Translations under genes and position numbers: made by a program
Origin: Candidatus Berkelbacteria bacterium
Lineage (GTDB): Bacteria; Patescibacteriota; UBA1384; XYA2-FULL-43-10; 1-14-0-10-43-13
Assembly: GCA_037143235.1 (NCBI GenBank)
Contig: JBAWZC010000004.1
Span: 1,776-65,775 of the forward strand
Direction of reading: 5' to 3'
Length of the DNA stretch: 64,000 nucleotides
The notes under the pieces: generated by a model
Database searches by the model: none
The model's input: the letters and a program-made list of their open reading frames with translations, nothing else
Told to the model about the DNA's origin: nothing
Part shown: positions 1 to 64,000 of the stretch, one piece after another
Position numbering within the stretch: position 1 is the first letter of the stretch
Layout: every line of letters begins with the position of its first letter

Positions 1-1706
1 CGCGCAAAGCTTTGATTTTTTCCTCAACATCACTCTTCAGATTACCGTCGACTTTGTCGCCAGCATCTTTGATGGACTTCTCGGCCGTGTAGATGAGAGT
101 ATCAGCAACATTTTTGGCCTCGATAGTTTCTTTCTTTTTCTTGTCATCTTCAGCGTGATCTTCGGCTTCTTTTTTCATCCGCTCGATCTCAGCTTCAGAC
201 AAACCAGAAGAAGAGGTGATAGTGATGTGTTGTTCTTTGTTTGTTGCTTTGTCAGTGGCTTTGACATTGACGATACCGTTGGCATCGATGTCGAAGGTGA
301 CCTCAACTTGCGGAATGCCTCTTGGCGCTGGTGGTAAGCCATCCAAGATAAATCTTCCTAAGGTTTTGTTGTCATTGGCCATCTCTCTCTCGCCCTGCAA
401 AACATGGATTTCCACAGAGGTTTGATTGTCGGCAGCGGTTGAAAAGACCTGCGATTTCGAGGTTGGGATGGTCGTGTTTCTCTCGATCAATTTGGTCGAA
501 ATGCCACCGAGCGTTTCGATACCAAGTGATAGTGGAGTTACATCGAGCAAGAGCAAGTCTTTGACCTCGCCTGTGAGAACACCGCCCTGTATGGCAGCGC
601 CAATGGCGACAGCTTCATCGGGGTTTACTGAATGGTTTGGTTCTTTGCCAAAGAATTTCTTGACTGCCTCACGAACAGCGGGCATGCGAGTCATGCCACC
701 GACCAAGATAACTTCGTCGATATCTTTTTTATCAAGTTTGGCATCTTTCAAGACCTTCTCGCATGGCTTTAGCGTTTTTTCGATGTAGTCAGCAACCAAG
801 CTCTCAAGTTTGGCTCGATCAAGATTGATCTGCAAATGTTTTGGTCCGCTAGCATCAGCCGTGACAAAAGGCAGATTGATATCAGATTGGGCGGTTGTGG
901 AAAGTTCAATCTTAGCTTTTTCGGCAGCTTCCTTGACGCGCTGGATGGCAGCCTTGTCGTTGTGTAGGTCGACACCCTGATCTTTTTTAAATTCATCGAT
1001 GATATAGTCCATCAAGATTTGGTCAAAGTCGTCACCGCCAAGATGAGTGTCACCATTGGTAGCTTTTACTTCGAAGACGCCATCACCAAGTTCCAAGATA
1101 GTGATATCAAAAGTACCACCACCAAGGTCATAGACGGCAATTTTTTCATTTTTCTTCTTGTCGAGACCGTAGGCTAGAGCAGCTGCAGTTGGCTCGTTGA
1201 TAATTCTTTTTACATCAAGGCCGGCGATCTTGCCAGCATCTTTGGTTGCTTGTCTCTGTGCATCGTTAAAGTAGGCCGGAACAGTAATAACTGCCTCGGT
1301 AACTTTTTCACCTAGATAAGTTTCAGCATCAGCCTTAATTTTTTGTAAAACAAAAGCTGATATTTCCTGAGAGCTGTAGTCCTTGCCGTTCATGACGATG
1401 CGCACAGAGCCGTCGGAGGCTTTCTTGGTGTTATATGGCATCTTTTTGAGATCAGCTTGTGTTTCAGCATCGTCAAATTTGCGACCAATAAACCTCTTGA
1501 CTGAGAAGACTGTATTTTCAGAGTTAGTGACAGCTTGTCTCTTGGCTAACTGACCGACTAAACGGTCGCCTTTCTTTGTTTCAGCAATGACACTAGGAAC
1601 AGTTCGTCCGCCCTCGGACGAGCTAATGATTTTGGCTTCGCCACCTTCCATGATTGAGACTGCCGAGTTGGTGGTACCAAGGTCGATACCGATGATTTTT
1701 CCCATA
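1..1706 (-). CDS. dnaK: Molecular chaperone DnaK (Hsp70). C-terminus runs off the 5' window edge; start ATG on the complement at 1704-1706.
   Basis: Reverse-strand translation begins [22 protein letters not shown], followed by DLGGGTFD, the [15 protein letters not shown]-type motif and [14 protein letters not shown]. The provided ORF track has no full-length ORF here because the gene has no stop inside the window. Confidence 0.95.
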
Positions 1707-1914
1707 TTCTTCCTTTCTTGTGTTGTTCTCGCACAAGCGAGAATGTTATTTTTTGTATCTTAATTATAAACCCTACAACTAAAAATGTAAAGTATACTTT
1801 ACATTTTGTCAAGAGGTCTTTCGCAGAAAGAGGTCGCAGACCCTCCGTAGCCCTGTCTGCCGACAGGCAGGCTTGGCGAAGGACGGGTCACAAGAGGTCT
1901 TCGTGAATTTGCCC

Positions 1915-2754
1915 TTAGGCAGTGCCGCTACTAAGGTATCTTTCTTCTTGGTCGTCGTCAAATTTCTCATAGACGCCGAGAATGGCCATTGCAAATAAGA
2001 TAATCCAGAAAAGTAATTCTTCAAGCGGGAATCTAACATTAAGCAGTGAAATCCAACCAACAAATTGCCAGCCAGGAAATTGCCACCAATCGTGTTTAAG
2101 TGCGGTAATCTCGTAAATGAAGCTTAAATAAAAGAAGTAGGCCGCAGTCTTTAGAAATTTCGGAGTCAATTTCGCATGCGTTGAAACTTCGAAAAAGGCT
2201 GGGATGCCGATCAGTAATATTCCAAAGATGAAGTAGAAATAGGGGACACGAAGCCACGAGGGATTAACTAACAGCACCGTAATAAATGGGGCAATGATGG
2301 CGAATCCGATGACATATAGATATTTAAATTTTGCAGCGAATGTTTTTTTGACAACATGGTGGTTTAAAAAGTATTCGTAAAACATAATTACGGAGTAAAA
2401 ATTTAAGACAGCCCACAATCCTTGTTCGATCGGGACAACACCGAAAAATCGAAAAGACGATACCGATGATGGGATAATCCATTGACCCATTATTTGGCCA
2501 ATGTAATCAACAACGAGAATTGTGGGAATACTCGCGACAATCGAAAAAGAGAGAGCTTTTAGGGCACATTTTGGTAGCCTTATGGACAGAAATAATGATG
2601 GTAGACCAAGAAAAAGGATGATTGACCAAAGATAATTGACTGAGTAGATTGAGGCAATAACCGAGGCGAAGATCGGCAAAAGTAGGATAATTGTTAGATC
2701 AAATAGCCCTTTCCTAAGTTTTTCTGTCATCCTCCTCCTATTGTGAAATATCAC
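1915..2754 (-). CDS. Polytopic integral membrane protein of unknown function, sitting between grpE and dnaK. The start may instead be the internal Met at 2730.
   Basis: 279-aa ORF with many hydrophobic helices and no recognisable catalytic motif. Confidence 0.5.
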   Translation of the reverse strand: MIFHNRRRMTEKLRKGLFDLTIILLLPIFASVIASIYSVNYLWSIILFLGLPSLFLSIRLPKCALKALSFSIVASIPTILVVDYIGQIMGQWIIPSSVSSFRFFGVVPIEQGLWAVLNFYSVIMFYEYFLNHHVVKKTFAAKFKYLYVIGFAIIAPFITVLLVNPSWLRVPYFYFIFGILLIGIPAFFEVSTHAKLTPKFLKTAAYFFYLSFIYEITALKHDWWQFPGWQFVGWISLLNVRFPLEELLFWIILFAMAILGVYEKFDDDQEERYLSSGTA

Positions 2755-2825
2755 TCAATCGAATACTTTTTAGCGGCTTTGATGATCTGTGACGAGACCA
2801 TGATTCAGCATTCTAATACAATATT

Positions 2826-3290
2826 TTAGCTTACTCCATTTGAGACTTTGACTTTGGCTGGGCGGACGATGATGTCATTGTATCGATATCCAGCAGAAAT
2901 TTCTTCGACGATCTCACCCTCAGGTTTTTCGGAGGGAATATGTTCTACTGCCTCATGCAGATTGTGATCAAATTGTTGACCCAAAGACTCGATTTTTTGT
3001 AAACCTTCTTCGGCTAGGACGGTTTCAAGCTGTTTTTCTATTTGCCTGACACCGATAACCCAGTTATCATTCGCTAAATTTTCTGGTACATGTTTGGCAG
3101 CTAACTGAAAATTGTCGAGTACTGGCAATAAACTCATGATCAGATCTAGATTGGCAAATTTGATTGTCTTGGCTCGATCCATCTCGGCCTGTCTCTTGAA
3201 ATTGGCAAAATCAGCCTGAGCTCGCTGCCAGCCAGCGGTCAACTCACCAATTTTTTGTTGTAATTCTTCTGCTTGTTTGTCTTTTTTCAT
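2826..3290 (-). CDS. grpE: Nucleotide exchange factor GrpE
   Basis: 154 aa with an N-terminal coiled-coil region and a C-terminal GrpE-like segment (VLDNFQLA, YRYNDIIVRPAKV). Lies immediately upstream of the membrane protein and dnaK on the same strand. Confidence 0.85.
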   Translation of the reverse strand: MKKDKQAEELQQKIGELTAGWQRAQADFANFKRQAEMDRAKTIKFANLDLIMSLLPVLDNFQLAAKHVPENLANDNWVIGVRQIEKQLETVLAEEGLQKIESLGQQFDHNLHEAVEHIPSEKPEGEIVEEISAGYRYNDIIVRPAKVKVSNGVS

Positions 3291-3449
3291 AGCTTCATTT
3301 TAGCAAATATTTTCCAAATAAGCTAGAATTGAAATCAGGAGTTGGAAGTTGGAGATTAGGAGCTAGAAGTCCCCACTTCGCTCTCCGAGCTACGCGGGGC
3401 AGGCAGGAGCCAGTTTGCAGAATTAAATGTGCCCTTCCGTCCTCCTCTT

Positions 3450-3513
3450 GTCATTCCCGCGCAGGCGGGAATCTACAAAAGATTAAGCGGATTCCCGCCT
3501 GCGCGGGAATGAC
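3450..3513. repeat. Perfect 24-bp inverted repeat pair (GTCATTCCCGCGCAGGCGGGAATC and its reverse complement) separated by 15 nt. Each arm contains an internal ATTCCC-N8-GGGAAT palindrome.
   Basis: Read directly from the sequence. Related copies occur at 58771-58868, with partial copies at 53816 and 48262. Confidence 0.8.
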
Positions 3514-3544
3514 ATTAAAAAAATAGATGTCATTGCGAGGATCA

Positions 3545-4963
3545 ATGAAGATTTTTGTTGATAATTTGAAATACTCTTTTCGAATATTTACCATTGTGGC
3601 TGTGGGTTTTTTGATTGGTGTCGCGGTGGGAGAAGTTCAACAAGTCATTAATCTTGGCTTGTCGGTATTAATTGCCTTATCTGTTCTTTTCATTACAGTT
3701 GGAGCAATCAATTATTTACTCAAAAATCAGTATTTGACTTTGGCCGCATCGATGTTTGTTTTTATCTTTATTGGCATTATCTATAATCTGCAATTTGCTC
3801 ACAGCGTCGTACCAAAAATTAATTTTGGCACAGATGTTACGATTACCGGCGTGGTTGCCGATCGGCCAGATCTTAGTAAGGGGAAGCAAAAAATTGTTGT
3901 CGACGCCATCGAAAATGGTCGGAAAACGAGGATTTTGGTTTTTTTGCCACACTTTCCCGCATATCGTGTTGGCGACGAACTGCGTATCTCTGGGCAGATT
4001 GATAAACCAGCGATGATCGAGGATTTTGATTATCCGGGTTATCTCAAGGGGCAAAAGATTTTTAGTTATATCCGACAGCCAAAATCAGTTGAAAAAATTG
4101 GTCAAAGCGGAAAGATCGGCTATCGTTTCCGAGCTAGTTTATTTAATTTGGCACAGAAGATCGAGAATGTTTTGCAAAAAACTCTACCAGAACCGCAAGC
4201 GTCCCTAGCGGAGGGTTTGATTCTCGGCGCCAAAAAAGATTTGCCAGCTGATTTCGTTCTGGCTTTGCAGCGTACTGGCCTAACTCACATTGTCGCGCTG
4301 TCTGGCTATAATGTGACGATCATCGTGATTGCCCTGTCGGCGCTGCTGCTGACAATTATTGGCCGCAAAAAAACCTTTTGGCTGAGTGTAGTATTGGTTT
4401 TGTTTTTCGTTACGATGACTGGTGGCGCATCATCTGTTGTTCGGGCCGCCATTTTCTCTATCGCTATCATTTTCGGCCAGACGATGTTGGGGCGACCTGG
4501 TGATCAGACTAACCTGATGTTGCTGGCGGCAATCGTTATGGTTTTGTTCAATCCTTTCATTCTTTGTCATGACATAGGTTTTCAGCTCTCTTTCTTGGCT
4601 TTTTGTGGCTTGATCTATTTGTCGCCAATATTAAAAAAATCGTTCGCCAGTAGAAAGGGGAGATACATCCCTGAGAATATTCGCAACACAGCTGCCGAAA
4701 CACTGAGCGCCCAGTTTGCGGTCTTGCCGATCATGATCTTCCAGTTCAAGCAAATTTCGCTTATCGCCCCAGTTTCAAATATTTTGATACTTTGGATTAT
4801 TCCTCTGACGATGCTGTATTCATTTATCGTTGGCTTAATCGGCTTGCTCTGGCTGCCAGCTGCAAAAATTTTTGCTGACGCGGCTTGGCCGCTTTTAACT
4901 TATATTATCGACGGTGTCGTTTGGATGTCGAAGATTCCGTTCGCCAGCTATGTTTGGAAATAG
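3545..4963 (+). CDS. comEC: ComEC/Rec2-family competence protein, membrane channel portion (DUF4131 plus competence domain)
   Basis: Polytopic membrane protein with the ComEC-type layout: an N-terminal OB-like periplasmic segment followed by multiple TM helices (LTHIVALSGYNVTII). Start chosen at ATG 3545 with a GAGGA motif 8 nt upstream; the track ORF starts at 3527. Confidence 0.75.
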   Translation: MKIFVDNLKYSFRIFTIVAVGFLIGVAVGEVQQVINLGLSVLIALSVLFITVGAINYLLKNQYLTLAASMFVFIFIGIIYNLQFAHSVVPKINFGTDVTITGVVADRPDLSKGKQKIVVDAIENGRKTRILVFLPHFPAYRVGDELRISGQIDKPAMIEDFDYPGYLKGQKIFSYIRQPKSVEKIGQSGKIGYRFRASLFNLAQKIENVLQKTLPEPQASLAEGLILGAKKDLPADFVLALQRTGLTHIVALSGYNVTIIVIALSALLLTIIGRKKTFWLSVVLVLFFVTMTGGASSVVRAAIFSIAIIFGQTMLGRPGDQTNLMLLAAIVMVLFNPFILCHDIGFQLSFLAFCGLIYLSPILKKSFASRKGRYIPENIRNTAAETLSAQFAVLPIMIFQFKQISLIAPVSNILILWIIPLTMLYSFIVGLIGLLWLPAAKIFADAAWPLLTYIIDGVVWMSKIPFASYVWK

Positions 4964-4991
4964 TTGCAAAATAAACTGAAGTAGGACTTTC

Positions 4992-5855
4992 GTGCTCAAA
5001 ACAATTTTAAATTTTATAGTTATTACCCTGTTACTGATTGGATTCAGCCTGATTTTTAAGGTTGGTAGCCGCCAGCTCGATCCAGCTGTAAAAGTATATT
5101 TTCTTGATGTTGGACAGGGCGACTCTGAGTTAATTCAATTCGGCGACACGCAGGTCTTAATTGATGGCGGCCCGAGTTCAGATGTGGTGCAGAAACTTGG
5201 CGACAAGATGCCAGTCGGTGACAAAAATATTGAATATATGATCCTGACCCATCCTCACGCCGACCATATCGTCGGCCTGAACGCGGTTCTCGATCGCTAT
5301 ACTGTTGGAAAAATTTACAGTTCCGGCGTGGTCGGATCATCTGATGTCTATCTGGAGTTTTTGTCGAAGGTCAGAGACAAAAATATTGAGATGGTCGTGC
5401 CAGAAATTGGCTACCGCTTTGAACCTTTTCCCGACGGAGAGATTAGTTTTTTTTGGCCTGGCGACAAGTTCAAGTCACTCGAAGCAACAGATTTAAACGA
5501 CACCTCGGAGGTGAATAATTTTTGCTACAAATCACACTGCATATTTTTTACCGGCGATATTCAGGCGGATGCGGTGGCTGAGATATCTGCTTCCAATGAT
5601 TCGACAAAATTATTATCCGAAGTGATCAAAGTGCCTCATCATGGTTCAAAGTATTCACTCAGCCCAGAGTTTTATCAAAAGGTAAATCCAGAGACTGCTA
5701 TTGTCTCAGCCAGTGCGGGGAATAGCTACGGTCATCCACATCAAGAAGTCTTGAATTATTTGCAAAGCGTTGGCATCAACATTTTTCGCACAGATCAAGA
5801 TGGCGACATTACCTGTTCTTTTGTGGACAAGTGGCAATGTCAAGGATCAAGATAG
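4992..5855 (+). CDS. Metallo-beta-lactamase-fold hydrolase with its own N-terminal TM anchor. Resembles the C-terminal domain of ComEC.
   Basis: Motifs LDVGQGDSELIQ, ILTHPHADHIVGL and VPHHGS. It is a separate ORF 28 nt after the comEC stop. Confidence 0.75.
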   Translation: MLKTILNFIVITLLLIGFSLIFKVGSRQLDPAVKVYFLDVGQGDSELIQFGDTQVLIDGGPSSDVVQKLGDKMPVGDKNIEYMILTHPHADHIVGLNAVLDRYTVGKIYSSGVVGSSDVYLEFLSKVRDKNIEMVVPEIGYRFEPFPDGEISFFWPGDKFKSLEATDLNDTSEVNNFCYKSHCIFFTGDIQADAVAEISASNDSTKLLSEVIKVPHHGSKYSLSPEFYQKVNPETAIVSASAGNSYGHPHQEVLNYLQSVGINIFRTDQDGDITCSFVDKWQCQGSR

Positions 5856-5958
5856 CTGGATTTGAAATCAAAACTTTGTTATGTTGAAATTGTTTTATTT
5901 TTGGAATATTCTCAGATGAGAATTTGTTTAGAAATTACTAATTGGAGCGTAGCGACCG

Positions 5959-6690
5959 ATGTCTGGACACAGCAAGTGGGCAACCACAAAACATAAGAAA
6001 GCGATTATTGACTCGAAACGGTCAAAAGTTTTTACGAAGGTTGCGAAACTAGTTACTATCGCTGCCAGAGACGGCAAATCGGGCGATCCAGTGATGAATC
6101 CATCTTTGCGATTGGCGATTGACAATGCCAAGGCAGTTTCGATGCCAAAAGATAATATTGATCGAGCTATCAAAAGGGGATTGGGCGGTCTCGATGGTGG
6201 TGCTCAACTTGAGGAAATTGTTTACGAGGCTTATGCCCCAGGTGGAGTCGCTCTTTTAATTGAATGTTTGACCGACAATAAAAACCGAGCGTTAGGAGAG
6301 ATCAGGGCACTTTTGAATAAAGCTGGCGGTTCGCTGGCAGCTACCGGTAGTGTTGGCTATTTATTCAAAAAAGTTGGTCAGATCATCGTTGATGAGTCGA
6401 CCAATTCGGCCAAGGGTGACGATCTGGATATGATAATTATCGATTCTGGAGCTGAAGATTTTTCCAGAGAAGAGGATCTGGTCGTAATAACTTGCGCATT
6501 TACTGAGCTCAACCATGTCAATGCGACGCTCAAAGATGCTGGCGTTTTAGTCGAAAGCTCAGAAGTTGTTTATATTCCAAACACCTTTCTCGATGTCAGC
6601 GAAGACAAGAAAATCTCAGTGGAAAATCTGATTGAAGCGATCGATGATCTCGATGATGTTAATAGCGTCTACACCAACGCAAGCTTGTAA
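5959..6690 (+). CDS. YebC/PmpR-family DNA-binding transcriptional regulator
   Basis: Starts MSGHSKWATTKHKKAIIDSKRSKVFTKVAKLVTIAARDGKSGDPVMNPSLRLAIDNAKA, which is diagnostic of the family. Confidence 0.9.
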   Translation: MSGHSKWATTKHKKAIIDSKRSKVFTKVAKLVTIAARDGKSGDPVMNPSLRLAIDNAKAVSMPKDNIDRAIKRGLGGLDGGAQLEEIVYEAYAPGGVALLIECLTDNKNRALGEIRALLNKAGGSLAATGSVGYLFKKVGQIIVDESTNSAKGDDLDMIIIDSGAEDFSREEDLVVITCAFTELNHVNATLKDAGVLVESSEVVYIPNTFLDVSEDKKISVENLIEAIDDLDDVNSVYTNASL

Positions 6691-6818
6691 AATATTGTTA
6701 ACAAAAAACATTCGAGAAAGTCTGGGATGTTTTTTTTGATAAACTGTGTTCTCTAGTCTTTGATTTTCTTTTCTGAGGGAATATAATGGTTATGAATCAA
6801 ATTTAAAAAAGGAGAGAT

Positions 6819-7523
6819 GTGAAACCAGTATGGATCGTGGTGATTTCGGTGCTTATTACGGGCCTCGTCGTCGGCGGTTTAACTTACTTTTTTATCAACC
6901 GGGCCGCGACTAGCGATAAAAATGATTTGCAATCTCAGATAAGTTCTCTGGATAATAAATTATCTGGAACAGAGAAGTCACTTTCGAGTGCGTTGTCTAG
7001 TTCTTCGTCAAGCAGTTCTGACTCTTCGTCTTCGAGCTCATCTGTCTCTGCAACGAGCTCGTCAAGTTCGTCTGCTGCCGTCTCGTCGGCATTTTCATTG
7101 ACCAATTTGAAGGCTGCTAGTGTTGTTGTTGGCGGTACGACATACAAACTGGTTAACGGAGTTTTCGACCAGACTGCAGATGGCCCTTTCAACACTGAGA
7201 TACCAGCGACAATCACATTGGACCAGAAAAATTATGCAGTTGATACGGCTAATGCAAATCAAGCTGCAATTATTTTGACACTCGGCGGTATGAGACATGC
7301 GGGGGCAACTGTTAGTCCGACTGAGCTCGAAATCATGACTAACAGCGCTGGTACTCCAAAATATGCAGCCAGAGTATTGCTTGATGGATATTTTGAATGT
7401 ACAGTTAATTCCATCGCTTTTGCCTCAAACATTGTGACTGTGAGCTTTACCAGAGTGGGAGCAACAATAGCGAAGACAGTTTCCTACAAACTTAACGCCA
7501 ACAATACCCTGACCCTGCAATAG
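6819..7523 (+). CDS. Hypothetical membrane-anchored protein with a low-complexity poly-Ser tract
   Basis: N-terminal TM helix followed by the tract SSSSSSSDSSSSSSSVSATSSSSSSAAVSS and a C-terminal globular part. Confidence 0.45.
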   Translation: MKPVWIVVISVLITGLVVGGLTYFFINRAATSDKNDLQSQISSLDNKLSGTEKSLSSALSSSSSSSSDSSSSSSSVSATSSSSSSAAVSSAFSLTNLKAASVVVGGTTYKLVNGVFDQTADGPFNTEIPATITLDQKNYAVDTANANQAAIILTLGGMRHAGATVSPTELEIMTNSAGTPKYAARVLLDGYFECTVNSIAFASNIVTVSFTRVGATIAKTVSYKLNANNTLTLQ

Positions 7524-7627
7524 ACTTGGCCTAATAGCAAACACGATAAAGTTTTTATCTATTCGAAATCGTATTGATGCGATACAATGGATATAACCAA
7601 ATCGTGTTTTGTTATTAATTTTCTCCA

Positions 7628-8347
7628 ATGAAAAATCTCATTTCTATCTCGACCGGACTAGTCTATCGTGTCAGCGAAGACAAAAATGTTCAAATCAAAA
7701 CCATCGGTAAATTTAAGCCGAGTGGTATCGAGTTGGTTTTACCATTTCCTGAAACATTATTTGATTTCGAGCCAGACGAAGAATCTCTCGAGATAATTCG
7801 CGGTTTGGACTTTTTTACTATTCACGCCCCATCTGGTCGAGGTTTAAAGTACTGTGATAACGTTGAGACACAAAAAATTCTAGCCAAATTGTCGTATCTT
7901 TCCAGAGAGCTTGATGTAAAAAATGTGACTTTTCATATTGAAAATATCGAAAGCTACGATATTTTTCGTCAATGTGATTTCAAGGTTTCGATTGAAAACG
8001 CTGACCATCGTAAATCATTTGGCCAAACTCCAGCCGAGATGGAGAAAATTTTAAGCGCGCATCCAAATCTATTTTTTACTTTTGATTTCGCTCACGCGAT
8101 GATCGTTAATCCTACATATGTCTCGGATTTCTTAAAAATGAAAAGCAGATTTTCGGAGATCCATATGTCTGTCTGTTCTGAAGAACTTAAAGAACATCAT
8201 TTCATCCACCTAAAGCACAAAGACACATTTGCCGAGGTGATAAAGCAGTTGCCACAGAATGTTCCTTTTGTTATCGAATCCGCAGCGATGAAAGCAGGGG
8301 AAATCAATTATGTTGTTGAGGAAATAAAATATTTGCGCTCGATTTAA
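7628..8347 (+). CDS. Xylose-isomerase-like TIM-barrel protein (sugar phosphate isomerase/epimerase family). Low-confidence call.
   Basis: Segments TIHAPSG, VTFHIENIE, VSIENAD, FTFDFAHA and VIES are spaced like the metal-binding positions of the AP-endonuclease-2 fold. Confidence 0.4.
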   Translation: MKNLISISTGLVYRVSEDKNVQIKTIGKFKPSGIELVLPFPETLFDFEPDEESLEIIRGLDFFTIHAPSGRGLKYCDNVETQKILAKLSYLSRELDVKNVTFHIENIESYDIFRQCDFKVSIENADHRKSFGQTPAEMEKILSAHPNLFFTFDFAHAMIVNPTYVSDFLKMKSRFSEIHMSVCSEELKEHHFIHLKHKDTFAEVIKQLPQNVPFVIESAAMKAGEINYVVEEIKYLRSI

Positions 8348-8363
8348 CGATGTTTTACCGGGA

Positions 8364-8894
8364 ATGATAAATTTAATGAAAAATGAGAATAGTAAATTGA
8401 AAAACGAGAACTCGAAGCGGATTTTGGGGATTGACCCTGGCACGGGGATAATGGGCTGGGGGTTGATCGAAATATCCAATAACAAGATCGTGCCGATTAA
8501 ATACGGTTGCATTAGAACGCCAGCCAACACAGAGATATCGGTGCGTCTTTTGCATATTTTTAATTCACTTTCTGATATAATCAAAGAGAACAAACCGGAC
8601 GAAGTAGCGATTGAGGAGCTGTTCTTCTTCAAGAACCAAAAGACCATTATCAGTGTCGCGGAGGCTAGGGGTGTGGCCGTGGTCTGTGCCAAGAAGATGG
8701 GGTTGCCAGTCTTTGGCTATACACCACTTCAGGTCAAGCAAGCGCTGACTGGGTACGGCCGAGCCGAGAAAAAACAGATTCAGGAGATGGTGAAGACAGT
8801 TTGCAGTCTGCGTGAATGTCCGAAGCCAGATGATGCCGCTGATGCTCTGGCAGTGGCGATAACACATGGACAAACTGATCAGCGAATACGCTGA
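8364..8894 (+). CDS. ruvC: Crossover junction endodeoxyribonuclease RuvC
   Basis: RILGIDPGTGIMGWGLIE and catalytic-core spacing. The N-terminus carries a tandem KNENSK duplication; the true start may be a few codons downstream. Confidence 0.85.
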   Translation: MINLMKNENSKLKNENSKRILGIDPGTGIMGWGLIEISNNKIVPIKYGCIRTPANTEISVRLLHIFNSLSDIIKENKPDEVAIEELFFFKNQKTIISVAEARGVAVVCAKKMGLPVFGYTPLQVKQALTGYGRAEKKQIQEMVKTVCSLRECPKPDDAADALAVAITHGQTDQRIR

Positions 8895-9072
8895 TCAGGA
8901 AACTCTAAATCCTAAACACTAAATTCTAAATAAATTTGAAATTTAAAATTCAAAAATTTGAGATTATTTCGGATTTAGATATTAGAATTTATGAAAGCCC
9001 ATTCGACTCGCAATACTCGCTCAGGGCAAAACAACAACTTTTAGAATAGATTATTGACGTTTTGGAGGGCCC

Positions 9073-10056
9073 TTGCCACAATTGCGACAAAATATTATTA
9101 CTGGCGACTGGGTCGTCATTGCGCCAGAGAGGGCCAAAAGACCTCGAGATTTTGTAATTCCCAAGGGCGTGGAAATAAATGATCCTGCTGCCTGCCCTTT
9201 TTGCCCAGAGAACGATAATTTCAAACATCTAGAAAAGATTAGAAAAGCTTCGAACAGAAGTTGTTTTGCAGTTGAAAACCGGTATCCTGCCTTCATTGAA
9301 GATGAGAGCCAAAAAAGCCAGAGATCATATTATATCGAAGATGATTTTTATCGTGCCAAAGCCTCACGAGGCGATCATGAAGTTATCGTGATGAAAGATC
9401 ACCATCAACCCTTAAACCTGATGCCGCAAAAAGTCATCGAAGATATGCTGGAAATGTTGAGAGACCGATATTTATGCATGCGCGACAAAGAAGGCTTGGC
9501 CTCGATTATGCCGATCTACAATCATGGCCCTGAGGCTGGCGCATCAATTCTTCACCCTCACGCTCAAATATTTGGTTCCGGCATTGTTTCCAATACTGTT
9601 GGGAGAGAGATGGATGGAGCGGAAAAGTATTATGGGATCAACAGCTCGTGTGTGTACTGTGATATGGTCAAACATGAGAGGCGGCAAAAAACGCGCGTCG
9701 TCTATGAAAATGGCCAGTTTATCGCGATAAATTTCTTTGCTTCTAGGTTCCCTTTTGAAACATGGATACTTCCTAAAAATCATGAGAGTCAATTCGAAGA
9801 GACGACCAAAACAAGCATGTCTCAGTTTGCGACTGCCCTTCACGAAGTAGTTCAAAAAGTAAGCAAAACACTGGACAATCCGTCCTTAAACTGGTATATT
9901 CATACTCTACCTGCGCTGCAAGATAGATCTGCTTCTTACCATTGGCATCTGGAGTTAATCCCCAGAGTGTCCAATTTCGGCGGATTTGAACTTGGCAGTG
10001 AGGTCATTATCAATGTGATGTCTCCAGAGGAGGCAACGAAGTACCTAAAAAGCTAG
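9073..10056 (+). CDS. Galactose-1-phosphate uridylyltransferase (GalT) family nucleotidyltransferase
   Basis: CPFCPEN zinc motif, HPHAQIF His-Pro-His nucleotidyl motif, CVYCDM and HWHLELIPR. Confidence 0.75.
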   Translation: MPQLRQNIITGDWVVIAPERAKRPRDFVIPKGVEINDPAACPFCPENDNFKHLEKIRKASNRSCFAVENRYPAFIEDESQKSQRSYYIEDDFYRAKASRGDHEVIVMKDHHQPLNLMPQKVIEDMLEMLRDRYLCMRDKEGLASIMPIYNHGPEAGASILHPHAQIFGSGIVSNTVGREMDGAEKYYGINSSCVYCDMVKHERRQKTRVVYENGQFIAINFFASRFPFETWILPKNHESQFEETTKTSMSQFATALHEVVQKVSKTLDNPSLNWYIHTLPALQDRSASYHWHLELIPRVSNFGGFELGSEVIINVMSPEEATKYLKS

Positions 10057-10068
10057 CTGGACACGTTT

Positions 10069-11193
10069 ATGAAAATTTTAATAACATGCTACGCCTCTCA
10101 CGGAGGTAGCGGGACTTTGGCTACAGAACTAGGCCTTCGCCTTGCCAAAAGAGGGCATCAAATTCACTTTGTTTCTACTGAAGTTCCTTATCGTTTGATC
10201 GGTTCTTGGAAAAAGAATATTTTCTTTCACGAAGTAGAGACTATGGAATATCCATTGTTTGTAACTCAACCAACTGACTTAGCTCTAGCAAACAAAATAG
10301 CCCAAGTCGCCGAGCAATACAAAATTGATCTCATTCATGGCCATTATGCCATACCGCATTTTCCTGCAATGTATTTGGCTAAAAAAATGCTTGCTGACAG
10401 AGGTATCTCGGTGAAAACAATATCGACTTTTCACGGTACGGATGTTTACCTGATAGGTGAAGATCCAACATTGCGAGACATCGTCAAATTCTCGGCTGAA
10501 CATTCAAATGTCTGCACTACGGTCTCAAAGAGTCTGGCGACTGATGCCAAAGAGATTTATGGCCTTAAAAAAATGCCAAAGATTATTTATAATTTTGTCA
10601 CTATCACACCAGAAAAAAGAGGCAATAAAGAGCTTCGCGAAATATTTGCTCCAAAAGGTGAGCGAATTATTACCCATATGTCCAATTTCCGTGAAATTAA
10701 GCGAATTCCCGATGTTGTTCGCGTTTTCGCCAATGTTAATAAGAAAATCCCTTCACGCTTAATTCTCATTGGTGATGGTCCGGAGAGAAATACTGCTTAT
10801 AAAATTGCCAAACAGCTAAATGTTTTGACCAAAATTCACTTTTTGGGGCTTCAAACTAATATCGCCAAATTACTTTCTATCTCGGACTTATTCATATTGC
10901 CCTCAGAAAAGGAAAGCTTTGGTCTTTCTGCGCTAGAGGCAATGGCCAGTGGCGTTCCAGTTATTGCTACAAATACATGCGGTTTGCCAGAAGTAATCGA
11001 AGACGGTAAATGTGGATATCTTTCACCGATAGGCGATATCAAAAAAATGACTGACGATACTATCGAATTACTCACTAACCATGTCAAGTACAAAAAGTTT
11101 TCAGATCGATGCAAAACAATTGCTGAAAGCAAATTTGATGTCAAAAAGATTATCGATCAGTATGAAAAATTGTACAGTAGCTTGATAGGCTAG
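10069..11193 (+). CDS. GT4 glycosyltransferase strongly resembling BshA-type N-acetylglucosaminyl transferases
   Basis: MKILITCYASHGGSGTLATELGLRLAKRGHQIHF, LPSEKESFGLSALEAMASGVPVIATNTCGLPEVI and IDQYEKLY closely track the BshA family architecture. Confidence 0.75.
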   Translation: MKILITCYASHGGSGTLATELGLRLAKRGHQIHFVSTEVPYRLIGSWKKNIFFHEVETMEYPLFVTQPTDLALANKIAQVAEQYKIDLIHGHYAIPHFPAMYLAKKMLADRGISVKTISTFHGTDVYLIGEDPTLRDIVKFSAEHSNVCTTVSKSLATDAKEIYGLKKMPKIIYNFVTITPEKRGNKELREIFAPKGERIITHMSNFREIKRIPDVVRVFANVNKKIPSRLILIGDGPERNTAYKIAKQLNVLTKIHFLGLQTNIAKLLSISDLFILPSEKESFGLSALEAMASGVPVIATNTCGLPEVIEDGKCGYLSPIGDIKKMTDDTIELLTNHVKYKKFSDRCKTIAESKFDVKKIIDQYEKLYSSLIG

Positions 11194-11197
11194 TTTT

Positions 11198-12355
11198 ATG
11201 GTCAGAAAATATACCAGCAAAGTAGTTTATTATGCTAGCTACAATAGCCGAACTCATATCGGCACTTCTTTTACCTTGGCGAAACTAATGCCCGAAGTGT
11301 TGTTTTATGTTGTTACTGCTGAACTATGGCCATTTGGAGACCTGGATAATGTTATCGTTAAACAGATACGGCGGCCGAATTGCTCCATTAGGCTTGATAG
11401 TAAAATCTACCTACACACTTACGATTACGAAAAAGATTTGCCGAGTCCAGTATCATATCGAGAACATATCCAAGATTATCTTGAGATACTAAAGGATGTT
11501 GATCCCAATCTAGTTATCGTTGATATTACCTATGAAGTTGCCATCTGGAGTAAACTGTTGGGATATCCAACTTGTGTTTTTTATGAGACTATTGATAATT
11601 CTGCTTTGCGAATAAAAATTGCATGGGATAGCGTCGACTCAGTTTTGGTTCGATATCCCGAGCGCTTTGTCAAAAAAGTTGAGGGCAAGCTGCACTCTAA
11701 TATGGTTTTTTTGGGTGGTACATCTCGCTTTGATCTGGGCGAGAAAGTGCTAACCATTCCTTCAGTAAAAGATAGTCAAGAGACGGTCGTAACATTCGTT
11801 TCGAGCTCAAACGCACACGATAACTCGATGCGCAATGAGTATTTTCAACCGATTGTAGCCGCTTTGGCTCGATTGAAAAATTCGAAAGTTAATTTCTTTT
11901 ATCCGAAAAATGATGATTTTATTATCAAACAGCAAGAGAAGTATCGTCATATAAATTTTATCATTGGTGATTTTGACCAAATTGAGCGATTTATTGCGAA
12001 GTCAGATATAATTGTTTCTCCTGCTGGAATGGGGATTGTGATGGAGACATCGCTGTACCAAAAACCAATGTTATTGATTCCTGCCTTATGGATATATCAG
12101 GAACAAATGAATAAGGCCAAGATATTGCATGAAATTGGTGCCTGTCGTTATCTTGATCCGAAAGAAATGACAGAAAATACTGTCGAAGATGCAATATGTG
12201 AAATACTTAACGATGATGCCGTTCGAAGAAAAATGAAAGCTGCGCAGAAAGAATTAATTGATGGCCGCGGGTATTATCGTCTACGCGAAAAAATCACTGA
12301 ATTGCTAGCTAGTGATAAATGTATGAACAAAATTAGTATTGAGGAGAAGAAATGA
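11198..12355 (+). CDS. GT-B fold glycosyltransferase with a MurG/GT28-like C-terminal domain
   Basis: C-terminal SPAGMGIVMETSLYQKPMLLIP resembles the nucleotide-sugar-binding loop of MurG/GT28 C-terminal domains. Confidence 0.45.
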   Translation: MVRKYTSKVVYYASYNSRTHIGTSFTLAKLMPEVLFYVVTAELWPFGDLDNVIVKQIRRPNCSIRLDSKIYLHTYDYEKDLPSPVSYREHIQDYLEILKDVDPNLVIVDITYEVAIWSKLLGYPTCVFYETIDNSALRIKIAWDSVDSVLVRYPERFVKKVEGKLHSNMVFLGGTSRFDLGEKVLTIPSVKDSQETVVTFVSSSNAHDNSMRNEYFQPIVAALARLKNSKVNFFYPKNDDFIIKQQEKYRHINFIIGDFDQIERFIAKSDIIVSPAGMGIVMETSLYQKPMLLIPALWIYQEQMNKAKILHEIGACRYLDPKEMTENTVEDAICEILNDDAVRRKMKAAQKELIDGRGYYRLREKITELLASDKCMNKISIEEKK

Positions 12356-13401
12356 AAATTGGTGTAATCGCCCCGCTCGCTTATCCGATTCCTCCCAAAA
12401 CATATGGTGGAACAGAAAGTGTAATTTATTTTTTGGTCGAAGGGTTGGTTTCAAAGGGGCACGAAGTCACACTGTTCGCAACTGATGATAGTGAAACAAG
12501 CGCAGATCTTGATTCGACTTATGCAAAACAAATTACCGGTCTACCACTCGAAAGAAAAAACGCATTTCAGACCTTGAAAAGAATAAATTATATTGCATCA
12601 ATATCGGACAAATTTGACTTAATTCATAATCATGATGGTCTCGTTCCAATGTGTCAGTCAGAATATTTCAAAGTACCAATGGTAACGACCTCTCATACTG
12701 ACTTATCGAGGACAATTGGCGACGATGTAATACGACAAGAATTATTTCGAAATAATAACATCATCAGTATTAGCAATTCTCAAAGAAAAGGTTTCCCGGA
12801 AGCGAAATACATAGGAACTGTTTATAATGGTACCGTCAGTTTAGATGACTATAGTCTTGGTTGTGGTGGGGATTATTTGGTCTGGATAGGTAGATTTAAT
12901 CCATACAAGGGCGCAAAAGAGGCGATAGAAATAGCTAAAAAAGCTGGTAAAAAATTATTTTTGGCTGCGAAAATAGAAGAGGAAAATAGAGATTACTTCG
13001 ATCAATATATCAAGCCAGAACTAGATGACGATTCTATCGTGTACTTGGGTGAGATAGGACTACAAGAGAAAGTGAAATTGCTGATGGGCGCTTGGGCTTA
13101 CTTGATGCCGATAAGTTGGGACGAACCTTTTGGTTTAGTAATGATTGAGGCTATGGCTTGCGGTACTCCAGTAATTGCTTTCAATAGAGGGTCAGTACCA
13201 GAAGTTGTCGAAGACAAGGTGACTGGGTACATTGTTGATGAAGGGGACATTGACGCAGCGGTCGCAGCCGTTGGCGCCATCGACAAAATAAAAAGAGAAG
13301 ATTGTCGAAAAAGAGTTCAAGATAATTTTTCTATCGAGAATATGGTTTCTGGTTATGAGAGAATTTACGAAGACATTATTGCAGAACACAGTGGAAAATA
13401 A
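12352..13401 (+). CDS. GT4 (group 1) glycosyltransferase
   Basis: MKIGVIAPLAYPIPPKTYGGTESVIYFLVEGLVSKGHEVTLFA and EPFGLVMIEAMACGTPVIAFNRGSVPEVV (E-x7-E motif region). Confidence 0.8.
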   Translation: MKIGVIAPLAYPIPPKTYGGTESVIYFLVEGLVSKGHEVTLFATDDSETSADLDSTYAKQITGLPLERKNAFQTLKRINYIASISDKFDLIHNHDGLVPMCQSEYFKVPMVTTSHTDLSRTIGDDVIRQELFRNNNIISISNSQRKGFPEAKYIGTVYNGTVSLDDYSLGCGGDYLVWIGRFNPYKGAKEAIEIAKKAGKKLFLAAKIEEENRDYFDQYIKPELDDDSIVYLGEIGLQEKVKLLMGAWAYLMPISWDEPFGLVMIEAMACGTPVIAFNRGSVPEVVEDKVTGYIVDEGDIDAAVAAVGAIDKIKREDCRKRVQDNFSIENMVSGYERIYEDIIAEHSGK

Positions 13402-14326
13402 ATCGAAGTTAGGTCTGTTTAACAGGGTGATAAAATCTATCTCGTCGATAGAATTGTTTGTCGTGGACAAAGATGAATACCAAGAAATTGTCAGAGAGCA
13501 GATAGAAAAGGGGCTTCATAGAATAGTGGTTTTGGGAAAATACAAAGGGAAAAAAGCTGTTTTTCGACAGTATTCCAATAAAACTATCAAATCTAAACAG
13601 TTTTTTAATAGAGAGCTCACTGCACTGAAAGAGTTGGACGAAAATGGTTTTTCTGTGCAACCGAACTTGCTAGATTTTAGTATCAAAGATTTATGGCTCC
13701 TAGAAAGCTATGTTGCCGGGGAGGTCTCTGGAAACTTCTTTAATTTCTCAAAAAAATTTGTAGATAGGGTCAAGCCAAAAACGATCATTAAATATCTGAC
13801 AGAACTAAATGTACTAACTCCAAGTTTGCCAAAATATTCTTCGAAATTGATCAAAGAATACGAACAAAAGATTGAATATATTGTTGATCATTGGCCTTTT
13901 GATAAAAATGAGATCTATCCTTGGGCCACCAACTTCAGAGATTATTTGAAGAGAGCAGTTAAAGAAGTTAAATTCTGGCATTCTGATATAAATGTCGGGA
14001 ATATCATCACCAGAGGGGGGAAGATATATTTGATTGATTGGGAAAGTGCAAGATATGATATTCCATTTAAGGATTTGGCGGCGGCATATTATCGAGCTGC
14101 AGATTTCCCTAGCTGGCAAAATGATTTTCTGAGTAATTTAACATTAAACCAGCAGGATATGGTTATGTTCGATTATGTATATATGTTATATCTGTGCGAA
14201 GATATTTGTTTTTTAAATGATAGAGTGGGGAATAAAAAATATACCTTTAGGGAAGGTGATGCCTCAGAGACGAGAATAAAGGAAATTATTCGGAGAAATC
14301 ATAGGATTGTTAAAAAATTAGTATGA
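13355..14326 (+). CDS. Phosphotransferase-family kinase (aminoglycoside phosphotransferase or choline/ethanolamine kinase-like)
   Basis: FWHSDINVGNIITRGGKIYLIDWESARYD matches the HxDxxxxN...D catalytic and Mg-binding motifs. The track start overlaps the upstream gene by 47 nt; a GTG at 13427 is an alternative start. Confidence 0.6.
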   Translation: MREFTKTLLQNTVENKSKLGLFNRVIKSISSIELFVVDKDEYQEIVREQIEKGLHRIVVLGKYKGKKAVFRQYSNKTIKSKQFFNRELTALKELDENGFSVQPNLLDFSIKDLWLLESYVAGEVSGNFFNFSKKFVDRVKPKTIIKYLTELNVLTPSLPKYSSKLIKEYEQKIEYIVDHWPFDKNEIYPWATNFRDYLKRAVKEVKFWHSDINVGNIITRGGKIYLIDWESARYDIPFKDLAAAYYRAADFPSWQNDFLSNLTLNQQDMVMFDYVYMLYLCEDICFLNDRVGNKKYTFREGDASETRIKEIIRRNHRIVKKLV

Positions 14327-14892
14327 TCGCATATCTAAAAGGAAAAATTGTGCTGGCGAGTCAGGGTCGATTGATCATCGATGTTTCTGGTGTTGGCTAC
14401 AAAGTGATGGTCGCATCACAAAAAAGTCAAGAAATAGGCTCCGAGACTGAGCTATTTATTCACGAGCATATTCGCGAGGATGCCGACGATTTTTATGGTT
14501 TTGAAAAATACGAGGAGCTCGAATTATTTGAAAGATTAATTTCGGTTAATGGTGTTGGTCCCAAAGCTGGCCTTTTGATTATGGCAGCTGGTTCGGTCGC
14601 TGAGATAGTTTCCTCGATTCAGCTCGGCAACATTGCCTTTTTCAAATCAATCACCGGGATCGGCAACAAGGTTGCAGCAAAAATTATTTTGGAGCTAAAG
14701 GACAAGGTCGCCAATATTTCCGATGCCGAACTGATCGGTAATTTCGATCAGGAAGATGATGTCGTCGAAGGCTTGATCTCTCTTGGTTACAAAAAAGCAG
14801 AACTGACTAAGATTATCGCCAAGATTCCAGCTGACCTGACGGAATCAGAGGACAAGATTCGCTGGTGTCTCAGAAATTTATCCAACAATTAA
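14323..14892 (+). CDS. ruvA: Holliday junction DNA helicase subunit RuvA
   Basis: MIAYLKGKIV, GVGYKV and the helix-hairpin-helix region LISVNGVGPKAGLLIM. Confidence 0.85.
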   Translation: MIAYLKGKIVLASQGRLIIDVSGVGYKVMVASQKSQEIGSETELFIHEHIREDADDFYGFEKYEELELFERLISVNGVGPKAGLLIMAAGSVAEIVSSIQLGNIAFFKSITGIGNKVAAKIILELKDKVANISDAELIGNFDQEDDVVEGLISLGYKKAELTKIIAKIPADLTESEDKIRWCLRNLSNN

Positions 14893-14898
14893 ATCAGA

Positions 14899-14940
14899 AA
14901 TGTAATAATTAGTACGCTATAGCGTACTAATTATTACATT
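14899..14940. repeat. 42-bp perfect palindrome (AATGTAATAATTAGTACGCTAT / ATAGCGTACTAATTATTACATT) between ruvA and ruvB. Could be a terminator-like hairpin or a protein-binding site.
   Basis: Read directly. There is no strong T-tract after it. Confidence 0.6.
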
Positions 14941-15002
14941 TATAGACACAGAGGAAGGTATTATATTCTCGCTCTTTTCCATTTCTTTGCTATAATGCTG
15001 AT

Positions 15003-16046
15003 ATGAGTAAAATGAACGACGAAAATCTAGAGACAGACCTGACCAATCCTGAGGCACTTTCTCCTGATGATGTTTTTGAGTTGACCCTGCGTCCGCGCAG
15101 TCTAGTTGATTATATTGGCCAACCTCACATCAAGGAAAATTTACTGATCTTCATGGAAGCAGCAAAGCAGAGGCAGGAGCCGATCGAGCATTTGTTGCTT
15201 TATGGCCCTCCTGGTCTTGGCAAAACCACTTTGGCCTATATTATTGCCAATGAGATGGGCGTGAGCGTCAAAATTACCTCTGGTCCAGCCATCCAAAGGT
15301 CGGGTGATCTGGTGGCTATATTATCAAACCTACAAGAAGGCGATGTGTTATTTATCGATGAGATCCATCGCCTGATGAGAAATGTTGAAGAAGTCTTATA
15401 TTCGGCCATGGAAGATTATGCGATTGATCTAATACTTGGCAAGGGTCCGTCGGCCAAGTCAATGCGACTGAGCTTGCCCAAGTTCACTTTGGTCGGGGCT
15501 ACTACCAAATTTGGCTCGCTCTCTTCGCCTCTGCGTGATCGTTTTGGCGCCGTGCATCGCCTTGAATTTTATTCAGTCGAAGACCTAGCCAAGATTATCA
15601 AGCGCGCTGCCAAGATCTTGAAGATCAAAGAGATTGACGATCAGTCTATCACGGAGATCGCCAAGCGCTCGAGAAGAACTCCTCGAATCGCCAATCGTAT
15701 TTTACGCCGCGTTAGAGACTGGGCAGAGGTGAAAAATAGTGGTATAATCAATTTATCGATTGCGCGAGATGCAATTGATAATTTGCATATTGACTCGCTT
15801 GGTTTGGACCGAAACGATCGCGACTATCTACGGCTAATTGCTGAAAAGTTTGCTGGTGGCCCAGTCGGCTTGGAAACAATTTCAGCGGCTTTGTCGGAGG
15901 ATAAAGATACCGTCGAGGATGTTACTGAGCCATATTTACTGCAGCTCGGATTTATCAGTCGGACCAATCGTGGTCGAGTTTTGTCAGAACTTGGCTACAG
16001 CCATTTAGGTATTAATTCGCAACAGGGCCAGGCACCGTTGCTTTAA
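15003..16046 (+). CDS. ruvB: Holliday junction DNA helicase RuvB
   Basis: [12 protein letters not shown], the Walker A motif [14 protein letters not shown] and the arginine finger and sensor region. Confidence 0.95.
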
Positions 16047-16050
16047 GCCA

Positions 16051-16632
16051 ATGAATCGGGGGCAAAAAAAAATTCTAGTTCAAGTCTGTTGCGCTTCTTG
16101 CGCGGCATATGTAATCGAAGAATTGATCAAAAAAGATTTTGAGCCTATTTTGTATTTTTACAACCCTGAGATTCAAAACTCGGAAGATTATCAGAAAAGA
16201 TTTGATGATATATCTGCCTTTGCAGCAAAAAATTCAATTAAATTGTTAGTTGATACTTTTGATGGTGATTTCATTGAACAAACTACTCGGCCATACACAG
16301 CCAAAGAGTCACTTAAATATATTAATGACCTTGATCGTTATCGTCGCAAGCGCTGCAATCTGTGTCTGACAGAGATTATCTCCACAACGAGAATGCGGGC
16401 GCAAAAAGAAAAGATCGATATTTTCACCACGACTTTTCTTTGTTCGCCCTTCAAACCTCATCAGGAAATCGCGGCAATCGCTGACTCATTATCTTCCCAA
16501 AACCCAGTTTTCTACTATCAGGATTTCCGTAAGGGTTATTGGTCTGGCCGAAATTTCGCTAAAAATAACTTGAATTATATTCCCAAATATTGCGGTTGCA
16601 ATGATTCGGAAAAAGAAGGACGACTCGAATGA
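16051..16632 (+). CDS. queH: Epoxyqueuosine reductase QueH (DUF208)
   Basis: VQVCCASCAAYV, YFYNPEIQ, RCNLCL and YIPKYCGCN, i.e. the conserved Cys and Tyr layout of QueH. Confidence 0.75.
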   Translation: MNRGQKKILVQVCCASCAAYVIEELIKKDFEPILYFYNPEIQNSEDYQKRFDDISAFAAKNSIKLLVDTFDGDFIEQTTRPYTAKESLKYINDLDRYRRKRCNLCLTEIISTTRMRAQKEKIDIFTTTFLCSPFKPHQEIAAIADSLSSQNPVFYYQDFRKGYWSGRNFAKNNLNYIPKYCGCNDSEKEGRLE

Positions 16633-16850
16633 CAAATCTGAATACAAACCAAATTTTACTAATTTTTTACTCAGTTATTTTAATCGCTTTTTTTGGCGCT
16701 AGCTTCTTTCCGATCTATGATTTGTGGAGATTCGGGCACAGAGGAGATCGAACGAGAATTGTGACGATTATTTATGTCATGCTCTCATTGGCCGTCATCG
16801 CGATTTCGTTTTTCTTGATCATTACCAACCAATTATTATCTCAGATCTAA
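16629..16850 (+). CDS. Small two-TM membrane protein, hypothetical
   Basis: 73 aa with two hydrophobic helices. ATGA overlap with the queH stop. Confidence 0.35.
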   Translation: MTNLNTNQILLIFYSVILIAFFGASFFPIYDLWRFGHRGDRTRIVTIIYVMLSLAVIAISFFLIITNQLLSQI

Positions 16851-16852
16851 AG

Positions 16853-17707
16853 ATGGCTAAAGAAAATTTCAAAAATTTATTTCCAAGCCAGCGACGAGAT
16901 GAGAAGATTTTTATGATCATCCGCAAGCACTGGTTTGCGTATGTGCCGTTTTTTACTGCTGCCCTTGCTCTTGCTGGCGGTTGGGTTATCGTTATGTCTA
17001 TAATAATTGCCAACAATGTGAGTTTGGTTGGTACAGTCGGCATGTTGATTATTTTGGGGTCTAGCATTTACGGTTTATTTTCTCTTTATCTTTTTCTCTA
17101 TGGCTTCGTCGATTATTATCTTGATACATACATTATTACCGACCAGCGGATCATCGATATCGCTCAAAACGGATTATTCAGCAGAAAAGTCTCCGAATTG
17201 TATCTAAACCAGATTCAGGATGTGAGTACCGATGTTTCAAATGTTTTTGGTACCATGCTCCATTTTGGCGACATTATAATTCAAACCGCTGGCGAGCGGA
17301 CGAACTTTTTGTTTAACACTATTGGCCATCCATATCGAATTTCGAAATTGATTACTGATCTGCAGGAAAAATATAATCAGCCAGATAAAGGAGACGACAG
17401 TAGCACCGCGAAAAAAGCTTCACGCAGAACTAGTGGCAATATCAATGGTCGTAGTATTTCCAATTTGAAAAAAGTTGATGAAATTGAATTGGATAAAGCT
17501 GATCAGCGCTTGATAGACTGCCAGAACATTGAAAATCTCGGGATGTCTGCTGGCCAAATCTACGATCAGGTCAAAACCACAAAGACAGAAGTTCCTCCTG
17601 TGAAGAAAAAGCCAGCGGTAGTAAAAAGTATCAAAAAAGAAGAGGAAGAAGATTCCACAGATAACAGCAGAACTCTTCTTGAAGGGAAAGAGGTCAAAAT
17701 TAAATGA
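16853..17707 (+). CDS. Membrane protein with a bacterial PH (bPH_2/YdbS-YdbT-like) domain
   Basis: FMIIRKHWFAYVPFF plus two TM helices, then YYLDTYIITDQRIID and FGDIIIQTAG. Start chosen at ATG 16853 directly after the preceding stop; the track ORF begins upstream at 16724. Confidence 0.55.
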   Translation: MAKENFKNLFPSQRRDEKIFMIIRKHWFAYVPFFTAALALAGGWVIVMSIIIANNVSLVGTVGMLIILGSSIYGLFSLYLFLYGFVDYYLDTYIITDQRIIDIAQNGLFSRKVSELYLNQIQDVSTDVSNVFGTMLHFGDIIIQTAGERTNFLFNTIGHPYRISKLITDLQEKYNQPDKGDDSSTAKKASRRTSGNINGRSISNLKKVDEIELDKADQRLIDCQNIENLGMSAGQIYDQVKTTKTEVPPVKKKPAVVKSIKKEEEEDSTDNSRTLLEGKEVKIK

Positions 17708-18738
17708 ATCTGTCTGATTTCGATTACGATTTACCCAAAGAGTTGATTGCTCAGCATCCAGTCGATAAACGTGACGAGTCTCGTCTTTTGGTTTATTGTC
17801 AGAAGACCGAGGAAATTGCCGACAAGCATTTCGGCGATTTGATCGATTATTTGCACTCGGGAGATGTTTTGGTTCTGAACAATTCGAGAGTATTTCCAGC
17901 TCGCTTGATTGGTCAAAAAGCTAAAACTGGCGGAGTGGTTGAAATATTTTTGAGTCGAACAATCGACGAATATGTCTGGGAGGCACTAGGCAAGAATTGC
18001 AAAGTCGGCTCCCGAATTACTTTTTCTGACTCAGACCTCACTGCCGTGATCATCGAAAAACAGGACAAATTTGTCAAAGTTCGTTTTAGTCAGAGCGGAG
18101 ACAAGCTATTCGCAGAGATAGAAAAGATTGGCCACATTCCATTGCCGCCGTATATCAAGCGCGAAAAGGATGAAAAGGAAGACAGTGAACGATACCAGAC
18201 TGTCTATTCAAAAAATATTGGTAGTGTTGCGGCACCGACCGCTGGTCTGCACTTTACTGAGAAATTGCTCTCTGCTCTCCGCGCCAAGGGTGTTTTGATT
18301 CAGGAAATTACGCTACATGTTGGTCTGGGTACGTTCGCGCCGATCGATGATGAGACGATCAAAAGCAAAAAGTTGCATCTGGAGCATTTTTCGATTTCAA
18401 AAGAAACAATCGAACAAATCGCTCTGGCCAAAAAAGATGGCCGCAAGATCGTTGCTGTCGGCACGACAACAACTCGTGTTTTGGAATATCTAGCCGACAA
18501 AATTATTGCTACAGTTGATCACGATATTGAGGGGTCGACCGATATTTTCATCCAACCGGGCTATAAATTCAAAATTATCGATGCTTTGGTGACGAATTTT
18601 CATTTGCCTAAATCTTCTTTGTTAATGCTCATTTCTGCTTTTGTCGGTCAAGAAAAAGCACTCTCTATTTACAAAATAGCGGTTGAAAGGCGGTATCGCT
18701 TCTTTTCCTACGGAGACGCGATGCTAATACTGCCATGA
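17704..18738 (+). CDS. queA: S-adenosylmethionine:tRNA ribosyltransferase-isomerase QueA
   Basis: MNLSDFDYDLPKELIAQHPVDKRDESRLLV and AAPTAGLHFT. Confidence 0.9.
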   Translation: MNLSDFDYDLPKELIAQHPVDKRDESRLLVYCQKTEEIADKHFGDLIDYLHSGDVLVLNNSRVFPARLIGQKAKTGGVVEIFLSRTIDEYVWEALGKNCKVGSRITFSDSDLTAVIIEKQDKFVKVRFSQSGDKLFAEIEKIGHIPLPPYIKREKDEKEDSERYQTVYSKNIGSVAAPTAGLHFTEKLLSALRAKGVLIQEITLHVGLGTFAPIDDETIKSKKLHLEHFSISKETIEQIALAKKDGRKIVAVGTTTTRVLEYLADKIIATVDHDIEGSTDIFIQPGYKFKIIDALVTNFHLPKSSLLMLISAFVGQEKALSIYKIAVERRYRFFSYGDAMLILP

Positions 18739-19946
18739 GGCTCAAAGCCAAATTTGTTTTATTATTTTCTATTTTATTCCTGACTTTTCTAATTTTTTCC
18801 AAGTGTTCGGCAGAAGAATTACCTGTCCCTGAAGACTCTATTGTCCATGTGAATGAGATTGTCGCAAATCCAGTTGGCAACGATAGCGACGCTGAATGGA
18901 TTGAACTATATAATGGCTCCGATGAAGCAGTCGATCTGCAGGGCTGGTCACTTGTCGATACCCTTGGTTCGACACATCAATACTATTTTAATGATTCAGC
19001 CTTGATCGAGGCGCACGGTTTTTTGGTCGTGAATAGTAAGACAAGTGGTATTACTTTAAATAACGATCAGGATAGTATTCGACTGCTCAAACCAGACGAT
19101 ACTGTTGCCTCAGAGTCAGAGATATACACCAATGCGAGGGAAGGCGTTAGCTGGTCGCGCAAAGACGATGGTTCTTGGGCGTGGACGACAACACTGACTC
19201 CCAGCGCCAGCAATATTTTCGACCCAGAGACGCCCATCGTTGTGATCGAAAAAGATGAACCCATCTTGTTGACAATCGCCGAAGCCAGGACTAGACAAGA
19301 CGGTGAAAGTGTCTGGATCAAAGGCAAAGTGACCGTTTTTCCTGGCACTCTTGGCGCACAGTATTTTTACATCGAGGACGAAACAGCTGGCATGCAAATT
19401 TATTCATATTCCAAAGAGTTCCCGCTTCTAGAGATAGGGCAGACCGTAGAAATTAAGGGTGTATTATCCGGAGCCAATTCAGACAGGCGCGTCAAAATTT
19501 CTCAATTATCAGACATAGTCATTGTTACTGTTCCGATAGTGTCGATTGAGCCAAAGCCATTGGAAATCATCGAAGTTAATGAAAAAGTCGAGGGTCAATA
19601 TGTTACTGTTTCTGGTGAAGTTAGTCGTCCCTCGGGAGATACTTTTTATGTCAAAAATGATCAGGCGGAGGTTAAAATTGTTGTAAAAAGTGGTGCAAAT
19701 ATTGACAAACCAAGACTAAAAACTGGCCAATCAATCACAGTTTCGGGAGTCGTTTCTCAATATCAGGACGAGTATAGAATCTTGCCGACTCGCCAAGAAG
19801 ATGTTAGAGTGGTATCTCTGGGGCAAGCCGAATTACCAAAGACTGGGCCCGATGATTCAATTTTATTCTCGATAATTATTTCTGCGCCAATATGGACTTT
19901 GTATCTCATAGTCTCGAAGAGACAAAAAATATTGCTGAGAGCTTAG
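18735..19946 (+). CDS. Secreted lamin-tail-domain (LTD) protein with a C-terminal LPXTG sortase sorting signal
   Basis: Signal peptide, then VNEIVANPVGNDSDAEWIELYN (LTD), then LPKTG followed by a hydrophobic stretch and a KRQK tail. Confidence 0.7.
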   Translation: MRLKAKFVLLFSILFLTFLIFSKCSAEELPVPEDSIVHVNEIVANPVGNDSDAEWIELYNGSDEAVDLQGWSLVDTLGSTHQYYFNDSALIEAHGFLVVNSKTSGITLNNDQDSIRLLKPDDTVASESEIYTNAREGVSWSRKDDGSWAWTTTLTPSASNIFDPETPIVVIEKDEPILLTIAEARTRQDGESVWIKGKVTVFPGTLGAQYFYIEDETAGMQIYSYSKEFPLLEIGQTVEIKGVLSGANSDRRVKISQLSDIVIVTVPIVSIEPKPLEIIEVNEKVEGQYVTVSGEVSRPSGDTFYVKNDQAEVKIVVKSGANIDKPRLKTGQSITVSGVVSQYQDEYRILPTRQEDVRVVSLGQAELPKTGPDDSILFSIIISAPIWTLYLIVSKRQKILLRA

Positions 19947-20311
19947 CTCGAAAAACACCGGCAGGGTCTTGGCTGCTTCTTTTTGGAGACCTTGGCAGTG
20001 GTAAAACAACCTTCACTCAGTATTTCGCGGCAGCGCTCGGAGTGAAGCGAAATATTACTAGCCCAACCTTCGTGATCGCGAAGAATTATCCAGTGGATCA
20101 GGATAAAAAATTTGTTCATATCGACGCTTACAGACTGAATGGAGAGTTGGACGCAGAATCGATCGGTCTCTCTGAACTCAAAAAAGACCCTAGTGCCTAT
20201 GTTGTTGTTGAATGGCCAGAAAAAATTCTCAGCTCTTTGCCAGTAAACGCGATTACCCTTAGGTTTGAGTATGTCTCCGAAAATGAGCGTAAAATTAGTA
20301 TTTTGTCATAA
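19892..20311 (+). CDS. tsaE: tRNA threonylcarbamoyladenosine biosynthesis protein TsaE
   Basis: LFGDLGSGKTTF P-loop and a SLEETKNIAESLARK N-terminus. Overlaps the LTD gene by 55 nt. Confidence 0.8.
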   Translation: MDFVSHSLEETKNIAESLARKTPAGSWLLLFGDLGSGKTTFTQYFAAALGVKRNITSPTFVIAKNYPVDQDKKFVHIDAYRLNGELDAESIGLSELKKDPSAYVVVEWPEKILSSLPVNAITLRFEYVSENERKISILS

Positions 20312-20709
20312 TGAAATTATTTATCAATACAACAACTGAGAACAATTTCGTCGCCTTGTATGATCATGAAGGCCAGCTAATTTTGTCATTACCATTGCCT
20401 TCGGCCAATAGTCAAACACAGGAATTGCTCGGGACGATTGAGAAAATCTTGCTGCAGTGCGGTTCGTCGAAAAAAGAATTAAAACATATATTCGTGAATA
20501 CTGAGGCTGTCTCGTATACTGGTGTTCGGGTCGGCGTCACCACGGCCAACACTTTAGCAATGTCATTGGATATTCCAATTTCGTCACTTTGTGATGAAGT
20601 GGCCCCAGATCGGATTACGCAAGTAGTCTCTGGGGATAACTTTATTGCTCCTGTGCCTATAACATACAAAAATCTCCCCAAGATTACTCAGTCCAAGACT
20701 AGAATTTAG
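20311..20709 (+). CDS. tsaB: tRNA threonylcarbamoyladenosine biosynthesis protein TsaB (short YeaZ-like form)
   Basis: 132 aa resembling the N-terminal ASKHA half of TsaB, directly downstream of tsaE. Confidence 0.6.
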   Translation: MKLFINTTTENNFVALYDHEGQLILSLPLPSANSQTQELLGTIEKILLQCGSSKKELKHIFVNTEAVSYTGVRVGVTTANTLAMSLDIPISSLCDEVAPDRITQVVSGDNFIAPVPITYKNLPKITQSKTRI

Positions 20710-20751
20710 CTCGAATATTGCATATAATAGACTAGATTAATCGGAAAAAAT

Positions 20752-22107
20752 ATGTCATTTTTATTTAAAAAAAAAGAACTTACAACCATGGACACTAACA
20801 AAGAAAAAAAATTACCATTTTGGAAAAGAAAAGGTTGGAAGATCTTTTTTGTTATTTTTGGATCAGTTTTGCTACTGGCCGCTGCAGCAATATCGTATGT
20901 GGTGATCACTGGTTCGAATGTTTTCATTAAAAATCTTTCCGCCAGTTCACCTTTTTTCAAAGGTGCCGTTAGTGCCGACCAGTTAAATGGCGAGGGGGAT
21001 GGACGCATCAATATTTTAGTAACTGGCATGGGCGGAACTACCCATCCTGGGGGCAACCTGACTGATTCAATCATGGTTGTTAGCATCAGTCCAAAGGACA
21101 AAACAGTGGCTATGTTGTCGATTCCGCGTGATTTGTATGTGCCCGTCGCTGGTCACAATTACTCGCGAAAGATCAACGAGGCATATGGTATTGGTGAGAG
21201 CGACAAAAAGGGTACCGGCGCCAATGTGATGAAAAAAACAGTTGGTACCGTTCTTGACTTACCGATTCATTATTTCATCAGTATCGACTTTTTGGGTTTC
21301 AAGAAAATCGTTGACGAATTGGGCGGACTCGACATCAATGTTGAAAAAACTTTGTCAGACCCATATTACCCTGATGACAAAATGCAGGGTTATGCTCCAA
21401 TTTACATCAAGGCCGGCTTGCAGCACATGACTGGTGATACAGCCCTGAAATACGCTCGCAGTCGAGAAACTTCTTCTGATTTTGATCGTGCTTCCAGGCA
21501 GCAAGTCGTCTTGAAGGGGATGAAAGATAAGGCTAGCAAAATTGGCTTTCTGACCAATCCAAAGAAGATATTCGATATCGTCACGATAGTTGGCGATCAT
21601 TTCCGCACTGATATGACGCCAGCAGAGATAAAATCATTGCTTGGTATCTTGAAAGATGCTGATACTAGCAAATTTGTATCGAAGGTTCTAACTGATGATT
21701 CGACAGGACCACTCTTCTCTGACAGTTCGTTTGGAACTTATTATTTGAAGCCAAGAGGCGGTAATTTTGTCGGTGTCCAGCGTATTGCTCACGAGATCTT
21801 TACAGATCCATACCTGCAGCAAGAACATTCGAAGATCCAAATTATGAATGCTTCAGGTAAGTCAGGCCAAGCAGCAGAACTTGCGAAAACTTTGAAAAGT
21901 TATGGTTACGACATAATTTCTACTGAGACTGCCACACAAAAGATGCAGAAAACCACTATTTATGATTATACTAACAATCAGAAGCCGTATACCCTAAATT
22001 TTCTGAAAAAGAGATTGTCTGCTCCAGTGGAGGTCAAGGCTAAACCAACCGATTCAAATTACGATATTTCAATTGTTCTGGGTGCAGATTTCAACGGAAT
22101 GGAGTAA
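20752..22107 (+). CDS. LytR-CpsA-Psr (LCP) family cell-wall glycopolymer transferase with a C-terminal LytR_C domain
   Basis: N-terminal TM helix, then RINILVTGMGG, DSIMVVSISP and SIPRDLYV, the LCP hallmark. Confidence 0.85.
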   Translation: MSFLFKKKELTTMDTNKEKKLPFWKRKGWKIFFVIFGSVLLLAAAAISYVVITGSNVFIKNLSASSPFFKGAVSADQLNGEGDGRINILVTGMGGTTHPGGNLTDSIMVVSISPKDKTVAMLSIPRDLYVPVAGHNYSRKINEAYGIGESDKKGTGANVMKKTVGTVLDLPIHYFISIDFLGFKKIVDELGGLDINVEKTLSDPYYPDDKMQGYAPIYIKAGLQHMTGDTALKYARSRETSSDFDRASRQQVVLKGMKDKASKIGFLTNPKKIFDIVTIVGDHFRTDMTPAEIKSLLGILKDADTSKFVSKVLTDDSTGPLFSDSSFGTYYLKPRGGNFVGVQRIAHEIFTDPYLQQEHSKIQIMNASGKSGQAAELAKTLKSYGYDIISTETATQKMQKTTIYDYTNNQKPYTLNFLKKRLSAPVEVKAKPTDSNYDISIVLGADFNGME

Positions 22108-22674
22108 ATGGCATTTTTGTACAACAAGAGAATTCGACAGTTTGTGCTTTTCGTTATCCTAGCATGGGGGACTTGGTCGTTTTTTGTCGTCAATCAGATG
22201 CCACTGGCAAAGGTTCTGGTTTTGTTGTTAGCCTTCATCTCCTTCATCTTTATCATTTTTGAGATTAGTCCGATCTTTATCCTGATTTCGCTGTCATTTA
22301 TGACGGCCTACTCGCTATACAGTTTCTTGCTCCAGCTCGGTTTACCTTTGTGGGTTCTGATGATCGCGATTTTCGTCTTGTTCGGCTTTCTCTTTACTTA
22401 CACTGAGCAAAAGATCGGAATATTGGGCAACAAGCGTCTGATCTATTTGGTTTTGTTTAGCCTGATTATTTTAGAGGTCTTTTTGATCTTGAGTTACTTT
22501 TTGATCAATCCCTTGAGCCAGAGCCTGATCATTGCCGCAATTTCATACTTATTTATCGGTTTTTGCTATACTGTATTGGCAAGACACGAGGACAATTCTT
22601 TCGGTACTTATATTTTCTACACTTTACTGGTAATATTCTTGGTGTTGGTATCATTTGGTTGGCAATCGGTTTGA
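22108..22674 (+). CDS. Hypothetical polytopic membrane protein
   Basis: 188 aa with five or six TM helices. Confidence 0.45.
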   Translation: MAFLYNKRIRQFVLFVILAWGTWSFFVVNQMPLAKVLVLLLAFISFIFIIFEISPIFILISLSFMTAYSLYSFLLQLGLPLWVLMIAIFVLFGFLFTYTEQKIGILGNKRLIYLVLFSLIILEVFLILSYFLINPLSQSLIIAAISYLFIGFCYTVLARHEDNSFGTYIFYTLLVIFLVLVSFGWQSV

Positions 22675-22698
22675 GAAACAAATAACAGAAAGACTTAT

Positions 22699-23739
22699 AT
22701 GAAAATGGAAGAGGTCAGAGAAAAACTTGTCAATTGTTGCAAGGGCTGTATGTCGTCCTGTCGAAAGTTTAAATTGGATAAATGTTGCTCGGCTTGTTCG
22801 AGTGTTTACGACAAGATCAAGGCTAACAAGGTGATTACGATGACTTTTTGGGCGGTGATTTTCATCGTTTCCTTTGCCCAAATTGCTCTCGTTACTTCGC
22901 TTTATGGTTTACACCTTGAGAAAAGTAATGCCAAGGTCGTTCGGCCAACTGTTCGAGTGATGGCCAAGATTATTCCGCTGCCAAAGGCTTTTGTCACTTT
23001 TGACACGGTTAGTTACAGTCGTTATATTTTTGAAAAAGACTATACTGATCATTTTATGACAGCGACAAATCAGCCTTCTCCCGGCGATGCTGTCATTGAG
23101 AATGAGATTGTGACAATGTTAGTCGAAAACAAGATTCTTGATTGGCAAGCGGTTTTCCATGGCGTCAAAGTCACAAAAGGTGATGTCAATTCAGCATTGG
23201 ACACCATTATCGCTCAGAGCGGTGGGCAGGAAAAAGTTGAGTCTGCACTGAAGGATTATTACGGGTTGTCATTGAAAGACTTCCGAGTTTTGGTCTATGA
23301 CCAACTGCTACGACAGAAGGTTGACGAAAAAGTTATCGCCAAGGTCACCGTCAGACACATCTTGATTACTGTCGATGCTGCGGCCACTGACGAACAGGTT
23401 GCGGCTGCCAAAGCCAAGATCGAGGGCTATCTTGCTGAGATCAACAACGGACTAGATTTTTCTGAGGCTGCAACTAAATATTCTGAAGATACTGGCAGTG
23501 CTACCAACGGTGGATCTCTTCCTGCTTTTGCCAACGGTGAGATGGTTCAAGAGTTTTCTGACGCTGCCTTTGGCGCTTCGGTTGGTTCGATCGTCGGTCC
23601 AGTTCGTAGCGAGTTTGGCTTCCATCTGATCAAGGTTGATGCTAAGTCCGGCACTATCAACAAGCAGTTTAGCGACTGGTTGGCTGGACTGAAGAAAAAT
23701 AATATTATCACACCGTCAATTTCCGACACTCAGGTTTAA
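22699..23739 (+). CDS. PpiC-type (parvulin) peptidyl-prolyl isomerase, PrsA/SurA-like. N-terminal Cys-rich 46 aa precede a TM helix; the start may be the internal Met at 22837.
   Basis: VRHILITVDAAA, ATNGGSLPAFANGEMVQEFSDAAF and GPVRSEFGFHLIKV. Confidence 0.75.
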   Translation: MKMEEVREKLVNCCKGCMSSCRKFKLDKCCSACSSVYDKIKANKVITMTFWAVIFIVSFAQIALVTSLYGLHLEKSNAKVVRPTVRVMAKIIPLPKAFVTFDTVSYSRYIFEKDYTDHFMTATNQPSPGDAVIENEIVTMLVENKILDWQAVFHGVKVTKGDVNSALDTIIAQSGGQEKVESALKDYYGLSLKDFRVLVYDQLLRQKVDEKVIAKVTVRHILITVDAAATDEQVAAAKAKIEGYLAEINNGLDFSEAATKYSEDTGSATNGGSLPAFANGEMVQEFSDAAFGASVGSIVGPVRSEFGFHLIKVDAKSGTINKQFSDWLAGLKKNNIITPSISDTQV

Positions 23740-23758
23740 ACGATTTATTTGACCTATA

Positions 23759-23797
23759 AAAAGACAAGAAGCAGTGATGCTTCTTGTCTTTTTTATT
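23759..23797. terminator. Bidirectional rho-independent terminator between the convergent parvulin and gpmI genes
   Basis: AAGACAAGAAGC-agtgat-GCTTCTTGTCTT followed by TTTTTT. Confidence 0.75.
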
Positions 23798-23842
23798 ATA
23801 GTCAGCCTTGTCGCGTTCTGGTTCTGCAGAATTAGGGAATGA

Positions 23843-25357
23843 CTACTTGAGAATATTTTTTCCTGTCATCGTTTCTGGCTTAGTTATTCCCAGGATTGAC
23901 AGGACAGTTGGCGCGACATCAGCTAGTGTGCCATCCTGTAAATTCAAATTATCTTTGCCGACATAGATGATTGGGACTGGATTGGTGGTGTGGGCAGTGT
24001 GATTTTGACCAGTTTCAGGATCGACCGAAAGTTCAGCATTGCCGTGGTCAGCCGTTACGATTAGATCGTAATTATTTTCTTTTCCGGCTTTAACAATTCT
24101 TTCTAACTCGTGATCTGTTGTCTCAATCGCGGTAATTAATGCCTGATAGTTGCCAGTATGTCCGACCATGTCGGGATTGGCAATATTTATAAAAATAAAA
24201 TCAGTACCTTTCTTCATCGTTGCGATCGTTTCGCCCGCAATTGCTTCTGCTCTCATCTCTGGTGCCAAATCATGAGTTTCGATATCCTTGCGGCTGTCGA
24301 CCAAGATATGGCTTTCGTTTTTGTGCGGCTCTTGTTGGCCGCGATTCAAATAATAAGTGGCATGGGCAAACTTTTCAGTCTCGGCGATATGTACCTGAGA
24401 CATTCCGGCCTTCGATATTTCAGCAGCCAGCGAAGTCTCGATAGCTTCGGGCGGAAAAGCGACCAAGCAATCAAAGTCTATATCATACTCTGTCATACTC
24501 ACCACGCAGACATTGTGGGTTAATTTCTTTTCAATAAATCGTTGGGTCATCATCCTAGCACGGTCTTTGCGAAAATTGAAGAAAATAACGCCGTCATTTT
24601 CGCAAATCTGATAGTTCTTGCCGTCTTGATCTAGAAAAACTATTGGCTCGATATGTTCGTCGAGAATGCCTCTCTGGTGCATTTCCTCGATTAATTGTGA
24701 GGGTTTGATATTGTTCTGGACATTGCCAATGCCAGCAAAGATAGCATCTTCGGCTTTTTTCACCCTGTTCCAGTTTGCATCTCGATCCATGGCGTAGAAA
24801 CGCCCCGAAGCAGTGGCGATGAAACCAACGCCGACATCTTCCAGCACGGCCTCAAGCTCTTTGATATATTGATTGGCGCTTTGTGGTGCAGTATCTCGCC
24901 CGTCAGTAAAAACGTGAATAGCAATTTTTTCAATCCCTGAATCCTTGGCAGCTCTCATTAACGCAAACAAGTGATCACTGTGACTGTGAACACCGCCATG
25001 ACCAATCAAACCACTGAGGTGGAGTGTTGAGTCATATTTTCTGATATGGTTGAAGATTTCATTGAAAGCCGCGTTGTGTTTGAAATTTCCCTCTCTGGCC
25101 GCCTTGGAGATCTTCACAAAATCAGTGTAGACGGCTTTACCAGCTCCGATGATCGTATGACCGACCTCGCTGTTACCCATTTGCCCCTCTGGTAGCCCTA
25201 CGGCTTCGCCGCTAGCCTCCAAAAGTGCATGTGGACAAGTTGACCATAGCTGGTCGAAAAAGGGCGTCTTGGCCTCCATAATGGCATTCTTGGCTGTTTT
25301 CTCACTATAACCCCAGCCATCAAGGACGATAAGTACAACTTTTTTGTTATTTTCCAT
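23843..25357 (-). CDS. gpmI: 2,3-bisphosphoglycerate-independent phosphoglycerate mutase
   Basis: MENNKKVVLIVLDGWGYS and a 504-aa iPGM architecture. Confidence 0.95.
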   Translation of the reverse strand: MENNKKVVLIVLDGWGYSEKTAKNAIMEAKTPFFDQLWSTCPHALLEASGEAVGLPEGQMGNSEVGHTIIGAGKAVYTDFVKISKAAREGNFKHNAAFNEIFNHIRKYDSTLHLSGLIGHGGVHSHSDHLFALMRAAKDSGIEKIAIHVFTDGRDTAPQSANQYIKELEAVLEDVGVGFIATASGRFYAMDRDANWNRVKKAEDAIFAGIGNVQNNIKPSQLIEEMHQRGILDEHIEPIVFLDQDGKNYQICENDGVIFFNFRKDRARMMTQRFIEKKLTHNVCVVSMTEYDIDFDCLVAFPPEAIETSLAAEISKAGMSQVHIAETEKFAHATYYLNRGQQEPHKNESHILVDSRKDIETHDLAPEMRAEAIAGETIATMKKGTDFIFINIANPDMVGHTGNYQALITAIETTDHELERIVKAGKENNYDLIVTADHGNAELSVDPETGQNHTAHTTNPVPIIYVGKDNLNLQDGTLADVAPTVLSILGITKPETMTGKNILK

Positions 25358-25429
25358 CTTGTTTCCTTGCTATTCAAACTCAAAGTAGCACCCTGAAGCA
25401 AAGATCTTCAAGGTGCTATATTTGAGTAA

Positions 25430-26740
<1,311 letters not shown>

Positions 26741-26889
26741 CTATCTCAATCTACCATTTCTTTCGCAAAAAATCACCCCCCAGCGGCGATGAATCTTTCG
26801 TCGTTTTTTGCTCTGTTTCTCAACGATCGACGATATATGGAGTAAAGTCGACTTCATTGATAATGAGCGTGTTTTTTGTTAGTATGCGG

Positions 26890-27138
26890 GTACGTTGACT
26901 AGAGTTAGCGCTAGTACTGAATTGTGTGAAAGCGAGTAATTCTCCTGTGCGATAAAAAGCCTGCTGGTAATCCAGGTTCGAGAATCGTGGAAGCACAATT
27001 ACAGATGCGCCCTTGCCGGATTCCGGTGAGGTAAGGAAAGAGATTTCCTGAGGGTTTCTTTTTCCCCACAGAGCCTGCGAACGCAAGTAGTCGACGTACA
27101 CCTGAGGGTACACAGATCAAATTGCGATTTGTGTACCC
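26890..27138 (+). ncRNA. Candidate retron msr/msd non-coding RNA region upstream of the RT. Speculative.
   Basis: 13-bp inverted repeats GTACGTTGACTAG (26890-26902) and GTAGTCGACGTAC (27087-27099) match at 11 of 13 positions and sit about 185 nt apart. A second 9-bp inverted repeat GGGTACACA/TGTGTACCC lies at 27106-27138, just before the RT start. The region is GC-elevated like the RT. Confidence 0.25.
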
Positions 27139-27164
27139 TTGATCTCTTTTAAGGAGGCATGACA

Positions 27165-28145
27165 ATGCCATTACTCAGAACCAAGGAGTATAAAGCGGCA
27201 CTGAGTTTGGCTCGTCACCTCAATCTCAGTGTCCCCGACCTCATGGCCGTTTTGAAATCAGAGAACGGCAGTTACGACTTCTATCATTCTTGGCAGGAAG
27301 CCAAGAAGAGTGGTGGGTTCAGGACTTATCATAGTCCACTTGAGCCACTCCGAACATTTCAGCAGATAATCAGGGAGAGAGTATTATCTCGTCTTCCGGT
27401 GTCTGCCATAGCTCATGGCTATGCTAAAGGCAAGAGCATCGTCACAAATGCCGATGCTCACATCAAGAGTAGATCTTTGTTTGCTCTTGATCTGTCGGAT
27501 GCGTTTGGCTCGACCGCCTTGCGCTACAAGCTGAAACAACAGCAAAAAACGAAGAGTTGCTTAAGTTTAGCCGAATTTGGCCTGACCTTGCCGCAATTCG
27601 AAGTAATGCTGAAGTTGGTCGAAGTGCTACCCATGGTTAATAGTGAGATGCAGTGTTTGCCATTCCTCCCACAAGGCGGAATTACCTCTCCTGACATCTT
27701 CAACTATTGTTGCCACGAGTTGGATCGACGATTGCTTCAATTGGCTAACAACGTTGGAGGAAAGGTGACCAGATATGCTGACAACATCTTTTTCTCAATG
27801 CCGTCTATCCGAGTCGACAATGCGATTCGAAATGCAGTTTATCGGATCGTCCAAGAGTGTGGCTTCAAGCTCAATAGGAAGAAGACTCACCATATTGTGA
27901 ACGGCAATCGCAATGGTGTGCCACTTCGGCTGCTAGGTATCAATATCATCGACGGTGACATGTATTTGCCACCGGAGACGATAGAGAGATACCGAGGATT
28001 GCTTTATCGGGCAGGACTCGAGGCCGACCACGAGACATTTGCTTGGATCAAGGGCGTTGTGATTCAAGTTTATGGGGGTTGGCCGCCACGCCTTGCCGGT
28101 ATTTACCGGAAGGGACTCACGAAAGGAGGTCATTTATCACCATAG
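27165..28145 (+). CDS. Retron-type reverse transcriptase (RNA-directed DNA polymerase) with an unusual YADN in place of the catalytic YADD
   Basis: YDFYHSWQEAKKSGGFRTYHSPLEPLRTFQQII (RT domains 1-2, retron-like), AHGYAKGKSIVTNADAHIKSRSLFALDLSDAFGS (domains 3-4), LPQGGITSPDIFN (domain 5), RYADNIFFS (domain 5-6) and LNRKKTH. AAGGAGG sits 7 nt upstream of ATG 27165. Confidence 0.8.
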   Translation: MPLLRTKEYKAALSLARHLNLSVPDLMAVLKSENGSYDFYHSWQEAKKSGGFRTYHSPLEPLRTFQQIIRERVLSRLPVSAIAHGYAKGKSIVTNADAHIKSRSLFALDLSDAFGSTALRYKLKQQQKTKSCLSLAEFGLTLPQFEVMLKLVEVLPMVNSEMQCLPFLPQGGITSPDIFNYCCHELDRRLLQLANNVGGKVTRYADNIFFSMPSIRVDNAIRNAVYRIVQECGFKLNRKKTHHIVNGNRNGVPLRLLGINIIDGDMYLPPETIERYRGLLYRAGLEADHETFAWIKGVVIQVYGGWPPRLAGIYRKGLTKGGHLSP

Positions 28146-28356
28146 AGACGGTCGGCATTGCTGGCCGTCTCTAACTGTATCAAAAATATGAGATTGAGCG
28201 GTTTGTTAGTGGAGGCAAAAGGACTATGTCAGCTTGAGCTGTTTTTTGATTTTATTGATTTCTTCCTCGAGCCGACTGACATGATTTATCGTGAAAAGTC
28301 TCTCTTGGTCGAGACGAGCTAACACATTGGATATCGGATCAGTTCGACAATATGAT

Positions 28357-28385
28357 GTTGCAAAGCAGTGGCGCGGAGCATATAA
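28357..28385 (+). promoter_or_regulatory. Sigma70-like promoter for the coiled-coil gene pair
   Basis: TTGCAA, a 17-nt spacer, then TATAAT, about 30 nt upstream of ATG 28413. Confidence 0.45.
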
Positions 28386-28412
28386 TATAGGAAATGTAGA
28401 TTTGGGGGCGTT

Positions 28413-28697
28413 ATGGCATTACCGAAAAACGAATTGAAAAAACTTGAAACAGAGATAGCCGCTCTTAGAGCCACTTTCGACAAGACAAGAGAGAAGGTTC
28501 GTAAAACAGGTGGAGACAAGATTCAACTCTGGGCTTTTCGGCTAAATTCAAGAATTCACGAAATCGAGAATAAGATTAATGATTTAAAAGCTGGTAATAT
28601 TAGGGTTAATATTATTAGTCCAGAAGACGAAGAAATTGAGAAAAAGATAGCTCAGATCGAGACAAGACTGGGCATAGAAAAAGATAAGTATTTATAG
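28413..28697 (+). CDS. Small coiled-coil protein, hypothetical
   Basis: 94 aa, heptad-rich (LKKLETEIAALRATFDKTREKV, IENKINDLKAG), with no TM helix. Confidence 0.45.
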   Translation: MALPKNELKKLETEIAALRATFDKTREKVRKTGGDKIQLWAFRLNSRIHEIENKINDLKAGNIRVNIISPEDEEIEKKIAQIETRLGIEKDKYL

Positions 28698-28705
28698 GAG
28701 AAATT

Positions 28706-28978
28706 ATGGCCAGAATAACATTAGACGATCTTGCTGCGTCGATTCAAAATGAGTTTAGTTCTTTGCACGATCAAATCGATGGTCTGGAACAAAAAGTGGG
28801 CGGACTAGAAGCCGGGGTCTCTAGTCTGGGGCAAAAAGTAGCTAATCTTGAACAAGGCCAGGAGCGCATCTTTTTGCGATTAGATCATCTGGCACCACAT
28901 TTCGAAGTCAAAGATCTTGGTGAAAGGGTGAAAACTTTGGAGATTGATGTTAAGATATTGAATTCTGCAAGTCATTAG
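28706..28978 (+). CDS. Small coiled-coil protein, hypothetical
   Basis: 90 aa (LHDQIDGLEQKVGGLEAGVSSLGQKVANLEQGQ), 9 nt after the previous ORF. Confidence 0.45.
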   Translation: MARITLDDLAASIQNEFSSLHDQIDGLEQKVGGLEAGVSSLGQKVANLEQGQERIFLRLDHLAPHFEVKDLGERVKTLEIDVKILNSASH

Positions 28979-29047
28979 AAATAATATTCGGTAGACGGAG
29001 TAGGTTTGAACTTGTTGTTTTCTTGGTTGTAAATTTTAATCCGATCA

Positions 29048-29479
29048 ATGATCAAAAAATTAATTTATAATTTTTTCTACGATATCTATGTAGATTTGTT
29101 CGTTGCTTTTATCTTTATATATTTTGCTTTAATAGACTATAAAGTCGGATTTTTAAGCATTCTTGGCATAGCTTTAATACTGCTCTCTTTGCCTCTCTGG
29201 ATTTTGGCCCGCTTCCAATTAGGCAAATCGTTTGCATTAAGGCCAATAGCTAAAAACTTTGTTCACTCAGGTTTATATTCAAAGATTCGACACCCAATGT
29301 ATTTGTTCTCTTCAATAACTGCTTTCGGAATTATGCTAATACTTAATCATTGGTATTGGTATTTACTTTTTTTCATACTAATAGTAGTTCAGATTTTTCG
29401 AGCAACCAAAGAAGACCACGCGCTAGAGAAAACATTTGGTCAGGGCTACTTTGATTACAAACGAAAAACTTGGTTTTAA
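29048..29479 (+). CDS. Isoprenylcysteine carboxyl methyltransferase (ICMT) / phospholipid methyltransferase-family membrane protein
   Basis: Four TM helices and the C-terminal RHPMYLFSSITAFG ... ATKEDHALEKTFGQGYFDYKRKT motif of the ICMT/PEMT family. Confidence 0.7.
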   Translation: MIKKLIYNFFYDIYVDLFVAFIFIYFALIDYKVGFLSILGIALILLSLPLWILARFQLGKSFALRPIAKNFVHSGLYSKIRHPMYLFSSITAFGIMLILNHWYWYLLFFILIVVQIFRATKEDHALEKTFGQGYFDYKRKTWF

Positions 29480-29526
29480 AATTTTGTTCTGTTGCAACAA
29501 AAATAGCTCCAAGAGCTATTTTTTCT

Positions 29527-29575
29527 TTGGCGGCACCCTAAGCGTGTCAATTGCCAAGCTTAGCTTGGCGGAGGA
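29527..29575. repeat. Copy 1 of a roughly 50-bp intergenic repeat (TTGGCGGCACCCTAAGCGTGTCAATTGCCAAGCTTAGCTTGGCGGAGG). Its 5' part resembles a tRNA 3' acceptor end.
   Basis: Related copies at 30327-30373 and 31877-31926. The CTAAGCGTG hairpin core also follows tRNA-Pro (41283) and precedes the tRNA-Lys scar (48139). Confidence 0.7.
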
Positions 29576-29584
29576 AGCTAGAGC

Positions 29585-30241
29585 TTATTCCTTGATTAGG
29601 TGGCTGGTGTAACCCATTGAAACCAACTGCTCGTATGCCTTCCAGACATCTTCTGGTATCTCTTGCTCGATTTGAAATCCAAGTTTTGGATATTCTTTGA
29701 TTCTTTGTAAATCGCCTACCATAATATTAATTATATCTTGCTTTAGGATTGCACCATTTGAAACATACTCATCGTAAGATAATTGCGGCGAAGTGACTAC
29801 GAAATCTTTTTCTGGCCAGACCTTTTTGAAGGTCGCGTATGTTCGTCTTTCCATATAAGGTTTTTGAACCAAAACGAAAGAGTCAAAGTCAAGTTTCTTT
29901 TTTTCGAGTATTTTTTTGGTAAACTCAACATTCTCGCCAGTATTTGTGGACTTATTTTCAATTATTATTTGCTCTTTTGGTACTCCTAGGTCAATCGCAA
30001 TTTCGGCAAAGAGATCAGCCTCGGGTTTGTCAAAAATATCCTGAGTTAATTTGCCGACCCCACCAGAAAATATTATATACGGAGCGAAACCTTTCAGGTA
30101 TAATTCTGCCCCTCTCTCGGCCACTCGTTTATCATGGCTGCATAAGACAAAAATAGCATCGGCTTTTTTGATCATCTGATGCATATGATGATATTCCCAT
30201 ATAGTCTTTGCGAGGACATCAATTGTTGCTTCTTTTTCCAT
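29585..30241 (-). CDS. YdcF/ElyC/SanA-family (DUF218) protein
   Basis: AIFVLCSHDKRVAERGAELYLKGFAPYIIFSGG and the DUF218-type layout. Confidence 0.7.
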   Translation of the reverse strand: MEKEATIDVLAKTIWEYHHMHQMIKKADAIFVLCSHDKRVAERGAELYLKGFAPYIIFSGGVGKLTQDIFDKPEADLFAEIAIDLGVPKEQIIIENKSTNTGENVEFTKKILEKKKLDFDSFVLVQKPYMERRTYATFKKVWPEKDFVVTSPQLSYDEYVSNGAILKQDIINIMVGDLQRIKEYPKLGFQIEQEIPEDVWKAYEQLVSMGYTSHLIKE

Positions 30242-30326
30242 ACTATAAATATATCATGGTCATGCAAAATATTCAGCACTCACTCTGTCCTATAACAAAA
30301 AAGCATCTTCTGGAGATAATTTTTAT

Positions 30327-30373
30327 TTAGCGGCGCTATCAACACGTCAATCGCTAAGCTCGGCTTAGCGAAG
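30327..30373. repeat. Copy 2 (more diverged) of the CTAAGCGTG-type intergenic repeat
   Basis: TTTAGCGGCGCTATCAACACGTCAATCGCTAAGCTCGGCTTAGCGAAG. Confidence 0.55.
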
Positions 30374-30399
30374 AATAGTGGAAAAATAGGAATGTTTGC

Positions 30400-31806
30400 T
30401 TAAACCGCCAAAGGATATAGCTCAAGCTCTGTCCTCTGCGGTCGACTACCTTTGTCTGGCCTTTTGTGATGGCTTCCTTTTTGGATGGCGACTCCACCGT
30501 CTGGCCATATATGTACTCCGCCCATACAAGCGCCGGGGTCTGCATCCTCTTCATATTTCGGATTATCGTCGTGCTCTTTCCAGTGGCTTACAGATCCAGT
30601 TTGCACACGATAATAATATGCTTGATGTTGTTCGTCCATGCCTGAAGTTAATTTCAGTTCATTTACATATTTAATTAATGGAGCTCTTACTAATTCCTCG
30701 AATTCTCTATGCTCAGGAGAGCCATCTTCGTCAAGGCGAAAGACAATATTTAGTGGAAGACCCTGAAAAGCCAAGATCACGTTTTTCATATGCTCTCTAT
30801 ATTGATTTAGGTCTTTTCTTGCCAACCCTTCTGAAGGCGAGATGCTAATCCTGATATCTGAGAGTAAATATGGCTGTTCATTGCAAAGTTCGACAATTTT
30901 CTTGGCTGCAATAGGGCCTAGTTGGTCGCCTTCCTGCCAACCCGCTGTCGAGATAAATACTGGACGAAGAGGGGTGGCAATCATGCGAAAAGCATCACCA
31001 AGGTCAGCTATCTGTCCGTTCTCGTGGCGTAGGCTTGTGTCTCGCCAGTCAAATGGGTCACTGTCATTGAAAATATTAAGCTCTCTGCGAAAAGTATACG
31101 GGCTTAGGGGATAGTAATGTCGAAGAAATTGAAAAGTCCGACGGGGATCATTGCGATCTATCGGCACGGGAGGTACCTTTCCTTCTGGTTGATCGAAGTA
31201 TTTGGAAATCTCTTGGCCTGAGAATTCCTTTTCTATCGTCCTGATCAGTAAAATAGCATCTTCGGTAAAACCCTTATCAACTTGTTCTTTAAACCAATTA
31301 AGGTCAATCTTATTAAGATTAGTCCCGGTGATATTTTCAATATGCGTTGACCAGTCATCCCAGACTTTTTCGACTGGTATTTTTGACTTTTCAATCTCTT
31401 CGCCAATTTTGCCGATCATTACCAACGGCATTGATGTTAAGGGCTGGTCGACCCGATCGCACATTTCGCATTGATGGGAGCAGCCTTTTGTTATTTGGAC
31501 GCAAGATAAATTTTGGTAACCAAACACAACCTCTTTTTCATGGTCGGTCAGATGGACATCATCGAATAGATCAAGGCGCGGATTCTCAACCGTAGGTAGT
31601 TCCTTTGCAATTTCAGTAATTAAATCATCCGACCCATCGGCAATAGCATTCTCGACCCGAGCCCTTATAGCCTCACCTGCCTTAGAGAATGGGACGGTTC
31701 GCCGAAGAAAATTTTGGCAGCGTTCAGTTAAGATGCGTTGCTCTTTATCCTTGGGTTTGTCCTGATCCTCACTGTCGGGTTGTTCGGAGTGATTAAGTCT
31801 GTCCAT
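30400..31806 (-). CDS. Radical SAM domain protein of unassigned subfamily (468 aa)
   Basis: CxxxCxxC cluster in ITKGCSHQCEMCDR at about residue 108. No SPASM-like Cys-rich tail is evident. Confidence 0.7.
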   Translation of the reverse strand: MDRLNHSEQPDSEDQDKPKDKEQRILTERCQNFLRRTVPFSKAGEAIRARVENAIADGSDDLITEIAKELPTVENPRLDLFDDVHLTDHEKEVVFGYQNLSCVQITKGCSHQCEMCDRVDQPLTSMPLVMIGKIGEEIEKSKIPVEKVWDDWSTHIENITGTNLNKIDLNWFKEQVDKGFTEDAILLIRTIEKEFSGQEISKYFDQPEGKVPPVPIDRNDPRRTFQFLRHYYPLSPYTFRRELNIFNDSDPFDWRDTSLRHENGQIADLGDAFRMIATPLRPVFISTAGWQEGDQLGPIAAKKIVELCNEQPYLLSDIRISISPSEGLARKDLNQYREHMKNVILAFQGLPLNIVFRLDEDGSPEHREFEELVRAPLIKYVNELKLTSGMDEQHQAYYYRVQTGSVSHWKEHDDNPKYEEDADPGACMGGVHIWPDGGVAIQKGSHHKRPDKGSRPQRTELELYPLAV

Positions 31807-31876
31807 AATATTATTTTATCATTTTTTCCAGATGACTGGAATTTTTGTATATAAAAAAATCAATCCAGATAGTTTA

Positions 31877-31926
31877 TTGGCGGCAGGCTAAGCGTGCTAA
31901 ATGCCAAACTGAGCTTGTCGGGAGCA
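31877..31926. repeat. Copy 3 of the CTAAGCGTG-type repeat, fused to a duplicated tRNA-Asp flank (31848-31883)
   Basis: ATTGGCGGCAGGCTAAGCGTGCTAAATGCCAAACTGAGCTTGTCGGGAGC. It is preceded by TATATAAAAAAATCAATCCAGATAGTTTATTGGCGG, which recurs at 33357-33391 next to tRNA-Asp. Confidence 0.65.
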
Positions 31927-31937
31927 TGTGGGGGATG

Positions 31938-32357
31938 TTAGAACTTTTTGCTTAAGTATCCATTGTCAATTAAAAATGGAATTATTTGCTCTGTGATTGA
32001 TGGGGGAAGCTTGATTCCTTTTTCTTTATAATCACTTGAGATATAAGCAAATTCTTCGAGTTCGTCATCTTGAATGACTGGTTCTCCTATAATTTCAACT
32101 AGGAAGGCAGATAGCTTGACAATTGCGTCATCAAAAATTGCCTTCGACTCGAAATCTCTGAGTTTTTTAATGATATTAATATCGCAGCCTATTTCTTCGT
32201 TTACCTCGCGAGCTAAAGCGACTTTTTCAGTTTCGCCTATTTCCGGTTTTCCGCCTAAATTAGTCCAAATATCTTTTCCCTTTTTACGAACCATAATAAA
32301 GGAGTCATTTTTGATTGAAATGGCGATAATTTTATGAATTATTTTCATTTTTTGCAC
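31938..32357 (-). CDS. NUDIX hydrolase
   Basis: Nudix box GGKPEIGETEKVALAREVNEEIG. Confidence 0.8.
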   Translation of the reverse strand: MQKMKIIHKIIAISIKNDSFIMVRKKGKDIWTNLGGKPEIGETEKVALAREVNEEIGCDINIIKKLRDFESKAIFDDAIVKLSAFLVEIIGEPVIQDDELEEFAYISSDYKEKGIKLPPSITEQIIPFLIDNGYLSKKF

Positions 32358-33292
32358 AACTTTAATTTTTTGGTATCGATGAATATTTTCTTTGTATTTT
32401 GTTCTGATTTTGTTGTGGTTTTTACTTGTCCTAAGTCTAACAAGTTTCCACTAAAATGGCCAGTTGAATATGCAGTGATCACTTTTTTGTGCCAATTTAA
32501 ATCGTTTATCGTTCGGCCAGCAATTTTGAACCACCTAATTCCTCTTCTTTGATATTCGTCCATCCATTCAGGAAGAACGAAATAACCTTTTAGAATATCT
32601 TCGGTTTTACTCATAAAAAAGCCAGAACAAAGATTGTATGGGAAATTGTCAAAGTGTTGATCGCTGGATTTGTAGTTGTCGGCTAATCCTTGCAAAATAT
32701 AATGGCAATTTCTCATCAAACAATCACCGCAGAATTCGTTGACTAAAATCTCGAATTCAGCATCTTTTACTTCATTCAATTTATCTAACAATCCAAAATT
32801 TCTGTTTGTTCTTAGATCAAGAATTATTCTTTTCGCCCCAAGCCATTTGGCTTGTTCAATTCTCGGAATCGAATCAATCCCCATAATCGTGCTAGTGACA
32901 ACATTAAAATCGGAAAATTTTTGCTTTATGAATTCCATTGCTAACGGCGAAGAAACCGTGATAGTTTTAATTCCTATTTTATTTAGATTGATTAGCAGCC
33001 CTTTGATATCATTATCCAAATCTTTTAAAGTAATCGCCGGAGAATTAAGCGCGTAATTAAATCCTATGTTTATTGTTGATAATTTATCAACAAACAATCC
33101 GAGTTTGTTTATTGTGATAGCTGGCAATCTTGAAGATTCGCGTGCAGTATATTTTGGCAATGAGCCGTAAACCTCTTTAATTTTTGCACTACCTTGTACT
33201 TCATTAATCGATTTGTAAAAATTAATTGCATTTTCATGAAAAATAAATGGCACCGACAACAAGGCGTTAGGTTGTTTTGATTGTGTTTGCAT
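32345..33292 (-). CDS. Divergent peptidase-U32-family-like TIM-barrel protein with a Cys cluster. The family assignment is tentative.
   Basis: LGAKRIILDLRTN and EFEILVNEFCGDCLMRNCHYIL ... NLCSGFF parallel the U32 core (lGakRvvLaREL ... EvFvHGalC..SGrC..S). The Cys spacing resembles the Fe-S site of UbiU/UbiV/TrhP-type U32 hydroxylases. Confidence 0.4.
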   Translation of the reverse strand: MQTQSKQPNALLSVPFIFHENAINFYKSINEVQGSAKIKEVYGSLPKYTARESSRLPAITINKLGLFVDKLSTINIGFNYALNSPAITLKDLDNDIKGLLINLNKIGIKTITVSSPLAMEFIKQKFSDFNVVTSTIMGIDSIPRIEQAKWLGAKRIILDLRTNRNFGLLDKLNEVKDAEFEILVNEFCGDCLMRNCHYILQGLADNYKSSDQHFDNFPYNLCSGFFMSKTEDILKGYFVLPEWMDEYQRRGIRWFKIAGRTINDLNWHKKVITAYSTGHFSGNLLDLGQVKTTTKSEQNTKKIFIDTKKLKLCKK

Positions 33293-33385
33293 AAATTTAT
33301 TATACCAAAATATATAATTTGCGATATGGAATACCAGGTCAAAATTATAAAAAGATGTATAAAAAAATCAATCCAAATAGTTTAT

Positions 33386-33462
33386 TGGCGGGATCGGCCG
33401 GATTCGAACCGGTGACCTCCACAGTGACAGTGTGGCGTTCTAACCAACTGAACTACGACCCC
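33386..33462 (-). tRNA. tRNA-Asp (anticodon GTC)
   Basis: Hand-folded: acceptor GGGGTCG/CGATCCC, anticodon loop CTGTCAC, T-loop TTCGAAT, CCA encoded. Confidence 0.85.
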
Positions 33463-33557
33463 GCGGTAAACTATTTGGATTGATTTTTCTGTCGCAAAGA
33501 ATCACGACACTAAGATAATAGCATTTTTAGGAAGATTATTCAATCCTAAATATCTTT

Positions 33558-33633
33558 TGGAGCCGATGAGAGGATTTGAACCTCCGACCTCCACTTTACG
33601 AAAGTGTTGCTCTACCAGCTGAGCTACATCGGC
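33558..33633 (-). tRNA. tRNA-Thr (anticodon CGT)
   Basis: Hand-folded: acceptor GCCGATG/CATCGGC, anticodon loop TTCGTAA, T-loop TTCAAAT, CCA encoded. Confidence 0.8.
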
Positions 33634-33634
33634 C

Positions 33635-33708
33635 TGGAGCGGGTAGCGGGAATCGAACCCGCGACTCATCCTTGGGAAGGACGCATTTTACCACTAAACC
33701 ATACCCGC
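33635..33708 (-). tRNA. tRNA-Gly (anticodon CCC)
   Basis: Hand-folded: acceptor GCGGGTA/TACCCGC, anticodon loop TTCCCAA, T-loop TTCGATT, CCA encoded. Lies 1 nt from tRNA-Thr. Confidence 0.8.
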
Positions 33709-33774
33709 GACAGAATTAAAATTATCATTTCTAGACACAAAACACAACCCGAGAACGAGAGAGTATAGCCAGGT

Positions 33775-34515
33775 TTATTTGATAAAGTGTGCCCTTGCTT
33801 GCGCTTCAAATCGGTCATCGATTTTCTCTAGCGTGATTTCTTCAGCATATTTGATCTGCAGCGTTTTTTTGATTATCCAGTCAGCCAGTTCAGGATTTTT
33901 GGCCAAGACTGGACCGTGCAAATAGGTGCCGATAGAATTGTGATAGATTGCTCCTTCGTCACCGCCATGTTCACTGTTGCCGAAACCTGCTGTGATTTGG
34001 CCGAAAGCCTGCATCTCTCTACCGAGAAATGTTTGACCCCCATGATTTTCAAAGCCAATCACTATCTGTTCGGCAGTGTCCGGCAACTTTGCCTTAATAC
34101 TGATATTGCCGATCAATCGTTTCGCCCCAGTATTTTCAGTGTGTAGATCAAAGATGCCAAGCCCATGAATCTTTTTGCCTTGCGCAGTGATATAGTATTG
34201 CCCGAGCAGCTGGTAGGCGCCACAAATATAAAGTCCGGGGATGCCTTTTTCAATTGCCTTTTTTAGCGCAGCTTTCTTTGCCATCAGGCTCTCAAAGATA
34301 ATTTCTTGCTGGCGATCTTGAGCTCCGCCCATAAATAGAAAATCTACTGCTGCAATCTCAGTTGGGTCGCTTTTGATCGAAATCGGTCTAATCTCTGTGT
34401 CGATATTGCGTTCATGACACCGATTGGTCAGTATCAGGATATTGCCTCTGTCTCCGTAAGTGTTCATAAATTCGGGATACAGCCAGCCAATGATGATTTT
34501 TTTGTTCTGGTTCAT
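33775..34515 (-). CDS. gatD: Lipid II isoglutaminyl synthase, glutamine amidotransferase subunit GatD (CobQ-like GATase)
   Basis: GWLYPEFMNTYGDRGN, LYICGAYQLLG and the HGP region. Overlaps and follows murT. Confidence 0.8.
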   Translation of the reverse strand: MNQNKKIIIGWLYPEFMNTYGDRGNILILTNRCHERNIDTEIRPISIKSDPTEIAAVDFLFMGGAQDRQQEIIFESLMAKKAALKKAIEKGIPGLYICGAYQLLGQYYITAQGKKIHGLGIFDLHTENTGAKRLIGNISIKAKLPDTAEQIVIGFENHGGQTFLGREMQAFGQITAGFGNSEHGGDEGAIYHNSIGTYLHGPVLAKNPELADWIIKKTLQIKYAEEITLEKIDDRFEAQARAHFIK

Positions 34516-35894
34516 TTTTTAATCTCCATCGAGTCCCCAGTCAATATTTTTCGCAGTTCTAGCATTTGTGAATAGACCGGCAGGACAAAAATTGTTTCAC
34601 CAGCTTCACTTGCGGAAATTACAGTTGATAGTATTTTGGTGATTGATTCGTCAGCAATAATTTTTTCGTCAAAACTCGTTTTTCTGCTGTTCTGACTGTT
34701 TTCTCGCATCGCGTATTTAATCCTGATCGCCATATCGTATGCTCGACCACCGGCGATCCAGACCTTGTCGGTATTATCGACCAGTCGCTCATAATTTACA
34801 TCCCAAATCCAGGAAACATCCCGTCCATCGGGAATAGCATCATTCAAAAGTAGTAAAACTTTTTTGTTTTTTTCTTTGGAGTTCACTATCAGATCGATCG
34901 ACTGATTAAATCCAACAGGATTTTTCGACAATTGGATCCAGATTTTTCGCCCCTGATACTCGATAATTTCTTGGCGTCCGAAAGCCGGCAGAAAGTCCTC
35001 GATGTCAGCATTAATTTTTTCTGGCTCTATTTGAAAAATTTTTTTCAAGACCAGGGCCACCGCACTCAGATTGTATCGATTGAAAGTGCCAGAGAGGGGA
35101 CTTACGATATTTTTTGATAGGTCGGTTATTTCTCCTGCATTGCCGCCACAGTGATCGCAGCTGAAAACTCCGATATGAGAATAGGCAATGCAAGAAAATG
35201 ATAGGGAGGACAAACAGATTGGGCAGTAGGTGGCGTCTGCTTCGATCGAAGTAGTGTCATTTTTTTCAATTTGTTCCTCGCTGATGCCGAAATAATTAAC
35301 TTTTTGTAATAACTTTTGGCCGAGAAAAAATAGGTTTGGGTCTTGGCCATTTAGAAATATTTGCGGAGCAGGGGAGAGACCGACGATGCTTTTTTCCCAT
35401 TTATCTCTGATCGCATCGATCTCGCCATAGCGATCTAGCTGATCGCGAAATAAATTCAAGGCCAAGATAGCAGTCGGCTCAAATTGTTTGAGGCACTGTG
35501 GCAGAGCGTTTTCGTCAACCTCTAGGATCGCCACATCGGCTTTGATCTGGCCGAAAATATTGGCATTATTTATCAGTGTCGAGGTGATGCCGTTTAGCAG
35601 GTTTGCCCCAGTCGTATTCGAAAAGGTCTTATGTCCATTTTTTGTAAGAACATGTGTCAGCAATTTCGCGCAGGTAGTTTTGCCGTTTGTGCCGACAATC
35701 AAAATTGTTTTTAAATGCTTATTCTTCTGCAACAGGACATCGACAAAGTTTTTTTCAAGTTTTAGGGCAATATGACCAGGCCAAGTTGCGCCATGGCCGA
35801 TCTTGAGCGAGCGAATGCCAAAAAGAATGGACTTTGTCAGCGCGACCAGTGCTACCGTTTTGATCCCGTCAGTTGTGGTATTTTTTCGTCTCAT
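34512..35894 (-). CDS. murT: Lipid II isoglutaminyl synthase, Mur-ligase-family subunit MurT
   Basis: P-loop VGTNGKTTCAKLL and Cys-rich ribbon CPICLSSLSFSCIAYSHIGVFSCDHCGG, plus the C-terminal DUF1727-like region. Confidence 0.85.
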   Translation of the reverse strand: MRRKNTTTDGIKTVALVALTKSILFGIRSLKIGHGATWPGHIALKLEKNFVDVLLQKNKHLKTILIVGTNGKTTCAKLLTHVLTKNGHKTFSNTTGANLLNGITSTLINNANIFGQIKADVAILEVDENALPQCLKQFEPTAILALNLFRDQLDRYGEIDAIRDKWEKSIVGLSPAPQIFLNGQDPNLFFLGQKLLQKVNYFGISEEQIEKNDTTSIEADATYCPICLSSLSFSCIAYSHIGVFSCDHCGGNAGEITDLSKNIVSPLSGTFNRYNLSAVALVLKKIFQIEPEKINADIEDFLPAFGRQEIIEYQGRKIWIQLSKNPVGFNQSIDLIVNSKEKNKKVLLLLNDAIPDGRDVSWIWDVNYERLVDNTDKVWIAGGRAYDMAIRIKYAMRENSQNSRKTSFDEKIIADESITKILSTVISASEAGETIFVLPVYSQMLELRKILTGDSMEIKK

Positions 35895-36057
35895 CTGCTT
35901 TGTATTCTATCTTATTGGTGTGGAAATGAGAAGCAATATGTTACACTTGGCTTCTTTCGGTTCCTACTTTTTTATCTTACTAGCTTAAACACTTATCGGC
36001 TTATACTGATCAGAGCCCTGTATTTTAATTTGATTCCTGATATACTACAATACAGAT

Positions 36058-36384
36058 ATGTCCAATTACCTAGCCGAACTCAAAGAGCAATATCGCGACA
36101 GAGTAAACATCATGTTGTTTATCTCGGCCGCTTTGTTGGCTGTGGCAGATTACATCCTGTGGCATTTTTACTTAGCTGACCCGACTCTTTTCATCTATCT
36201 GCCAATCCAGATGTACCCTGTAAAGCTGTTGTTCTTGATTATCCTGATCAATACCCTTTCGGCCACCTTTTCCTATCCAAAAGAGAAGGAAATCTCCTAC
36301 CTGCTGCACATAGCTAGTATTATCTTGGCCCTGCTTACCTTGGCACTGGAAATATTTTATATTATTCATACATATATCTCATGA
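36058..36384 (+). CDS. Small polytopic membrane protein, hypothetical. Immediately upstream of and overlapping the GT2 synthase.
   Basis: 108 aa with three TM helices. Confidence 0.4.
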   Translation: MSNYLAELKEQYRDRVNIMLFISAALLAVADYILWHFYLADPTLFIYLPIQMYPVKLLFLIILINTLSATFSYPKEKEISYLLHIASIILALLTLALEIFYIIHTYIS

Positions 36385-37910
36385 CACGATCAAAATGGCG
36401 TTACCGTCGGCTTTTTGAAATTTTACCGGGCGCTCTGGCCTGGACTTTGATTCTGCTGCCAATTCTCTTGGCCGCTTTTTCCCCGAAGCTGTTCGCAGTT
36501 TATATGATCTTTTTTATCTCGTATTGGCTGGTCAAGACCTACACCATGTCCTATCGAATGATCTGGGGTTATCGTAATTATGTCAGAGAAACCTCGACTG
36601 ATTGGGCGGATAAATTAGCAAAATTGGTTCCCGCTGATGACTGGCGAAAGATCTATCACTTGGTGATTGTGCCGACTTATAAAGAGGACATCTCTATCCT
36701 GAGATCATCGATCAAATCAGTCATTGCAAGTCAATTTCCACCAGAAAATATTATTTATGTCCTAGCGACCGAAGAGCGTGATTTTGCTCGGGCCAAGGAA
36801 TACGGCGAAATCATAGTGAGCGAAAACAAAGATAAATTATTTCATGTCGCTACTTTTATGCACCCCAAGGATATGCCAGGGGAGATCGTCGGCAAGGGCG
36901 GTAATATCAATTTCGCGGCTCGCTCGATCTTATCTTTCATCGATGAAAAAAAGATTCCATATGAAAATGTTGTTGTCACCACGATGGATGTTGACCATAT
37001 TGTCGACAAGAAATATTTTGCCGATCTGACCTTCAAATATGTGACTGACGAAGACCCGATTCATAAGAGTTTCCAACCTTTGCCGATGTTTTTCAATAAT
37101 ATATGGGATGTGCCGACCCTGAACCGCTTGATCGCTATGGGTTCCTCCTTCTGGCAGTTGATTGTCGCCACTCGGCCATCTCGATTGCGCAATTTCTCAG
37201 CTCATGCCCAGAGCTTGGCTGCGCTAATTCAAACAGACTTTTGGTCGGCAGAAACTATTGTTGAAGATGGTCATCAGTACTGGCGAAGTTATTTTCGCTT
37301 TGATGGTCACTATGAAGTCGTGCCGCTCTATACTCCGATCTATCAGGACGCCGTCTTGGCCGACACGCTAAAGGAAACATTGAGAGAGCAGTATTTGCAA
37401 AAACGCCGCTGGAGTTGGGGCGTCTCGGATATTCCGTATGTGATGGAGAAGACTTTCGGCAACAAAAAGATTCCATTTATCGATCGATGGGCCAATGCGC
37501 TAATCCTCTGGGATGCTCATCTTTCGTGGTCAACTTCCTCCATTATCTTGGCTTTTTCTTCGTGGCTTCCGCTCCTTTTCAACCAGCAATTCAAGACTGA
37601 TATTCTCTCCTTCAGTTTTCTCTATGTCTATGTTCGTATGCTCTGGATTGCTTGGGGCGGTATGATCATTACTTTGTGTATCTCAACCTTATTAGCTCCG
37701 CCCAAGAGAGGCAAGAAACCCGTCAAAAGAATCATTATGGACTGGATTATGACGCCGATACTGTTGCCAATTTCTAGTATTGTTTTTTCCTCGATCCCAG
37801 CTTTGGAATCTCAAACTCGTTTAATGATTGGTAAATATTTAGAAAAGTTTCATGTTACGGCCAAGTCTACACGGCGGTCATGGGCTGCGGAGGAGAAAAA
37901 TGGTAGATAA
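36381..37910 (+). CDS. Processive family-2 glycosyltransferase (cellulose/chitin/poly-hexose-synthase-like) membrane protein
   Basis: N-terminal TM helices, a cytosolic GT-A domain (VIVPTYKED ... TTMDVDH) and the processive-synthase signature QxxRW in LQKRRWSWG, followed by further TM helices. Confidence 0.7.
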   Translation: MTRSKWRYRRLFEILPGALAWTLILLPILLAAFSPKLFAVYMIFFISYWLVKTYTMSYRMIWGYRNYVRETSTDWADKLAKLVPADDWRKIYHLVIVPTYKEDISILRSSIKSVIASQFPPENIIYVLATEERDFARAKEYGEIIVSENKDKLFHVATFMHPKDMPGEIVGKGGNINFAARSILSFIDEKKIPYENVVVTTMDVDHIVDKKYFADLTFKYVTDEDPIHKSFQPLPMFFNNIWDVPTLNRLIAMGSSFWQLIVATRPSRLRNFSAHAQSLAALIQTDFWSAETIVEDGHQYWRSYFRFDGHYEVVPLYTPIYQDAVLADTLKETLREQYLQKRRWSWGVSDIPYVMEKTFGNKKIPFIDRWANALILWDAHLSWSTSSIILAFSSWLPLLFNQQFKTDILSFSFLYVYVRMLWIAWGGMIITLCISTLLAPPKRGKKPVKRIIMDWIMTPILLPISSIVFSSIPALESQTRLMIGKYLEKFHVTAKSTRRSWAAEEKNGR

Positions 37911-39750
37911 CAAAGAAAAACGCAACAAGATATTAACTTGGCTTGCTGCTGGTTTGATTTTATTAACAATGTTTCTGATCGCATTCTTCTCATCGAAGGG
38001 TGCTTTTGGCGATCCGGGGGATTCGGCGATTGTCGATGAAGTTGCCCACATTCCGGCTGGCTATACCTACGACAAAGATCTTGATTTCCGGCTGAACCCC
38101 GAGCATCCACCGCTGGTCAAGGCCTTGGCTGGCTTGCCCTTGGTTTTGAACAAAAGTATCAATGGGCCAGAGTCTGGATGGGCTTGGGGAGCGGCCAATC
38201 AGTGGGAAGCTGGCTGGTATATGCTCTACAATGCCGGCAATGATCCCAAACAAATATTGTTTTGGTCTCGTTTGCCGATGATGCTACTGATGGTAGTCTT
38301 GGGAATATTTCTTTTCAAGTGGGCCGTCGAGCTTTTTGGCCGCAAGGTTGGTCTGGTAGTTTTATTGTTATTTGCCTTTTACCCAGATGTTATCGCTCAT
38401 GGCCGATTGGTCACGACTGATATCGCTGCGGCCTTGGCCTATGTCGTCTCGATGTACTATTTCACCAAGGCGCTGGAGAAAAAAACCTGGCAGGCCATAC
38501 TGATTGCTGCTCTGGCTTTTGGCGTTGGTCAGTGCTTGAAGTTCTCGGCCTTCTTATTGTTTATTGTTTTCGGCTTGTTGGTGTTGGTGCGAGCTGGTAT
38601 TGATGCCAGAGAAAACAAAAATGGTTACTGGTACAACCTTTGGAAGGGTTTCAAGGTCTATTTTTGGACCTCACTGCTTTCTCTGATTGTGGTTTTGGCA
38701 ATTTACTTGCCTTTCGTCTGGAAGACACCGGCTGTCATCGAGCACCAGCTGATCAATGTAAATCTGACTGATGATCCCCGCGTAGAACCATTGAAAAATT
38801 TCCTCTATCATTTTGAGGGCAATCCATTTTTTCGCGCAGTCGGGCACTATATGTTGGGGATAATATTAGTTATTGGGCGTGTCGGTGGCGGGAATAATAC
38901 TTTTATTATGGGGGCGATGTCCTTCAAGTCAATTCCATGGTTTTTTTCGGTCGCATGGCTCCTGAAAACTCCAATACCGATCATCATCCTGACCTTTGCT
39001 AGTACTATTTTGCTCTTTGTAAATTATGCAAGAAGCCGTAAAAATATCTGGACATTGTCTGTCATCTTAGCACCGGTTATTGTTTATTGGACATTCACCC
39101 TGAAAGGTTCGCTCGATATTGGCATCCGTCATCTGATGCCGACGGTGCCATTTGTTCTGCTCTTCATCGGATACACGATCTATCCAGTTCTAAACTCGGT
39201 TTCAAAAAATCTCTATGTACGAGCCAGCAAAGTGATGATCGGCATCTTGCTTGTCTATATGGTCATTTCCACACTCGCAAATTATCCATCATATATTTCA
39301 TATTTTAACGAATTCACTCCTAGGGAGGAGCGATACCAGCGTTTGATTGATTCGTCTTTGGACTGGGGTCAAGACTTGTTGAGACTGAAAAAATATACAG
39401 ATGAGAACAATATCTCTGACATCAAGATTGATTATTTTGGCGGTTCACAGCGCCTATATTATTTCCCAAAGAGTACTGAGTGGCACTCTGAGAATGGGCC
39501 GACAACTGGTTGGATTGCTATTTCGGCGACCTTTTATCAATCATCGAAATTAGTCGGAGAAAAAGAGGGAAAATGGTCATATGGCTGGCTCGACAATATC
39601 AAGCCAACCAAAATTATTGGGGATTCAATCTTGGTCTTTCATATCACGGATGATGATCTGATCAAGCATCCGCCTGTTTCGCCATATCCAATCACCAAGG
39701 TTGTTTCGCCGGCCACGAATGTTGGTCTAGAAAACAGGGTGGGGCTATGA
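37900..39750 (+). CDS. GT-C fold glycosyltransferase of the PMT/ArnT (GT39/GT83-like) family, polytopic
   Basis: DEVAHIPAGYTY ... EHPPLVKALAGLPL matches the DE..H ... HPPL loop-1 motif of protein-O-mannosyl/ArnT-type transferases. More than ten TM helices. Start at ATG 37900 with AGGAGAAAAA upstream; the track ORF begins at 37852. Confidence 0.7.
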   Translation: MVDNKEKRNKILTWLAAGLILLTMFLIAFFSSKGAFGDPGDSAIVDEVAHIPAGYTYDKDLDFRLNPEHPPLVKALAGLPLVLNKSINGPESGWAWGAANQWEAGWYMLYNAGNDPKQILFWSRLPMMLLMVVLGIFLFKWAVELFGRKVGLVVLLLFAFYPDVIAHGRLVTTDIAAALAYVVSMYYFTKALEKKTWQAILIAALAFGVGQCLKFSAFLLFIVFGLLVLVRAGIDARENKNGYWYNLWKGFKVYFWTSLLSLIVVLAIYLPFVWKTPAVIEHQLINVNLTDDPRVEPLKNFLYHFEGNPFFRAVGHYMLGIILVIGRVGGGNNTFIMGAMSFKSIPWFFSVAWLLKTPIPIIILTFASTILLFVNYARSRKNIWTLSVILAPVIVYWTFTLKGSLDIGIRHLMPTVPFVLLFIGYTIYPVLNSVSKNLYVRASKVMIGILLVYMVISTLANYPSYISYFNEFTPREERYQRLIDSSLDWGQDLLRLKKYTDENNISDIKIDYFGGSQRLYYFPKSTEWHSENGPTTGWIAISATFYQSSKLVGEKEGKWSYGWLDNIKPTKIIGDSILVFHITDDDLIKHPPVSPYPITKVVSPATNVGLENRVGL

Positions 39751-40487
39751 CAGAAAAAGAATATAAATATGATTTATCCATCGTTGTCCCTGCTTACAAC
39801 GAAGCAAAAAGGATAAAAGTTCTGATGGAAGCAATCGAAAAATATGTTGCAAAATGTGATTTTCGAATCGAAACTATTTTGGTAGACAACAATTCGACCG
39901 ATGAAACGGTGAAAATATTTGAGAGCTATCATAGCCGGATCCCGAATCTGAAAGTGATCGAGAAAAAAGCTCAGGGCAAGGGTGGTGCGGTTCACGAAGG
40001 TATGATGAAAGCTGAGGGGGATTACATTTTGTTTACTGACGCAGACAATTCCACACCGATTTCAGAGGTTGATAAGCTCCTGCCATACGCAGGAAAGTAT
40101 GATGTTATCATCGGCTCCCGTTATTGTGCTGGCGGTAAATTGGCCATTCCTCAACCACTTGTGAGAGTTATTGGTGGAAGAATTATCAACTTTATCATTC
40201 AAACCTTGGCTGTGCCAGGGATACAAGACACTCAGTGTGGTTTCAAGATGTTTCAAAACAAAGCTGCCAAGGAAATATTCGGGAAGCAGACGATCAATGG
40301 CTGGTCCTTTGATGTCGAGATACTGGCCATCGCTCGCAAGACAGGCTACAAGATCAAGGAAGTCGGTATTACATGGTATGACAATCCGAGTTCCGCGCTC
40401 AGCCCGATCAAGGATGGCCTGAAGATGATCGCTGATGCATGGCAAGTCCGCAAAAATATTATCTCTGGTAAATATAGAAGAAAGTAG
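39747..40487 (+). CDS. Polyprenyl-phosphate sugar synthase (Dpm1/GtrB-like GT2)
   Basis: LSIVVPAYNEAKRI, ILVDNNSTDET, GKGGAVHEGM and ILFTDADNSTP. Confidence 0.85.
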   Translation: MTEKEYKYDLSIVVPAYNEAKRIKVLMEAIEKYVAKCDFRIETILVDNNSTDETVKIFESYHSRIPNLKVIEKKAQGKGGAVHEGMMKAEGDYILFTDADNSTPISEVDKLLPYAGKYDVIIGSRYCAGGKLAIPQPLVRVIGGRIINFIIQTLAVPGIQDTQCGFKMFQNKAAKEIFGKQTINGWSFDVEILAIARKTGYKIKEVGITWYDNPSSALSPIKDGLKMIADAWQVRKNIISGKYRRK

Positions 40488-40489
40488 TA

Positions 40490-41179
40490 TTGATGAAACT
40501 TGTATTTAAATACGATCTCGAGAAAGAGTTTTATAATCTTCGCTGTATCAGGGGCACACTTAATCATGTTTGGAAACCTGTGCGAGGAATAGAACTAGAA
40601 TTGACCGAAGCATGCCCCGATCTGGATGACAAAAAAGCGGTATTAGCCTTCTTTGATCAAAAGAGAAAAAAAGCTGATTTTGATATAGATGAAAAGATTA
40701 AATCTTTGACCTCTGACTGGGAAGAAATTTCGCAAGAGTCGGAGAAAAGATTTAAAAGATTATTTGATACTGACATCGATCTTGGCGATGTCACAGCATA
40801 CGCTACTTTTGCATCGATGTTTGGGTACAATGAGGAAGAAAGTCTTTTCTTTGTCTCGCTGACAAGTAACAATTCAAACAATATTATCATCCACGAATTG
40901 ATGCATTTCTATACCCATATTCTGTACGAAGAAAAGTTTAAAAAAGCTGGGCTCTCCTGTCAACGATTCAATGATTTCAAAGAAGCTTTAACTTTTTTGG
41001 TGAATACAGATTTTCATGATTTGGTGCCAAACGTAGATAATGGCTACGAAAAACAAAGAGAGTTGAGAAAGATTATGGCTGACAAGTGGTCTGATTGTCG
41101 CAATGTCGGTGACCTTGCTGACACCATGATTAAATCATTTGCGGAAAGTAACAAATTGGCCATTGAAAAAACTGTCTAG
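40490..41179 (+). CDS. Hypothetical protein with an HEXXH zinc-metallopeptidase-like motif
   Basis: IIIHELMHFYTHILYEE. Confidence 0.45.
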   Translation: MMKLVFKYDLEKEFYNLRCIRGTLNHVWKPVRGIELELTEACPDLDDKKAVLAFFDQKRKKADFDIDEKIKSLTSDWEEISQESEKRFKRLFDTDIDLGDVTAYATFASMFGYNEEESLFFVSLTSNNSNNIIIHELMHFYTHILYEEKFKKAGLSCQRFNDFKEALTFLVNTDFHDLVPNVDNGYEKQRELRKIMADKWSDCRNVGDLADTMIKSFAESNKLAIEKTV

Positions 41180-41203
41180 ATAGAGTAGTATCTATAGAGT
41201 AGT

Positions 41204-41279
41204 CGGGGATTGGCTCAGCTGGTAGAGCGCTCGGTTTGGGACCGAGAGGTCGTGAGTTCGAATCTCGCATCCCCGACCA
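41204..41279 (+). tRNA. tRNA-Pro (anticodon TGG)
   Basis: Hand-folded: acceptor CGGGGAT/ATCCCCG, anticodon loop TTTGGGA, T-loop TTCGAAT, CCA encoded. Confidence 0.85.
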
Positions 41280-41351
41280 CGCTAAGCGTGGTAAAACGGA
41301 CGCTCAGCGTCCGACCATTTCGCATTTTCACCATATATAAGCCGAGGGGCT

Positions 41352-42452
41352 ATGAAAAAGAATATTTTCTTACTCATCTTTTGGTTCCTTCTGATAAATC
41401 TTTTTGCCCTACTTGTTCTTAATCGGTTCAATCTTAAACCTGATGATGCCTATCCTTGGATCAATCAGAGTACTACTGTTCAGCAACAATCTTGGGATCC
41501 AATCTCTCTTCACGCAAGATGGGACTCAGTTTATTATCTAGATATTGCGCAGCATGGCTACTCTGTTTCGCAAACGAGTTCTCTGTCAAATGTTGTATTT
41601 TTTCCTTTGTACCCAATTTTAATAAAGTTGATCGCTGTTTTCACTAGTTCTGATTTTATCCTTGCAGGCTGGATCGTGAGTATTTTGTCTTTGATCGGGG
41701 CTGTGTTTTATTTGTACAAATTGATAAAGGAATTTCACCCCGAGGTCCACCCAGAGAGTGCAATATTCTTTCTCTTGATATTTCCTACAGCGTTTTTCTA
41801 TAATGCTGTTTACACTGAAGCTCTCTTTTTGCTAGTTTCGATAGTGACCTTTTATTATGCCAAGAAGGGTAATTTTGCTCTCGCTGGTGTGATTGGGTTA
41901 CTTGCGTCTCTGACGAGAATTACCGGAGTCCTACTGTTCATTCCGATTTTATGGGAATTTATCGCCAAGAATGGTGCAAAGAAGTTATTTAGCTGGTCTG
42001 TTATACCCATCCTCTTGATACCACTTGGGACGATTGCCTTTTTCGCCTATCATTATCTTGCTTTCGGTGATTTTCTGTTGTTCCTGAAAGTTGAAGGTGC
42101 TTGGGGAAGATCTTTTGGTGTAAATCTTACGCATTTATCAATGCTTTCCAACCCTGCAACCGTCAATCTAGTACTCGATCTGATGTTTACGGTCTTTGCA
42201 GTTATTTGTACGATTTTTGTATTTTCGCGACGATGGATATCATACGGTTTGTATATGGTCGCAACACTTGCCGTGGCGTTGAGCACGGGGACGATGATGT
42301 CAATCGGCCGATATGTTTTAGTGCTCTTTCCGATATTTATCCTTATCGCTTCAGTTAAAAACAAAAATTTTGAAAAGGGCTATATTCTCAGCTCGGTCTT
42401 ATTATTGGCAATGAATATAATTCTTTTCGTCAACTGGTACTGGGCCGGATAA
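41352..42452 (+). CDS. PIG-V-like (GPI mannosyltransferase-2 family, Mannosyl_trans2) polytopic membrane glycosyltransferase
   Basis: WDSVYYLDIAQHGY ... VFFPLYPILIKL matches the WD..yy..IA..GY ... FFPLyP signature of the family. Confidence 0.55.
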   Translation: MKKNIFLLIFWFLLINLFALLVLNRFNLKPDDAYPWINQSTTVQQQSWDPISLHARWDSVYYLDIAQHGYSVSQTSSLSNVVFFPLYPILIKLIAVFTSSDFILAGWIVSILSLIGAVFYLYKLIKEFHPEVHPESAIFFLLIFPTAFFYNAVYTEALFLLVSIVTFYYAKKGNFALAGVIGLLASLTRITGVLLFIPILWEFIAKNGAKKLFSWSVIPILLIPLGTIAFFAYHYLAFGDFLLFLKVEGAWGRSFGVNLTHLSMLSNPATVNLVLDLMFTVFAVICTIFVFSRRWISYGLYMVATLAVALSTGTMMSIGRYVLVLFPIFILIASVKNKNFEKGYILSSVLLLAMNIILFVNWYWAG

Positions 42453-42517
42453 ATTAACAACCGTTATCTATACAAAAATTGTCGTGAATTTCTTCGCGAC
42501 AATTTTTTTAAAACTAT

Positions 42518-44338
42518 TTATTTCTGACTTCGTTTTCGCAAGCCTGGGTCAAGAATTTTCTTGCGTAAACGAAGTGATTTTGGTGTTACTTCGAGCAGCT
42601 CATCTTCTTCGAGGAAGTCGATACATTGTTCGAGCGAGAGCAATGTTGGTGGTGTTAGGACAGTAATTGCATCTGCACTAGAGGCACGCATATTGGTTAG
42701 CTGTTTCTCCTTGCAGACATTGATCTCGATGTCATCTTCTCGTTGGTTCAAGCCGACGATCATACCAACATAAACATCAGTTTGTGGGGCGACAAAAGTC
42801 GTGCCACGCTGTTGGGCAATATTGAGACCATAGGAAACGGCTTTGCCGTTCGAGAATGCAATCAGCACGCCATTTCTGAGTTTCGGGATGGTGCCGCCAG
42901 CCTTTTCGTATCGCAAAAACATAGTATTCATCACAGCCGTACCTTTTGAAGCGGTCATCAAGACATTGCGGAAACCCAGAGTGCCACGAGTCGTGATCTC
43001 GAAAACCAGTCGAGTCGTCCCGTCGCTATTTTCTTCTTGGTGCATCAGGATGCCGCGTCGTTTGTTCAACTCGCCAATAATCGTGCTGGCGTATTCGGTG
43101 CCAACATCGATGGTAACTTCTTCGATTGGCTCGCAGGTGACTCCATCAACTTCTTTGGTAATAACCTTTGGTTTACCAACCTGAAGTTCATAACCCTCTC
43201 GTCGTAGTGTTTCGATAAAGACTGAAAGATGAAGCTCCCCTCGTCCCGAGAGGATAAATTCACCATTTTCGTCGGTGGTGATTTTCATCGAGACATTTGT
43301 TTCAATTTCCTTCATGATACGGTCATGCAGATGTCTAGCAGTCACATATTTGCCTTCACGACCAGCAAAAGGGGAAGTATTGGCATAGATAGAGATGCTG
43401 AGGGTAGGTTCTTCGATTGCGATTGCTGGTAGAGCGACAGCATCTTTGGGATCACAGATCGTGTAGCCGATCGAAGCGCTTCTCAAGCCTGCAATCGAGA
43501 CAATGTCTCCTGAGTGAGCTTCTTTGACCTCAATCTTTTTCAAGCCTTCGTTGATATAGATTTTTTCGATCTTGCCAGTGTCGACTGTACCGTCCTGATT
43601 GGCCAAAACGATTGGCATACCAGTTGTGGCGATACCGCTTTTGATCTTGCCAATAGAATATTTGCCCATAAAGTTGTCCCAGCCGAGAGCGGAGATCAGC
43701 ATTTTGAAGGGTTTGTCATTTTCTTGGATAGGCGCTGGTACATGTTTGACGATTGCGTCGAGGATAGGAGAAAGATCAGCTGGCGCAGTTTCATCATCAG
43801 GAAAAGCATCCCAAGCTTTGCCGTCACGGCCAATGGCGTAGTAGATAGGGAATTCAAGTTGACTGTCGTTTTGAGCTAATTCCAAGAAAAGATCGTATGT
43901 TTTGTCGATAGTTTTTGGGATGTCGGCGTTGACCTTGTCAATCTTGTTGATGACTACAATCAATTTCAGTCCCAGTCCGAAAGCTTTTTTCAGAACAAAT
44001 TTTGTCTGAGGCATTGGACCTTCTTGAGCGTCAATCAAAAGGATTGCTCCGTCAGCCATTGAAAGTGTGCGCTCGACTTCACCACCAAAATCAGCATGAC
44101 CAGGTGTATCGATAATATTGATCTTGATGCCTTTGTAATTGATCGCTGTGTTTTTGGCCAAGATAGTGATACCGCGCTCTTTTTCTTGATCGTTTGAGTC
44201 CATGATCAAGTCTTGGCTCATTGCTGCTTCGTTTTCACGAAAAGTTTTGGACTGTTTCAAGAGTCCATCAACTAATGTTGTTTTGCCGTGGTCAACGTGA
44301 GCGATGATCGCAACATTTCGAATTTCTGAGTGTTCCAT
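42518..44338 (-). CDS. typA: Translational GTPase TypA/BipA
   Basis: IRNVAIIAHVDHGKTTLVD, DTPGHADF and NKIDK, plus the BipA C-terminal domain. Confidence 0.95.
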   Translation of the reverse strand: MEHSEIRNVAIIAHVDHGKTTLVDGLLKQSKTFRENEAAMSQDLIMDSNDQEKERGITILAKNTAINYKGIKINIIDTPGHADFGGEVERTLSMADGAILLIDAQEGPMPQTKFVLKKAFGLGLKLIVVINKIDKVNADIPKTIDKTYDLFLELAQNDSQLEFPIYYAIGRDGKAWDAFPDDETAPADLSPILDAIVKHVPAPIQENDKPFKMLISALGWDNFMGKYSIGKIKSGIATTGMPIVLANQDGTVDTGKIEKIYINEGLKKIEVKEAHSGDIVSIAGLRSASIGYTICDPKDAVALPAIAIEEPTLSISIYANTSPFAGREGKYVTARHLHDRIMKEIETNVSMKITTDENGEFILSGRGELHLSVFIETLRREGYELQVGKPKVITKEVDGVTCEPIEEVTIDVGTEYASTIIGELNKRRGILMHQEENSDGTTRLVFEITTRGTLGFRNVLMTASKGTAVMNTMFLRYEKAGGTIPKLRNGVLIAFSNGKAVSYGLNIAQQRGTTFVAPQTDVYVGMIVGLNQREDDIEINVCKEKQLTNMRASSADAITVLTPPTLLSLEQCIDFLEEDELLEVTPKSLRLRKKILDPGLRKRSQK

Positions 44339-44512
44339 ATAAAACTCCGATGAATAATAAAGTCATCCCCCAGTGAGACCAAAAGATGAAATTGCCCTAT
44401 TATACTATCACAAACTAGCATCATCGTCAAATCTAAAATATAATTTTTCTGAGTTTTTTGATAAAATATTTATGGAGAATATCTCCAAATTTCGTGCGCA
44501 GGAGGTGATAAA

Positions 44513-46255
44513 ATGCGCAAAGTAATGTTCTCTTTCTTTGGTTTTGCAGCAATTATGCTGCTCGTCAGTTGTAGCGGCGGTGGCGGAGGCGGGAGCCAAG
44601 ATCCCACAGATCCGCCCATCGTCCCGCCGACCCCACCGGTCAACTCGGCCGTGACCACTATCAGTCCGGGAGGGACTGGATCAGTATCCAAGGATGGTTT
44701 GACAGTTCAGGTCGGGAGCGAATGCTTCCCGTCAGGTGCAAAGGTGACTTTGGGAGTAGAAAATCCGAAGCAATTGCCTCCAGTCGATGAATTCATTGCT
44801 CTCGAAGGTAAGGCCCAGGTCACGATTCAGGCCACAGCCACGCCGCAGGGTGAGATGGTGCTCGTTCTGGCGGCCAATCGTGGTGTTGGTGAGACAATTG
44901 TGGCTGGTCTCGTTGGCGGCCTCTGGAAGTGTTTATCACTTCCGTCCAGAGTTACTGATCTGCCAGGGACCGTCAGACTCAATCGTGAGTCTTTTGGTCT
45001 CGCGAAGACAATTGTAGGGGTCGTTGGCAGAATTGCCACCGGCTCAGTCAGTCCTGATACTGCACTCTTGCAGTACGGGGCAGACAAGCCCGACAGCTTG
45101 CCAAGAGTAGCCGTGCTGGTACACGGGTTTAATTCTGACGCCGGCGCTATGACTTTGCTGGCTGATAAATTGATCTCAGCCAGTCTCTATGGCCGGATCT
45201 ATGTTTACTCCTACGATTGGCGGCGTCGGATCGAGGACACCGGTGCTGATTTCGCCAATAGACTGACAACATTGTCTGGGCAGGGCGTCAAGATCGATGT
45301 CCTCGCCCACTCCATGGGCGTCCTCGTGTCGAGATACGCCTTCGAGAAGTGTGACGCAACCTTTGGTATCGATCAGTTCATTGGCATTTGTGGGCCAAAC
45401 AACGGTTCGTACCTTGCTAGAGCAGATCTCGTGGTCAACGAGCTGCGAAACGACTTCTTGAACTTGCCCGACTCGGCAAGACGGCAGGGGACATTTGCAA
45501 CCTTGGGTATCGCCTCCATCGAGGAGATGATGCCAGGGTCAGCGTTACTCGCTAACTTGAACGCTGTCGACACCACGAAGCCACGCGGCAGCATAAACTA
45601 CTCATTGATCGGGAGCCGATCCGATCTGGTTGTCGGTTATGCTAGTGGCATTGGATCAGGGATAGAGATGACGGCCAAGACAGGCGGCAGCTTCACTTCT
45701 GCCGAGTCCAACCGCGGTCATAATTCTCTGCTATCCGACTCGTCGACTGCACAATGGGTGACCGATTTCGTTGAGGGGTCGACGATGCCACCGGAGGTGA
45801 CATTGACCGGCTTCGACGGCTATTCCAATACTGATCTGGAAGGGGATGATTGGGGCTGGGTCTTCGACTTGGAATTGATAAACAATTCCCAGGCGGAGAT
45901 TAGCCTCACCGACATTTCAGTCGATGAATACGATCGATATGGCGTGTGGCAGCGAAATCTCTGGGTGAATGATGGCAGCTTACGACAAAGGGCGTACTTC
46001 GCCTTTAATCGTCGCATAGCCGCTGGCCAGTGCTGGAGGAATTACGGCTTGATAGTCATCCACGCTCAGGACGACAACATGTGGATTGAGCAGTCTGAAC
46101 CGAAAAATCAGGCCAAAACCTTGGTTGTGCGGGTCCGATGCTACGATCCAGTGGTCAAGCGGTCGTGGTGTATTGCTCGGCAGTATCGCCTGAACTGGGA
46201 GGGAATAACGCCGACCACCCCTGTGGTTCGGTCATCGAGATCAAGATCTGACTAA
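44513..46255 (+). CDS. Lipoprotein with an alpha/beta-hydrolase (lipase/esterase-like) domain. Markedly GC-rich relative to its neighbours.
   Basis: Lipobox LLVSC, a Gly/Pro-rich linker, VAVLVHGFNSD and the nucleophile-elbow-like LAHSMGV. Confidence 0.6.
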   Translation: MRKVMFSFFGFAAIMLLVSCSGGGGGGSQDPTDPPIVPPTPPVNSAVTTISPGGTGSVSKDGLTVQVGSECFPSGAKVTLGVENPKQLPPVDEFIALEGKAQVTIQATATPQGEMVLVLAANRGVGETIVAGLVGGLWKCLSLPSRVTDLPGTVRLNRESFGLAKTIVGVVGRIATGSVSPDTALLQYGADKPDSLPRVAVLVHGFNSDAGAMTLLADKLISASLYGRIYVYSYDWRRRIEDTGADFANRLTTLSGQGVKIDVLAHSMGVLVSRYAFEKCDATFGIDQFIGICGPNNGSYLARADLVVNELRNDFLNLPDSARRQGTFATLGIASIEEMMPGSALLANLNAVDTTKPRGSINYSLIGSRSDLVVGYASGIGSGIEMTAKTGGSFTSAESNRGHNSLLSDSSTAQWVTDFVEGSTMPPEVTLTGFDGYSNTDLEGDDWGWVFDLELINNSQAEISLTDISVDEYDRYGVWQRNLWVNDGSLRQRAYFAFNRRIAAGQCWRNYGLIVIHAQDDNMWIEQSEPKNQAKTLVVRVRCYDPVVKRSWCIARQYRLNWEGITPTTPVVRSSRSRSD

Positions 46256-46343
46256 TCTCGATCTCGCAACATAATGCTCGCCCCTATGGATGGGAGCGAG
46301 CATTTAAAATTTATTCAAAAAAAGAGAACAGACCACTTGCTTG

Positions 46344-46799
46344 TTACAATTCTTTCTTCCAAACTGGAAAATCTTCGTTGTCGACGAATCCGACTCTCTC
46401 GTAGCCAGAAAGGTTATCGTAAAACGCCCAGCCAGTCTCTCTGTATCTAGGGCCGCTCCAGATCAAGATTTCCTTGAAGTGTAGTCGTCGAGCTTCTGAT
46501 TCAATTGCTGCAACGAGGCTCTTTCCTGTTCCTTTTCTTTTTTCTGCTCTGGACACGAACGCACTGACAATTTCAATTGATTCGTTTGGATTGCTCGCGA
46601 ATTGTATAATTTTTTCGTCCAAGGGTTTGAATCCCATAATCCCAACTACACTTTCGTTTTCGATCGCAACAAAAAAATTCTGTGGTTTCTGAGATATTTC
46701 GTCCACTCTTTCGTCGATTTCAATGTCGTCACTTATCCAGTCTGTGAGTAACTGCCGAACTGAGGACAAGTCAGATTGTTCGATATTCCTTGTGTTCAT
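46344..46799 (-). CDS. GNAT-family N-acetyltransferase
   Basis: RKGTGKSLVAAIESEARRLHFKEILI acetyl-CoA-binding motif. Confidence 0.8.
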   Translation of the reverse strand: MNTRNIEQSDLSSVRQLLTDWISDDIEIDERVDEISQKPQNFFVAIENESVVGIMGFKPLDEKIIQFASNPNESIEIVSAFVSRAEKRKGTGKSLVAAIESEARRLHFKEILIWSGPRYRETGWAFYDNLSGYERVGFVDNEDFPVWKKEL

Positions 46800-46801
46800 A
46801 A

Positions 46802-47416
46802 TTATCGGGAAATAAAATATTTAATGTTTTGGTAAAGTATATTCAGAGCGAAATAGGCAAATGCTAACGAAAATATTTTAAACATCACGGAGATAGTTTT
46901 GGGATTTGAAAGAATGGTTCGAAATCTTGAAAATACAAATGCAACACCAATGGTTGATATTAACCAGCCAGCCTCGACTAGACCAAGAAATAAATACTGT
47001 CCAGCAAAAATAAATTGACCGAGAAGTATCGCTTTTGGTACACAGACAGTGATCCAAAAAATCCACAGCACGCCATTGGCCAAAATCATGGCTGAAATAG
47101 TCGAAAGCTTGAAATGAACTTTTTCTCCGGTATCTATTTTATCGATTTTCCAGATATCAAAAGCGATCTTGGTCAAGACAGCCGCGCCAACAAACGAGAT
47201 TCCATAGAAAAAGGAAGTAGATAAGTGAAATATCGAGAGGGCGACCAGACTGATCAGTGCGATTACTGTTTCGGTCAACATTGCCCAAAAGATGATCCCG
47301 AAGCTTTTTGAAAAAGAAGATTGCAAAATCTCGGTGAAGATTGCGGCCAATACGGGACCCGGAATCAATCCACCGATCAGACCGAGGATTATTGCTGATA
47401 TTATTTGATTATCCAA
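46802..47416 (-). CDS. LysE/RhtB-family amino-acid exporter
   Basis: ILGLIGGLIPGPV and a six-TM layout. Confidence 0.65.
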   Translation of the reverse strand: MDNQIISAIILGLIGGLIPGPVLAAIFTEILQSSFSKSFGIIFWAMLTETVIALISLVALSIFHLSTSFFYGISFVGAAVLTKIAFDIWKIDKIDTGEKVHFKLSTISAMILANGVLWIFWITVCVPKAILLGQFIFAGQYLFLGLVEAGWLISTIGVAFVFSRFRTILSNPKTISVMFKIFSLAFAYFALNILYQNIKYFISR

Positions 47417-47571
47417 TTTGATTTATATATGAATTACTAGAAGCTAATTATATCAAAGAAGAGATTAAAAATTAACTATCAAGAGTTTTCTTGTAGCGCA
47501 CTGTAAAAAGTAACTGTTTATTGTTAAAATAAACCCATAATAAATGGAAAATTATAGTCAGATGGGAGTTT

Positions 47572-47928
47572 ATGAAGGACTTGGCACCGAATATTAAAAG
47601 GCAAAGGCTCCTTATTGAAGGATTCTTTTCAATTGATGTTGATCAAAAAGCAATAGAACATTTTTTCAAACAAATATTGCTGGGTCTTGAGCTAAAAGCA
47701 TATGGCAAACCAATTATCTTCTCGCCCGGAGGAGAGGGCAAAGAAGCAAATCAGGGATATGACGCTTTCATCCCGTTAATTGATTCTGGTATCTCTCTCT
47801 ATATTTGGTCAGAACCAAAATTTGTCTCAATTATTATTTATACCTGCAAGAGTTTTGATCAGGCCAAAGCGCTTGAAATTACTCAGAGTTTTTTTGATAT
47901 ATCAGAAATTGAGTTTCAGTCGTTCTAG
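47572..47928 (+). CDS. S-adenosylmethionine decarboxylase (SpeH/archaeal-type, pyruvoyl) family-like small protein. Tentative.
   Basis: LIDSGISLYIWSEPKFVSIIIYTC parallels the SpeH segment ESHISIHTWPE..A.DVFTCG around the self-cleavage Ser. Confidence 0.4.
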   Translation: MKDLAPNIKRQRLLIEGFFSIDVDQKAIEHFFKQILLGLELKAYGKPIIFSPGGEGKEANQGYDAFIPLIDSGISLYIWSEPKFVSIIIYTCKSFDQAKALEITQSFFDISEIEFQSF

Positions 47929-47954
47929 TTATGTAATGCCTCGATAAACTAAAA

Positions 47955-47986
47955 AAACACTGTCAAAAACAGTGTATTTTTATTTT
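47955..47986 (+). terminator. Rho-independent terminator after the SpeH-like gene
   Basis: ACACTGT-caaaaa-CAGTGT followed by ATTTTTATTTT. Confidence 0.7.
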
Positions 47987-48061
47987 GGTAGCCTCAAGGA
48001 GAGTTGAACTCCTCTTCCCAGATTGAAAATCTGGTGTCCTAACCGATAGACGATGAGGCCA
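47987..48061 (-). tRNA. tRNA-Glu (anticodon TTC)
   Basis: Hand-folded: GGCCTCATCGTCTATCGGTTAGGAC ..., anticodon loop TTTTCAA, T-loop TTCAACT, CCA encoded. Confidence 0.85.
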
Positions 48062-48149
48062 TAGTCGCAGAGCGACAATAATCAATTACCTAACAAAATG
48101 GTTGACTTTCTTGGTGCGGCGCTGAGCGCCGCTTTCACCACGCTAAGCG

Positions 48150-48167
48150 TGGTGGACTGCCTGGGAC
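48150..48167. repeat. 18-bp direct duplicate of the tRNA-Lys 3' end (TGGTGGACTGCCTGGGAC), 129 bp from the intact gene. Looks like an att-like integration scar.
   Basis: Identical to 48279-48296. The intervening 111 bp carry two hairpins (CTAGAAACC/GGTTTCTAG and GGGAAAC/GTTTCCC). Confidence 0.75.
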
Positions 48168-48278
48168 ATCTCACGCGCTCGACGGGCTCGCTTCTAGAAA
48201 CCGACGGTTTCTAGTATCTTCCTGCGACGGGAAACTCCCGTTTCCCGACCCCTTCCCGTTCTCGTCCCTGTCATTCCT

Positions 48279-48353
48279 TGGTGGACTGCCTGGGACTCGA
48301 ACCCAGAACCAATGCCTTAAGAGGGCACTGCTCTACCATTGAGCTAGCAATCC
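48279..48353 (-). tRNA. tRNA-Lys (anticodon CTT)
   Basis: Hand-folded: acceptor GGATTGC/GCAGTCC, anticodon loop CTCTTAA, T-loop TTCGAGT, CCA encoded. Confidence 0.85.
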
Positions 48354-48395
48354 ATAAATTAACAAAAAAATTCATCCAGGTCAAACAAATTTGGT

Positions 48396-48471
48396 TGGTA
48401 CCCGCGAAAGGAATCGAACCTTTGACCAATTGCTTAGAAGGCAACTGCTCTATCCACTGAGCTACGCGGGC
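48396..48471 (-). tRNA. tRNA-Arg (anticodon TCT)
   Basis: Hand-folded: GCCCGCGTAGCTCAGTGGATAGAGC ..., anticodon loop CTTCTAA, T-loop TTCGATT, CCA encoded. Confidence 0.85.
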
Positions 48472-48575
48472 CTAAAGACAATTTAATCGATTAATCATTT
48501 AGTCAATTAATCAATTGCTCAATAAATGAAAAAATGGACAAATGACTAAATTATTAAATGTCGGCTCTGCCGATC

Positions 48576-48652
48576 TGGTACGCCCTGAGGGATTTGAACC
48601 CCCGACCTACTGATCCGAAGTCAGTCGCTCTATCCAGCTGAGCTAAGGGCGC
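48576..48652 (-). tRNA. tRNA-Arg (anticodon TCG)
   Basis: Hand-folded: GCGCCCTTAGCTCAGCTGGATAGAGC ..., anticodon stem ACTGA/TCAGT, loop CTTCGGA, T-loop TTCAAAT, CCA encoded. Confidence 0.8.
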
Positions 48653-48693
48653 ATATTTACAAGTGCTCAAAGACGACTCAAAACAGATTCAAA

Positions 48694-48769
48694 TGGGGCG
48701 GCCAACGGGAATTGAACCCGTGACTGCAGTGCCACAAACTACCGTGATAACCACTTCACTATGGCCGCC
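48694..48769 (-). tRNA. tRNA-His (anticodon GTG) with G-1:C73
   Basis: Hand-folded: extra 5' G pairing with discriminator C73, anticodon loop TTGTGGC, T-loop TTCAATT, CCA encoded. Confidence 0.85.
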
Positions 48770-48849
48770 ATAATATTAGTTATGAGATCTTAGTATTTAG
48801 AACTTAGAAAATTACCCAGTTCTAAGATCTAAATTCTCAGCTCTATTTT

Positions 48850-48924
48850 TGGAGCAGGTAGCGGGAGTCGAACCCGCGTCTCAACCTTGGAAGGGTCGCA
48901 TAATAGCCGTTATACGATACCTGC
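48850..48924 (-). tRNA. tRNA-Gly (anticodon TCC)
   Basis: Hand-folded: acceptor GCAGGTA/TACCTGC, anticodon stem CGACC/GGTTG with loop CTTCCAA, T-arm GCGGG-TTCGACT-CCCGC, CCA encoded. The D stem is weak (3 bp). Confidence 0.75.
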
Positions 48925-48927
48925 AAA

Positions 48928-49027
48928 GCGTAATACTGCTACGGAGGATGGAGAAGGGTCGCACCTGCCTGTCGGTTTACCCGCCCATGGAGGGTAGGCA
49001 GGTAATAGCCACTATACGATACCCGCG
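48928..49027 (-). pseudogene. tRNA-like pseudo-copy: a 5' acceptor and D arm nearly identical to those of tRNA-Gly, then a 38-nt hairpin insertion, with no matching 3' acceptor strand
   Basis: The minus strand reads GCGGGTATCGTATAGTGGCTATTAC + CTGCCTACCCTCCATGGGCGGGTAAACCGACAGGCAGG + TGCGACCCTTC and then diverges. The complement TACCCGC is absent. Confidence 0.5.
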
Positions 49028-49418
49028 CAAATACTAAATAATACTAACATAATTCGTGGCTTTAGTAAACCACAAACGAAGCGGCTTGTTGTGACTTCTC
49101 GACTCGTCGAACTCACTCGAAGAATAGCAAAGTGGCAGAGTGTTGCTATTTATGGTTCGAGCCCTGCCTACCGGCAGGCAGGTTGTCGAGAACGGCCTCA
49201 AACTTCTCGACTCGTCAAACTTGCTCGAAGAATAAATGGTAATGGTTCTGCCATGTGGGGAACAATTGAGATAATAGATCGCTTTGTTGCAGACTCCTCT
49301 CAATAACAGGGAGAGTAGCAATAGGTGATTAGCCAAATCCATGATGTTCATTTCGTCATAAATGTGTTATACTCATCGAAGTGGCGAACTTTAACGCCTT
49401 TTTTATTTCCACAATATT

Positions 49419-50870
49419 ATGAACGAAGAAGTCATTTTACGTTTTGACGAAGTTACCTTTGAATACAAATACGACAAGCCATTGCTCGACGAGGCTAGTT
49501 TTAGCGTTCGCCGCAATGCCAAGATCACTTTGATGGGCCAAAATGGTGCCGGCAAAAGCTCTCTTTTTTCACTAATTGTTGGCGATTTGAAGCCAAAAGC
49601 AGGTTTGATTTCGATCGGTAAAGATATTACTATCGCCACAGCTCGACAGGTCGTCGCTCGAGAAGATTTGGAATTGACCGTGACAGAATATTTTGCCAAG
49701 GCATTTTCCTCGCCAGAACCAAAGTTGGCAGCGATGATGTTCAGAGTGATGACGGCGGTAAATCTCGATGTTCCAGCTGACCGAAAAGTCGGTGCGCTCT
49801 CAGGCGGTCAACAGGCACGCCTGTTGTTGGCTTTCGCTCTGATCCAAAATTCTGACATTCTCTTGCTCGACGAGCCGACCAACAATCTTGATCAGGCGGG
49901 GATTGATCACCTGATTGAATTTTTGATCATGTATGACAAGACCGTTATTGTGATCTCTCACGATGCGGATTTCTTGAACTGTTTTACCGAAGGGGTTATT
50001 TATTTGAATGTTTTCACTCACAAGATCGAATCGTATGTTGGCGACTATTATTCAGTTGTAGAAGAGATCGCGAAGAGAGTTGAGCGAGAGGAGCGCAAAA
50101 ACGCTCAGTTAAAGCGATCGATCATCGATCGTAAAGAAAAAGTCAACTTTTTCTCAAACAAGGGTGGCAAGATGCGTCGTTTGGCCAAAAAGCTGAAAGA
50201 CGAGACCGAGGAGCTTGAGGAAAATATTGTCGATGTCAGACACGAAGACAAAACAATTCGCAAATTTGACATACCCAAACAAGACATAGTCGGCGATATC
50301 GTGACACTGACAGGGATAACGGCGTTTCGTGACCACAAACCAGTCACCAAGGCCGTGGAAAAGATTATTCGCAAGAAGATGCATTTATTGGTCACTGGCC
50401 CAAACGGTATCGGCAAAAGCACATTTTTGCGTTCATTGGTTTCCGGTGAAAATGAAAATGCGAAGATCTTGGATGGTGTTGTTGTTGGCTACTATAGCCA
50501 AGATTTTTCCAACCTTGATTTTTCTCAAACAGTCTTCGATTCGCTTTTGTCAGCCAAGACAGAGTTGATGGATATTCAGTCAATGCGCTCGATCGCTGCT
50601 GGTTTCCTGATCGGTGGAGAATTGATGAGTCACAAAGTGAGCGAACTTTCCGAAGGCCAGAAGGGTCTATTATCTTTTGCTAGATTGGTGCTGATGCAAC
50701 CAGGATTGCTGATTTTGGATGAGCCGACCAATCATATCAATTTCCGCCATCTCCCTGTCATCGCCGAGGCAATTGACCGATACGAAGGTGCGCTGATTAT
50801 GGTCAGCCATATGCCTGATTTTGTTAGCCAGATCAATTTTGATGACTATCTCGAACTCGGAAAAGTTTAG
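49419..50870 (+). CDS. ABC-F family ATPase (tandem ABC domains with no TM domain; translation-factor-like)
   Basis: Two NBDs: GQNGAGKSSLF / LSGGQQARLLLA / LLLDEPTNNLD and GPNGIGKSTFL / LSEGQKGLLSFA / LILDEPTNH, with an inter-domain linker. Confidence 0.9.
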   Translation: MNEEVILRFDEVTFEYKYDKPLLDEASFSVRRNAKITLMGQNGAGKSSLFSLIVGDLKPKAGLISIGKDITIATARQVVAREDLELTVTEYFAKAFSSPEPKLAAMMFRVMTAVNLDVPADRKVGALSGGQQARLLLAFALIQNSDILLLDEPTNNLDQAGIDHLIEFLIMYDKTVIVISHDADFLNCFTEGVIYLNVFTHKIESYVGDYYSVVEEIAKRVEREERKNAQLKRSIIDRKEKVNFFSNKGGKMRRLAKKLKDETEELEENIVDVRHEDKTIRKFDIPKQDIVGDIVTLTGITAFRDHKPVTKAVEKIIRKKMHLLVTGPNGIGKSTFLRSLVSGENENAKILDGVVVGYYSQDFSNLDFSQTVFDSLLSAKTELMDIQSMRSIAAGFLIGGELMSHKVSELSEGQKGLLSFARLVLMQPGLLILDEPTNHINFRHLPVIAEAIDRYEGALIMVSHMPDFVSQINFDDYLELGKV

Positions 50871-51029
50871 CTGGAATATTGCTCTTGTCGTTGATTTTTG
50901 GCAGAGAATCAGTTAAAATCAGTTCAGGTTAATAAATATAATAAATATTCCAATATAAAAATGAAAGTTGAGGATACTAATCTCTAGGTTTTTGCAGAAA
51001 GTTTTTGTATTGGAGTTTGAAAGGATTTC

Positions 51030-52553
51030 ATGATAGTAACAATTTTGACGGCAATTGCAGCAGCAGTTGTTGGGGTTGTTGGTGGCTTCGCGGTGAACCG
51101 TTTTATGCTTAGTCAAAAGGCTTCAAATGCTCACACGAAGGCTGAGAAGATTATCAAAGATGCAGAATCTGAGGCCAAAGAACTGATTCTGGAGGCCAAG
51201 GACGAGGCGATCAAAGAAAAGGAAAGTGCCAAGAAAGAGTATCAGGAAAAGGTCAAAAGTGTTGAAAAGGTGGAGACAGATTTGAGGAAGAGAGAACAAA
51301 ATCTTGACTCTCGTTTTGATCAGCTCGATCAGTCGAGAAAAGATGTCGAGAAAAAGGGTGCTGAGATCGAAGAAATCAAACAAACCTTGCGCGATTTGCG
51401 TAAAAAACAGGAAGACAGTCTCGAGCGTATCGCCAAAATGACCAAAGATGAGGCCAAAAAGGTTCTGCTCGATGTGATCGAAAAACAAAGCAAAGAAGAG
51501 CTGGTTCGCAAGATTCGCGAAGTAGATGAGTTTGTGCGTGAAAGTGCCGAAGACAAGGCCAAAGAAATCATTGTTACGGCGATGCAGCGCATCTCCGCTG
51601 AGACTGCAGCTGAAAATACGACCTCTACTGTTCAGATACCAAATGACGAGATGAAGGGGCGTCTGATCGGCCGTGAAGGACGAAATATTCAGTCCTTCGA
51701 GCGTATCACTGGCGTTGATCTGATTATCGATGATACCCCAGACGCAGTCGTGATTTCCTCCTTTGATCCTATCCGCCGACAGGTCGCCAAGATCACTCTT
51801 GAGCAATTGGTCTCGGACGGCCGAGTCCATCCGACCAGAGTCGAGGAAATGCACGAAAAAGCCAAAAAGATCGTGGCTGAGGATGTGCGTAAATCTGGCG
51901 AACAGGCTGCCTATGATGCAGGCGTGCCAGGCTTGCCGCCAGAGATCGTGAAGATCTTGGGTCGGCTTAAATATCGAACTTCTTTTGGTCAAAATCAGCT
52001 TTACCACGCCGTGGAAGTCTCGAGAATTTCGGGCCTAATCGCCGATGAGATGGGCGTAGAAAGCTCTATGGTCAAAAAAGCGGGCTTATTGCACGATTTA
52101 GGTAAAGCAGTCGACCATGAAGTTTCTGGCTCCCATGCAGTCATTTCAGCGGATATTATGCGTAAATTCAAGCTACCAAAGGATCTGATCCACGCTGTAG
52201 AGGCACATCACGGAGATGTCGAGATGGAAACAGTCGAGGCGGCCATCGTTCAGATTGCCGATGCCATCTCCTCTGCGAGACCAGGCGCTCGTCGTGAATC
52301 TCTTGAATTCCACCTAAAAAGATTGGGTGAGCTTGAGCGTGTGGCTAACTCCTTCCCAGGGGTTGAGAAATCATACGCGATTCAAGCTGGTCGTGAAGTT
52401 CGTATCTTGGTCAAGCCTGAGGAGATCGATGATCTTACAGCCTCAAAACTAGCCAAAGATATCGCCAAGAAGGTTGAGGAAGAAGTGCAGTATCCAGGCC
52501 AGGTCAAGATTCAGGTTATTCGTGAAGTTAGGGCCGTCGAATACGCGAAATAA
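51030..52553 (+). CDS. rny: Ribonuclease Y
   Basis: N-terminal TM helix, coiled coil, KH domain (GRLIGREGRNIQSFERITGVDLIIDD) and HD domain (LLHDLGKAVDHEV ... HHGD). Confidence 0.9.
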   Translation: MIVTILTAIAAAVVGVVGGFAVNRFMLSQKASNAHTKAEKIIKDAESEAKELILEAKDEAIKEKESAKKEYQEKVKSVEKVETDLRKREQNLDSRFDQLDQSRKDVEKKGAEIEEIKQTLRDLRKKQEDSLERIAKMTKDEAKKVLLDVIEKQSKEELVRKIREVDEFVRESAEDKAKEIIVTAMQRISAETAAENTTSTVQIPNDEMKGRLIGREGRNIQSFERITGVDLIIDDTPDAVVISSFDPIRRQVAKITLEQLVSDGRVHPTRVEEMHEKAKKIVAEDVRKSGEQAAYDAGVPGLPPEIVKILGRLKYRTSFGQNQLYHAVEVSRISGLIADEMGVESSMVKKAGLLHDLGKAVDHEVSGSHAVISADIMRKFKLPKDLIHAVEAHHGDVEMETVEAAIVQIADAISSARPGARRESLEFHLKRLGELERVANSFPGVEKSYAIQAGREVRILVKPEEIDDLTASKLAKDIAKKVEEEVQYPGQVKIQVIREVRAVEYAK

Positions 52554-52636
52554 GATTATCAATGACCATTTAATTATCAATAACCAATTGTTAATATTGG
52601 AAATTGAAAATTAAAAAATTAATTGGAAACTGAAAA

Positions 52637-53434
52637 TTGAAAATTGATAAATTATTAAAAATTCTATTTATCGGAGACATAGTTGGCAAGCCCGGTCGGA
52701 GAGCTGCCAAGCTATTTTTGGCTGAAAATAAGAAAAAGTATGACCTAGTTTTTGCGAACGGAGAAAATCTAGCAAGCGGTCATGGTATGGTTATGACGAA
52801 GTATGATGAGATGACCGAAGCCGGCATCGACTATTTTACTTCTGGCAATCATATTTGGGACAAACCTGATTTTGAACCAGCGCTGGACGATGAAAATATT
52901 CATGTTCTTCGACCCCTAAATTATCCAGAGACAAAACCAGGTCGTGGTATGGCAGAGATAAGCGTCGGCGACAGCAAGATCGTATTGATCAATTTGCTCG
53001 GCAGAGTCTTTATCAAGGATGAGCTTCGTGATCCTTTCGCAGTTGTAAACGAAATTGTATCTCACCATAGCGACAAAATCATTGTTATCGACCTACACGC
53101 CGAAGCAACCAGCGAGAAGATCGCCATGAAATTTTATCTCGATGGTCGTATTGCGGCTCTGGTTGGCACACATACTCATGTCCAAACCGCTGACGAAGAA
53201 ATCACACCAAAGGGGACCGCTTATATCACAGATCTGGGCATGTGTGGCCCGACAAACTCTGTTTTGGGCGTCGAAAAAGATACTATTATCAAACAGTTCT
53301 TGACAGGAGAGAACCAATCGCATAAAGTAGCAACAGGAGAAGTAAATTTTTCGGCTGTCGAAATTAATATCGACAGGGAGTCGAAAAAAGCTACCTCCAT
53401 TCGCAGAATATCCCAAAAGTACGCAGCCAATTAA
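52637..53434 (+). CDS. ymdB: YmdB-family metallophosphoesterase (2',3'-cyclic-nucleotide 2'-phosphodiesterase)
   Basis: ILFIGDIVGKPGR, ANGENLASGHG and GNHIWD. Lies immediately downstream of rny, as in Firmicutes. Confidence 0.85.
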   Translation: MKIDKLLKILFIGDIVGKPGRRAAKLFLAENKKKYDLVFANGENLASGHGMVMTKYDEMTEAGIDYFTSGNHIWDKPDFEPALDDENIHVLRPLNYPETKPGRGMAEISVGDSKIVLINLLGRVFIKDELRDPFAVVNEIVSHHSDKIIVIDLHAEATSEKIAMKFYLDGRIAALVGTHTHVQTADEEITPKGTAYITDLGMCGPTNSVLGVEKDTIIKQFLTGENQSHKVATGEVNFSAVEINIDRESKKATSIRRISQKYAAN

Positions 53435-53450
53435 TTTTCCTCGGAAGGGG

Positions 53451-53732
53451 GTGATAGAGATGAATAAAAACGAGTTGATCAACGAAATTGCTCGCAAAAC
53501 CGGTCTATCCCGTCGTGAATCAGAAGTAGGGGTGCAAACCATGCTTGATCTCATCGCCAAAGAATTGGTTAAAGGCGGCAAAGTAACACTGACAGGTTTC
53601 GGCACATTTGATGTCGGCAAACGCAAAGCTAGAGCAGGTGTAAACCCTCGCACAGCCAAACCAATCAAGATCCCAGCGTCCAAGATGCCTAGGTTCAAAC
53701 CAAGCAAGAATATCCGAACCAAGATCAAATAA
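53451..53732 (+). CDS. hup: DNA-binding protein HU
   Basis: MNKNELINEIARKTGLSRRESEV ... GFGTFDVGKRKARAGVNPRT. Confidence 0.9.
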   Translation: MIEMNKNELINEIARKTGLSRRESEVGVQTMLDLIAKELVKGGKVTLTGFGTFDVGKRKARAGVNPRTAKPIKIPASKMPRFKPSKNIRTKIK

Positions 53733-53764
53733 TTTTAAAATCAAAAACAAAAATTAAAAAAGCT

Positions 53765-53796
53765 ATCTCGTGAGATAGCTTTTTTAATACATATTG
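53765..53796 (+). terminator. Rho-independent terminator after hup
   Basis: AAAAAAGCTATCTCG-tga-GATAGCTTTTTT. Confidence 0.8.
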
Positions 53797-54032
53797 ATTT
53801 GCCGGCGCTTAGTCTCTATTTCTGTCATTCCTGCACTTTTGTCATCTCGACTCCCCGCAGGGGGCGGAGAGATCTTTTGAGTACAAGAGGATTTCTCCAC
53901 AAGGTCGAAATGACAATCTGGTCTTATTAGCTTAAACACTTACCAGCTTACTAGCTTTTTTACTGTCCCTAGGTGTCATATCCGCCGAAATATGCTAGAA
54001 TAATTTCACAGTCAGATCTATTGACTTGATCG

Positions 54033-54108
54033 GCCCCAGTAGCTCAGTGGATAGAGCGAGACACTCCTAACGTCTAGGTCACAGGTCCGATTCCTGTCTG
54101 GGGCACCA
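54033..54108 (+). tRNA. tRNA-Arg (anticodon CCT)
   Basis: Hand-folded: acceptor GCCCCAG/CTGGGGC, anticodon loop CTCCTAA (with one A-C mismatch closing the anticodon stem), T-loop TCCGATT, CCA encoded. Confidence 0.75.
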
Positions 54109-54203
54109 TTCGACTTCATTTCGTTTCACTCCATTACGCTCATGGCTATAGCCATATTGGAAATAATTAATTTTAATAAATGACGGTTAGAAATTAGTAC
54201 TCT

Positions 54204-54740
54204 TTGGGTATGGAATATCGAATCTGTATTTTGGGAAATCCGGGCAGCGGTAAGACAACTCTGGCGAAGGCATTGTCAGAGAAATTTGATTTGCCGATTT
54301 TTCATTTGGATCGAGAATTCTTGGTTGGAAATTTCGAGCCATTGGCCGAAGAAGAGAGGATAGCAAGGCACCGAGCACAGATCAAGAAAAAATCTTGGAT
54401 AATTGACGGTAATTACCGAAACCCCGAGTTTCCTGAGCGGATCAAGGAAGCAGATCTCGTCATATTTTTGGATACAAGTAGAGTCGTAACAGTACCAAGG
54501 GTACTTTTGCGGACAGTGATGAGCGGACAGGATCTCAAGACTATCCCCGAGGGAGCTATTCCCAGTAGCCTTAGTTGGGAATTTTTGAAATATCTTTTGA
54601 CCTGCAACAGGAGAAAAATTCTCAGAGAATTAAAAATTATCTGCAAAACAGAAAATACGAAGCTGCTTGTGCTAAAGAATCAGCCTGTCAGTAAGATGGT
54701 CTCAGAGGTTGCTGCATATTTAAAATTGGCAACTAAATAG
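54204..54740 (+). CDS. P-loop NTPase of the adenylate-kinase / topology-modulation (FlaR-like) type
   Basis: ICILGNPGSGKTTLAKAL and a small 178-aa NMP-kinase-like size. Confidence 0.55.
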   Translation: MGMEYRICILGNPGSGKTTLAKALSEKFDLPIFHLDREFLVGNFEPLAEEERIARHRAQIKKKSWIIDGNYRNPEFPERIKEADLVIFLDTSRVVTVPRVLLRTVMSGQDLKTIPEGAIPSSLSWEFLKYLLTCNRRKILRELKIICKTENTKLLVLKNQPVSKMVSEVAAYLKLATK

Positions 54741-54886
54741 TTACGGTTAAAAATTTTCTTCAAAAAGCCAGCAAGGCCATGAAATATGGATATATACTCT
54801 CTTTTGGTGTATGATTTTCGTAGCGCTGGTTGCGGTTTGTTACCAGAACATTGCGTGATGAAACAATATTTAGAGATAGGAGAGCT

Positions 54887-55888
54887 ATGGAACAGAAAAT
54901 GAAAATTGACATTTCGGTCTGGGCTATCGTCAAGATTGTTTTGGCGATCGGTATCTGTTGGGCTATTTTCTTGTTGAAAGACATTTTGGTTTATCTCTTG
55001 GCTATTCTAATCGTGGCGGCTGCTCTGAGACCAACAGTAAATAGCTGGGCCAAGGTAATTGGTCGAAAATCGGCTGTTTTTGCTGTCGTCGCAATCTTTG
55101 CCGCAGTCATATTTACCGCTGGCTATCTGCTCTTTCCGCCACTTATTCAGGAGACGATTCAGTTCGTCAATGCTATTCCATTTTTGATCGACAAATATGC
55201 TTATCTGTTGACCAAAATCCCTTATCTCGATTCAGGCATTTCCCAATTGACGCAAAATCTTGGTGTAGCTACTAGCCAAGTAGTAACTGTTGCTATTAGT
55301 CTGGTCAGCGGTATCTTTGCTCTCCTGATGTCATTGGTATTGGTGGTTTACTTCCTGCTCGAAGAAAAGATTGTCGTTCATATGGTGGAAAATTTCGCAC
55401 CTCGCGGAAAAAAGGATCAGGTTTCTGATCTTGTTAATAAAATTACTGAAAAAATAGGTGCTTGGCTCAGAGGCGAGTTCTTGCTTATGGTCATCATCGG
55501 CGTTTCAGTCTATATCTTCTTGCGTATCATGAACGTTCCCTATGCTTTGCCAATAGCGGTTATCAGCGGGCTGCTAGAAGTTATTCCGACCCTCGGTCCC
55601 ATCTTTTCGGGTATAATTGCTTCTGTTGTTGCTCTGTCCGTCTCTCCGTTGATTGCTCTGGTCACGGTGATTTTCTATGTTGTCTTGCAACAGCTGGAGA
55701 ATGTCGTGATTGTGCCAAAAATAATGCAAAAGGCCGTCGGATTGCCTCCGGTTATAATCATTATCGCTATCATCATTGCCGCTCGCTTATTTGGTATCAC
55801 TGGAGCGTTGTTTGCTATCCCAGCGACTGCAGCAGGTTCGATCTTGTACAAGGAATGGATAAACACCAAAGCAAAACCAAATGAGTAA
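54887..55888 (+). CDS. AI-2E family (PerM/UPF0118) transporter
   Basis: Eight-TM layout with the family-typical LLEVIPTLGPIFSGI and GLPPVIIIIAII segments. Start chosen at MEQKMKID; the track ORF starts at 54830. Confidence 0.75.
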   Translation: MEQKMKIDISVWAIVKIVLAIGICWAIFLLKDILVYLLAILIVAAALRPTVNSWAKVIGRKSAVFAVVAIFAAVIFTAGYLLFPPLIQETIQFVNAIPFLIDKYAYLLTKIPYLDSGISQLTQNLGVATSQVVTVAISLVSGIFALLMSLVLVVYFLLEEKIVVHMVENFAPRGKKDQVSDLVNKITEKIGAWLRGEFLLMVIIGVSVYIFLRIMNVPYALPIAVISGLLEVIPTLGPIFSGIIASVVALSVSPLIALVTVIFYVVLQQLENVVIVPKIMQKAVGLPPVIIIIAIIIAARLFGITGALFAIPATAAGSILYKEWINTKAKPNE

Positions 55889-56312
55889 AAAGGAATTTTT
55901 AAACAAAAAAGCTGGTTTTGATTATGAGATCAGTGATAGTCTCGAGGCTGGTATAGTCTTGACGGGTGTTGAGATCAAGGCAATTCGAATCGGTCGAGCT
56001 AATATCACAGGTAGTCACATACGGATACTAAACGGTGAAGCTTTCTGGCTCGGAGGTGAGTTCAATCTAGATGGCGACAAGCAGCGTACCAAAAAATTGC
56101 TGTTGCATCGTGAAGAACTTGACCGTTTGATCGGTAAATCAAAGGAAAATGGCCTTTCGATCATCCCGCAAAAACTATATTTGAAAAAAGGGCGCGCCAA
56201 GCTCTTGATCGGCGTTGGCAAAGGCAAAAAACTTTACGACAAGAGGGAAGTGATCAAAAAGCGAGATTTGGATAGGGAAGCGGGAAGGGCTGGTAAAATC
56301 GCCAATTTCTAG
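55881..56312 (+). CDS. smpB: SsrA-binding protein SmpB
   Basis: KAGFDYEI, VLTGVEIKAIR and the C-terminal Lys/Arg-rich tail. Confidence 0.9.
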   Translation: MSKKEFLNKKAGFDYEISDSLEAGIVLTGVEIKAIRIGRANITGSHIRILNGEAFWLGGEFNLDGDKQRTKKLLLHREELDRLIGKSKENGLSIIPQKLYLKKGRAKLLIGVGKGKKLYDKREVIKKRDLDREAGRAGKIANF

Positions 56313-56389
56313 CTGCCTTCTTCTTTTTAAGGAGAAAGTCCTACCTTGAGCCTGTCGAATGGGCCAGATGAGGTTGATTATTAAATAAT

Positions 56390-56917
56390 CTACTTCTTCT
56401 CCATGCTGTACTCACAACCACAGTATTTTTGACGATAGACCTCGTACCTCTTTGTAATATCTCTGGAGTGAGTTTCGGGATCAAAATCTTTGAAGTCGAT
56501 AAAAATAAAATTGTTGGCTCCGAGCAACTCCTCGATTTTGCGTATCATCTCACTATTTTTGTATCTGGAAACCGTAAGTGTAGTGGCAATCGGGTCAAAA
56601 AAAGTTTCCTGAGCTTTTTTGAGTCGAAATTCGATGCACTTGCGGCAGCGATCACCACCCTCTGGTTCATCTTCATTTCCAGCAGTATATTCTTGCCATT
56701 TTTGATGTTCAGTCTCGTAATCAGAATTATCGATGATGTAATATATTTTGTAGATATTGCAGAGTCTTTTCAGCTCTGAAAGCCTCTTGTCGTGTTCTGT
56801 TTGCGGGTAGATATTTGGGTTATACCAAAATATGATTGCCTCATACTTCGTCATACTATATTCGATGGCTCCAGCTAGGCATGGTGCGCAGCAAGAATGC
56901 AGAATTAGCTTTTTCAT
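56390..56917 (-). CDS. Second DUF208/QueH-family paralog (epoxyqueuosine reductase-like)
   Basis: LILHSCCAPCLAG, WYNPNIYP, CRKCIEFRL and YRQKYCGCE. Confidence 0.7.
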   Translation of the reverse strand: MKKLILHSCCAPCLAGAIEYSMTKYEAIIFWYNPNIYPQTEHDKRLSELKRLCNIYKIYYIIDNSDYETEHQKWQEYTAGNEDEPEGGDRCRKCIEFRLKKAQETFFDPIATTLTVSRYKNSEMIRKIEELLGANNFIFIDFKDFDPETHSRDITKRYEVYRQKYCGCEYSMEKK

Positions 56918-57864
56918 TAGATCTTTTCGATGATTCTGAGTTTAGCGCTACGGGATCGGGGATTTGCAAGAATCTCCTGTTCAGAAGGAACTATGGGTTT
57001 CTTTGTAATCATTTTTATCGCAGCTTGGTGTTTACAGATGCAGATTGGCGCACGAGGGGGACAGATACAGTCTTTCGCTAGTTCTCTAAATTTGTCTTTG
57101 ACAATCTTGTCTTCGAGAGAGTGGAAAGTAATAATTGCCAGTTTCGCACCGGATTTAAGTATTTCGATCACATCGTCGATTACTCTTTCAACCCCGATAA
57201 GTTCGTTGTTAACCTCGATTCGAAGGGCTTGAAGTGTCCGAGTGGCAAAATGTTTTGTTCCGGCAAAGCGTGCTTTGGCTGGCATAGCGACTTTGATAGC
57301 TTCGATCAGTTCCCCCATATTCTTGATCGGGCGATTTTTGACAATATTTCGAGCAATCTGACGGCTAAATCTCTCGTCGCCATAGTGAAATATCAGATCG
57401 GCTAGTCGAGCTTCGCCGTAGTGGTTGACGACATCGGCGGCGCAAAATTTTTGATCTTGATTCATGCGCATATCGATCGGTGCAGCAGGATCAGCAAAAG
57501 AAAAACCTCGGGATTTATCATCCAATTGCATTGATGATACGCCCATATCGATCAGCACCCCATCGACTTGTTCAATATCTTTTCCTGAAAGGATAGTGGC
57601 AATATTTTTGTAGTCGTCGTTTACGGCGATGAGCTGTTCAGCTATCCCGCCTGCTTCAAATCTTTTTTGAGCAATCTTCAGGGCACTTTCATCTTTGTCG
57701 ATGCCGAGTATTTGTATTTTCTTTTTGTTCGAATTATTTTTTTCTGCTATCGCCAGGCTATGCCCACCCGCCCCAAGAGTGCCATCAATAAAAATTGCTC
57801 CGTCGTCGAGAGAGGAGAATTCATCTAGTATTTCGTTTAGGAGAACAGGAATATGGCTGGTCAT
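56917..57864 (-). CDS. rsmH: 16S rRNA (cytosine1402-N4)-methyltransferase RsmH (MraW)
   Basis: HIPVLLNEILD, DGTLGAGGHS and FHSLEDKIVK. Start taken at MTSHIPVLL. Confidence 0.9.
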   Translation of the reverse strand: MTSHIPVLLNEILDEFSSLDDGAIFIDGTLGAGGHSLAIAEKNNSNKKKIQILGIDKDESALKIAQKRFEAGGIAEQLIAVNDDYKNIATILSGKDIEQVDGVLIDMGVSSMQLDDKSRGFSFADPAAPIDMRMNQDQKFCAADVVNHYGEARLADLIFHYGDERFSRQIARNIVKNRPIKNMGELIEAIKVAMPAKARFAGTKHFATRTLQALRIEVNNELIGVERVIDDVIEILKSGAKLAIITFHSLEDKIVKDKFRELAKDCICPPRAPICICKHQAAIKMITKKPIVPSEQEILANPRSRSAKLRIIEKI

Positions 57865-57938
57865 AAGCAAAAATAATACCATAAAATTGATAATTATTAC
57901 AGTAGTGGTACAATAAATTCAAATAACAAAGGAGTTCG

Positions 57939-58313
57939 ATGTTAAACGACAAAGTGATCTTGGTTGTGGATGACGATCCAACACTTTTGGAGATGTATGT
58001 TGAGCGTTTCAAAGCTTCCGGTGCGATCGTGATCAAGGCAGTCAACGGTGAGGATGCCATCACTCAGATCAAGGAAAATCATCCAGTCTGTGTCCTACTT
58101 GATGTGATGATGCCGAAGGTCAACGGTTTCGATGTGCTGAAGGAGATTCGTGGCAATTCTGACACAGCCCAAACCCCGATCATCGTCTTGACCGCACTAA
58201 ATGACGATGTCAAGCGCAAAATGGCGATGGATCTGGGCGCAAATGATTTTATTTGCAAAGCCGAATCCCTGCCATCGGATGTGGTGGCCAAAGTCGAAAA
58301 ATTTGTAAAATAA
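57939..58313 (+). CDS. Stand-alone response-regulator receiver (CheY-like) domain protein
   Basis: ILVVDDDPTLLEM, LLDVMMPKVNGFDVL and PIIVLTAL. Confidence 0.8.
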   Translation: MLNDKVILVVDDDPTLLEMYVERFKASGAIVIKAVNGEDAITQIKENHPVCVLLDVMMPKVNGFDVLKEIRGNSDTAQTPIIVLTALNDDVKRKMAMDLGANDFICKAESLPSDVVAKVEKFVK

Positions 58314-58381
58314 TTCGTTTATTGGTTATTCAAGTCTAGAAAGTTTTACCCCCACCAGCATTATGCCGATAGGGGTAAGGT

Positions 58382-58681
58382 TTAGCCGTAGCGATCCTGC
58401 CACGAGCCTCTTTCTTGTCTTTTTTGGGGCGATCTGTCGTCCACTTGACAGATCTCAATAACGGACTGATCGTGCCGAATGCCTGTGCATCGTAGTAGCA
58501 TTTTATATGCCACTTCTCTTACATGCATCCAGTTGATTTCTCCGTCAGCAGAGCATTTGTCCGTGCCAATACGGATATGGTATTTCCGTGCCTCTCCCCT
58601 GACATGGACTTCAAAGCAGAAAATCTGCTTTTTTACGGCAATAGTCATAATCTTGTCCCCCCTTCGCTGAAATAATGCCAC
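58382..58681 (-). CDS. Hypothetical small protein, GC-elevated, beside a repeat cluster. The coding call is weak.
   Basis: 99-aa ORF with no recognisable motif. Composition differs from neighbouring genes. Confidence 0.25.
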   Translation of the reverse strand: MALFQRRGDKIMTIAVKKQIFCFEVHVRGEARKYHIRIGTDKCSADGEINWMHVREVAYKMLLRCTGIRHDQSVIEICQVDDRSPQKRQERGSWQDRYG

Positions 58682-58750
58682 AAATCTTCACAATAAGCAA
58701 TAGTTTTAGTAGTTTTTTTATCGTTGCTGCCCCCGCCACCTCTGTCATTC

Positions 58751-58868
58751 CCGCCTCTTCTGTCATTCCTGCGAAGGCAGGAATCTAGCCGAGATAAACT
58801 CCGGCGGCAATCTACCGATAGTCTTTTGTGGATTCCCGCCTGCGCGGGAATGACAAAGTAGTGGGATA
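58751..58868. repeat. Cluster of three ATTCC(C/T)GC-N4-GC(A/G)GGAAT-type repeats, the same family as 3450-3513
   Basis: CTGTCATTCCCGCC (partial), CTGTCATTCCTGCGAAGGCAGGAATCTAG and TGGATTCCCGCCTGCGCGGGAATGACAAAG. Confidence 0.75.
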
Positions 58869-58943
58869 GTTATCCTGCATAAATTTGCAAATAGATCGTC
58901 GCGTTAGTAATATTACAAATAGATTTTTTAGTAAAATTTCAAA

Positions 58944-60200
58944 ATGCAAAACCTTTTTGACAATAAAAATAATCAGCCCCTAGCTGAGAAATTGCGACCG
59001 ACGAATTTCGATGATTTTGTGGGTCAGGAGCATATTCTCGGCAAGGACAAGATCTTGCGGCGGATCGTCGATGCCGATCGGATCATACCGATGATCTTTT
59101 GGGGTCCACCGGGTTGTGGTAAGACAACGCTGGCAAAAATTATTGCCGATAAAACCGCTTCAAATTTTGTCTTTTTCTCCGCTGTGGTGGGTGGTGTTGC
59201 TGATGCTCGAAAAATTATCGAGCAAGCCAAACAAGACCAACAATTGTTTCAAAAAAGGACGATTCTCTTTGTCGATGAGATACATCGCTTCAACAAATCC
59301 CAGCAAGATCTCTTCTTGCCTTATGTCGAGAATGGCACTGTCGTCCTGATCGGGGCGACCACCGAAAATCCTTCCTTTCAGGTCAATGCGCCATTACTTT
59401 CTCGGGCAAAGGTTTTTCATTTTCGAGAGTTGTCGGAAGCGGAGATCATAGAGATGTTGAAAACTGCGGTCAAAAAGATCAATGCTGAGCCAGTCAAATA
59501 TTTCCCCAATATTTTCAAAAGAGACGACAAAATTAAAATAAGATTGAATAAGGAAGCTTATGGTGCGATCGCTAAACTATGCGAAGGCGATGCCCGTGAC
59601 GCCTATAATTCTCTAGAGCTTGCTATCATCGCCAACAGCATCGACTTGGCAAATATCTCAATTGGTAAAACAGAGGCCGAGGAGGCGATACAGCAAAAAT
59701 TCATTCGTTACGACAAGGGTGCTGATGGTCATTTCGATGCGATTTCTGCCCTCCACAAAACGATGCGTGCCTCACAGCCAGACGCCGCACTTCATTACCT
59801 GGCGAGGATGCTTGAAGCTGGCGAAGATCCACTGTATATCGTTCGCAGGCTGGTGCGATTTGCCTCAGAGGATATTGGCTTGGCTGATCCCCAAGCATTG
59901 GTCCTCGCAGTCTCGACTCAACAAGCAGTTCATTTTGTCGGTATGCCAGAATCAAATGTCATTATCGCTGAGCTGGTCATCTACCTAGCGCTCGCGCCCA
60001 AGTCGCGTGCCGTCGATGAAGCTTATGCCGCAGCTAAGGATGATGTGGTGAACGGTCGGATCGAGCCAATCCCATTGAAAATTAGGAATGCACCAACGAA
60101 ACTGATGAAAGATTTTGGCTTCGGCAAGGATTACAAGATGTATGACGACGAGTCTCTCTTGCCCGAAAATCTAAAAGATCGAAAATATTGGAAACCATAA
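58944..60200 (+). CDS. rarA: Replication-associated recombination protein A (RarA/MgsA AAA+ ATPase)
   Basis: LRPTNFDDFVGQEHILG, IFWGPPGCGKTTLA, FVDEIHRFNKSQQD and the C-terminal MgsA helical domain. Confidence 0.9.
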   Translation: MQNLFDNKNNQPLAEKLRPTNFDDFVGQEHILGKDKILRRIVDADRIIPMIFWGPPGCGKTTLAKIIADKTASNFVFFSAVVGGVADARKIIEQAKQDQQLFQKRTILFVDEIHRFNKSQQDLFLPYVENGTVVLIGATTENPSFQVNAPLLSRAKVFHFRELSEAEIIEMLKTAVKKINAEPVKYFPNIFKRDDKIKIRLNKEAYGAIAKLCEGDARDAYNSLELAIIANSIDLANISIGKTEAEEAIQQKFIRYDKGADGHFDAISALHKTMRASQPDAALHYLARMLEAGEDPLYIVRRLVRFASEDIGLADPQALVLAVSTQQAVHFVGMPESNVIIAELVIYLALAPKSRAVDEAYAAAKDDVVNGRIEPIPLKIRNAPTKLMKDFGFGKDYKMYDDESLLPENLKDRKYWKP

Positions 60201-60263
60201 ATCTCGATTAAAACGAAACTCCAGAAGTCAATCCATGACCCCGGGAGCGGTTGTTCATTGCTG

Positions 60264-60620
60264 CTAAATCTTTTTAACAGTCAGAGATTCTGTCTGAATG
60301 TGGAGCAGGGCGTTTAGCCTCACAGAAACAGTATTTATTCCAGCTTCGATTGCAGCCTTTATAACTTCTGTCTTCGTGTGACACAAATTGCAACACATTC
60401 CAACTTCTTGTCGGTCGCGATAGCCATTGTCGATAGAGACAGCATAACCGCTTTGAATTGGTTGGCTGCAGACAATACATGTTGATGTCTGATCTATCAC
60501 TTCTGCTGTTTCACGATTAACGGCAAAGCGTAGAAGTACTCGCTCGAGTACAATCACTGGAGTGTACTTCTGACCGCACATGTAGGATTCTGACATTTCA
60601 TTTACCTCCTTTTCCGTCAA
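60264..60620 (-). CDS. Cys-rich small hypothetical protein
   Basis: 118 aa with the Cys pattern C-x32-CIVC-x22-CCNLC. Function unknown. Confidence 0.4.
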   Translation of the reverse strand: MTEKEVNEMSESYMCGQKYTPVIVLERVLLRFAVNRETAEVIDQTSTCIVCSQPIQSGYAVSIDNGYRDRQEVGMCCNLCHTKTEVIKAAIEAGINTVSVRLNALLHIQTESLTVKKI

Positions 60621-60737
60621 ATGAAAATGTTCTATCTAAATAAGTACACGAAAATGACCAAGATTACAAGGCTTGTGGTAACAAATCATTTCTCTGTGGT
60701 TATCTTTTTTTGTGCGGAGAGGAATCTCTTGATAAAT

Positions 60738-60776
60738 AAAAAACAGAGCATTCAATATCTTGAATACTCTGTTTTT
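60738..60776. terminator. Bidirectional rho-independent terminator
   Basis: AAAAAACAGAGCATTCAA-tatc-TTGAATACTCTGTTTTT, with T-runs on both strands. Confidence 0.7.
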
Positions 60777-61220
60777 GCCTATACGGATGACTCGGTCATC
60801 AGTATAGGCAGGTGCACGGTCAGCGAAGGTGCTTCTTGATCCTTCTCCCGCGCAGGGTGAAGTTTAGAAAGGACCATTCGCGAACCTGGAATTGGACTTT
60901 TCGACTGAAAATTTCCAGCCGACGATAGTCCTTTTGGAATTCGTAGGGTCCATATGACCCTGATGCGTAAGTGCGATAATTGCAGCTACGCATTTGAGTG
61001 TGCCCCCAGACACAATAGGCGGTCATCCGCCAAATTATTCGAAGGACATCGATCACTCCACTCATGGCCGTTCTCCCTTCATTGTGATTCTAGCCCTATT
61101 CTATCACAAAAAATATTAGTAATTGAATTTTGTGTTTTTCTCGGAATATCTAGAACTAGTCAAACTGGATTGATGTAATACCAAATCAGAAACTATCCCG
61201 AAGCTAATTATCGTGCCAAC

Positions 61221-61257
61221 AAAAAAACCAGAGAAATCAATATTTAATTGCTCTGGT
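61221..61257 (-). terminator. Rho-independent terminator downstream of the HEAT-repeat gene (minus strand)
   Basis: ACCAGAG ... CTCTGGT stem preceded on the plus strand by AAAAAAA. The adjacent perfect palindrome GCCCCAAGAATATTCTTGGGGC lies at 61261-61282. Confidence 0.55.
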
Positions 61258-61303
61258 CTTTGCCCCAAGAATATTCTTGGGGCCGGAAATCCATTTACTG
61301 ACT

Positions 61304-61714
61304 TCACGACGGCTGGGTCGTGAGATATTCTTTCGCAACACTGCGAATGTACTCGTCGCGGTGCTTTTTGGCACATTTTTCAATCACCTGACGAACTCTT
61401 TCGTCCTCGAAAAGATGTAACGCCTCAAGGATAGCGAGACAAACAACATCGTCTCTCTCGGCGAAAAGCCGACTGGTAAGTGCAGGTATTGCCTGGGTGA
61501 TTCCTTTTTCTCCCAGGTTCTCTGCAGCCAATCGTCGACCTCTCGGGCACGCCTCTGTGAGGTCGCTGATGACCGAAGCAATCCGTTTTGCCGGATACCC
61601 TGATTCATCTGTGAAATCGGTCGGGTGAAAGAACAGTTTCTTAACCCACTCTAGCATAATTAACCCCTTTCCATATCCCCACAGGGACCAAAAGATGTTC
61701 GGACTATAACACAT
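61304..61714 (-). CDS. HEAT/PBS-lyase-like repeat protein
   Basis: RRLAAENLGEKGITQAIPALTSRLFAERDDVVCLAILEAL. Confidence 0.55.
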   Translation of the reverse strand: MCYSPNIFWSLWGYGKGLIMLEWVKKLFFHPTDFTDESGYPAKRIASVISDLTEACPRGRRLAAENLGEKGITQAIPALTSRLFAERDDVVCLAILEALHLFEDERVRQVIEKCAKKHRDEYIRSVAKEYLTTQPS

Positions 61715-61928
61715 ATGAATATATTATGCAAGCTTTTGTGGTAATGTTTTGTAGTGTTTCAATACTATGTAAACGCTCAGATATTATTTTGTGTATGTGT
61801 CGAGTATCCTGTGCCGATATCTTGAAAGTAAACAATTAATTTTTTTTGCCATCATTCTCTTTGTGTACAATTTGGGTTGATGATGTACAATTATATTGAG
61901 TTGAAGATAATTAAATAGACACAAAATT

Positions 61929-62606
61929 ATGAAAACAGTAGTGATCACTGGTGCGAGTAGGGGAATTGGCTTGGCGACGGCCAAGAAATTTTTATCTGAA
62001 GGTTGGCAGGTTGTCGGAACCTCCACCTCAGGTAGGATGGATCTCGAGCACGAGCATCTGAAAAACTTTCAGCTTGATCTCTCTGATAGTGCAAGTATTG
62101 AGATTACTGCAGACAAAATTCTTTCAGCCATCGGGAATATCGATGTGCTAGTGAATAATGCCGGGGTTGCCCTTGATTCTTGGGACGAAGGCGTCAATAT
62201 GGAAAAAGTTCGCAAGACATTTGAAGTGAGTCTCTTTGGATTGATCGACTTCACTGAAAAAATGCTGCCAGTGATAAACTCTGGCGGCCATATCGTCAAT
62301 CTCGATTCTCGATACGGTTCATTTTCTATGCCGATCGATGATGATACTTCTATTGGCTATCGGATGGCCAAGGCCTCGTTAAATATGTATACGCGATTTC
62401 TCGCTTTTCGATTGCAAGATAAAAAAATAACAGTTTCGTCGATAGATCCAGGTTGGGTCAAAACCGATATGGGTTTTGCTGGTGCGACCGAAGATTCAAA
62501 ACCAGATAGGGACCCTGTGGAACCCGCACGAGAGATCTATGATTTGGTTAATTCTGATATCGATTCTGGGTGTTTCTGGTACAAAGGTGCGAAGAGAGAA
62601 TGGTAA
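61929..62606 (+). CDS. Short-chain dehydrogenase/reductase (SDR)
   Basis: VVITGASRGIGLA, NNAG and an S ... YxxxK catalytic region (YRMAKAS). Confidence 0.9.
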   Translation: MKTVVITGASRGIGLATAKKFLSEGWQVVGTSTSGRMDLEHEHLKNFQLDLSDSASIEITADKILSAIGNIDVLVNNAGVALDSWDEGVNMEKVRKTFEVSLFGLIDFTEKMLPVINSGGHIVNLDSRYGSFSMPIDDDTSIGYRMAKASLNMYTRFLAFRLQDKKITVSSIDPGWVKTDMGFAGATEDSKPDRDPVEPAREIYDLVNSDIDSGCFWYKGAKREW

Positions 62607-62682
62607 AAAAGTCGATGCTCCCCGGGGGCTTCGGGGTGAATTGTTACTGTTCTCAAGTTAGGCAACTCCTTGGGGCTATTCA

Positions 62683-62714
62683 AAACACCTCACATATGTG
62701 AGGTGTTTGATTTT
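62683..62714 (+). terminator. Rho-independent terminator after the SDR gene
   Basis: AAACACCTCACA-tatg-TGAGGTGTTT followed by GATTTT. Confidence 0.7.
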
Positions 62715-62986
62715 GCAAGCAGCGGAGATTTTGGCGCGACCCCCAATACATCAGAATGCAATGTTTTGTTGAAAATATTTGCTATGGTGTAATTTCGTGT
62801 GTCACTGAGAATCGTGATTTGGCGACTCTGGAGATTTAATTATTTTTTAATACAATTTGAAATATATTAAGAGCTGAGCTAGTTTATTTGGCTGGTACTA
62901 TATTTTTTCCGAAAAGTACTTGCATCGAAAGAGTATAATGATACTAGAGTGGATAGAGAGAATATAGCCAAACAAAAGGAGACAGA

Positions 62987-63304
62987 ATGACATTAAATGA
63001 TTTTTTTCAGGTATCAGTCAGTGTTTTTTGTATAGTGGCAACGGTTTTCATGATCATGACATTTATCTGGATAGTGATGCTTCGGAGTAAATTGAATAAA
63101 TTGATCGATAAACTCGAAGAGATTAGTGAAACAGCCAGATCGACCACCGGCGAAATCAAACAGTTCGTTGAGCGCATTATCCAATCGCTAGATGACTTCA
63201 GGCAGAGTGTGTTTACACTCGGTTTTGTCAGCAAGATAGTGAATCAAGTAATAGGACTTATCAGTAATAATTCGAAAGGAAAAAAAGATGGACAAGCAAA
63301 GTAA
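62987..63304 (+). CDS. DUF948-like small membrane-anchored coiled-coil protein
   Basis: N-terminal TM helix followed by KLIDKLEEISETARSTTGEIKQFVERI. Confidence 0.5.
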   Translation: MTLNDFFQVSVSVFCIVATVFMIMTFIWIVMLRSKLNKLIDKLEEISETARSTTGEIKQFVERIIQSLDDFRQSVFTLGFVSKIVNQVIGLISNNSKGKKDGQAK

Positions 63305-63608
63305 AGGTGTCATGATCGGAGCAACAGTCGGTATACTCGCTGGGGCGATTGCTGGGATATTGTTAGCGCCAAAATCAGGTGAGGAAACTCGGGCTGATAT
63401 CAGTGAATATGTCACTGAGATGAAGAACAAGATCGCTGCAGAACTAGCCAAGGTTGGCGAGGTTACAAAAGAAGTTTATAGCGATGTAGTTGAGAAAATC
63501 GTCAAAGTGTATGAACTGGAGAAAAAGATCACCGCAAAAGATGCCAAGGATCTCAAGGACAAGTTGGGCAAAAACTTCGAAGAAGTTAAAAAGGTGATTA
63601 AAAAGTAG
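63288..63608 (+). CDS. YtxH-like protein
   Basis: GVMIGATVGILAGAIAGILLAPKSGEETRADI closely matches the YtxH N-terminal signature. Confidence 0.6.
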   Translation: MDKQSKGVMIGATVGILAGAIAGILLAPKSGEETRADISEYVTEMKNKIAAELAKVGEVTKEVYSDVVEKIVKVYELEKKITAKDAKDLKDKLGKNFEEVKKVIKK

Positions 63609-63624
63609 CTCGGTATTGCTCTAT

Positions 63625-63652
63625 CAAAAAACCGCTAGAAATAGCGGTTTTT
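63625..63652. terminator. Bidirectional terminator between the convergent ytxH-like and doc-like genes
   Basis: AAAAAACCGCTAG-aaa-TAGCGGTTTTTT. Confidence 0.75.
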
Positions 63653-63801
63653 TGATGGCTTAGTCCCGACTTTAGGCCATGTTCTATTTCTCAGTAATTT
63701 TTTGTAATTTATAACCTAGACAAACTTTATAAAAGTTGAAAATATTGACGAACTTTATAAAGCTATATTATGTTTGCATTTGCGGTGACTTGCCATGTTG
63801 C

Positions 63802-64000
63802 TTAAATAGCGTAGTTCTCTGCGGCAAATTTAGCTTGGTCTATAAATACTTTTTTTGCGTTGCCGAGTGTACCTAGCTCGTAGAAAGCAAGGATTGCCAA
63901 CTTGTAGGTGTTAACATCAACGGCTCTCAGTGAAAGCGGGAAAGAATCATTTGCATATAGTATCGCATTTGCAAGAATTCTTGCAGTTCGTTTGTTGCCA
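63802..64000 (-). CDS. Doc/Fic-family toxin, C-terminal portion. The N-terminus lies beyond the 3' window edge.
   Basis: The reverse translation begins GNKRTARILANAIL, which is the Doc-type H-x-F-x-D-G-NKR-T motif core. Confidence 0.55.
   Translation of the reverse strand, partial: GNKRTARILANAILYANDSFPLSLRAVDVNTYKLAILAFYELGTLGNAKKVFIDQAKFAAENYAI

What the first reader, a model, noticed from the sequence alone, without database searches (positions are those of the whole stretch)
26750..28200. GC-shifted retron-type reverse transcriptase island with a YADN active-site variant and a candidate msr/msd, inserted between eno and a coiled-coil gene pair
Positions 27165-28145 encode a 327-aa protein carrying the retron RT signature blocks: YxxFxxxKKxGGxR, GFxKGKSIxxNAxxH ... 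LDLxDxF, LPQGxxxSP and NRKKT. The expected YADD catalytic motif reads YADN (GAC AAC), and the retron VTG block is replaced by LLGINI.

The roughly 400 bp upstream and the RT itself are about 48% GC, against about 38-40% in the flanking eno and coiled-coil genes. That is consistent with horizontal acquisition.

Upstream, 13-bp imperfect inverted repeats (26890-26902 and 27087-27099) bracket about 185 nt containing palindromes such as GCCGGATTCCGG. This is the a1/a2 geometry expected for an msr/msd ncRNA ending just before the RT start.

No canonical retron effector (TIR, TOPRIM, HNH, ATPase, ribosyltransferase) is adjacent. The Asp-to-Asn change would normally impair polymerisation, so this could be a decaying retron, a sequencing error, or an RT repurposed for a non-polymerase role.
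Basis: partly seen in the sequence, partly recalled or inferred. Interest (0 to 1): 0.7.

Follow-up and report, generated by a model that had tools for sequence, protein, structure and literature searches.

The report
Effector-less retron-like RT with YADN
This is a real, self-contained reverse-transcriptase gene with its own structured RNA partner, from a previously unclassified branch of bacterial retrons in which one of the three catalytic aspartates is always asparagine and no partner toxin gene is attached, so what it does is open.

Summary
The reverse transcriptase (RT) gene, its YADN motif and the upstream inverted repeats are all real. The RT is retron-type by profile, solved-structure sequence and fold comparisons.

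The Asp-to-Asn change is neither a sequencing error nor decay. The same protein occurs in three independent assemblies. All 92 members found of a diverse RT clade carry [YF]xDN, while every other catalytic and dNTP-binding residue stays conserved.

The ~260 nt upstream is a conserved, strongly covarying ncRNA with its own promoter. It has:
- an a1/a2 closing helix followed by a conserved G;
- a sequence-conserved hairpin;
- a ~50-nt weakly structured segment of constant length;
- a strong hairpin plus an anti-Shine-Dalgarno (SD)-like CUCUUUU before the RT.

A sister subclade has the same layout. It sits in conserved dnaX | RT-cysS synteny in candidate phyla radiation (CPR, Patescibacteria)-type contigs; the only named genome is Candidatus Paceibacterota.

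No neighbouring gene is conserved, so there is no effector in cis. The "GC-shifted island" claim fails, because eno has the same GC as the RT.

Best reading: a functional orphan retron variant with a slowed or metal-retuned polymerase. The product and the biological role are inferred, not shown.

The parts
26857..26885 (+). Sigma-70-type promoter of the ncRNA-RT unit: -35 TTGATA, 17-nt spacer, extended -10 TGtTAGTAT
   Evidence: 9 of 12 matches, TG present. An equivalent TAnTAT or TTGACA-17-TAATTT box lies at the same place before a1 in the related loci.
26887..27150 (+). Structured ncRNA, retron msr/msd-like, about 260 nt
   Evidence: The fold has z = -6.4 against shuffles. In the window's subclade (clade A), 94.5% of cells are paired against 83.5% when shuffled, and 23 of 59 pairs show compensatory changes, exceeded by 0 of 500 shuffles. 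Model R1, built without L007, finds L007 at 75 bits, E = 9e-21. There is no Rfam match. G-U pairs fix the folded strand as +.
26890..26901 (+). a1, the 5' strand of the closing helix P1; the conserved G follows at 26902
   Evidence: The helix covaries across loci: GUUGACUA/UAGUCAAC, GCUUGGCUA/UAGCCAAGC, AUUGACUA/UAGUCAAU, GGUGCUA/UAGCACC, GCUGCUC/GAGCAGC, GGUUGCUC/GAGCAACC and AUCCUAUCC/GGGUAGGAU. A G follows a1 directly in 16 of 17 loci.
26908..27010 (+). 5' multi-stem domain (msr-like). Its length varies across the family, with an extra ~85 nt in L007.
   Evidence: Helices 2-6, with compensatory changes. The distance from a1 to the conserved hairpin ranges from 36 to 206 nt.
27011..27031 (+). 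Sequence-conserved 9-bp hairpin, CUUGCCGG-AUU-CCGGUGAG. The sister subclade (clade B) has GGCUGUCAG-AAUU-CUGACGGC.
   Evidence: helix 3, 97% paired; helix 7, 100% paired. It is the most conserved element of the RNA.
27032..27087 (+). 3' segment between the conserved hairpin and a2. It is 44-65 nt in all loci and weakly structured (in the window, a 9+3-bp hairpin at 27035-27065). It is the candidate template.
   Evidence: the distance from hairpin to a2 end is 51-72 nt, against 36-206 nt on the 5' side; z ranges from -2.1 to +1.7. A G precedes a2 in 15 of 17 loci. The template role is an inference.
27088..27099 (+). a2, the 3' strand of closing helix P1
   Evidence: helix 1, 96.7% paired; helix 1, 100% paired.
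27104..27140 (+). Strong 15-bp hairpin outside a2; a candidate terminator or attenuator
   Evidence: Every family member has one. In clade B, all 11 pairs of this helix show compensatory changes (helix 5).
27144..27157 (+). Conserved CUCUUUU (anti-SD-like, able to pair with AAGGAG), followed by the SD sequence AAGGAGG
   Evidence: (helix at alignment columns 266-271/276-281). YUCUUUWAAAA is conserved before the SD in both subclades. The regulatory role is an inference.
27165..28145 (+). Retron-type reverse transcriptase, 326 aa (328 aa if translation starts at 27159)
   Evidence: Pfam RVT_1 3e-16. PADLOC retron RT models score 80-155 bits. PDB retron Ec86 scores 125 bits. The AF2 model has pLDDT 86, and its top Foldseek hits are retron RTs at TM 0.63-0.71.
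27489..27491 (+). Motif A catalytic Asp (LDLSDAF)
   Evidence: Invariant in 92 of 92 YxDN-clade members.
27774..27785 (+). Motif C, Y-A-D-N (TAT GCT GAC AAC); the Asn codon is 27783-27785
   Evidence: Asn is found in 92 of 92 clade members, and Asp in 77 of 77 of the other retron-like hits.
28143..28173 (+). 15-bp hairpin overlapping the stop codon; the likely end of the transcription unit
   Evidence: (I7). A stem-loop follows the RT stop directly in all 13 loci checked, most of them with a U-tract.

Best explanation
Window 26857-28173 is one autonomous transcription unit: promoter, ~260-nt structured ncRNA, RT gene, terminal hairpin. It belongs to a previously unclassified sister clade of retron RTs.

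Three traits define the clade. Motif C is invariantly [YF]xDN. The retron VTG triplet is replaced by xLG or LPG. No cis-encoded effector is present. The clade was found in metagenomes and in one named genome, Candidatus Paceibacterota.

Shown:
- retron-type RT sequence and fold;
- a cognate ncRNA with a covarying a1/a2 closing helix, a conserved G after a1, a conserved internal hairpin, and a constant-length, weakly structured 3' segment;
- selection that keeps Asn while preserving the rest of the active site;
- no conserved neighbouring gene.

Inferred:
- The RT binds its own ncRNA through the conserved hairpin and P1.
- It primes on the 2'-OH of the G after a1 and copies the ~50-nt 3' segment, starting next to a2 and stopping at the conserved hairpin. 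The product would be a short RNA-linked cDNA.
- The Asn replaces a ligand of catalytic metal A. This would make the enzyme a slow polymerase that prefers Mn2+ rather than a dead one.
- The hairpin after a2, together with CUCUUUU pairing to the Shine-Dalgarno (SD) sequence, keeps RT translation low relative to the ncRNA.
- The RT-RNA-cDNA particle itself, or a partner encoded elsewhere, carries the biological effect. Whether that effect is defence or a cellular role is unknown.
For: RT family:
- PADLOC's best hits are all retron RT models: RT_XIII 155 bits, III-A 145, II-A 135.
- NCBIfam retron_St85_RT scores 129 bits, against 41 for group II and 29 for Drt2.
- PDB sequence hits are Ec86 3e-35, Ec67 and Kva2, against group II 1e-8 and Drt2 4e-6.
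- Foldseek top hits are Eco7, Ec78, Ec86 and Eco2.

Asn is selected:
- The identical protein occurs in three contigs from separate assemblies.
- Of 170 RT domains, 92 carry DN, and all 92 fall in one bipartition of 96.
- D and N differ by a single transition, yet N is 92/92. Meanwhile motif A D is 92/92, QG 90-92/92, fingers K and R 83 and 89/92, and Y/F 92/92.

Chemical precedent: the Ty1 RT mutant D211N changes the second D of YXDD. It keeps processive polymerase activity with kpol down 223-fold, dNTP Kd unchanged and a preference for Mn2+ (PMC2148107).

ncRNA:
- Covariation statistics support the fold in both subclades.
- Covariance models find members they were not trained on, always directly upstream of the RT.
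- The fold has z = -6.4 against shuffles.
- G flanks the closing helix, and the 3' segment has constant length.
- The same layout appears in the more divergent L032 and L036.

Autonomy: a promoter and a stem-loop after the stop codon in all 13 loci checked.

No effector: neighbours differ in every clade A (the window's subclade) locus, and no protein family is shared within +/-4 kb apart from the closely related pair L005/L009. The sister subclade (clade B) is flanked by dnaX and cysS. P0176 is flanked by hisS.
Against: - No msDNA or cDNA has been observed, so polymerase activity is inferred only from conservation and from a Ty1 mutant. The equivalent Asp-to-Asn change is reported to disrupt polymerase function in retroviral RTs (PMC2148107 introduction).
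- The canonical long, stable msd stem-loop inside a1/a2 is absent or weak. The strongest hairpin lies outside a2.
- No Rfam family matches.
- The retron VTG triplet is not kept.
- The tree is neighbour-joining with short internal branches, and four DD sequences fall inside the DN side. Monophyly is therefore suggestive, not robust.
- The taxonomy of the window itself was not determined.
Confidence: 0.58

Rival explanations
1. The RT no longer polymerises. It has been kept as an RNA-binding scaffold or chaperone that forms a particle with the ncRNA, comparable to RT-like domains that have lost catalysis, and the particle has a regulatory or sensing role.
For: - One of the three catalytic carboxylates is missing in every member.
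- The protein and its RNA co-vary and are always linked.
- No effector is present.
- The sister subclade (clade B) shows long-term synteny.
Against: A non-catalytic protein would be expected to relax the other active-site residues. Here the motif A Asp, the first motif C Asp, QG, the aromatic gate F and the triphosphate-binding K and R are 90-100% conserved across proteins less than 50% identical. Asn is itself invariant rather than variable. Ty1 D211N still polymerises.
Confidence: 0.17
2. It is an ordinary anti-phage retron whose effector is encoded elsewhere in the genome, or a two-part defence system in which the cDNA itself is the effector, as in DRT2 or DRT9.
For: - Retron RTs are mostly defence components.
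- Orphan retron branches without a linked protein are known, such as the Ec107 branch and clade 11 (PMC7736814; bioRxiv 10.64898/2026.05.14.725207).
- Members of the window's subclade (clade A) sit in different contexts, as mobile defence genes do.
Against: - The contexts are housekeeping genes rather than defence islands: eno, lspA/rplT, dnaX/cysS/dnaB/recR and hisS/thyX.
- In clade B, RT identity tracks CysS identity (Spearman 0.53, non-independent pairs). The RT stays beside cysS down to ~35% CysS identity.
- No stop-free repeat unit of the DRT2 kind exists. The a1-a2 lengths are mostly not multiples of three, and no frame is consistently open.
- Drt2 similarity is weak (29 bits against a cutoff of 390).
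Confidence: 0.2
3. It is a decaying retron pseudogene, or the Asn is an assembly or sequencing error.
For: The YADD motif is otherwise near-universal in RTs.
Against: - The ORF is intact, and the identical protein is present in three contigs from separate assemblies.
- Asn is 92/92 across a diverse clade.
- The promoter, SD sequence, terminal hairpin and covarying RNA are all intact.
Confidence: 0.01
4. It is a DGR, group II intron or Abi/UG-type RT rather than a retron relative.
For: DGRs are reported to make up about 80% of RTs in candidate phyla radiation (CPR) bacteria (PMC8632793).
Against: - No template/variable repeat copy of the upstream region exists anywhere in the window.
- Motif B is QGxxTSP.
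- The group II model TIGR04416 scores 41 bits against a cutoff of 300.
- No intron RNA is found by Rfam.
- All top sequence and fold hits are retron RTs.
Confidence: 0.01

Closest known systems
Orphan retrons without a linked effector: the Retron-Eco5/Ec107 branch of RT clade 2, and branches of clade 11 (Mestre et al. 2020, PMC7736814)
   Same: An RT plus an upstream a1/a2-closed ncRNA forms the whole locus. No accessory gene recurs. The RT belongs to the retron superfamily and keeps the His of the NAXXH region.
   Different: - Motif C is YxDN instead of YADD, and the VTG triplet becomes xLG.
- The PADLOC Ec107-like model scores only 101 bits, against 155 for RT_XIII.
- The ncRNA has no long msd stem-loop and has an extra hairpin outside a2.
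- Hosts are CPR-type genomes rather than Proteobacteria or Bacillota.
Type XIII retrons (RT clade 10)
   Same: RT_XIII is the best-scoring PADLOC RT model, at 155 bits. Type XIII retrons are reported to have a distinct ncRNA and signs of vertical inheritance.
   Different: Type XIII is defined by a winged-helix/SWIM protein and a HEAT/ARM protein next to the RT, and neither is present. The match also starts at position 113 of the 469-position model, so the N-terminal part is missing.
Structurally characterised retron RTs: Ec86/Eco1, Ec78/Eco7, Ec67/Eco2
   Same: The fold matches (TM 0.63-0.71). Motifs 1-7 are collinear, and the N-terminal helices and C-terminal RNA-binding region are shared.
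   Different: Identity is 21-24%. Those RTs have YADD and act with NDT, PtuAB or Toprim effectors. Here there is no effector, and the active-site signature is co-varying: DxxxAF in place of DxxxFF, YxDN-I-F-F in place of YADD-L-T-F, and RxLGLNI in place of xVTGLxV.
Ty1 reverse transcriptase mutant D211N (PMC2148107)
   Same: The same substitution, of the second Asp of YXDD to Asn.
   Different: It is an engineered mutant of a eukaryotic LTR-retrotransposon RT that loses transposition. Here the Asn is the natural, selected state of a whole bacterial clade.
DRT2 (RT plus ncRNA, makes the neo gene)
   Same: A two-part RT plus ncRNA system with no protein effector.
   Different: RT similarity is weak (29 bits, cutoff 390). 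There is no stop-free concatenable unit. The RNA architecture is different.

Membership tests
Retron (RT plus msr/msd ncRNA) | RT groups with retron RTs rather than with group II, DGR or Abi/UG RTs | tested here: met
   All 27 family members tested match the retron RT models.
Retron (RT plus msr/msd ncRNA) | [quoted passage not shown] | tested here: met
   The window has NADAH. H is found in 90 of 92 clade members. N and A vary: most of the clade has A-I/L-x-P-H.
Retron (RT plus msr/msd ncRNA) | [quoted passage not shown] | tested here: not met
   The window has LLG. Across the clade G is 91/92, but T is replaced by L (69) or P (16).
Retron (RT plus msr/msd ncRNA) | Catalytic YADD (YxDD) in motif C | tested here: not met
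   YADN in the window, and [YF]xDN in 92 of 92 clade members.
Retron (RT plus msr/msd ncRNA) | ncRNA directly upstream of the RT, with terminal inverted repeats (a1/a2) that pair | tested here: met
   There are 8 sequence variants of the helix, all complementary.
Retron (RT plus msr/msd ncRNA) | Conserved branching G next to a1 | tested here: met
   A G follows a1 directly in 16 of 17 loci. Its use as a primer cannot be tested with these tools.
Retron (RT plus msr/msd ncRNA) | Long, stable msd stem-loop (10-50 bp) inside a1/a2 | tested here: inconclusive
   The window has a 9+3-bp hairpin at 27035-27065. Across 17 loci the 3' segment folds no better than shuffles (z from -2.1 to +1.7). The strong hairpin lies outside a2.
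Retron (RT plus msr/msd ncRNA) | Production of 2'-5' branched msDNA | not testable with these tools
   This needs nucleic-acid extraction or an in-vitro reaction.
Retron (RT plus msr/msd ncRNA) | Third component: a linked or fused effector | tested here: not met
   Orphan retron branches are, however, accepted in the literature.
Type XIII retron | Adjacent winged-helix/SWIM protein and HEAT/ARM-repeat protein | tested here: not met
   The neighbours are eno, two ~90-aa coiled-coil proteins and a PEMT-family methyltransferase. The definition comes from PMC7736814.
Diversity-generating retroelement (DGR) | Template repeat plus a near-identical variable repeat in a target gene | tested here: not met
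   No second copy of 26880-27160 exists in the 64-kb window.
Group II intron RT/maturase | Match to the group II RT/maturase model, and an intron RNA around the ORF | tested here: not met
   TIGR04416 scores 41 bits against a cutoff of 300. Rfam finds no intron RNA.
DRT2 | Drt2-type RT, and an ncRNA whose template concatenates into a stop-free ORF | tested here: not met
   NF041746 scores 29 bits against a cutoff of 390. No frame is consistently open, and lengths are mostly not multiples of three.

The most novel reading that the evidence does not exclude
The YxDN RT-ncRNA pair is not a defence element. It is a domesticated, vertically inherited ribonucleoprotein of Patescibacteria. The selected Asp-to-Asn change would give a deliberately slow or Mn2+-gated polymerase that makes a short templated DNA, or performs only limited nucleotide addition, for a cellular purpose. 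That would make it the first retron-type RT with a core-genome role. The sister subclade's (clade B) placement among dnaX, cysS, dnaB and recR would then be more than coincidence.
Probability: 0.2. Interest if true: 0.85.

Novelty: new variant of a known kind. Interest (0 to 1): 0.68.

Why it matters
Retron RTs are being developed as in-cell DNA writers, and they are central to current work on bacterial immunity. All characterised ones use YADD and act together with an effector.

A large natural clade that has fixed YxDN while keeping the rest of the active site is a natural experiment on the two-metal mechanism of reverse transcriptases. It may yield enzymes with different metal dependence, speed or product length.

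The clade has no effector and a stable chromosomal position in tiny candidate phyla radiation (CPR) genomes. This makes directly testable the question of whether some retrons do something other than abortive-infection defence. The new ncRNA family also gives a defined RNA partner for biochemical work.

Tried and rejected
- **DRT2/neo-like idea.** The 186-nt spacing between a1 and a2 and the minus-strand ORFs at 26820-27113 and 26911-27171 suggested a concatenable ORF. Across 17 loci the inner length is a multiple of three in only 3, and no frame is consistently stop-free. Rejected.
- **SRP RNA next to dnaX** as an explanation for the conserved clade B (sister subclade) intergenic sequence. Rfam finds no hit at gathering threshold. 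Rejected.
- **GC island.** Rejected.
- **DGR.** No template/variable repeat pair.
- **Conserved neighbouring effector.** An all-against-all BLASTP of ORFs within +/-4 kb found nothing shared apart from the closely related pair L005/L009. The two coiled-coil genes downstream of the window RT recur only in assemblies of the same organism.
- **N-terminal extensions of longer clade members.** They carry no Pfam domain.
- **GTDB genome scans.** The first scan found nothing. The second found a single hit, Candidatus Paceibacterota. The taxonomy of the window itself is therefore unresolved.
- **Viral contigs, phage records and plasmid records.** Only distant YADD retron RTs below 33% identity were found.
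- **Literature searches.** Searches for YADN, YVDN, retron with candidate phyla radiation (CPR), and effector-less retrons found no description of this clade. The library is incomplete, so prior description cannot be excluded.
- **Cross-clade RNA detection.** Model R1 (clade A) does not detect clade B RNAs. Model R2 (clade B) hits clade A only at E = 0.27, in the right place in L001. Homology of the two RNA subfamilies therefore rests on shared architecture, not on a single model.
Full report
**What is there**

The window holds an intact ORF at 27159-28145 on the + strand. The second ATG, at 27165, is the likely start. The Shine-Dalgarno (SD) sequence AAGGAGG at 27151-27157 lies 7 nt before it and only 1 nt before the first ATG. 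The database copy of the protein (P0001) has 326 aa, and the homologues begin at the equivalent Met.

Motif C reads Y-A-D-N, coded TAT GCT GAC AAC at 27774-27785. The Asn codon is therefore at 27783-27785, not at about 27756.

The inverted repeat is real: 26890-26901 pairs with 27088-27099, 12 nt, 92% complementary, 186 nt apart.

**GC content**

The GC claim fails. GC is 0.477 for eno, 0.451 for gpmI, 0.477 for the ncRNA region and 0.481 for the reverse transcriptase (RT), against 0.425 for the window. Third-position GC of the RT (0.526) is only slightly above eno (0.491). Only the downstream genes are lower.

**Which RT family**

- Pfam sees RVT_1.
- The best PADLOC models are all retron RTs: RT_XIII 155 bits, III-A 145, II-A 135.
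- NCBIfam gives retron_St85_RT 129 bits, the group II maturase model 41 bits and Drt2 29 bits.
- A family profile searched against solved structures hits retron Ec86 (3e-35), Ec67, Kva2 and Ec78. Group II RTs come at 1e-8 and Drt2 at 4e-6.
- An AlphaFold model (pLDDT 86) matches retron RTs Eco7, Ec78, Ec86 and Eco2 at TM 0.63-0.71.

No template/variable repeat pair exists in the window.

**The Asn is selected, not an error or decay**

P0001 occurs in three contigs from separate assemblies.

A word-indexed search found only seven relatives. The five at 49-59% identity and one at 33% all have Y[AV]DN.

An exhaustive profile search of 1.84 billion cluster representatives gave 672 hits below 1e-30. 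Nearly all of the top ~65 carry [YF]xDN.

I aligned 170 RT domains to the family profile. All 92 DN sequences fall on one side of a single bipartition of 96, together with four DD sequences on long branches. The tree is neighbour-joining with short internal branches, so monophyly is suggestive only.

Within the 92 DN sequences, the active site is otherwise intact:

| Position | Conservation |
|---|---|
| Motif A Asp | 92/92 |
| First motif C Asp | 92/92 |
| Asn | 92/92 |
| Motif B Q, G | 90, 92 |
| Aromatic gate F/Y | 91 |
| Fingers K, R | 83, 89 |

D and N differ by one transition, so neutral drift would not keep Asn. Three other signatures co-vary with it:

| This clade | Ordinary retron RTs |
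|---|---|
| DxxxAF | DxxxFF |
| DN-I-F-F-S | DD-L-T-F-S |
| RxLGLNI | xVTGLxV |

Median length is 353 aa, with no fused effector domain, against 474 aa for the YADD hits.

An experimental precedent shows that this exact substitution can leave a working enzyme. Ty1 RT D211N changes the second D of YXDD. It keeps processive polymerisation with kpol down 223-fold, dNTP affinity unchanged and a switch in preference to Mn2+ (PMC2148107). The same paper notes that retroviral RTs do not tolerate such changes.

**The ncRNA**

About 260 nt upstream of the RT is conserved at the DNA level in the related loci. A promoter precedes it: TTGATA, 17 nt, TGtTAGTAT at 26857-26885. This places the 5' end close to a1.

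The window RNA folds far better than shuffles (z = -6.4). The fold is laid out as follows:

| Element | Window coordinates |
|---|---|
| Closing helix P1 (a1/a2) | 26890-26901 with 27088-27099 |
| Multi-stem 5' domain | 26908-27010 |
| Sequence-conserved 9-bp hairpin | 27011-27031 |
| 3' segment | 27032-27087 |
| 15-bp hairpin outside a2 | 27104-27140 |
| CUCUUUU | 27144-27150 |
| SD | 27151-27157 |

In the five clade A RNAs (the window's subclade), 94.5% of cells pair, against 83.5% in shuffles. 23 of 59 pairs show compensatory changes, and no shuffle of 500 reaches this. With partners slid by 1-3 columns, pairing drops to 37-50%. A covariance model built without L007 finds L007 at 75 bits. 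Many G-U pairs fix the folded strand as +.

**The sister subclade (clade B)**

A metagenome scan recovered RTs at 27-32% identity to the window RT, all with RYADNIFFSM. Their upstream regions have the same layout:

- a TTGACA-17-TAATTT promoter;
- a1 GCUGCUC followed by G, and a2 GAGCAGC;
- the hairpin GGCUGUCAGAAUUCUGACGGC;
- a strong variable hairpin after a2;
- CUCUUUUAAAA, then the SD.

A model built from six of these RNAs finds five further members, always directly upstream of the RT. Pairing is 91% against 77% in shuffles. 24 of 37 pairs show compensatory changes, including all 11 pairs of the post-a2 hairpin.

Across 17 loci, P1 exists in eight different complementary sequence versions. 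A G follows a1 in 16 of 17 loci, and a G precedes a2 in 15 of 17. The distance from the conserved hairpin to the end of a2 is 51-72 nt, while the distance from a1 to the hairpin ranges from 36 to 206 nt.

The 3' segment is only weakly structured (z from -2.1 to +1.7). The long msd stem-loop of classical retrons is therefore not clearly present.

Two more divergent members (L032, L036) show the same elements by eye. Rfam has no match anywhere.

**Context**

The unit looks autonomous. It has a promoter in front and a stem-loop right after the stop codon in all 13 loci checked.

Clade A members sit in different places:
- eno and coiled-coil genes (the window);
- MFS transporter;
- peptidase S51 and recQ;
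- lspA and rplT.

No protein family is shared within +/-4 kb, apart from the closely related pair L005/L009.

Clade B sits in a conserved arrangement: dnaX on the minus strand, then RT and cysS on the plus strand, then dnaB and recR. Two of these loci lie on ~0.5-Mb contigs. The RT-cysS gap is exactly 61 nt in five loci. RT identity tracks CysS identity (Spearman 0.53; the pairs are not independent). The arrangement persists down to ~35% CysS identity. Another lineage sits before hisS and thyX.

The only hit in species-representative genomes is a Candidatus Paceibacterota MAG. Phage and plasmid collections hold only distant YADD retron RTs.

**Comparison with known systems**

By the published criteria (PMC7736814, PMC4244168), the outcome is:

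| Criterion | Outcome |
|---|---|
| RT phylogenetic affinity | met |
| NAXXH region, with conserved H | met |
| a1/a2-closed upstream ncRNA | met |
| Conserved G after a1 | met |
| VTG triplet | not met |
| YADD | not met |
| Linked effector | not met |
| msd stem-loop | inconclusive |

Orphan retron branches (Ec107, clade 11) are already accepted, so lack of an effector is not unprecedented.

Type XIII gives the best HMM score. It is excluded because its winged-helix/SWIM and HEAT/ARM partners are absent.

I found no paper describing a YxDN retron-type clade. The paper library is incomplete.

**Mechanism**

Shown: the items listed above.

Inferred:
- The RT recognises the conserved hairpin and P1.
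- It primes from the 2'-OH of G26902 and copies the constant-length 3' segment from next to a2 up to the hairpin. The product would be a short RNA-linked cDNA.
- The Asn weakens binding of catalytic metal A, so synthesis is slow or depends on Mn2+.
- The post-a2 hairpin with its U-run, and CUCUUUU pairing with the SD, hold RT expression below that of the RNA.

Whether the particle serves defence, through a trans partner or through the cDNA itself, or a cellular function is not decided by these data. The housekeeping contexts and clade B synteny lean away from a typical defence island. The rarity and patchiness of the family in reference genomes lean away from an essential function.

**Verdict**

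It is a new variant of a known kind. The biochemical question it raises is directly testable.

Noticed in passing
window 44513-46255 (+): A 580-aa predicted lipoprotein with an LLVSCSGGGGG lipobox and an AHSMG serine-hydrolase-like motif. Its GC is 0.543 and third-position GC 0.60, against 0.425 for the window. This is the real compositional outlier of the window and a better candidate for foreign origin than the RT.
   Followed up: partly
Proteins P0013, P0029 and P0024 from the deep search (not in the window): Each protein carries two RVT_1 domains, one with YLDD and one with YADD. P0024 (1381 aa) also has a protein kinase domain. They score 213-280 bits against the YxDN family profile.
   Followed up: partly
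L013, L014, L016, L024, L025 (cysS); L032-L035 (hisS): In two sublineages the YxDN RT lies directly upstream of an aminoacyl-tRNA synthetase gene on the same strand. The gap to cysS is exactly 61 nt in five loci. This may be coincidence in gene-dense small genomes.
   Followed up: partly
L001 about 1461-1510: A run of CTAATCC/CCCTAAT-like heptamer repeats lies just upstream of the ncRNA promoter. It is seen only in this locus.
   Followed up: no
window 28413-28697 and 28706-28978 (+): Two ~90-aa coiled-coil proteins lie downstream of the RT. They give only sub-threshold coiled-coil hits (DUF7310, FlaC, PbeC). They recur downstream of the RT only in assemblies of the same organism, not in other family members.
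   Followed up: yes
window 30400-31806 (-): A 468-aa ORF with a CxxxCxxC motif (GCSHQCEMCD) that looks radical-SAM-like by eye. A 315-aa ORF of unknown function lies further along on the same strand at 32345-33292.
   Followed up: no
window 33389-33708 and 47989-48924: Two tRNA gene clusters, of three and six tRNAs, on the minus strand.
   Followed up: no

Follow-up and report, generated by a model that had tools for sequence, protein, structure and literature searches.

Three short repeats occupy the gaps between consecutive genes in the stretch of Candidatus Berkelbacteria DNA analysed here (64,000 nt; the window), and the question they raise is whether they are scars of serial integration at a tRNA 3′ end, as a preliminary description of this DNA proposed, or copies of a small element in its own right. 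A repeat search of the window returned one 45-nt direct-repeat family, with 29527–29571 as the reference and further copies at 30327–30371 (69%) and 31877–31921 (82%). Intergenic gaps hold all three, which bears out that part of the description, and an nhmmer profile built from these copies (c1, c2 and c3) detected no further full copy in the 64-kb window. All are on the same strand, 9–24 nt past the stops of three consecutive minus-strand genes: c1 is 9 nt beyond the DUF218/YdcF stop and ahead of a convergent PEMT/ICMT-like gene, c2 is 24 nt beyond the stop of a gene for a 468-aa protein, and c3 is 12 nt beyond the NUDIX stop. Each can be read as two successive hairpins, in the following states:

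29524–29577, minus strand: c1, with hairpin 1 intact (7 bp) and one mismatch in hairpin 2.
30324–30377, minus strand: c2, with hairpin 1 a perfect 9-bp stem and hairpin 2 lost.
31874–31927, minus strand: c3, with both hairpins degraded, followed by a 27-nt flank that is the same as that of tRNA-Asp.

In gene sense, c1 reads CTCCGCCA-AGC-TAA-GCT-TGGC / AATTGA / CACGC-TTA-GGGTG / CCGCCA. Hairpin 1 of c2 is TCGCTAAGC-CGA-GCTTAGCGA, with C:G to T:A changes relative to c1, and c3 has one G·T and one mismatch in hairpin 1 and one mismatch in hairpin 2. The core said to be common to all three copies is present in c1 and c3, as the 9-mer CTAAGCGTG, and is replaced in c2 by TCAACACG. This 9-mer occurs four times in the window, at 29538, 31888, 41282 and 48143, against an expectation of 0.22, and none of 100 shuffles reached four occurrences. 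Although c2 has lost hairpin 2, its hairpin 1 persists, perfect over 9 bp and with compensatory changes; this retention could reflect selection on a function. An extension of the shared homology into the flanks of c1 and c2 was tried and set aside on weak evidence. An A-rich (retroposon-like) tail lies behind the unit in c1, c2 and metagenome locus L132, and is not general.

The two remaining occurrences of the 9-mer fall in tRNA-linked DNA. The relevant features are listed below, with bit scores against R2, an independent model built from metagenome copies only:

41276–41317, plus strand: intact copy fused to tRNA-Pro (R2, 61.8 bits; folding z-score −6.6).
48112–48168, minus strand: intact copy attached to the displaced 3′ end of tRNA-Lys (R2, 65.7 bits; folding z-score −6.05).
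48169–48296, minus strand: a 110-nt GC-rich insert (48169–48278) and the original last 18 nt of tRNA-Lys (48279–48296).
33358–33488, minus strand: the "empty" site of tRNA-Asp (tRNA at 33386–33462), reading CCGCCA/A and then a 27-nt flank (33358–33384).
31850–31883, minus strand: a 34-nt duplicate (97%) of the tRNA-Asp 3′ CCGCCAA and its downstream flank.

At tRNA-Pro, the ACCA of the tRNA (41276–41279) is itself the 5′ arm of hairpin 1 (41276–41292), which is followed by the spacer AAAA, hairpin 2 (41297–41313) and a second ACCA (41314–41317). The tRNA-Lys copy, read on the minus strand, has hairpin 1 at 48136–48154, hairpin 2 at 48116–48132 and a second ACCA at 48112–48115, and is fused to a displaced copy of the last 18 nt of tRNA-Lys (48151–48168) that the 110-nt insert separates from the functional gene. 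The layout is common to c1–c3, the tRNA-Pro trailer and the tRNA-Lys fragment; the hairpins noted earlier after tRNA-Pro and beside the duplicated tRNA-Lys 3′ end are real and belong to the same family as c1–c3. The unit is carried by only one of the 11 functional tRNAs of the window, and at tRNA-Lys, as at tRNA-Met in metagenome locus L154, it follows the displaced 3′-end copy and not the working tRNA. Homologues of the 110-nt element, with 18–19-nt tRNA-end duplications, were found at tRNA-Met (L148, L154) and tRNA-Gly (L081), and the element has no match in Rfam. At tRNA-Asp, the same 22 nt recur inverted on the other side of the gene (33467–33488), and a 1.5-kb U32+NUDIX block with the 34-nt duplication lies between tRNA-Asp and c3, the duplicate comprising the right end of c3 and the DNA that follows it. 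Insertion that duplicates a tRNA 3′ end does occur in the window, but in other DNA (at tRNA-Lys and tRNA-Asp). When the window was searched with Rfam 15, only tRNAs passed the gathering threshold, and nothing relevant matched at E ≤ 1 in 26000–33500 or 48050–48300.

In gene sense the unit consists of (NCCA), hairpin 1, a 3–4-nt A/T spacer, hairpin 2 and (NCCA). Hairpin 1 is NCCA-(C/A)GC-TNA-GC(G/T)-TGGN′; hairpin 2, of 7 bp, shares the GC-TNA-GC top but varies in its lower stem, and NCCA often follows it. A degenerate pattern scan returned matches on at least 119 metagenome contigs and none in a viral contig collection, and the modal period of the unit is 38 nt. Perfect GCTNAGC hairpins in the matched metagenome sequence numbered 276 versus 0 in shuffles and were mostly paired, 21 nt apart, a spacing that is, like the invariant bases, partly circular because the search pattern itself fixed CCA...TGG, both GCTNAGC cores and the core spacing. 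In host loci, GCTNAGC is about 3.3-fold over-represented (472 versus 142 in shuffles). Identical units at two tRNAs of L132 suggest recent copying. A pattern specific to c1 and c3, CTAAGCGTGNNNAWTGCCAA, gave 45 single matches in genome contigs of unrelated genomes, all of which look like chance; the sole Berkelbacteria match (L044) lies within a gene, without the remainder of the unit.

Among the 124 matches listed, 41 sit exactly at a tRNA 3′ end, with 19 different anticodons. The discriminator base, N73, pairs with N′ in 36 of 36 non-redundant tRNA cases among the matches listed, and N73-CCA stands again after hairpin 2 in 23 of the 36. The likeness of TTGGCGG to a tRNA acceptor end, on which the preliminary description drew, is real, and the equivalent bases in the family are the tRNA's own N73-CCA. 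Direct repeats longer than N73-CCA were not above an N73-matched control; the repeat at insertions is 3 nt (GAPDH) or, at most tRNAs, 4 nt (NCCA), and about half of the non-tRNA copies have none. Since either hairpin is palindromic by itself, the unit has no conventional terminal inverted repeats. Orthologous tRNAs from different metagenomes keep the unit, which also fits conservation.

The unit is also found inside protein genes. About 26 well-formed copies among the matches listed lie in frame within long ORFs, including those of GAPDH, GatA, aaRS-like and RarA-like proteins, and relative to solved structures the insert amounts to 13 aa in GAPDH and 9 aa net in GatA. Parcubacteria GAPDH orthologues, 84–89% identical (alignment A3), provide the one pair in which filled and empty sites were compared at the DNA level, and they differ by exactly 39 nt: the L173 gene is empty (GAC GGC/AAA), L077 and L117 are longer by 39 nt and show a GGC/GGY direct repeat, and the identical site of L174 is occupied by an insert of 33 nt that has decayed. 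Discrete insertions of the unit are seen at the CCA ends of tRNAs, between genes and, in frame, in conserved genes, and it is present in some close orthologues and missing from others. We regard it as probably a family of palindromic insertion elements of CPR/Patescibacteria, ~38 nt long and with a double hairpin. The second proposal of the preliminary description, a REP/MITE-like element that targets tRNA-like sequence, essentially matches this evidence from tRNA CCA ends, intergenic DNA and ORFs.

Where c1–c3 stand in this family can be judged from R2, which recognises c1 (47.4 bits, E 5e-9) and c3 (30.1 bits, E 3e-5) as members. The score of c2 is only 12.3 bits (E 0.26), not significant alone, and c2 is placed in the family through its alignment with c1 and c3. 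By eye, in the alignment rows, c1 is ~89% identical to the copy in the tRNA-Ser(gct) trailer of L116. We consider it likely that c1–c3 are decaying, non-tRNA copies of the ~38-nt double-hairpin family.

The stems of the unit are kept as near-perfect Watson-Crick palindromes: of 1316 stem cells, 98.6% are Watson-Crick paired, with almost no G·U, 210 cells have changed on both sides, and none of 500 shuffles reached this palindrome quality. Orientation relative to genes looks unbiased, with 11 in-ORF copies in the same and 15 in the opposite sense, and 13 intergenic copies in the same and 23 in the opposite sense relative to the upstream ORF, counts that are rough because the ORFs of metagenome loci were called by a crude longest-ORF heuristic. 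Taken with the few tRNAs that carry the unit and the decayed state of c1–c3, the near absence of G·U and the orientation make an element at the DNA level, rather than the RNA level, the reading we hold with reasonable confidence.

That the unit is instead a functional RNA seems unlikely. By this account, the twin hairpin would mark 3′ ends, in the role of a factor-independent terminator, an RNA stabiliser or a tRNA-like site of "punctuation" or processing, and would have been co-opted for tRNA precursors and for three mRNAs of this window. The position of c1–c3, all in gene sense 9–24 nt past stops, speaks for it and also fits a 3′-UTR role. The 7-bp stem of hairpin 2 and the NCCA behind it, in intact copies, look like an acceptor microhelix, a potential substrate of RNase P; the two stems are separated by an A/U spacer reminiscent of an RNase Y/E site, and RNase Y is encoded in the window. 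Hairpin 1 shows compensatory changes in c2 and one G·U, in the sense orientation, in c3. In T-boxes, the antiterminator UGGN′ pairs with NCCA, and N′ covaries with the tRNA discriminator, much as N73 covaries with TGGN′ here; this is a resemblance only, the pairing in the CPR unit being in cis, in a DNA palindrome that abuts the tRNA gene, with no leader, specifier or terminator context. Against a functional RNA, in-frame copies in essential genes lie in both orientations, intergenic copies show no preference for the sense of the gene upstream, and G·U is essentially zero across the 1316 cells. Furthermore, no consistent T-run was found behind the unit, no minus-strand terminator-like site was called at c1–c3, most tRNAs lack a copy, and in two working tRNAs the unit is confined to a displaced pseudo-end. 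Stable folding, strong in the tRNA-linked copies (z-scores of about −6), is lost in c1 (−0.8) and c3 (+1.2), with c2 at −2.4.

For the DNA-level insertion element, we suggest that the unit may spread as selfish DNA, entering at short NCCA- or GCC-like microhomologies and leaving a 3–4-nt direct repeat. The 3′ ends of tRNAs would be the favoured and best-tolerated landing sites because the tRNA's own N73-CCA can be the 5′ arm of hairpin 1. Intrastrand template switching (quasipalindrome correction), and not selection for an RNA fold, may be what keeps the palindromes perfect and matched to N73. The places just past stops that c1–c3 occupy are probably the sole tolerated ones in very short intergenic gaps, and any function of these copies would be at most that of weak 3′ hairpins. 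More doubtful is a tRNA-end-homing element, whose hairpin 1 would be completed by the discriminator-CCA of the target and which would move via a single-stranded DNA or RNA intermediate. Such an element could choose its target by base pairing with the acceptor end, like T-box UGGN or an IS200/IS605 guide, and its hairpin 2 with NCCA could serve as a tRNA-like 3′ end usable by a reverse transcriptase (RT); a retron-type RT is located 1.4 kb from c1. If this were true, the homing unit and the unrelated ~100-nt element, which duplicates 18–19 nt of the 3′ end in four different tRNAs, would constitute a previously undescribed class of tRNA-3′-end-directed mobile DNA in CPR bacteria.

It is very unlikely that a dimeric host protein that binds, modifies or nicks DNA has its operator or recognition site in the palindrome (C/A)GCTNAGC(G/T), multiplied through host use such as protein-bound termination, replication/segregation or methylation. 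The core is a strict 7–9-bp palindrome with a free central base, GCTNAGC is over-represented ~3.3-fold in host loci, and the stems have no G·U, all as such a site might have; but the variable arms are perfectly complementary too, which a protein site does not require, the units act as discrete 38–39-nt insertions, and copies decay freely.

The neighbourhood of c1–c3 bears on the scar reading. Between enolase and the tRNA cluster lie a retron-type RT and odd genes, and when neighbour genes were compared with defence and other libraries, the RT alone matched, as retron type. The 468-aa protein has a CxxxCxxC motif (CSHQCEMC) but matched nothing in Pfam or NCBIfam, so that its earlier label of radical SAM is still a guess. 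Its exact match is to the same DNA only (L046, 100% identical to the window), and its homologues are at most 59% identical and in a different context; MurT homologues are at most 54% identical, and the nearest database relatives reach only 54–59% protein identity. It is plausible that 29.5–33.4 kb is a mosaic accessory region. No integrase or transposase domain was found in window ORFs of at least 110 aa, in line with the preliminary description.

Least credible, and highly improbable, is that the copies are hybrid attL/attR scars of successive single-gene cassette integrations at a tRNA 3′ end, or, as a variant of this, parts of an integron-like cassette array: each copy does bound a one- or two-gene block, the region adjoins a tRNA cluster and has accessory-type genes including the retron RT, c3 is followed by the 27-nt flank of tRNA-Asp and preceded by 9 of 11 nt like its 3′ end, and genuine tRNA-end duplications are present at tRNA-Lys, but the unit is self-contained, lies also in frame in housekeeping genes and at 19 kinds of tRNA elsewhere, has a tRNA-derived direct repeat of effectively 4 nt (in c1–c3, NCCA plus a few bases), and has, for c1, its best relative in a tRNA-Ser trailer of another metagenome and not in tRNA-Asp. 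The likeness is to a tRNA 3′-end direct repeat flanking inserted DNA, or to the imperfect palindrome after each cassette ORF. However, tRNA-targeting elements have direct repeats of at least ~15 nt per block, whereas the tRNA-like part of c1–c3 is 7–11 nt; repeats of at least 15 nt occur only at other DNA (18 nt at tRNA-Lys, 34 nt at tRNA-Asp/c3). An attC site is one imperfect hairpin of 57–141 nt with R″-L″...L′-R′ boxes (RYYYAAC ... GTTRRRY) and extrahelical bases; the CPR unit is shorter (~45 nt), consists of two separate perfect hairpins and has no such boxes, and no IntI integrase domain was found in the window.

By analogy, the insertion element is best read as a counterpart, with an affinity for NCCA, of Rickettsia palindromic elements (RPEs) and mitochondrial double-hairpin elements. 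RPEs are short palindromic repeats of a reduced genome, ~100–150 bp with one long hairpin, that occur between genes, in RNA genes and in frame in conserved genes, are translated as small extra loops and encode no transposase; we know of none fused to a tRNA CCA end. They were reportedly described by Ogata et al. in 2000. A passage of PMC1779305 mentions RPEs. The CPR unit resembles them in being both intergenic and in frame in conserved genes with insertion-free orthologues, and differs in its length (38–39 nt), its two separate 7-bp triloop hairpins, its discriminator covariation and its apparently unrelated sequence. Mitochondrial double-hairpin elements, GC clusters and repetitive hairpin-forming elements are G+C-rich, tens of nucleotides long, with one or two hairpins, and are scattered in A+T-rich compact genomes, mostly in intergenic DNA or near tRNA genes and also within genes for rRNA or proteins; they count as mobile, though how they move is not known, and those of Allomyces have no flanking duplications (PMC2800124). 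They differ from the CPR unit in being organellar and unrelated in sequence. To our knowledge, coupling to NCCA is not known for them. REP/BIME (REPIN) sequences are GC-rich palindromes of ~35 nt, often paired, in post-gene intergenic DNA, where they can act as 3′ hairpins; they are extragenic by definition, have a conserved GTAG/CTAC and stems that stay conserved across a genome, and are accompanied by a RAYT gene. In contrast, the CPR unit is not strictly extragenic, given the ~26 in-frame copies listed; its hairpin foot is NCCA/TGGN′ with N variable, GTAG is not conserved in alignments A1 and A5, its lower stems vary, and no RAYT (Y1 HUH) was found in window ORFs of at least 110 aa. Our literature searches for MITEs and palindromic elements in CPR/Patescibacteria turned up nothing that describes small repeat families in these genomes.

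The three repeats of the window, then, should not be taken for integrase att sites. The genomes of CPR/Patescibacteria are considered highly streamlined, and the unit would be a bacterial counterpart in them to rickettsial RPEs and mitochondrial double-hairpin elements, one whose insertion mechanism could be studied because its target (NCCA) is defined. Oddities that confuse annotation in CPR genomes, short inserts in proteins and unusual tRNA trailers, would be explained by it, and it could serve CPR genomics as a marker of insertion polymorphism at the strain level.

The three intergenic repeats of the preliminary description (c1 to c3) were recovered by a repeat search as a single family at the places it had named and, as it had proposed, at gene boundaries, in the gaps of 105-158 nt that lie 3' of three consecutive minus-strand genes:

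29527-29571, minus strand: c1, reference copy
29585-30241, minus strand: DUF218/YdcF gene
30327-30371, minus strand: c2, 69% identity to c1
30400-31806, minus strand: gene for a 468-aa protein with a CxxxCxxC motif
31877-31921, minus strand: c3, 82% identity to c1
31938-32357, minus strand: NUDIX gene

In the gene sense, c1, c2 and c3 start 9, 24 and 12 nt past the stop codons of the DUF218/YdcF, 468-aa and NUDIX genes, respectively, and a profile of c1-c3 detected no further full copy in the 64 kb. The 9-mer CTAAGCGTG, which occurs four times in the window (0.22 expected), had been taken as the core of all three repeats; c1 and c3 carry it and c2 does not. The surrounding block (26.7-33.4 kb), which also has a PEMT/ICMT-like gene and a U32-like peptidase, lies between enolase/iPGM and the tRNA-Gly/Thr/Asp cluster, followed by GatD/MurT. 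The 468-aa protein, earlier called radical SAM, carries the motif but has no match in Pfam, NCBIfam or PADLOC; only 7 homologues came up among 5.8 billion sequences, and in relatives its gene adjoins a 114-aa gene and a PrsW protease, unlike in the window. No integrase or transposase domain was detected among 58 ORFs 110 aa or longer, in agreement with the reported lack of an integrase. At 27159-28145 on the plus strand is a retron-type reverse transcriptase (328 aa; Pfam RVT_1, 3e-16; PADLOC RT_XIII, 6.9e-46; NCBIfam retron St85 family, 1.8e-37, under that family's cut-off), with a 14-nt inverted repeat just 5' of it (27105-27139), a 15-nt hairpin at its stop (28143-28173) and two small coiled-coil ORFs 3' of it (28413-28697, 28706-28978).

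The minus strand of c1 reads CCGCCA-AGC-TAA-GCT-TGGC / AATTGA / CACGC-TTA-GGGTG / CCGCCA. The suspected kinship with the hairpins at two tRNAs holds: the same layout is seen after tRNA-Pro (CGACCA-CGC-TAA-GCG-TGGT / AAAA / CGGACGC-TCA-GCGTCCG / ACCA) and after a displaced copy of the tRNA-Lys 3' end (CCACCA-CGC-TTA-GCG-TGGTG / AAA / GCGGCGC-TCA-GCGCCGC / ACCA). From this common layout we therefore derive the plan of the unit, a twin hairpin: hairpin 1, whose 5' arm is NCCA, then a short A/T spacer, then hairpin 2 with the same GC-TNA-GC top, and NCCA again to close. Folding of the intact copies at tRNAs is far more stable than that of shuffled sequences (z = -6.6 and -6.1); c1 (-0.8), c2 (-2.4) and c3 (+1.2) score weakly and are thus decaying. 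Hairpin 2 of c1 and of c3 each has one mismatch, a different one, from the inferred intact GCACGC-TTA-GCGTGC, whose GGCACGC-TTA-GCGTGCC form is present in three metagenome loci (L113, L157, L172). c1-c3 are therefore read as relics of insertions, which may have been kept since the few bases 3' of a stop codon are the sole neutral spot in such short gaps. By eye, c1 is ~89% identical to the tRNA-Ser(gct) trailer unit of L116, from another metagenome, and the likeness takes in CTCCG of the acceptor strand. Only 1 of 11 functional tRNAs in the window bears a twin hairpin; the working tRNA-Lys, like a tRNA-Met on metagenome contig L154, manages without one because the unit sits 3' of a displaced pseudo-3'-end.

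Searching with CCANGCTNAGCNTGGN10GCTYAGSG, which matches the tRNA-Pro and tRNA-Lys copies and c1, yielded no match in the viral collection and matches on at least 119 metagenome contigs, a lower bound obtained through one fixed-spacing pattern; ~6 of those listed are GC-rich chance matches without hairpins. The proposed enrichment at tRNA genes is evident: 41 of 124 listed metagenome matches lie within 4 nt of an ARAGORN tRNA 3' end, where chance coincidence is ~0.1% (148 tRNAs in 780 kb), and among the matches listed these tRNAs represent 19 anticodons. Two tRNAs 137 nt apart in one locus (L132) bear identical units. The discriminator base (N73) pairs with the base after TGG (N') in 36/36 non-redundant tRNA-linked copies listed, N73-CCA recurs directly 3' of hairpin 2 in 23 of them, and among the matches listed 32 have their two NCCA copies 38 nt apart and 6 have them 39 nt apart. 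In a 94-copy alignment, pairing within the two hairpins reaches 98.6% and 210 changes are double-sided, values reached by 0/500 column shuffles (slid controls, 25-48% paired); CCA/TGG and the cores are fixed by the search pattern, and the covariation not imposed by it concerns N73/N', a (C/A)-(G/T) pair and the four outer pairs of hairpin 2. A covariance model built from 89 metagenome copies only, then run on the window, scored the tRNA-Lys-linked copy at 65.7 bits, the tRNA-Pro-linked copy at 61.8, c1 at 47.4, c3 at 30.1 and c2 at 12.3 (not significant alone); any new site reached at most ~10 bits, and scores of 24-30 bits were reverse-strand readings of the same palindromic copies. Host taxonomy is anchored only for the window (Berkelbacteria) and for the GAPDH hosts described below (Parcubacteria-type, their names pointing to Parcubacteria/Portnoybacteria).

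Among the matches listed, 32 of 77 non-tRNA copies lie inside long ORFs by a crude, heuristic longest-ORF call, and ~26 of these, with well-formed hairpins, keep the reading frame open across the unit (translated as ..HA(E/K/Q)RG.., ..TLSV.. or ..PRLAW.., depending on the frame). Set against solved GAPDH structures, the enzyme of L077 is longer by 13 residues, and a GatA (L126) has a net 9-residue insert. GAPDH orthologues at 84-89% identity comprise some of 343 aa with the insert and others of 330 aa without it. At the nucleotide level, where the filled/empty comparison is one pair, the empty site (L173) reads GAC GGC followed directly by AAA, and in the filled sites (L077, L117) an extra stretch of exactly 39 nt holds both hairpins and is flanked by GGC...GG(C/T). 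Twin-hairpin units are discrete 38-39-nt insertions. A further GAPDH (L174, 1501-2526, P0011/P0017) carries at the same site a 33-nt insert (PPSLNGSGEAS) in which the hairpins no longer form, and which may represent an older copy now decayed or a separate hit there. Two paralogous ORFs whose C-terminal sequence is LamG-like by eye, in L140 (164-213 and 1225-1274; same as L082), end in ...LYRMGR*, the stop codon being the TGA loop of hairpin 2, so that the reading frame finishes within the element.

The repeats had been interpreted as serial att-like scars at a tRNA 3' end or as a REP/MITE-like element. The features that define REP/RAYT, integron attC and integrase att sites are missing from the twin hairpin; it matches Rickettsia palindromic elements in its behaviour and, in its form, mitochondrial double-hairpin and GC-cluster elements. 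Rfam 15 lacks it, and the searchable literature yielded no earlier description, although one may exist. One part of the att-scar interpretation survives, at tRNA-Asp, but none of the others. A 97% copy of the 27 nt found after tRNA-Asp lies 3' of c3; tRNA-Asp...CCGCCA followed by this flank looks like an empty site, and GCTCCCGACA-unit-CCGCCA followed by the flank, 1.5 kb away, looks like a filled pseudo-site. These sequences show duplication of the tRNA-Asp 3' end and its flank around the U32+NUDIX block, an event different from twin-hairpin spread. A perfect 22-nt inverted repeat, TAAACTATTTGGATTGATTTTT, brackets tRNA-Asp (33363-33384 / 33467-33488), with a third copy beside c3 (31855-31876); the -35-like TTGATT in the top-scoring promoter-like match 5' of the U32-like gene lies inside the repeat.

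Other repeats were also noted:

48169-48278 in the window; L148 8102-7973, minus strand; L154 7353-7503; L081 6913-6740, minus strand: ~100-nt conserved element
3449-3514 and 58752-58856 in the window; also L167, L127, L071 and L155: second palindromic family
14898-14941, 23758-23793, 53753-53788, 63623-63656 and 1782-1807 in the window: long perfect A+T-rich palindromes

The ~100-nt element (core GGAAGGGGTCGGGAAAC-N4-GTTTCCCG...GAGGAA...TAGAAACC-GTN-GGTTTCTA-AAGCGA) has compensatory changes in its second hairpin and no Rfam match. At each of four tRNAs (Lys, Met, Met, Gly) it separates the gene from a direct repeat, 18-19 nt long, of the 3' end of that same tRNA; a classical transposase would not make so long a duplication, and the variety of tRNAs excludes a single fixed att core. 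The second palindromic family, TGTCATTCCCGC-GCAG-GCGGGAAT ... GATTCCCGC-CTGC-GCGGGAATGACA in inverted pairs, which may resemble Neisseria dRS3 (ATTCCC-N8-GGGAAT), is also found on other metagenome contigs bearing the twin hairpin, and a similar sequence, CCCTGTCATTCCT, closes the 110-nt tRNA-Lys insert. The A+T-rich palindromes (11-20-bp stems, 4-nt loops) lie between genes and have no relation to the twin-hairpin family; they probably serve as bidirectional terminators.

The family probably acts at the DNA rather than the RNA level, in line with the decay of c1-c3 and with the working tRNAs that manage without a unit. G·U pairs are nearly absent (~7 of 1316 cells) and at the outer pair are no commoner than other mismatches; in-ORF copies are in the same orientation in 11 cases and opposite in 15, and of the intergenic copies 13 share the orientation of the upstream ORF and 23 oppose it, so its sense is not preferred. 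The palindromes are perfect with variable arms, and short direct repeats flank the units (NCCA at tRNAs, GGC at GAPDH). We envisage that a unit would enter at short microhomology and that tRNA ends would be favoured as N73-CCA supplies an arm of hairpin 1. Quasipalindrome correction is an established part of replication-slippage mutagenesis; such arm-to-arm template switching could keep the stems perfect and would make N' track N73, with no need for separate element subfamilies.

Follow-up and report, generated by a model that had tools for sequence, protein, structure and literature searches.

All enzymes of the U32 family with a known substrate are O2-independent hydroxylases (PMC5727448, PMC6599085, PMC10990095, PMC11574389). 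Two of them act at pyrimidine C5, TrhP (YegQ) and RlhA (YdcP), the prephenate-dependent hydroxylases of tRNA U34 and of 23S rRNA C2501 (PMC5727448, PMC6599085). The same family includes UbiU and UbiV, which work with UbiT as anaerobic ubiquinone hydroxylases in a 4Fe-4S-dependent, O2-independent reaction (PMC10990095, PMC11574389). The canonical U32 motif is composed of four conserved cysteines, CX6CX15CX3C, that bind the 4Fe-4S cluster (PMC11574389). Modification at the level of the free nucleotide is described in phages T4 (gp56 and gp42) and RB69 (gp28 and gp48, the 5hodCMP synthase), in which a pyrophosphohydrolase makes the monophosphate and a base-modifying enzyme, a thymidylate-synthase homologue, alters it. 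The known 5hodCMP synthase of the phages with 5hoC DNA requires O2, the RB69 enzyme being both flavin- and O2-dependent, and for RB69 and DLP3 it is established that 5hoC is the product (PMC13326640).

The locus presented here lies in a 64,000-nt stretch of Candidatus Berkelbacteria DNA (the window) and codes for a U32-family protein, a NUDIX hydrolase and a radical SAM protein. Our preferred reading, to which we give slightly less than even confidence, is that of two unrelated units, in which an acquired U32+NUDIX cassette would encode a hydroxylase that acts on free pyrimidine nucleotides without O2 and receives its substrate from the NUDIX enzyme.

Organization of the locus

The three open reading frames described in the earlier note, including that of the U32-family gene, are present on the minus strand at the coordinates it gave. 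Proteins P0001 and P0008 are 100% identical to proteins from a Candidatus Berkelbacteria MAG. The features of the locus are as follows.

33386..33462, minus strand: tRNA-Asp (GTC), last gene of a Gly-Thr-Asp tRNA cluster (ARAGORN)
33358..33391, no strand: direct repeat copy A, made up of the final 6 nt of tRNA-Asp and the adjoining 3' flank (repeat search)
33371-33344: promoter-like site upstream of the U32 gene, TTGATT-16-TATAAT, 10/12
32345..33292, minus strand: U32-family gene, 315 aa
31938..32348, minus strand: NUDIX hydrolase gene, 136 aa from the ATG at 32348
31938-32357, minus strand: NUDIX hydrolase gene with the alternative GTG start at 32357, 139 aa
31877..31921, no strand: 45-nt palindrome-containing intergenic element (repeat search, DNA search, folds)
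31850..31883, no strand: direct repeat copy B, immediately 3' of the NUDIX gene (repeat search and DNA search)
30400..31806, minus strand: radical SAM gene, 468 aa, a neighbour outside the cassette

A 13-nt overlap between the U32 and NUDIX genes, as claimed before, is obtained only with the GTG start, while the in-frame ATG at 32348 leaves a 4-nt ATGA overlap. Tight packing holds for these two genes and not for the radical SAM gene, which starts 131 nt from the NUDIX stop. The 131-nt spacer contains two repeat elements, and a search of it yielded neither an intrinsic terminator nor a promoter that convinces; read-through co-transcription of the NUDIX and radical SAM genes is possible in this genome.

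The presence of repeats and the adjacency of tRNA-Asp, both noted earlier, were confirmed by repeat and DNA searches and by ARAGORN. Copies A and B are 34-nt direct repeats, identical in 33 of 34 nt, and they bracket exactly the U32 and NUDIX genes. The 22-mer repeat core is found in three copies in the 64 kb, with 0 expected. Copy A doubles as the 3' arm of a perfect 22-nt inverted repeat flanking tRNA-Asp (fold z -7.75), and the promoter-like site that precedes the U32 gene has its -35 hexamer within this copy. Further copies of the 45-nt element are located at 30327-30371 and 29527-29571, so that the NUDIX gene, the radical SAM gene and the DUF218 gene are each followed by one copy.

The GC content of the U32 and NUDIX genes (33.3% and 33.8%) differs from that of the radical SAM gene (44.3%) and of the other long ORFs (43.1 +/- 4.1%). 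Of the accessory status that had been suggested for all three genes, the part concerning U32 and NUDIX is upheld by the flanking direct repeats and the low GC, and the part concerning the radical SAM gene, which has the genome's own composition, is not. The segment 31850-33391 (unit 1) would represent a cassette of two genes that arrived by horizontal transfer and was inserted next to tRNA-Asp, and the segment 30400-31806 (unit 2) would represent a probably native, stand-alone gene of a divergent radical SAM family, adjoining the cassette by accident of insertion. Besides NUDIX, neighbours in the window are tRNAs, GatD/MurT, the radical SAM gene and DUF218; the NUDIX partner is the only nucleotide-type neighbour of U32, and no kinase, glycosyltransferase or polymerase partner able to use a modified nucleotide was seen in the window. 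A retron-type reverse transcriptase is located 4 kb from the cassette.

The U32-family protein

The family assignments made from the sequence alone (U32, NUDIX and radical SAM) were all supported. The U32 protein matches PF01136 over residues 97-275 (31.3 bits, threshold 22.4), and the profile of its family (A4) matches the U32 structure 5D88 at 1.2e-7, the protein having a (beta/alpha)8 barrel like that of this PDB entry. No NCBIfam match was obtained. Identity is 16% to TrhP and RlhA, and 14-16% to UbiU and UbiV. In the NJ tree, the window protein is grouped with its CPR relatives (100%) and these are joined with viral proteins at only 61%. Desulfobulbales and methanogen groups branch separately from this clade, and TrhP, RlhA and UbiU/V lie at a great distance from it.

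Alignment verifies that the canonical HGA is replaced (..EIFVHGALC.. in TrhP, ..EILVNEFC.. in the window protein). The likeness of cysteine spacing to UbiU/UbiV, TrhP and RlhA, also put forward earlier, is correct for C188, C191 and C222, which align with Cys1-3, and incorrect for Cys4, which is absent throughout the subfamily of the window protein. Instead of the canonical CX6CX15CX3C, the arrangement is CX2C..H..C, with the spacing CX2CX5HX24C. All members of the subfamily have H197, and Cys occupies the same position in homologues from T4-like phages; this exchange suggests a ligand swap. The putative metal ligands are C188, C191, H197 and C222.

A C-terminal Cys-rich tail, CX4-6CX3CX2C, is common to all 30 other sequences in alignment A4 and to the T4-like phage proteins. 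The window protein is devoid of the ~27 residues bearing it and ends with ..IDTKKLKLCKK. Because the tail of all 30 aligned relatives is lost, the window protein may have impaired function. No such tail is present in the canonical E. coli U32 enzymes.

The NUDIX partner

The NUDIX protein, a putative MutT-like pyrophosphohydrolase, matches PF00293 (1e-9, 38.9 bits vs 21.1). Read from the translation, its NUDIX box is intact (G-x5-E-x7-REVNEEIG) and agrees with the consensus GX5EX7REUXEEXGU (GKPEIGETEKVALAREVNEEIG); the sequence includes the stretch ..AAAAAATGAAAAT.. The best NCBIfam matches are of MutT/NudG type, all far under their cut-offs, and the protein does not reach the score of a MutT or NudG equivalog (MutT PRK10776, 34.9 vs 148; NudG-type PRK10546, 28.9 vs 156). 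An orthologous gene (60-66% identity) is located 3' of U32 in three other lineages (L094/L095, L007 and L096). The two genes share 4 nt in L094/L095 and in L007, the same ATGA overlap as that of the window pair. U32 and NUDIX are a conserved, translationally coupled pair.

Genomic context of U32 relatives

Close relatives of the U32 protein (36-50% identity) are surrounded by genes for ThyA, DHFR, SHMT, HD, kinases, dCMP deaminase and NUDIX in L006/L007, and by those for NDK, cytidine deaminase, NTPase, O-methyltransferase, HD, UDG and NDK in L010/L011. In L097 the relative lies near a cytidine deaminase gene. On one viral contig (L008, identical to L116) the neighbours are SurE, a dCMP-deaminase/TMP-kinase fusion, dCTP deaminase/dUTPase, primase and PolB, and on other viral contigs PolIII-alpha, PolA, dUTPase and UDG. 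The clade occurs in CPR bacteria and many viruses, in which the relatives always lie amid deoxynucleotide and DNA-replication genes. A nucleotide-type substrate, foreseen in the earlier note, is therefore supported for the U32+NUDIX part by relatives among dCMP/cytidine deaminase, NDK, ThyA, dUTPase, UDG and DNA polymerase genes.

A tblastn search disclosed U32 homologues in 222-223 records of T4-like phages (29-31% identity over ~85%, E 4e-24), including RB69 gp50 (RB69ORF050c, NP_861740; PHROG 5757), phiR1-RT g050 and Thanatos TH2_068; phrog_5757 matches the window protein at 5.3e-27. RB69 gp50 belongs to the ara-5hoC (arabinosyl-5-hydroxycytosine) DNA-modification cluster; in the examined loci of phiR1-RT and Thanatos, the homologue likewise resides inside this cluster and is followed by a gene for a type II chorismate mutase (PF01817, 36.0 and 32.8 bits vs a cut-off of 27). 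Chorismate mutase was found in all six T4-like viral loci tested. The type II enzyme forms prephenate, the oxygen donor of known U32 hydroxylases. A search with an HMM built from two sequences only gave no chorismate mutase match in the window, in CPR loci or in other viral loci. A prephenate donor is doubtful in the window host, because the shikimate pathway is usually missing in CPR bacteria.

Homologues of 5hodCMP synthase are present in 57 records of Acinetobacter phages. Acinetobacter hosts are strict aerobes; the genus is absent from those listed for U32 matches, and the locus of Acinetobacter phage DLP1 has neither U32 nor chorismate mutase.

RB69 gp50 and its T4-like homologues share with the window protein the U32 subfamily, Cys1-3 and a ligand residue at the position of H197, and are situated amid deoxynucleotide-modification genes. 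They differ in length (~375 aa), in having Cys in place of His197 and in keeping the C-terminal tail, as well as in the chorismate mutase that follows and the adjoining ThyA-like 5hodCMP synthase. NUDIX partners are missing in these phages, which have a MazG-type dCTPase instead (annotation; PMC13326640).

Proposed chemistry and alternative readings

In the reading we favour, the NUDIX enzyme would hydrolyse a pyrimidine (deoxy)nucleoside triphosphate, for example dCTP or CTP, to its monophosphate. The U32 protein, with a [4Fe-4S] cluster held on C188/C191/H197/C222, would then modify the free pyrimidine mononucleotide, most likely by the O2-independent C5 hydroxylation that TrhP and RlhA carry out on RNA. 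The logic would be the same as in the phage pairs of dCTPase and dCMP hydroxymethylase or hydroxylase, with the difference that the modifier would be an Fe-S U32 protein instead of a thymidylate-synthase homologue, and the hydrolase a NUDIX enzyme. Unlike the T4 and RB69 systems, the window shows no downstream kinase or glycosyltransferase.

The window protein resembles TrhP and RlhA in its U32 TIM-barrel fold, in positions 1-3 of the Fe-S ligands and in the proposed O2-independent hydroxylation at pyrimidine C5 (PMC6599085, PMC5727448). Differences include the altered cysteine motif and 'HGALC' signature, the missing C-terminal RNA-side domains, a substrate that is probably a free nucleotide and not RNA, and the lack of an evident prephenate source in the window host. 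UbiU and UbiV are distinguished by their paralogue pairing and SCP2 partner, neither of which accompanies the window U32, and by an unrelated substrate class and genomic context.

It is unlikely, although conceivable, that the U32-like enzyme is an Fe-S reductase or dehydroxylase, or catalyses a different redox reaction, with a nucleotide, sugar or heterocycle as its substrate, acting for instance in deoxy-sugar synthesis or in recycling of oxidised pyrimidines of the 5-hydroxy-dCMP type, with NUDIX as a sanitising partner. MutT/NudG-type NUDIX enzymes are typically sanitisers, and NudG-type profiles are among the best, if sub-threshold, NCBIfam matches of the partner. With three Cys and one His as ligands, the cluster could also be site-differentiated, similar to that of IspH-type reductases. 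The one published label of RB69 gp50, given in a table, is 'sugar or heterocycle reductase' (PMC13326640), and phage Thanatos, which bears the homologue, has a deoxypentose on 5hoC (PMC12838424). Against this, the chorismate mutase beside the phage homologues points to prephenate-dependent hydroxylation. We know of no U32 protein that is such a reductase or dehydroxylase. RB69 carries the gene too, yet its sugar is arabinose and not a deoxypentose (PMC13326640).

There is little probability that the U32-like protein is an RNA hydroxylase, functionally equivalent to TrhP (ho5U34 in tRNA) or RlhA (ho5C2501 in 23S rRNA), with NUDIX as an incidental neighbour. TrhP and RlhA are the U32 enzymes known to act at pyrimidine C5 (PMC6599085, PMC5727448), and the gene does adjoin tRNA genes. 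The protein is, however, a bare 315-aa barrel on a long separate branch, with no aligned C-terminal region compared to TrhP (453 aa) and RlhA (653 aa). Low identity to both, the absence of an NCBIfam match, the conserved and coupled partner, and the deoxynucleotide and DNA-replication contexts of relatives, virus genomes included, speak against this reading as well.

Similarly improbable is the view of the cassette as a module of phage origin, or transferred in another way, that is now decaying and functionless. The lost Cys-rich tail, foreign composition, flanking repeats and the lack of partner genes nearby would be expected of such a remnant, but both ORFs are intact, the ATGA coupling and NUDIX box are preserved, the NUDIX protein retains 60-66% identity to its orthologues, a strong promoter-like site precedes U32, and the canonical E. 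coli enzymes work without a comparable tail.

The small anti-phage nucleotide-modifying system considered in the earlier note, here a conflict cassette whose action during infection would be to deplete or alter nucleotides, is very improbable. Its acquisition, the retron-type reverse transcriptase 4 kb away and a match of NUDIX to the PADLOC candidate family PDC-S07 (1e-14) could be taken in its favour; this match is nevertheless weak and generic, the U32 and radical SAM proteins have no PADLOC match, and most relatives reside in virus genomes or housekeeping nucleotide-metabolism clusters, not in defence islands.

The radical SAM neighbour

The highly divergent 468-aa protein has a CX3CX2C motif (C109-SHQ-C113-EM-C116), its three Cys invariant in 63 sequences, and a partial TIM-barrel radical SAM fold. 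C427, the only other conserved Cys, is invariant in the seven closest sequences and not across all 63, and the C-terminal cluster of auxiliary Fe-S Cys characteristic of SPASM/twitch domains is absent. No match to Pfam, PF04055 included, or to NCBIfam was found at E<=0.1; PF04055 is reached only by distant family members (P0147, 29.7 bits vs 29.5, others below). The earlier statement that no radical SAM subfamily is recognisable was borne out, and no assignment to a well-known family emerged. The closest folds are SkfB, SuiB, ChlB, EpeE, BlsE, anSME, MoaA and viperin, with only ~12% identity; BtrN is named together with SkfB, SuiB and anSME among the closest SPASM/twitch folds. What sets the family apart from all these is a helical domain of its own at the N-terminus, in which a PTVE motif is invariant, and a ~110-aa helical insertion after the cluster loop. 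It counts ~180 cluster representatives in the representative library. The few taxon-named members are from CPR (Berkelbacteria, Magasanikbacteria), and two fused giant proteins originate from Gammaproteobacteria and Omnitrophota MAGs.

Eighteen other loci of this family have no U32 or NUDIX gene within 6 kb and no conserved neighbour, and the radical SAM gene is absent from the loci of six close U32 relatives. A single operon of the three genes for a three-step modification pathway on a nucleotide-linked substrate, as originally claimed, is hardly credible: the genes are adjacent on one strand and read-through is possible, but the claim fails because comparative context speaks against it, as do the direct repeats closing the cassette before the radical SAM gene and the GC split of 33% vs 44%.

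Implications for the U32 family

A broader proposal, possible but clearly more doubtful than the reading of the cassette itself, is that the U32 clade of CPR bacteria, diverse viruses and RB69 gp50 comprises the first Fe-S, O2-independent hydroxylases of free pyrimidine deoxynucleotides. If this is true, anaerobes and their viruses would gain a route to 5-hydroxy-dCMP or 5-hydroxy-dUMP, and the clade would be the equivalent, under anoxic conditions, of the ThyA-like 5hodCMP synthase that depends on O2 and flavin. In L010/L011, where an O-methyltransferase is present, it could also be an entry to new DNA bases, such as 5-methoxy-pyrimidines.

Organization of the locus

On this contig of Candidatus Berkelbacteria (CPR/Patescibacteria), the three minus-strand ORFs described in the earlier note were found as reported. 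Their positions, together with those of the associated repeats, are as follows.

32345-33292, minus strand: U32 gene (315 aa)
31938-32348, minus strand: NUDIX gene (136 aa from ATG, 139 aa from GTG)
30400-31806, minus strand: radical SAM gene (468 aa)
33358-33391: 34-nt direct repeat, copy A, from the repeat search; last 6 nt of tRNA-Asp and its 3' flank
31850-31883: 34-nt direct repeat, copy B, from the repeat search; just past the NUDIX stop
29527-29571, 30327-30371 and 31877-31921: 45-nt intergenic element with an internal CCAAGCTnAGCTTGG palindrome

The ORFs had been proposed to form one operon and a candidate modification pathway. Our results show instead two independent units: an acquired cassette of U32 and NUDIX, which are conserved as a pair and translationally coupled, and an orphan radical SAM gene native to the genome. 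The 13-nt overlap claimed for U32 and NUDIX holds only if NUDIX is read from the upstream GTG, while its in-frame ATG overlaps the U32 stop as ATGA (..AAAAAATGAAAAT..). In contrast to this overlapped pair, the NUDIX and radical SAM genes are 131 nt apart. The GC content of the cassette genes is 33.3% and 33.8% (GC3 about 31.5%); it is 44.3% in the radical SAM gene and averages 43.1 ± 4.1% in 20 other long ORFs. Direct repeat copies A and B match at 33 of 34 nt, and because they are located at the tRNA-Asp end and after the NUDIX stop, exactly U32 and NUDIX are bracketed. The 22-nt core of this repeat occurs three times in 64 kb, with zero copies expected, the third being an inverted arm on the opposite side of tRNA-Asp.

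The U32 start is preceded, at a distance of 52 nt, by a strong promoter-like site (TTGATT-16-TATAAT). Hairpins that resemble terminators and carry U-tracts were found 3' of the radical SAM and DUF218 genes; none that is convincing was found in the spacer 3' of the NUDIX gene, and transcription may therefore continue into the radical SAM gene. Three minus-strand genes in succession (DUF218, radical SAM and NUDIX) each have one copy of the 45-nt element on their 3' side, and a stricter 34-nt pattern (≤ 3 mismatches) retrieved two copies in 64 kb, those at 29527 and 31877. Interpretation of the element as a fragment of tRNA-Asp (att-type duplication) was rejected: of the tRNA, only the final ~6 nt are duplicated, along with the 3' flank.

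Several other features were observed in the surroundings. A perfect 22-nt inverted repeat (33363-33384 / 33467-33488, within 33355-33495) encloses tRNA-Asp, and together with the acceptor stem it is predicted to fold into a long helix (-59 kcal/mol, z -7.75 vs shuffles). A further copy of its arm is located at 31855-31876. Either a processing stem or the scar of a mobile element could account for this structure. Homologues of GatD/MurT (lipid II isoglutaminyl synthase) adjoin the tRNA cluster on its upstream side, at 33775-35894, and score well under the NCBIfam equivalog cut-offs (206 vs 400 and 216 vs 800). At 27159-28978, a retron-type reverse transcriptase (PADLOC RT_XIII, 7e-46; NCBIfam retron St85-type, 1.8e-37, under cut-off) is preceded by a 440-nt spacer and followed by two small coiled-coil ORFs of 94 and 90 aa.

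The radical SAM gene

The 468-aa protein and the 315-aa U32 protein are each 100% identical to NCBI MAG proteins. Searches of the former in Pfam, NCBIfam, PHROGs, PADLOC and PDB sequences gave no match. It is a radical SAM enzyme, based on the C109-x3-C113-x2-C116 motif, invariant across 63 relatives, on a confident AF2 model (pLDDT 92.7), and on distant members of its family that reach PF04055 at about threshold. A word-indexed search disclosed only 7 relatives, and its repetition with the 63-sequence profile gave no more; an exhaustive profile search of representatives revealed 178 cluster representatives, 85 of them at E ≤ 1e-30. The domain was also observed within giant proteins of 1,396-5,573 aa (P0130, P0133, P0140, P0139 and P0064) from Gammaproteobacteria and Omnitrophota MAGs, in which only HEAT or DnaJ domains are otherwise recognisable and offer no functional clue.

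Neither a U32 nor a NUDIX gene was detected within 6 kb of the radical SAM gene in any of 18 other loci (blastp E < 0.01). Clustering of neighbours, which took in 19 loci, did not disclose a conserved partner, and no neighbour is common to more than 3 of the 18 other loci. Adjoining genes are mutually unrelated (bPH, CYTH, MFS, PMT_2, Gmad2, SecA). A DEAD-box helicase, located a few kb away at most in 3 loci, was considered as a partner and dismissed as too weak. The radical SAM gene is a stand-alone gene. Its fold neighbours include RiPP/protein maturases and sugar and nucleotide enzymes, and do not discriminate between functions.

The U32 and NUDIX proteins

The window U32 protein shares 14-16% identity with E. 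coli UbiU, UbiV, TrhP and RlhA. Of the canonical cluster motif, Cys1-3 are kept (C188, C191, C222) and Cys4 is missing, while the "HGALC" signature is changed to "NEFC". Position 197 is always His in the subfamily and Cys in T4-like phage proteins, a substitution pattern suggesting that H197 may serve as an alternative fourth ligand. A C-terminal CX4-6CX3CX2C tail is present in 30/30 other aligned members and in the phage proteins. The window U32 lacks about 27 C-terminal residues, including three tail Cys, and so it may be impaired or may function without a second metal site. The explanation that the pair is a decaying remnant is retained. The partner of U32, a NUDIX hydrolase of 139 aa, has an intact NUDIX box and falls far under the cut-offs of all equivalog models, including the MutT and NudG types.

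Relatives and their neighbourhoods

The six closest U32 relatives are 36-50% identical to the window protein. In three of them an orthologous NUDIX gene follows U32, at 60-66% identity and thus better conserved than U32 itself, and two of these three pairs share the 4-nt overlap. In two other close relatives, a cytidine/dCMP deaminase gene is located 3' of U32. The wider loci are devoted to deoxynucleotide metabolism (ThyA, DHFR, SHMT, HD, kinases, NDK, NTPase, O-methyltransferase, UDG, SurE and dCTP deaminase/dUTPase). One close relative is encoded in a viral genome from IMG/VR, together with primase, FEN1-like and PolB genes, and in other viral contigs U32 adjoins PolIII-alpha, PolA, dUTPase or UDG. 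On these neighbourhoods, which argue fairly strongly, the cassette probably acts on free pyrimidine (deoxy)nucleotides; the alternative that U32 is an RNA hydroxylase, as are its distant homologues TrhP and RlhA, is retained.

On a metagenomic contig (L010, 27-6689, and L011), genes in one direction encode NDK, U32, cytidine deaminase, ITPase-like NTPase, Methyltransf_2 O-methyltransferase, HD phosphohydrolase, UDG, AAA_28 kinase and NDK. This set would be a complete kit for 5-hydroxy- and then 5-methoxy-pyrimidine dNTP.

In the NJ tree (341 columns, 200 bootstraps), the window U32 joins the relatives that have a NUDIX partner with 74.5% support; its grouping with all six CPR-type proteins has 100% and that with the viral proteins 61%. 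Other cellular groups branch separately, and the E. coli enzymes are far removed. More remote relatives, at 27-31% identity, were found in Desulfobulbales, ANME/methanogens and Clostridia, and were left out of the inference because their gene contexts differ. The broad set of relatives (loci L015-L093) comes from anaerobes only. Those of Desulfobulbales adjoin NAD_binding_4/SCP2 reductase, class-III aminotransferase, MMPL and multihaem cytochrome genes, and those of Methanoperedens, ANME and Methanococcoides adjoin DUF5402 and the Mtr operon; neither group appears to have been characterised.

Phage homologues and chorismate mutase

The window U32 matches PHROG 5757 (5e-27), and its homologues are found in 222-223 T4-like phage records, such as RB69 ORF050c, phiR1-RT g050 and Thanatos TH2_068. 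Where its locus was examined, this gene sits within the arabinosyl-5-hydroxycytosine DNA cluster. According to Lee et al. 2026 (PMC13326640), a ThyA homologue produces 5-hydroxy-dCMP, using flavin and O2. RB69 gp50 is listed in a table of the same work, without experiments, as "sugar or heterocycle reductase" (PMC13326640); the alternative that U32 performs other Fe-S redox chemistry, as a reductase or dehydroxylase, is retained.

In Yersinia phage phiR1-RT (L012:5971-8299) and Shewanella phage Thanatos-2 (L013:5914-7304), the U32 gene adjoins the O2-dependent ThyA-like 5hodCMP synthase gene and is followed by a type II chorismate mutase gene (PF01817, 36.0 bits for g048 and 32.8 for TH2_069; cut-off 27). 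The mutase gene is present in 6/6 T4-like viral loci tested, and one GenBank record already labels it as such; none was detected in the window, CPR loci and other viral loci. Prephenate, the product of chorismate mutase, is the oxygen donor of characterised U32 hydroxylases (PMC10990095, PMC6599085, PMC5727448).

The ThyA-like synthase homologue was found in 343 phage records, 57 of them from Acinetobacter phages. The listed genera for the phage U32 gene (222 records) are all Enterobacterales or Shewanella, Acinetobacter not among them. In Acinetobacter phage DLP1 (L131), a HAD gene is directly followed by the ThyA homologue, without U32 or chorismate mutase. Acinetobacter is a strict aerobe, and the hosts of U32-carrying phages are facultative anaerobes. 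This pattern suggests a second, O2-independent and prephenate-dependent route to 5-hydroxy-dCMP, paralleling TrhP/TrhO and UbiUV/UbiIHF. In the readable literature, phage U32 and chorismate mutase are not linked to anaerobic 5-hydroxy-dCMP.

Proposed function and implications

From family precedent, the phage chorismate mutase and the host-range pattern, we infer that NUDIX would supply the monophosphate for the U32 step, and that this step would be an O2-independent C5 hydroxylation. For the CPR host the hydroxylation reading is weakened, since a source of prephenate is missing and the tail is truncated. A role of the U32+NUDIX pair as a defence cassette is also retained.

For annotation of the window, the more modest message is an acquired U32+NUDIX pair and an independent orphan radical SAM gene, not an "operon"; the latter gene is a member of a sizeable family that has no name and is missed by Pfam. 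If true, O2-independent hydroxylation of free pyrimidine nucleotides by the U32 clade would add DNA precursors to the RNA and quinone substrates of U32 chemistry and provide a rationale for the chorismate mutase carried by the phages with the U32 homologue. It would also account for the replication of gut phages with 5-hydroxycytosine-based hypermodified DNA in anoxic hosts, which needs explaining because the known synthase requires O2, and it would predict more modified bases in CPR bacteria and in viruses of anaerobes.
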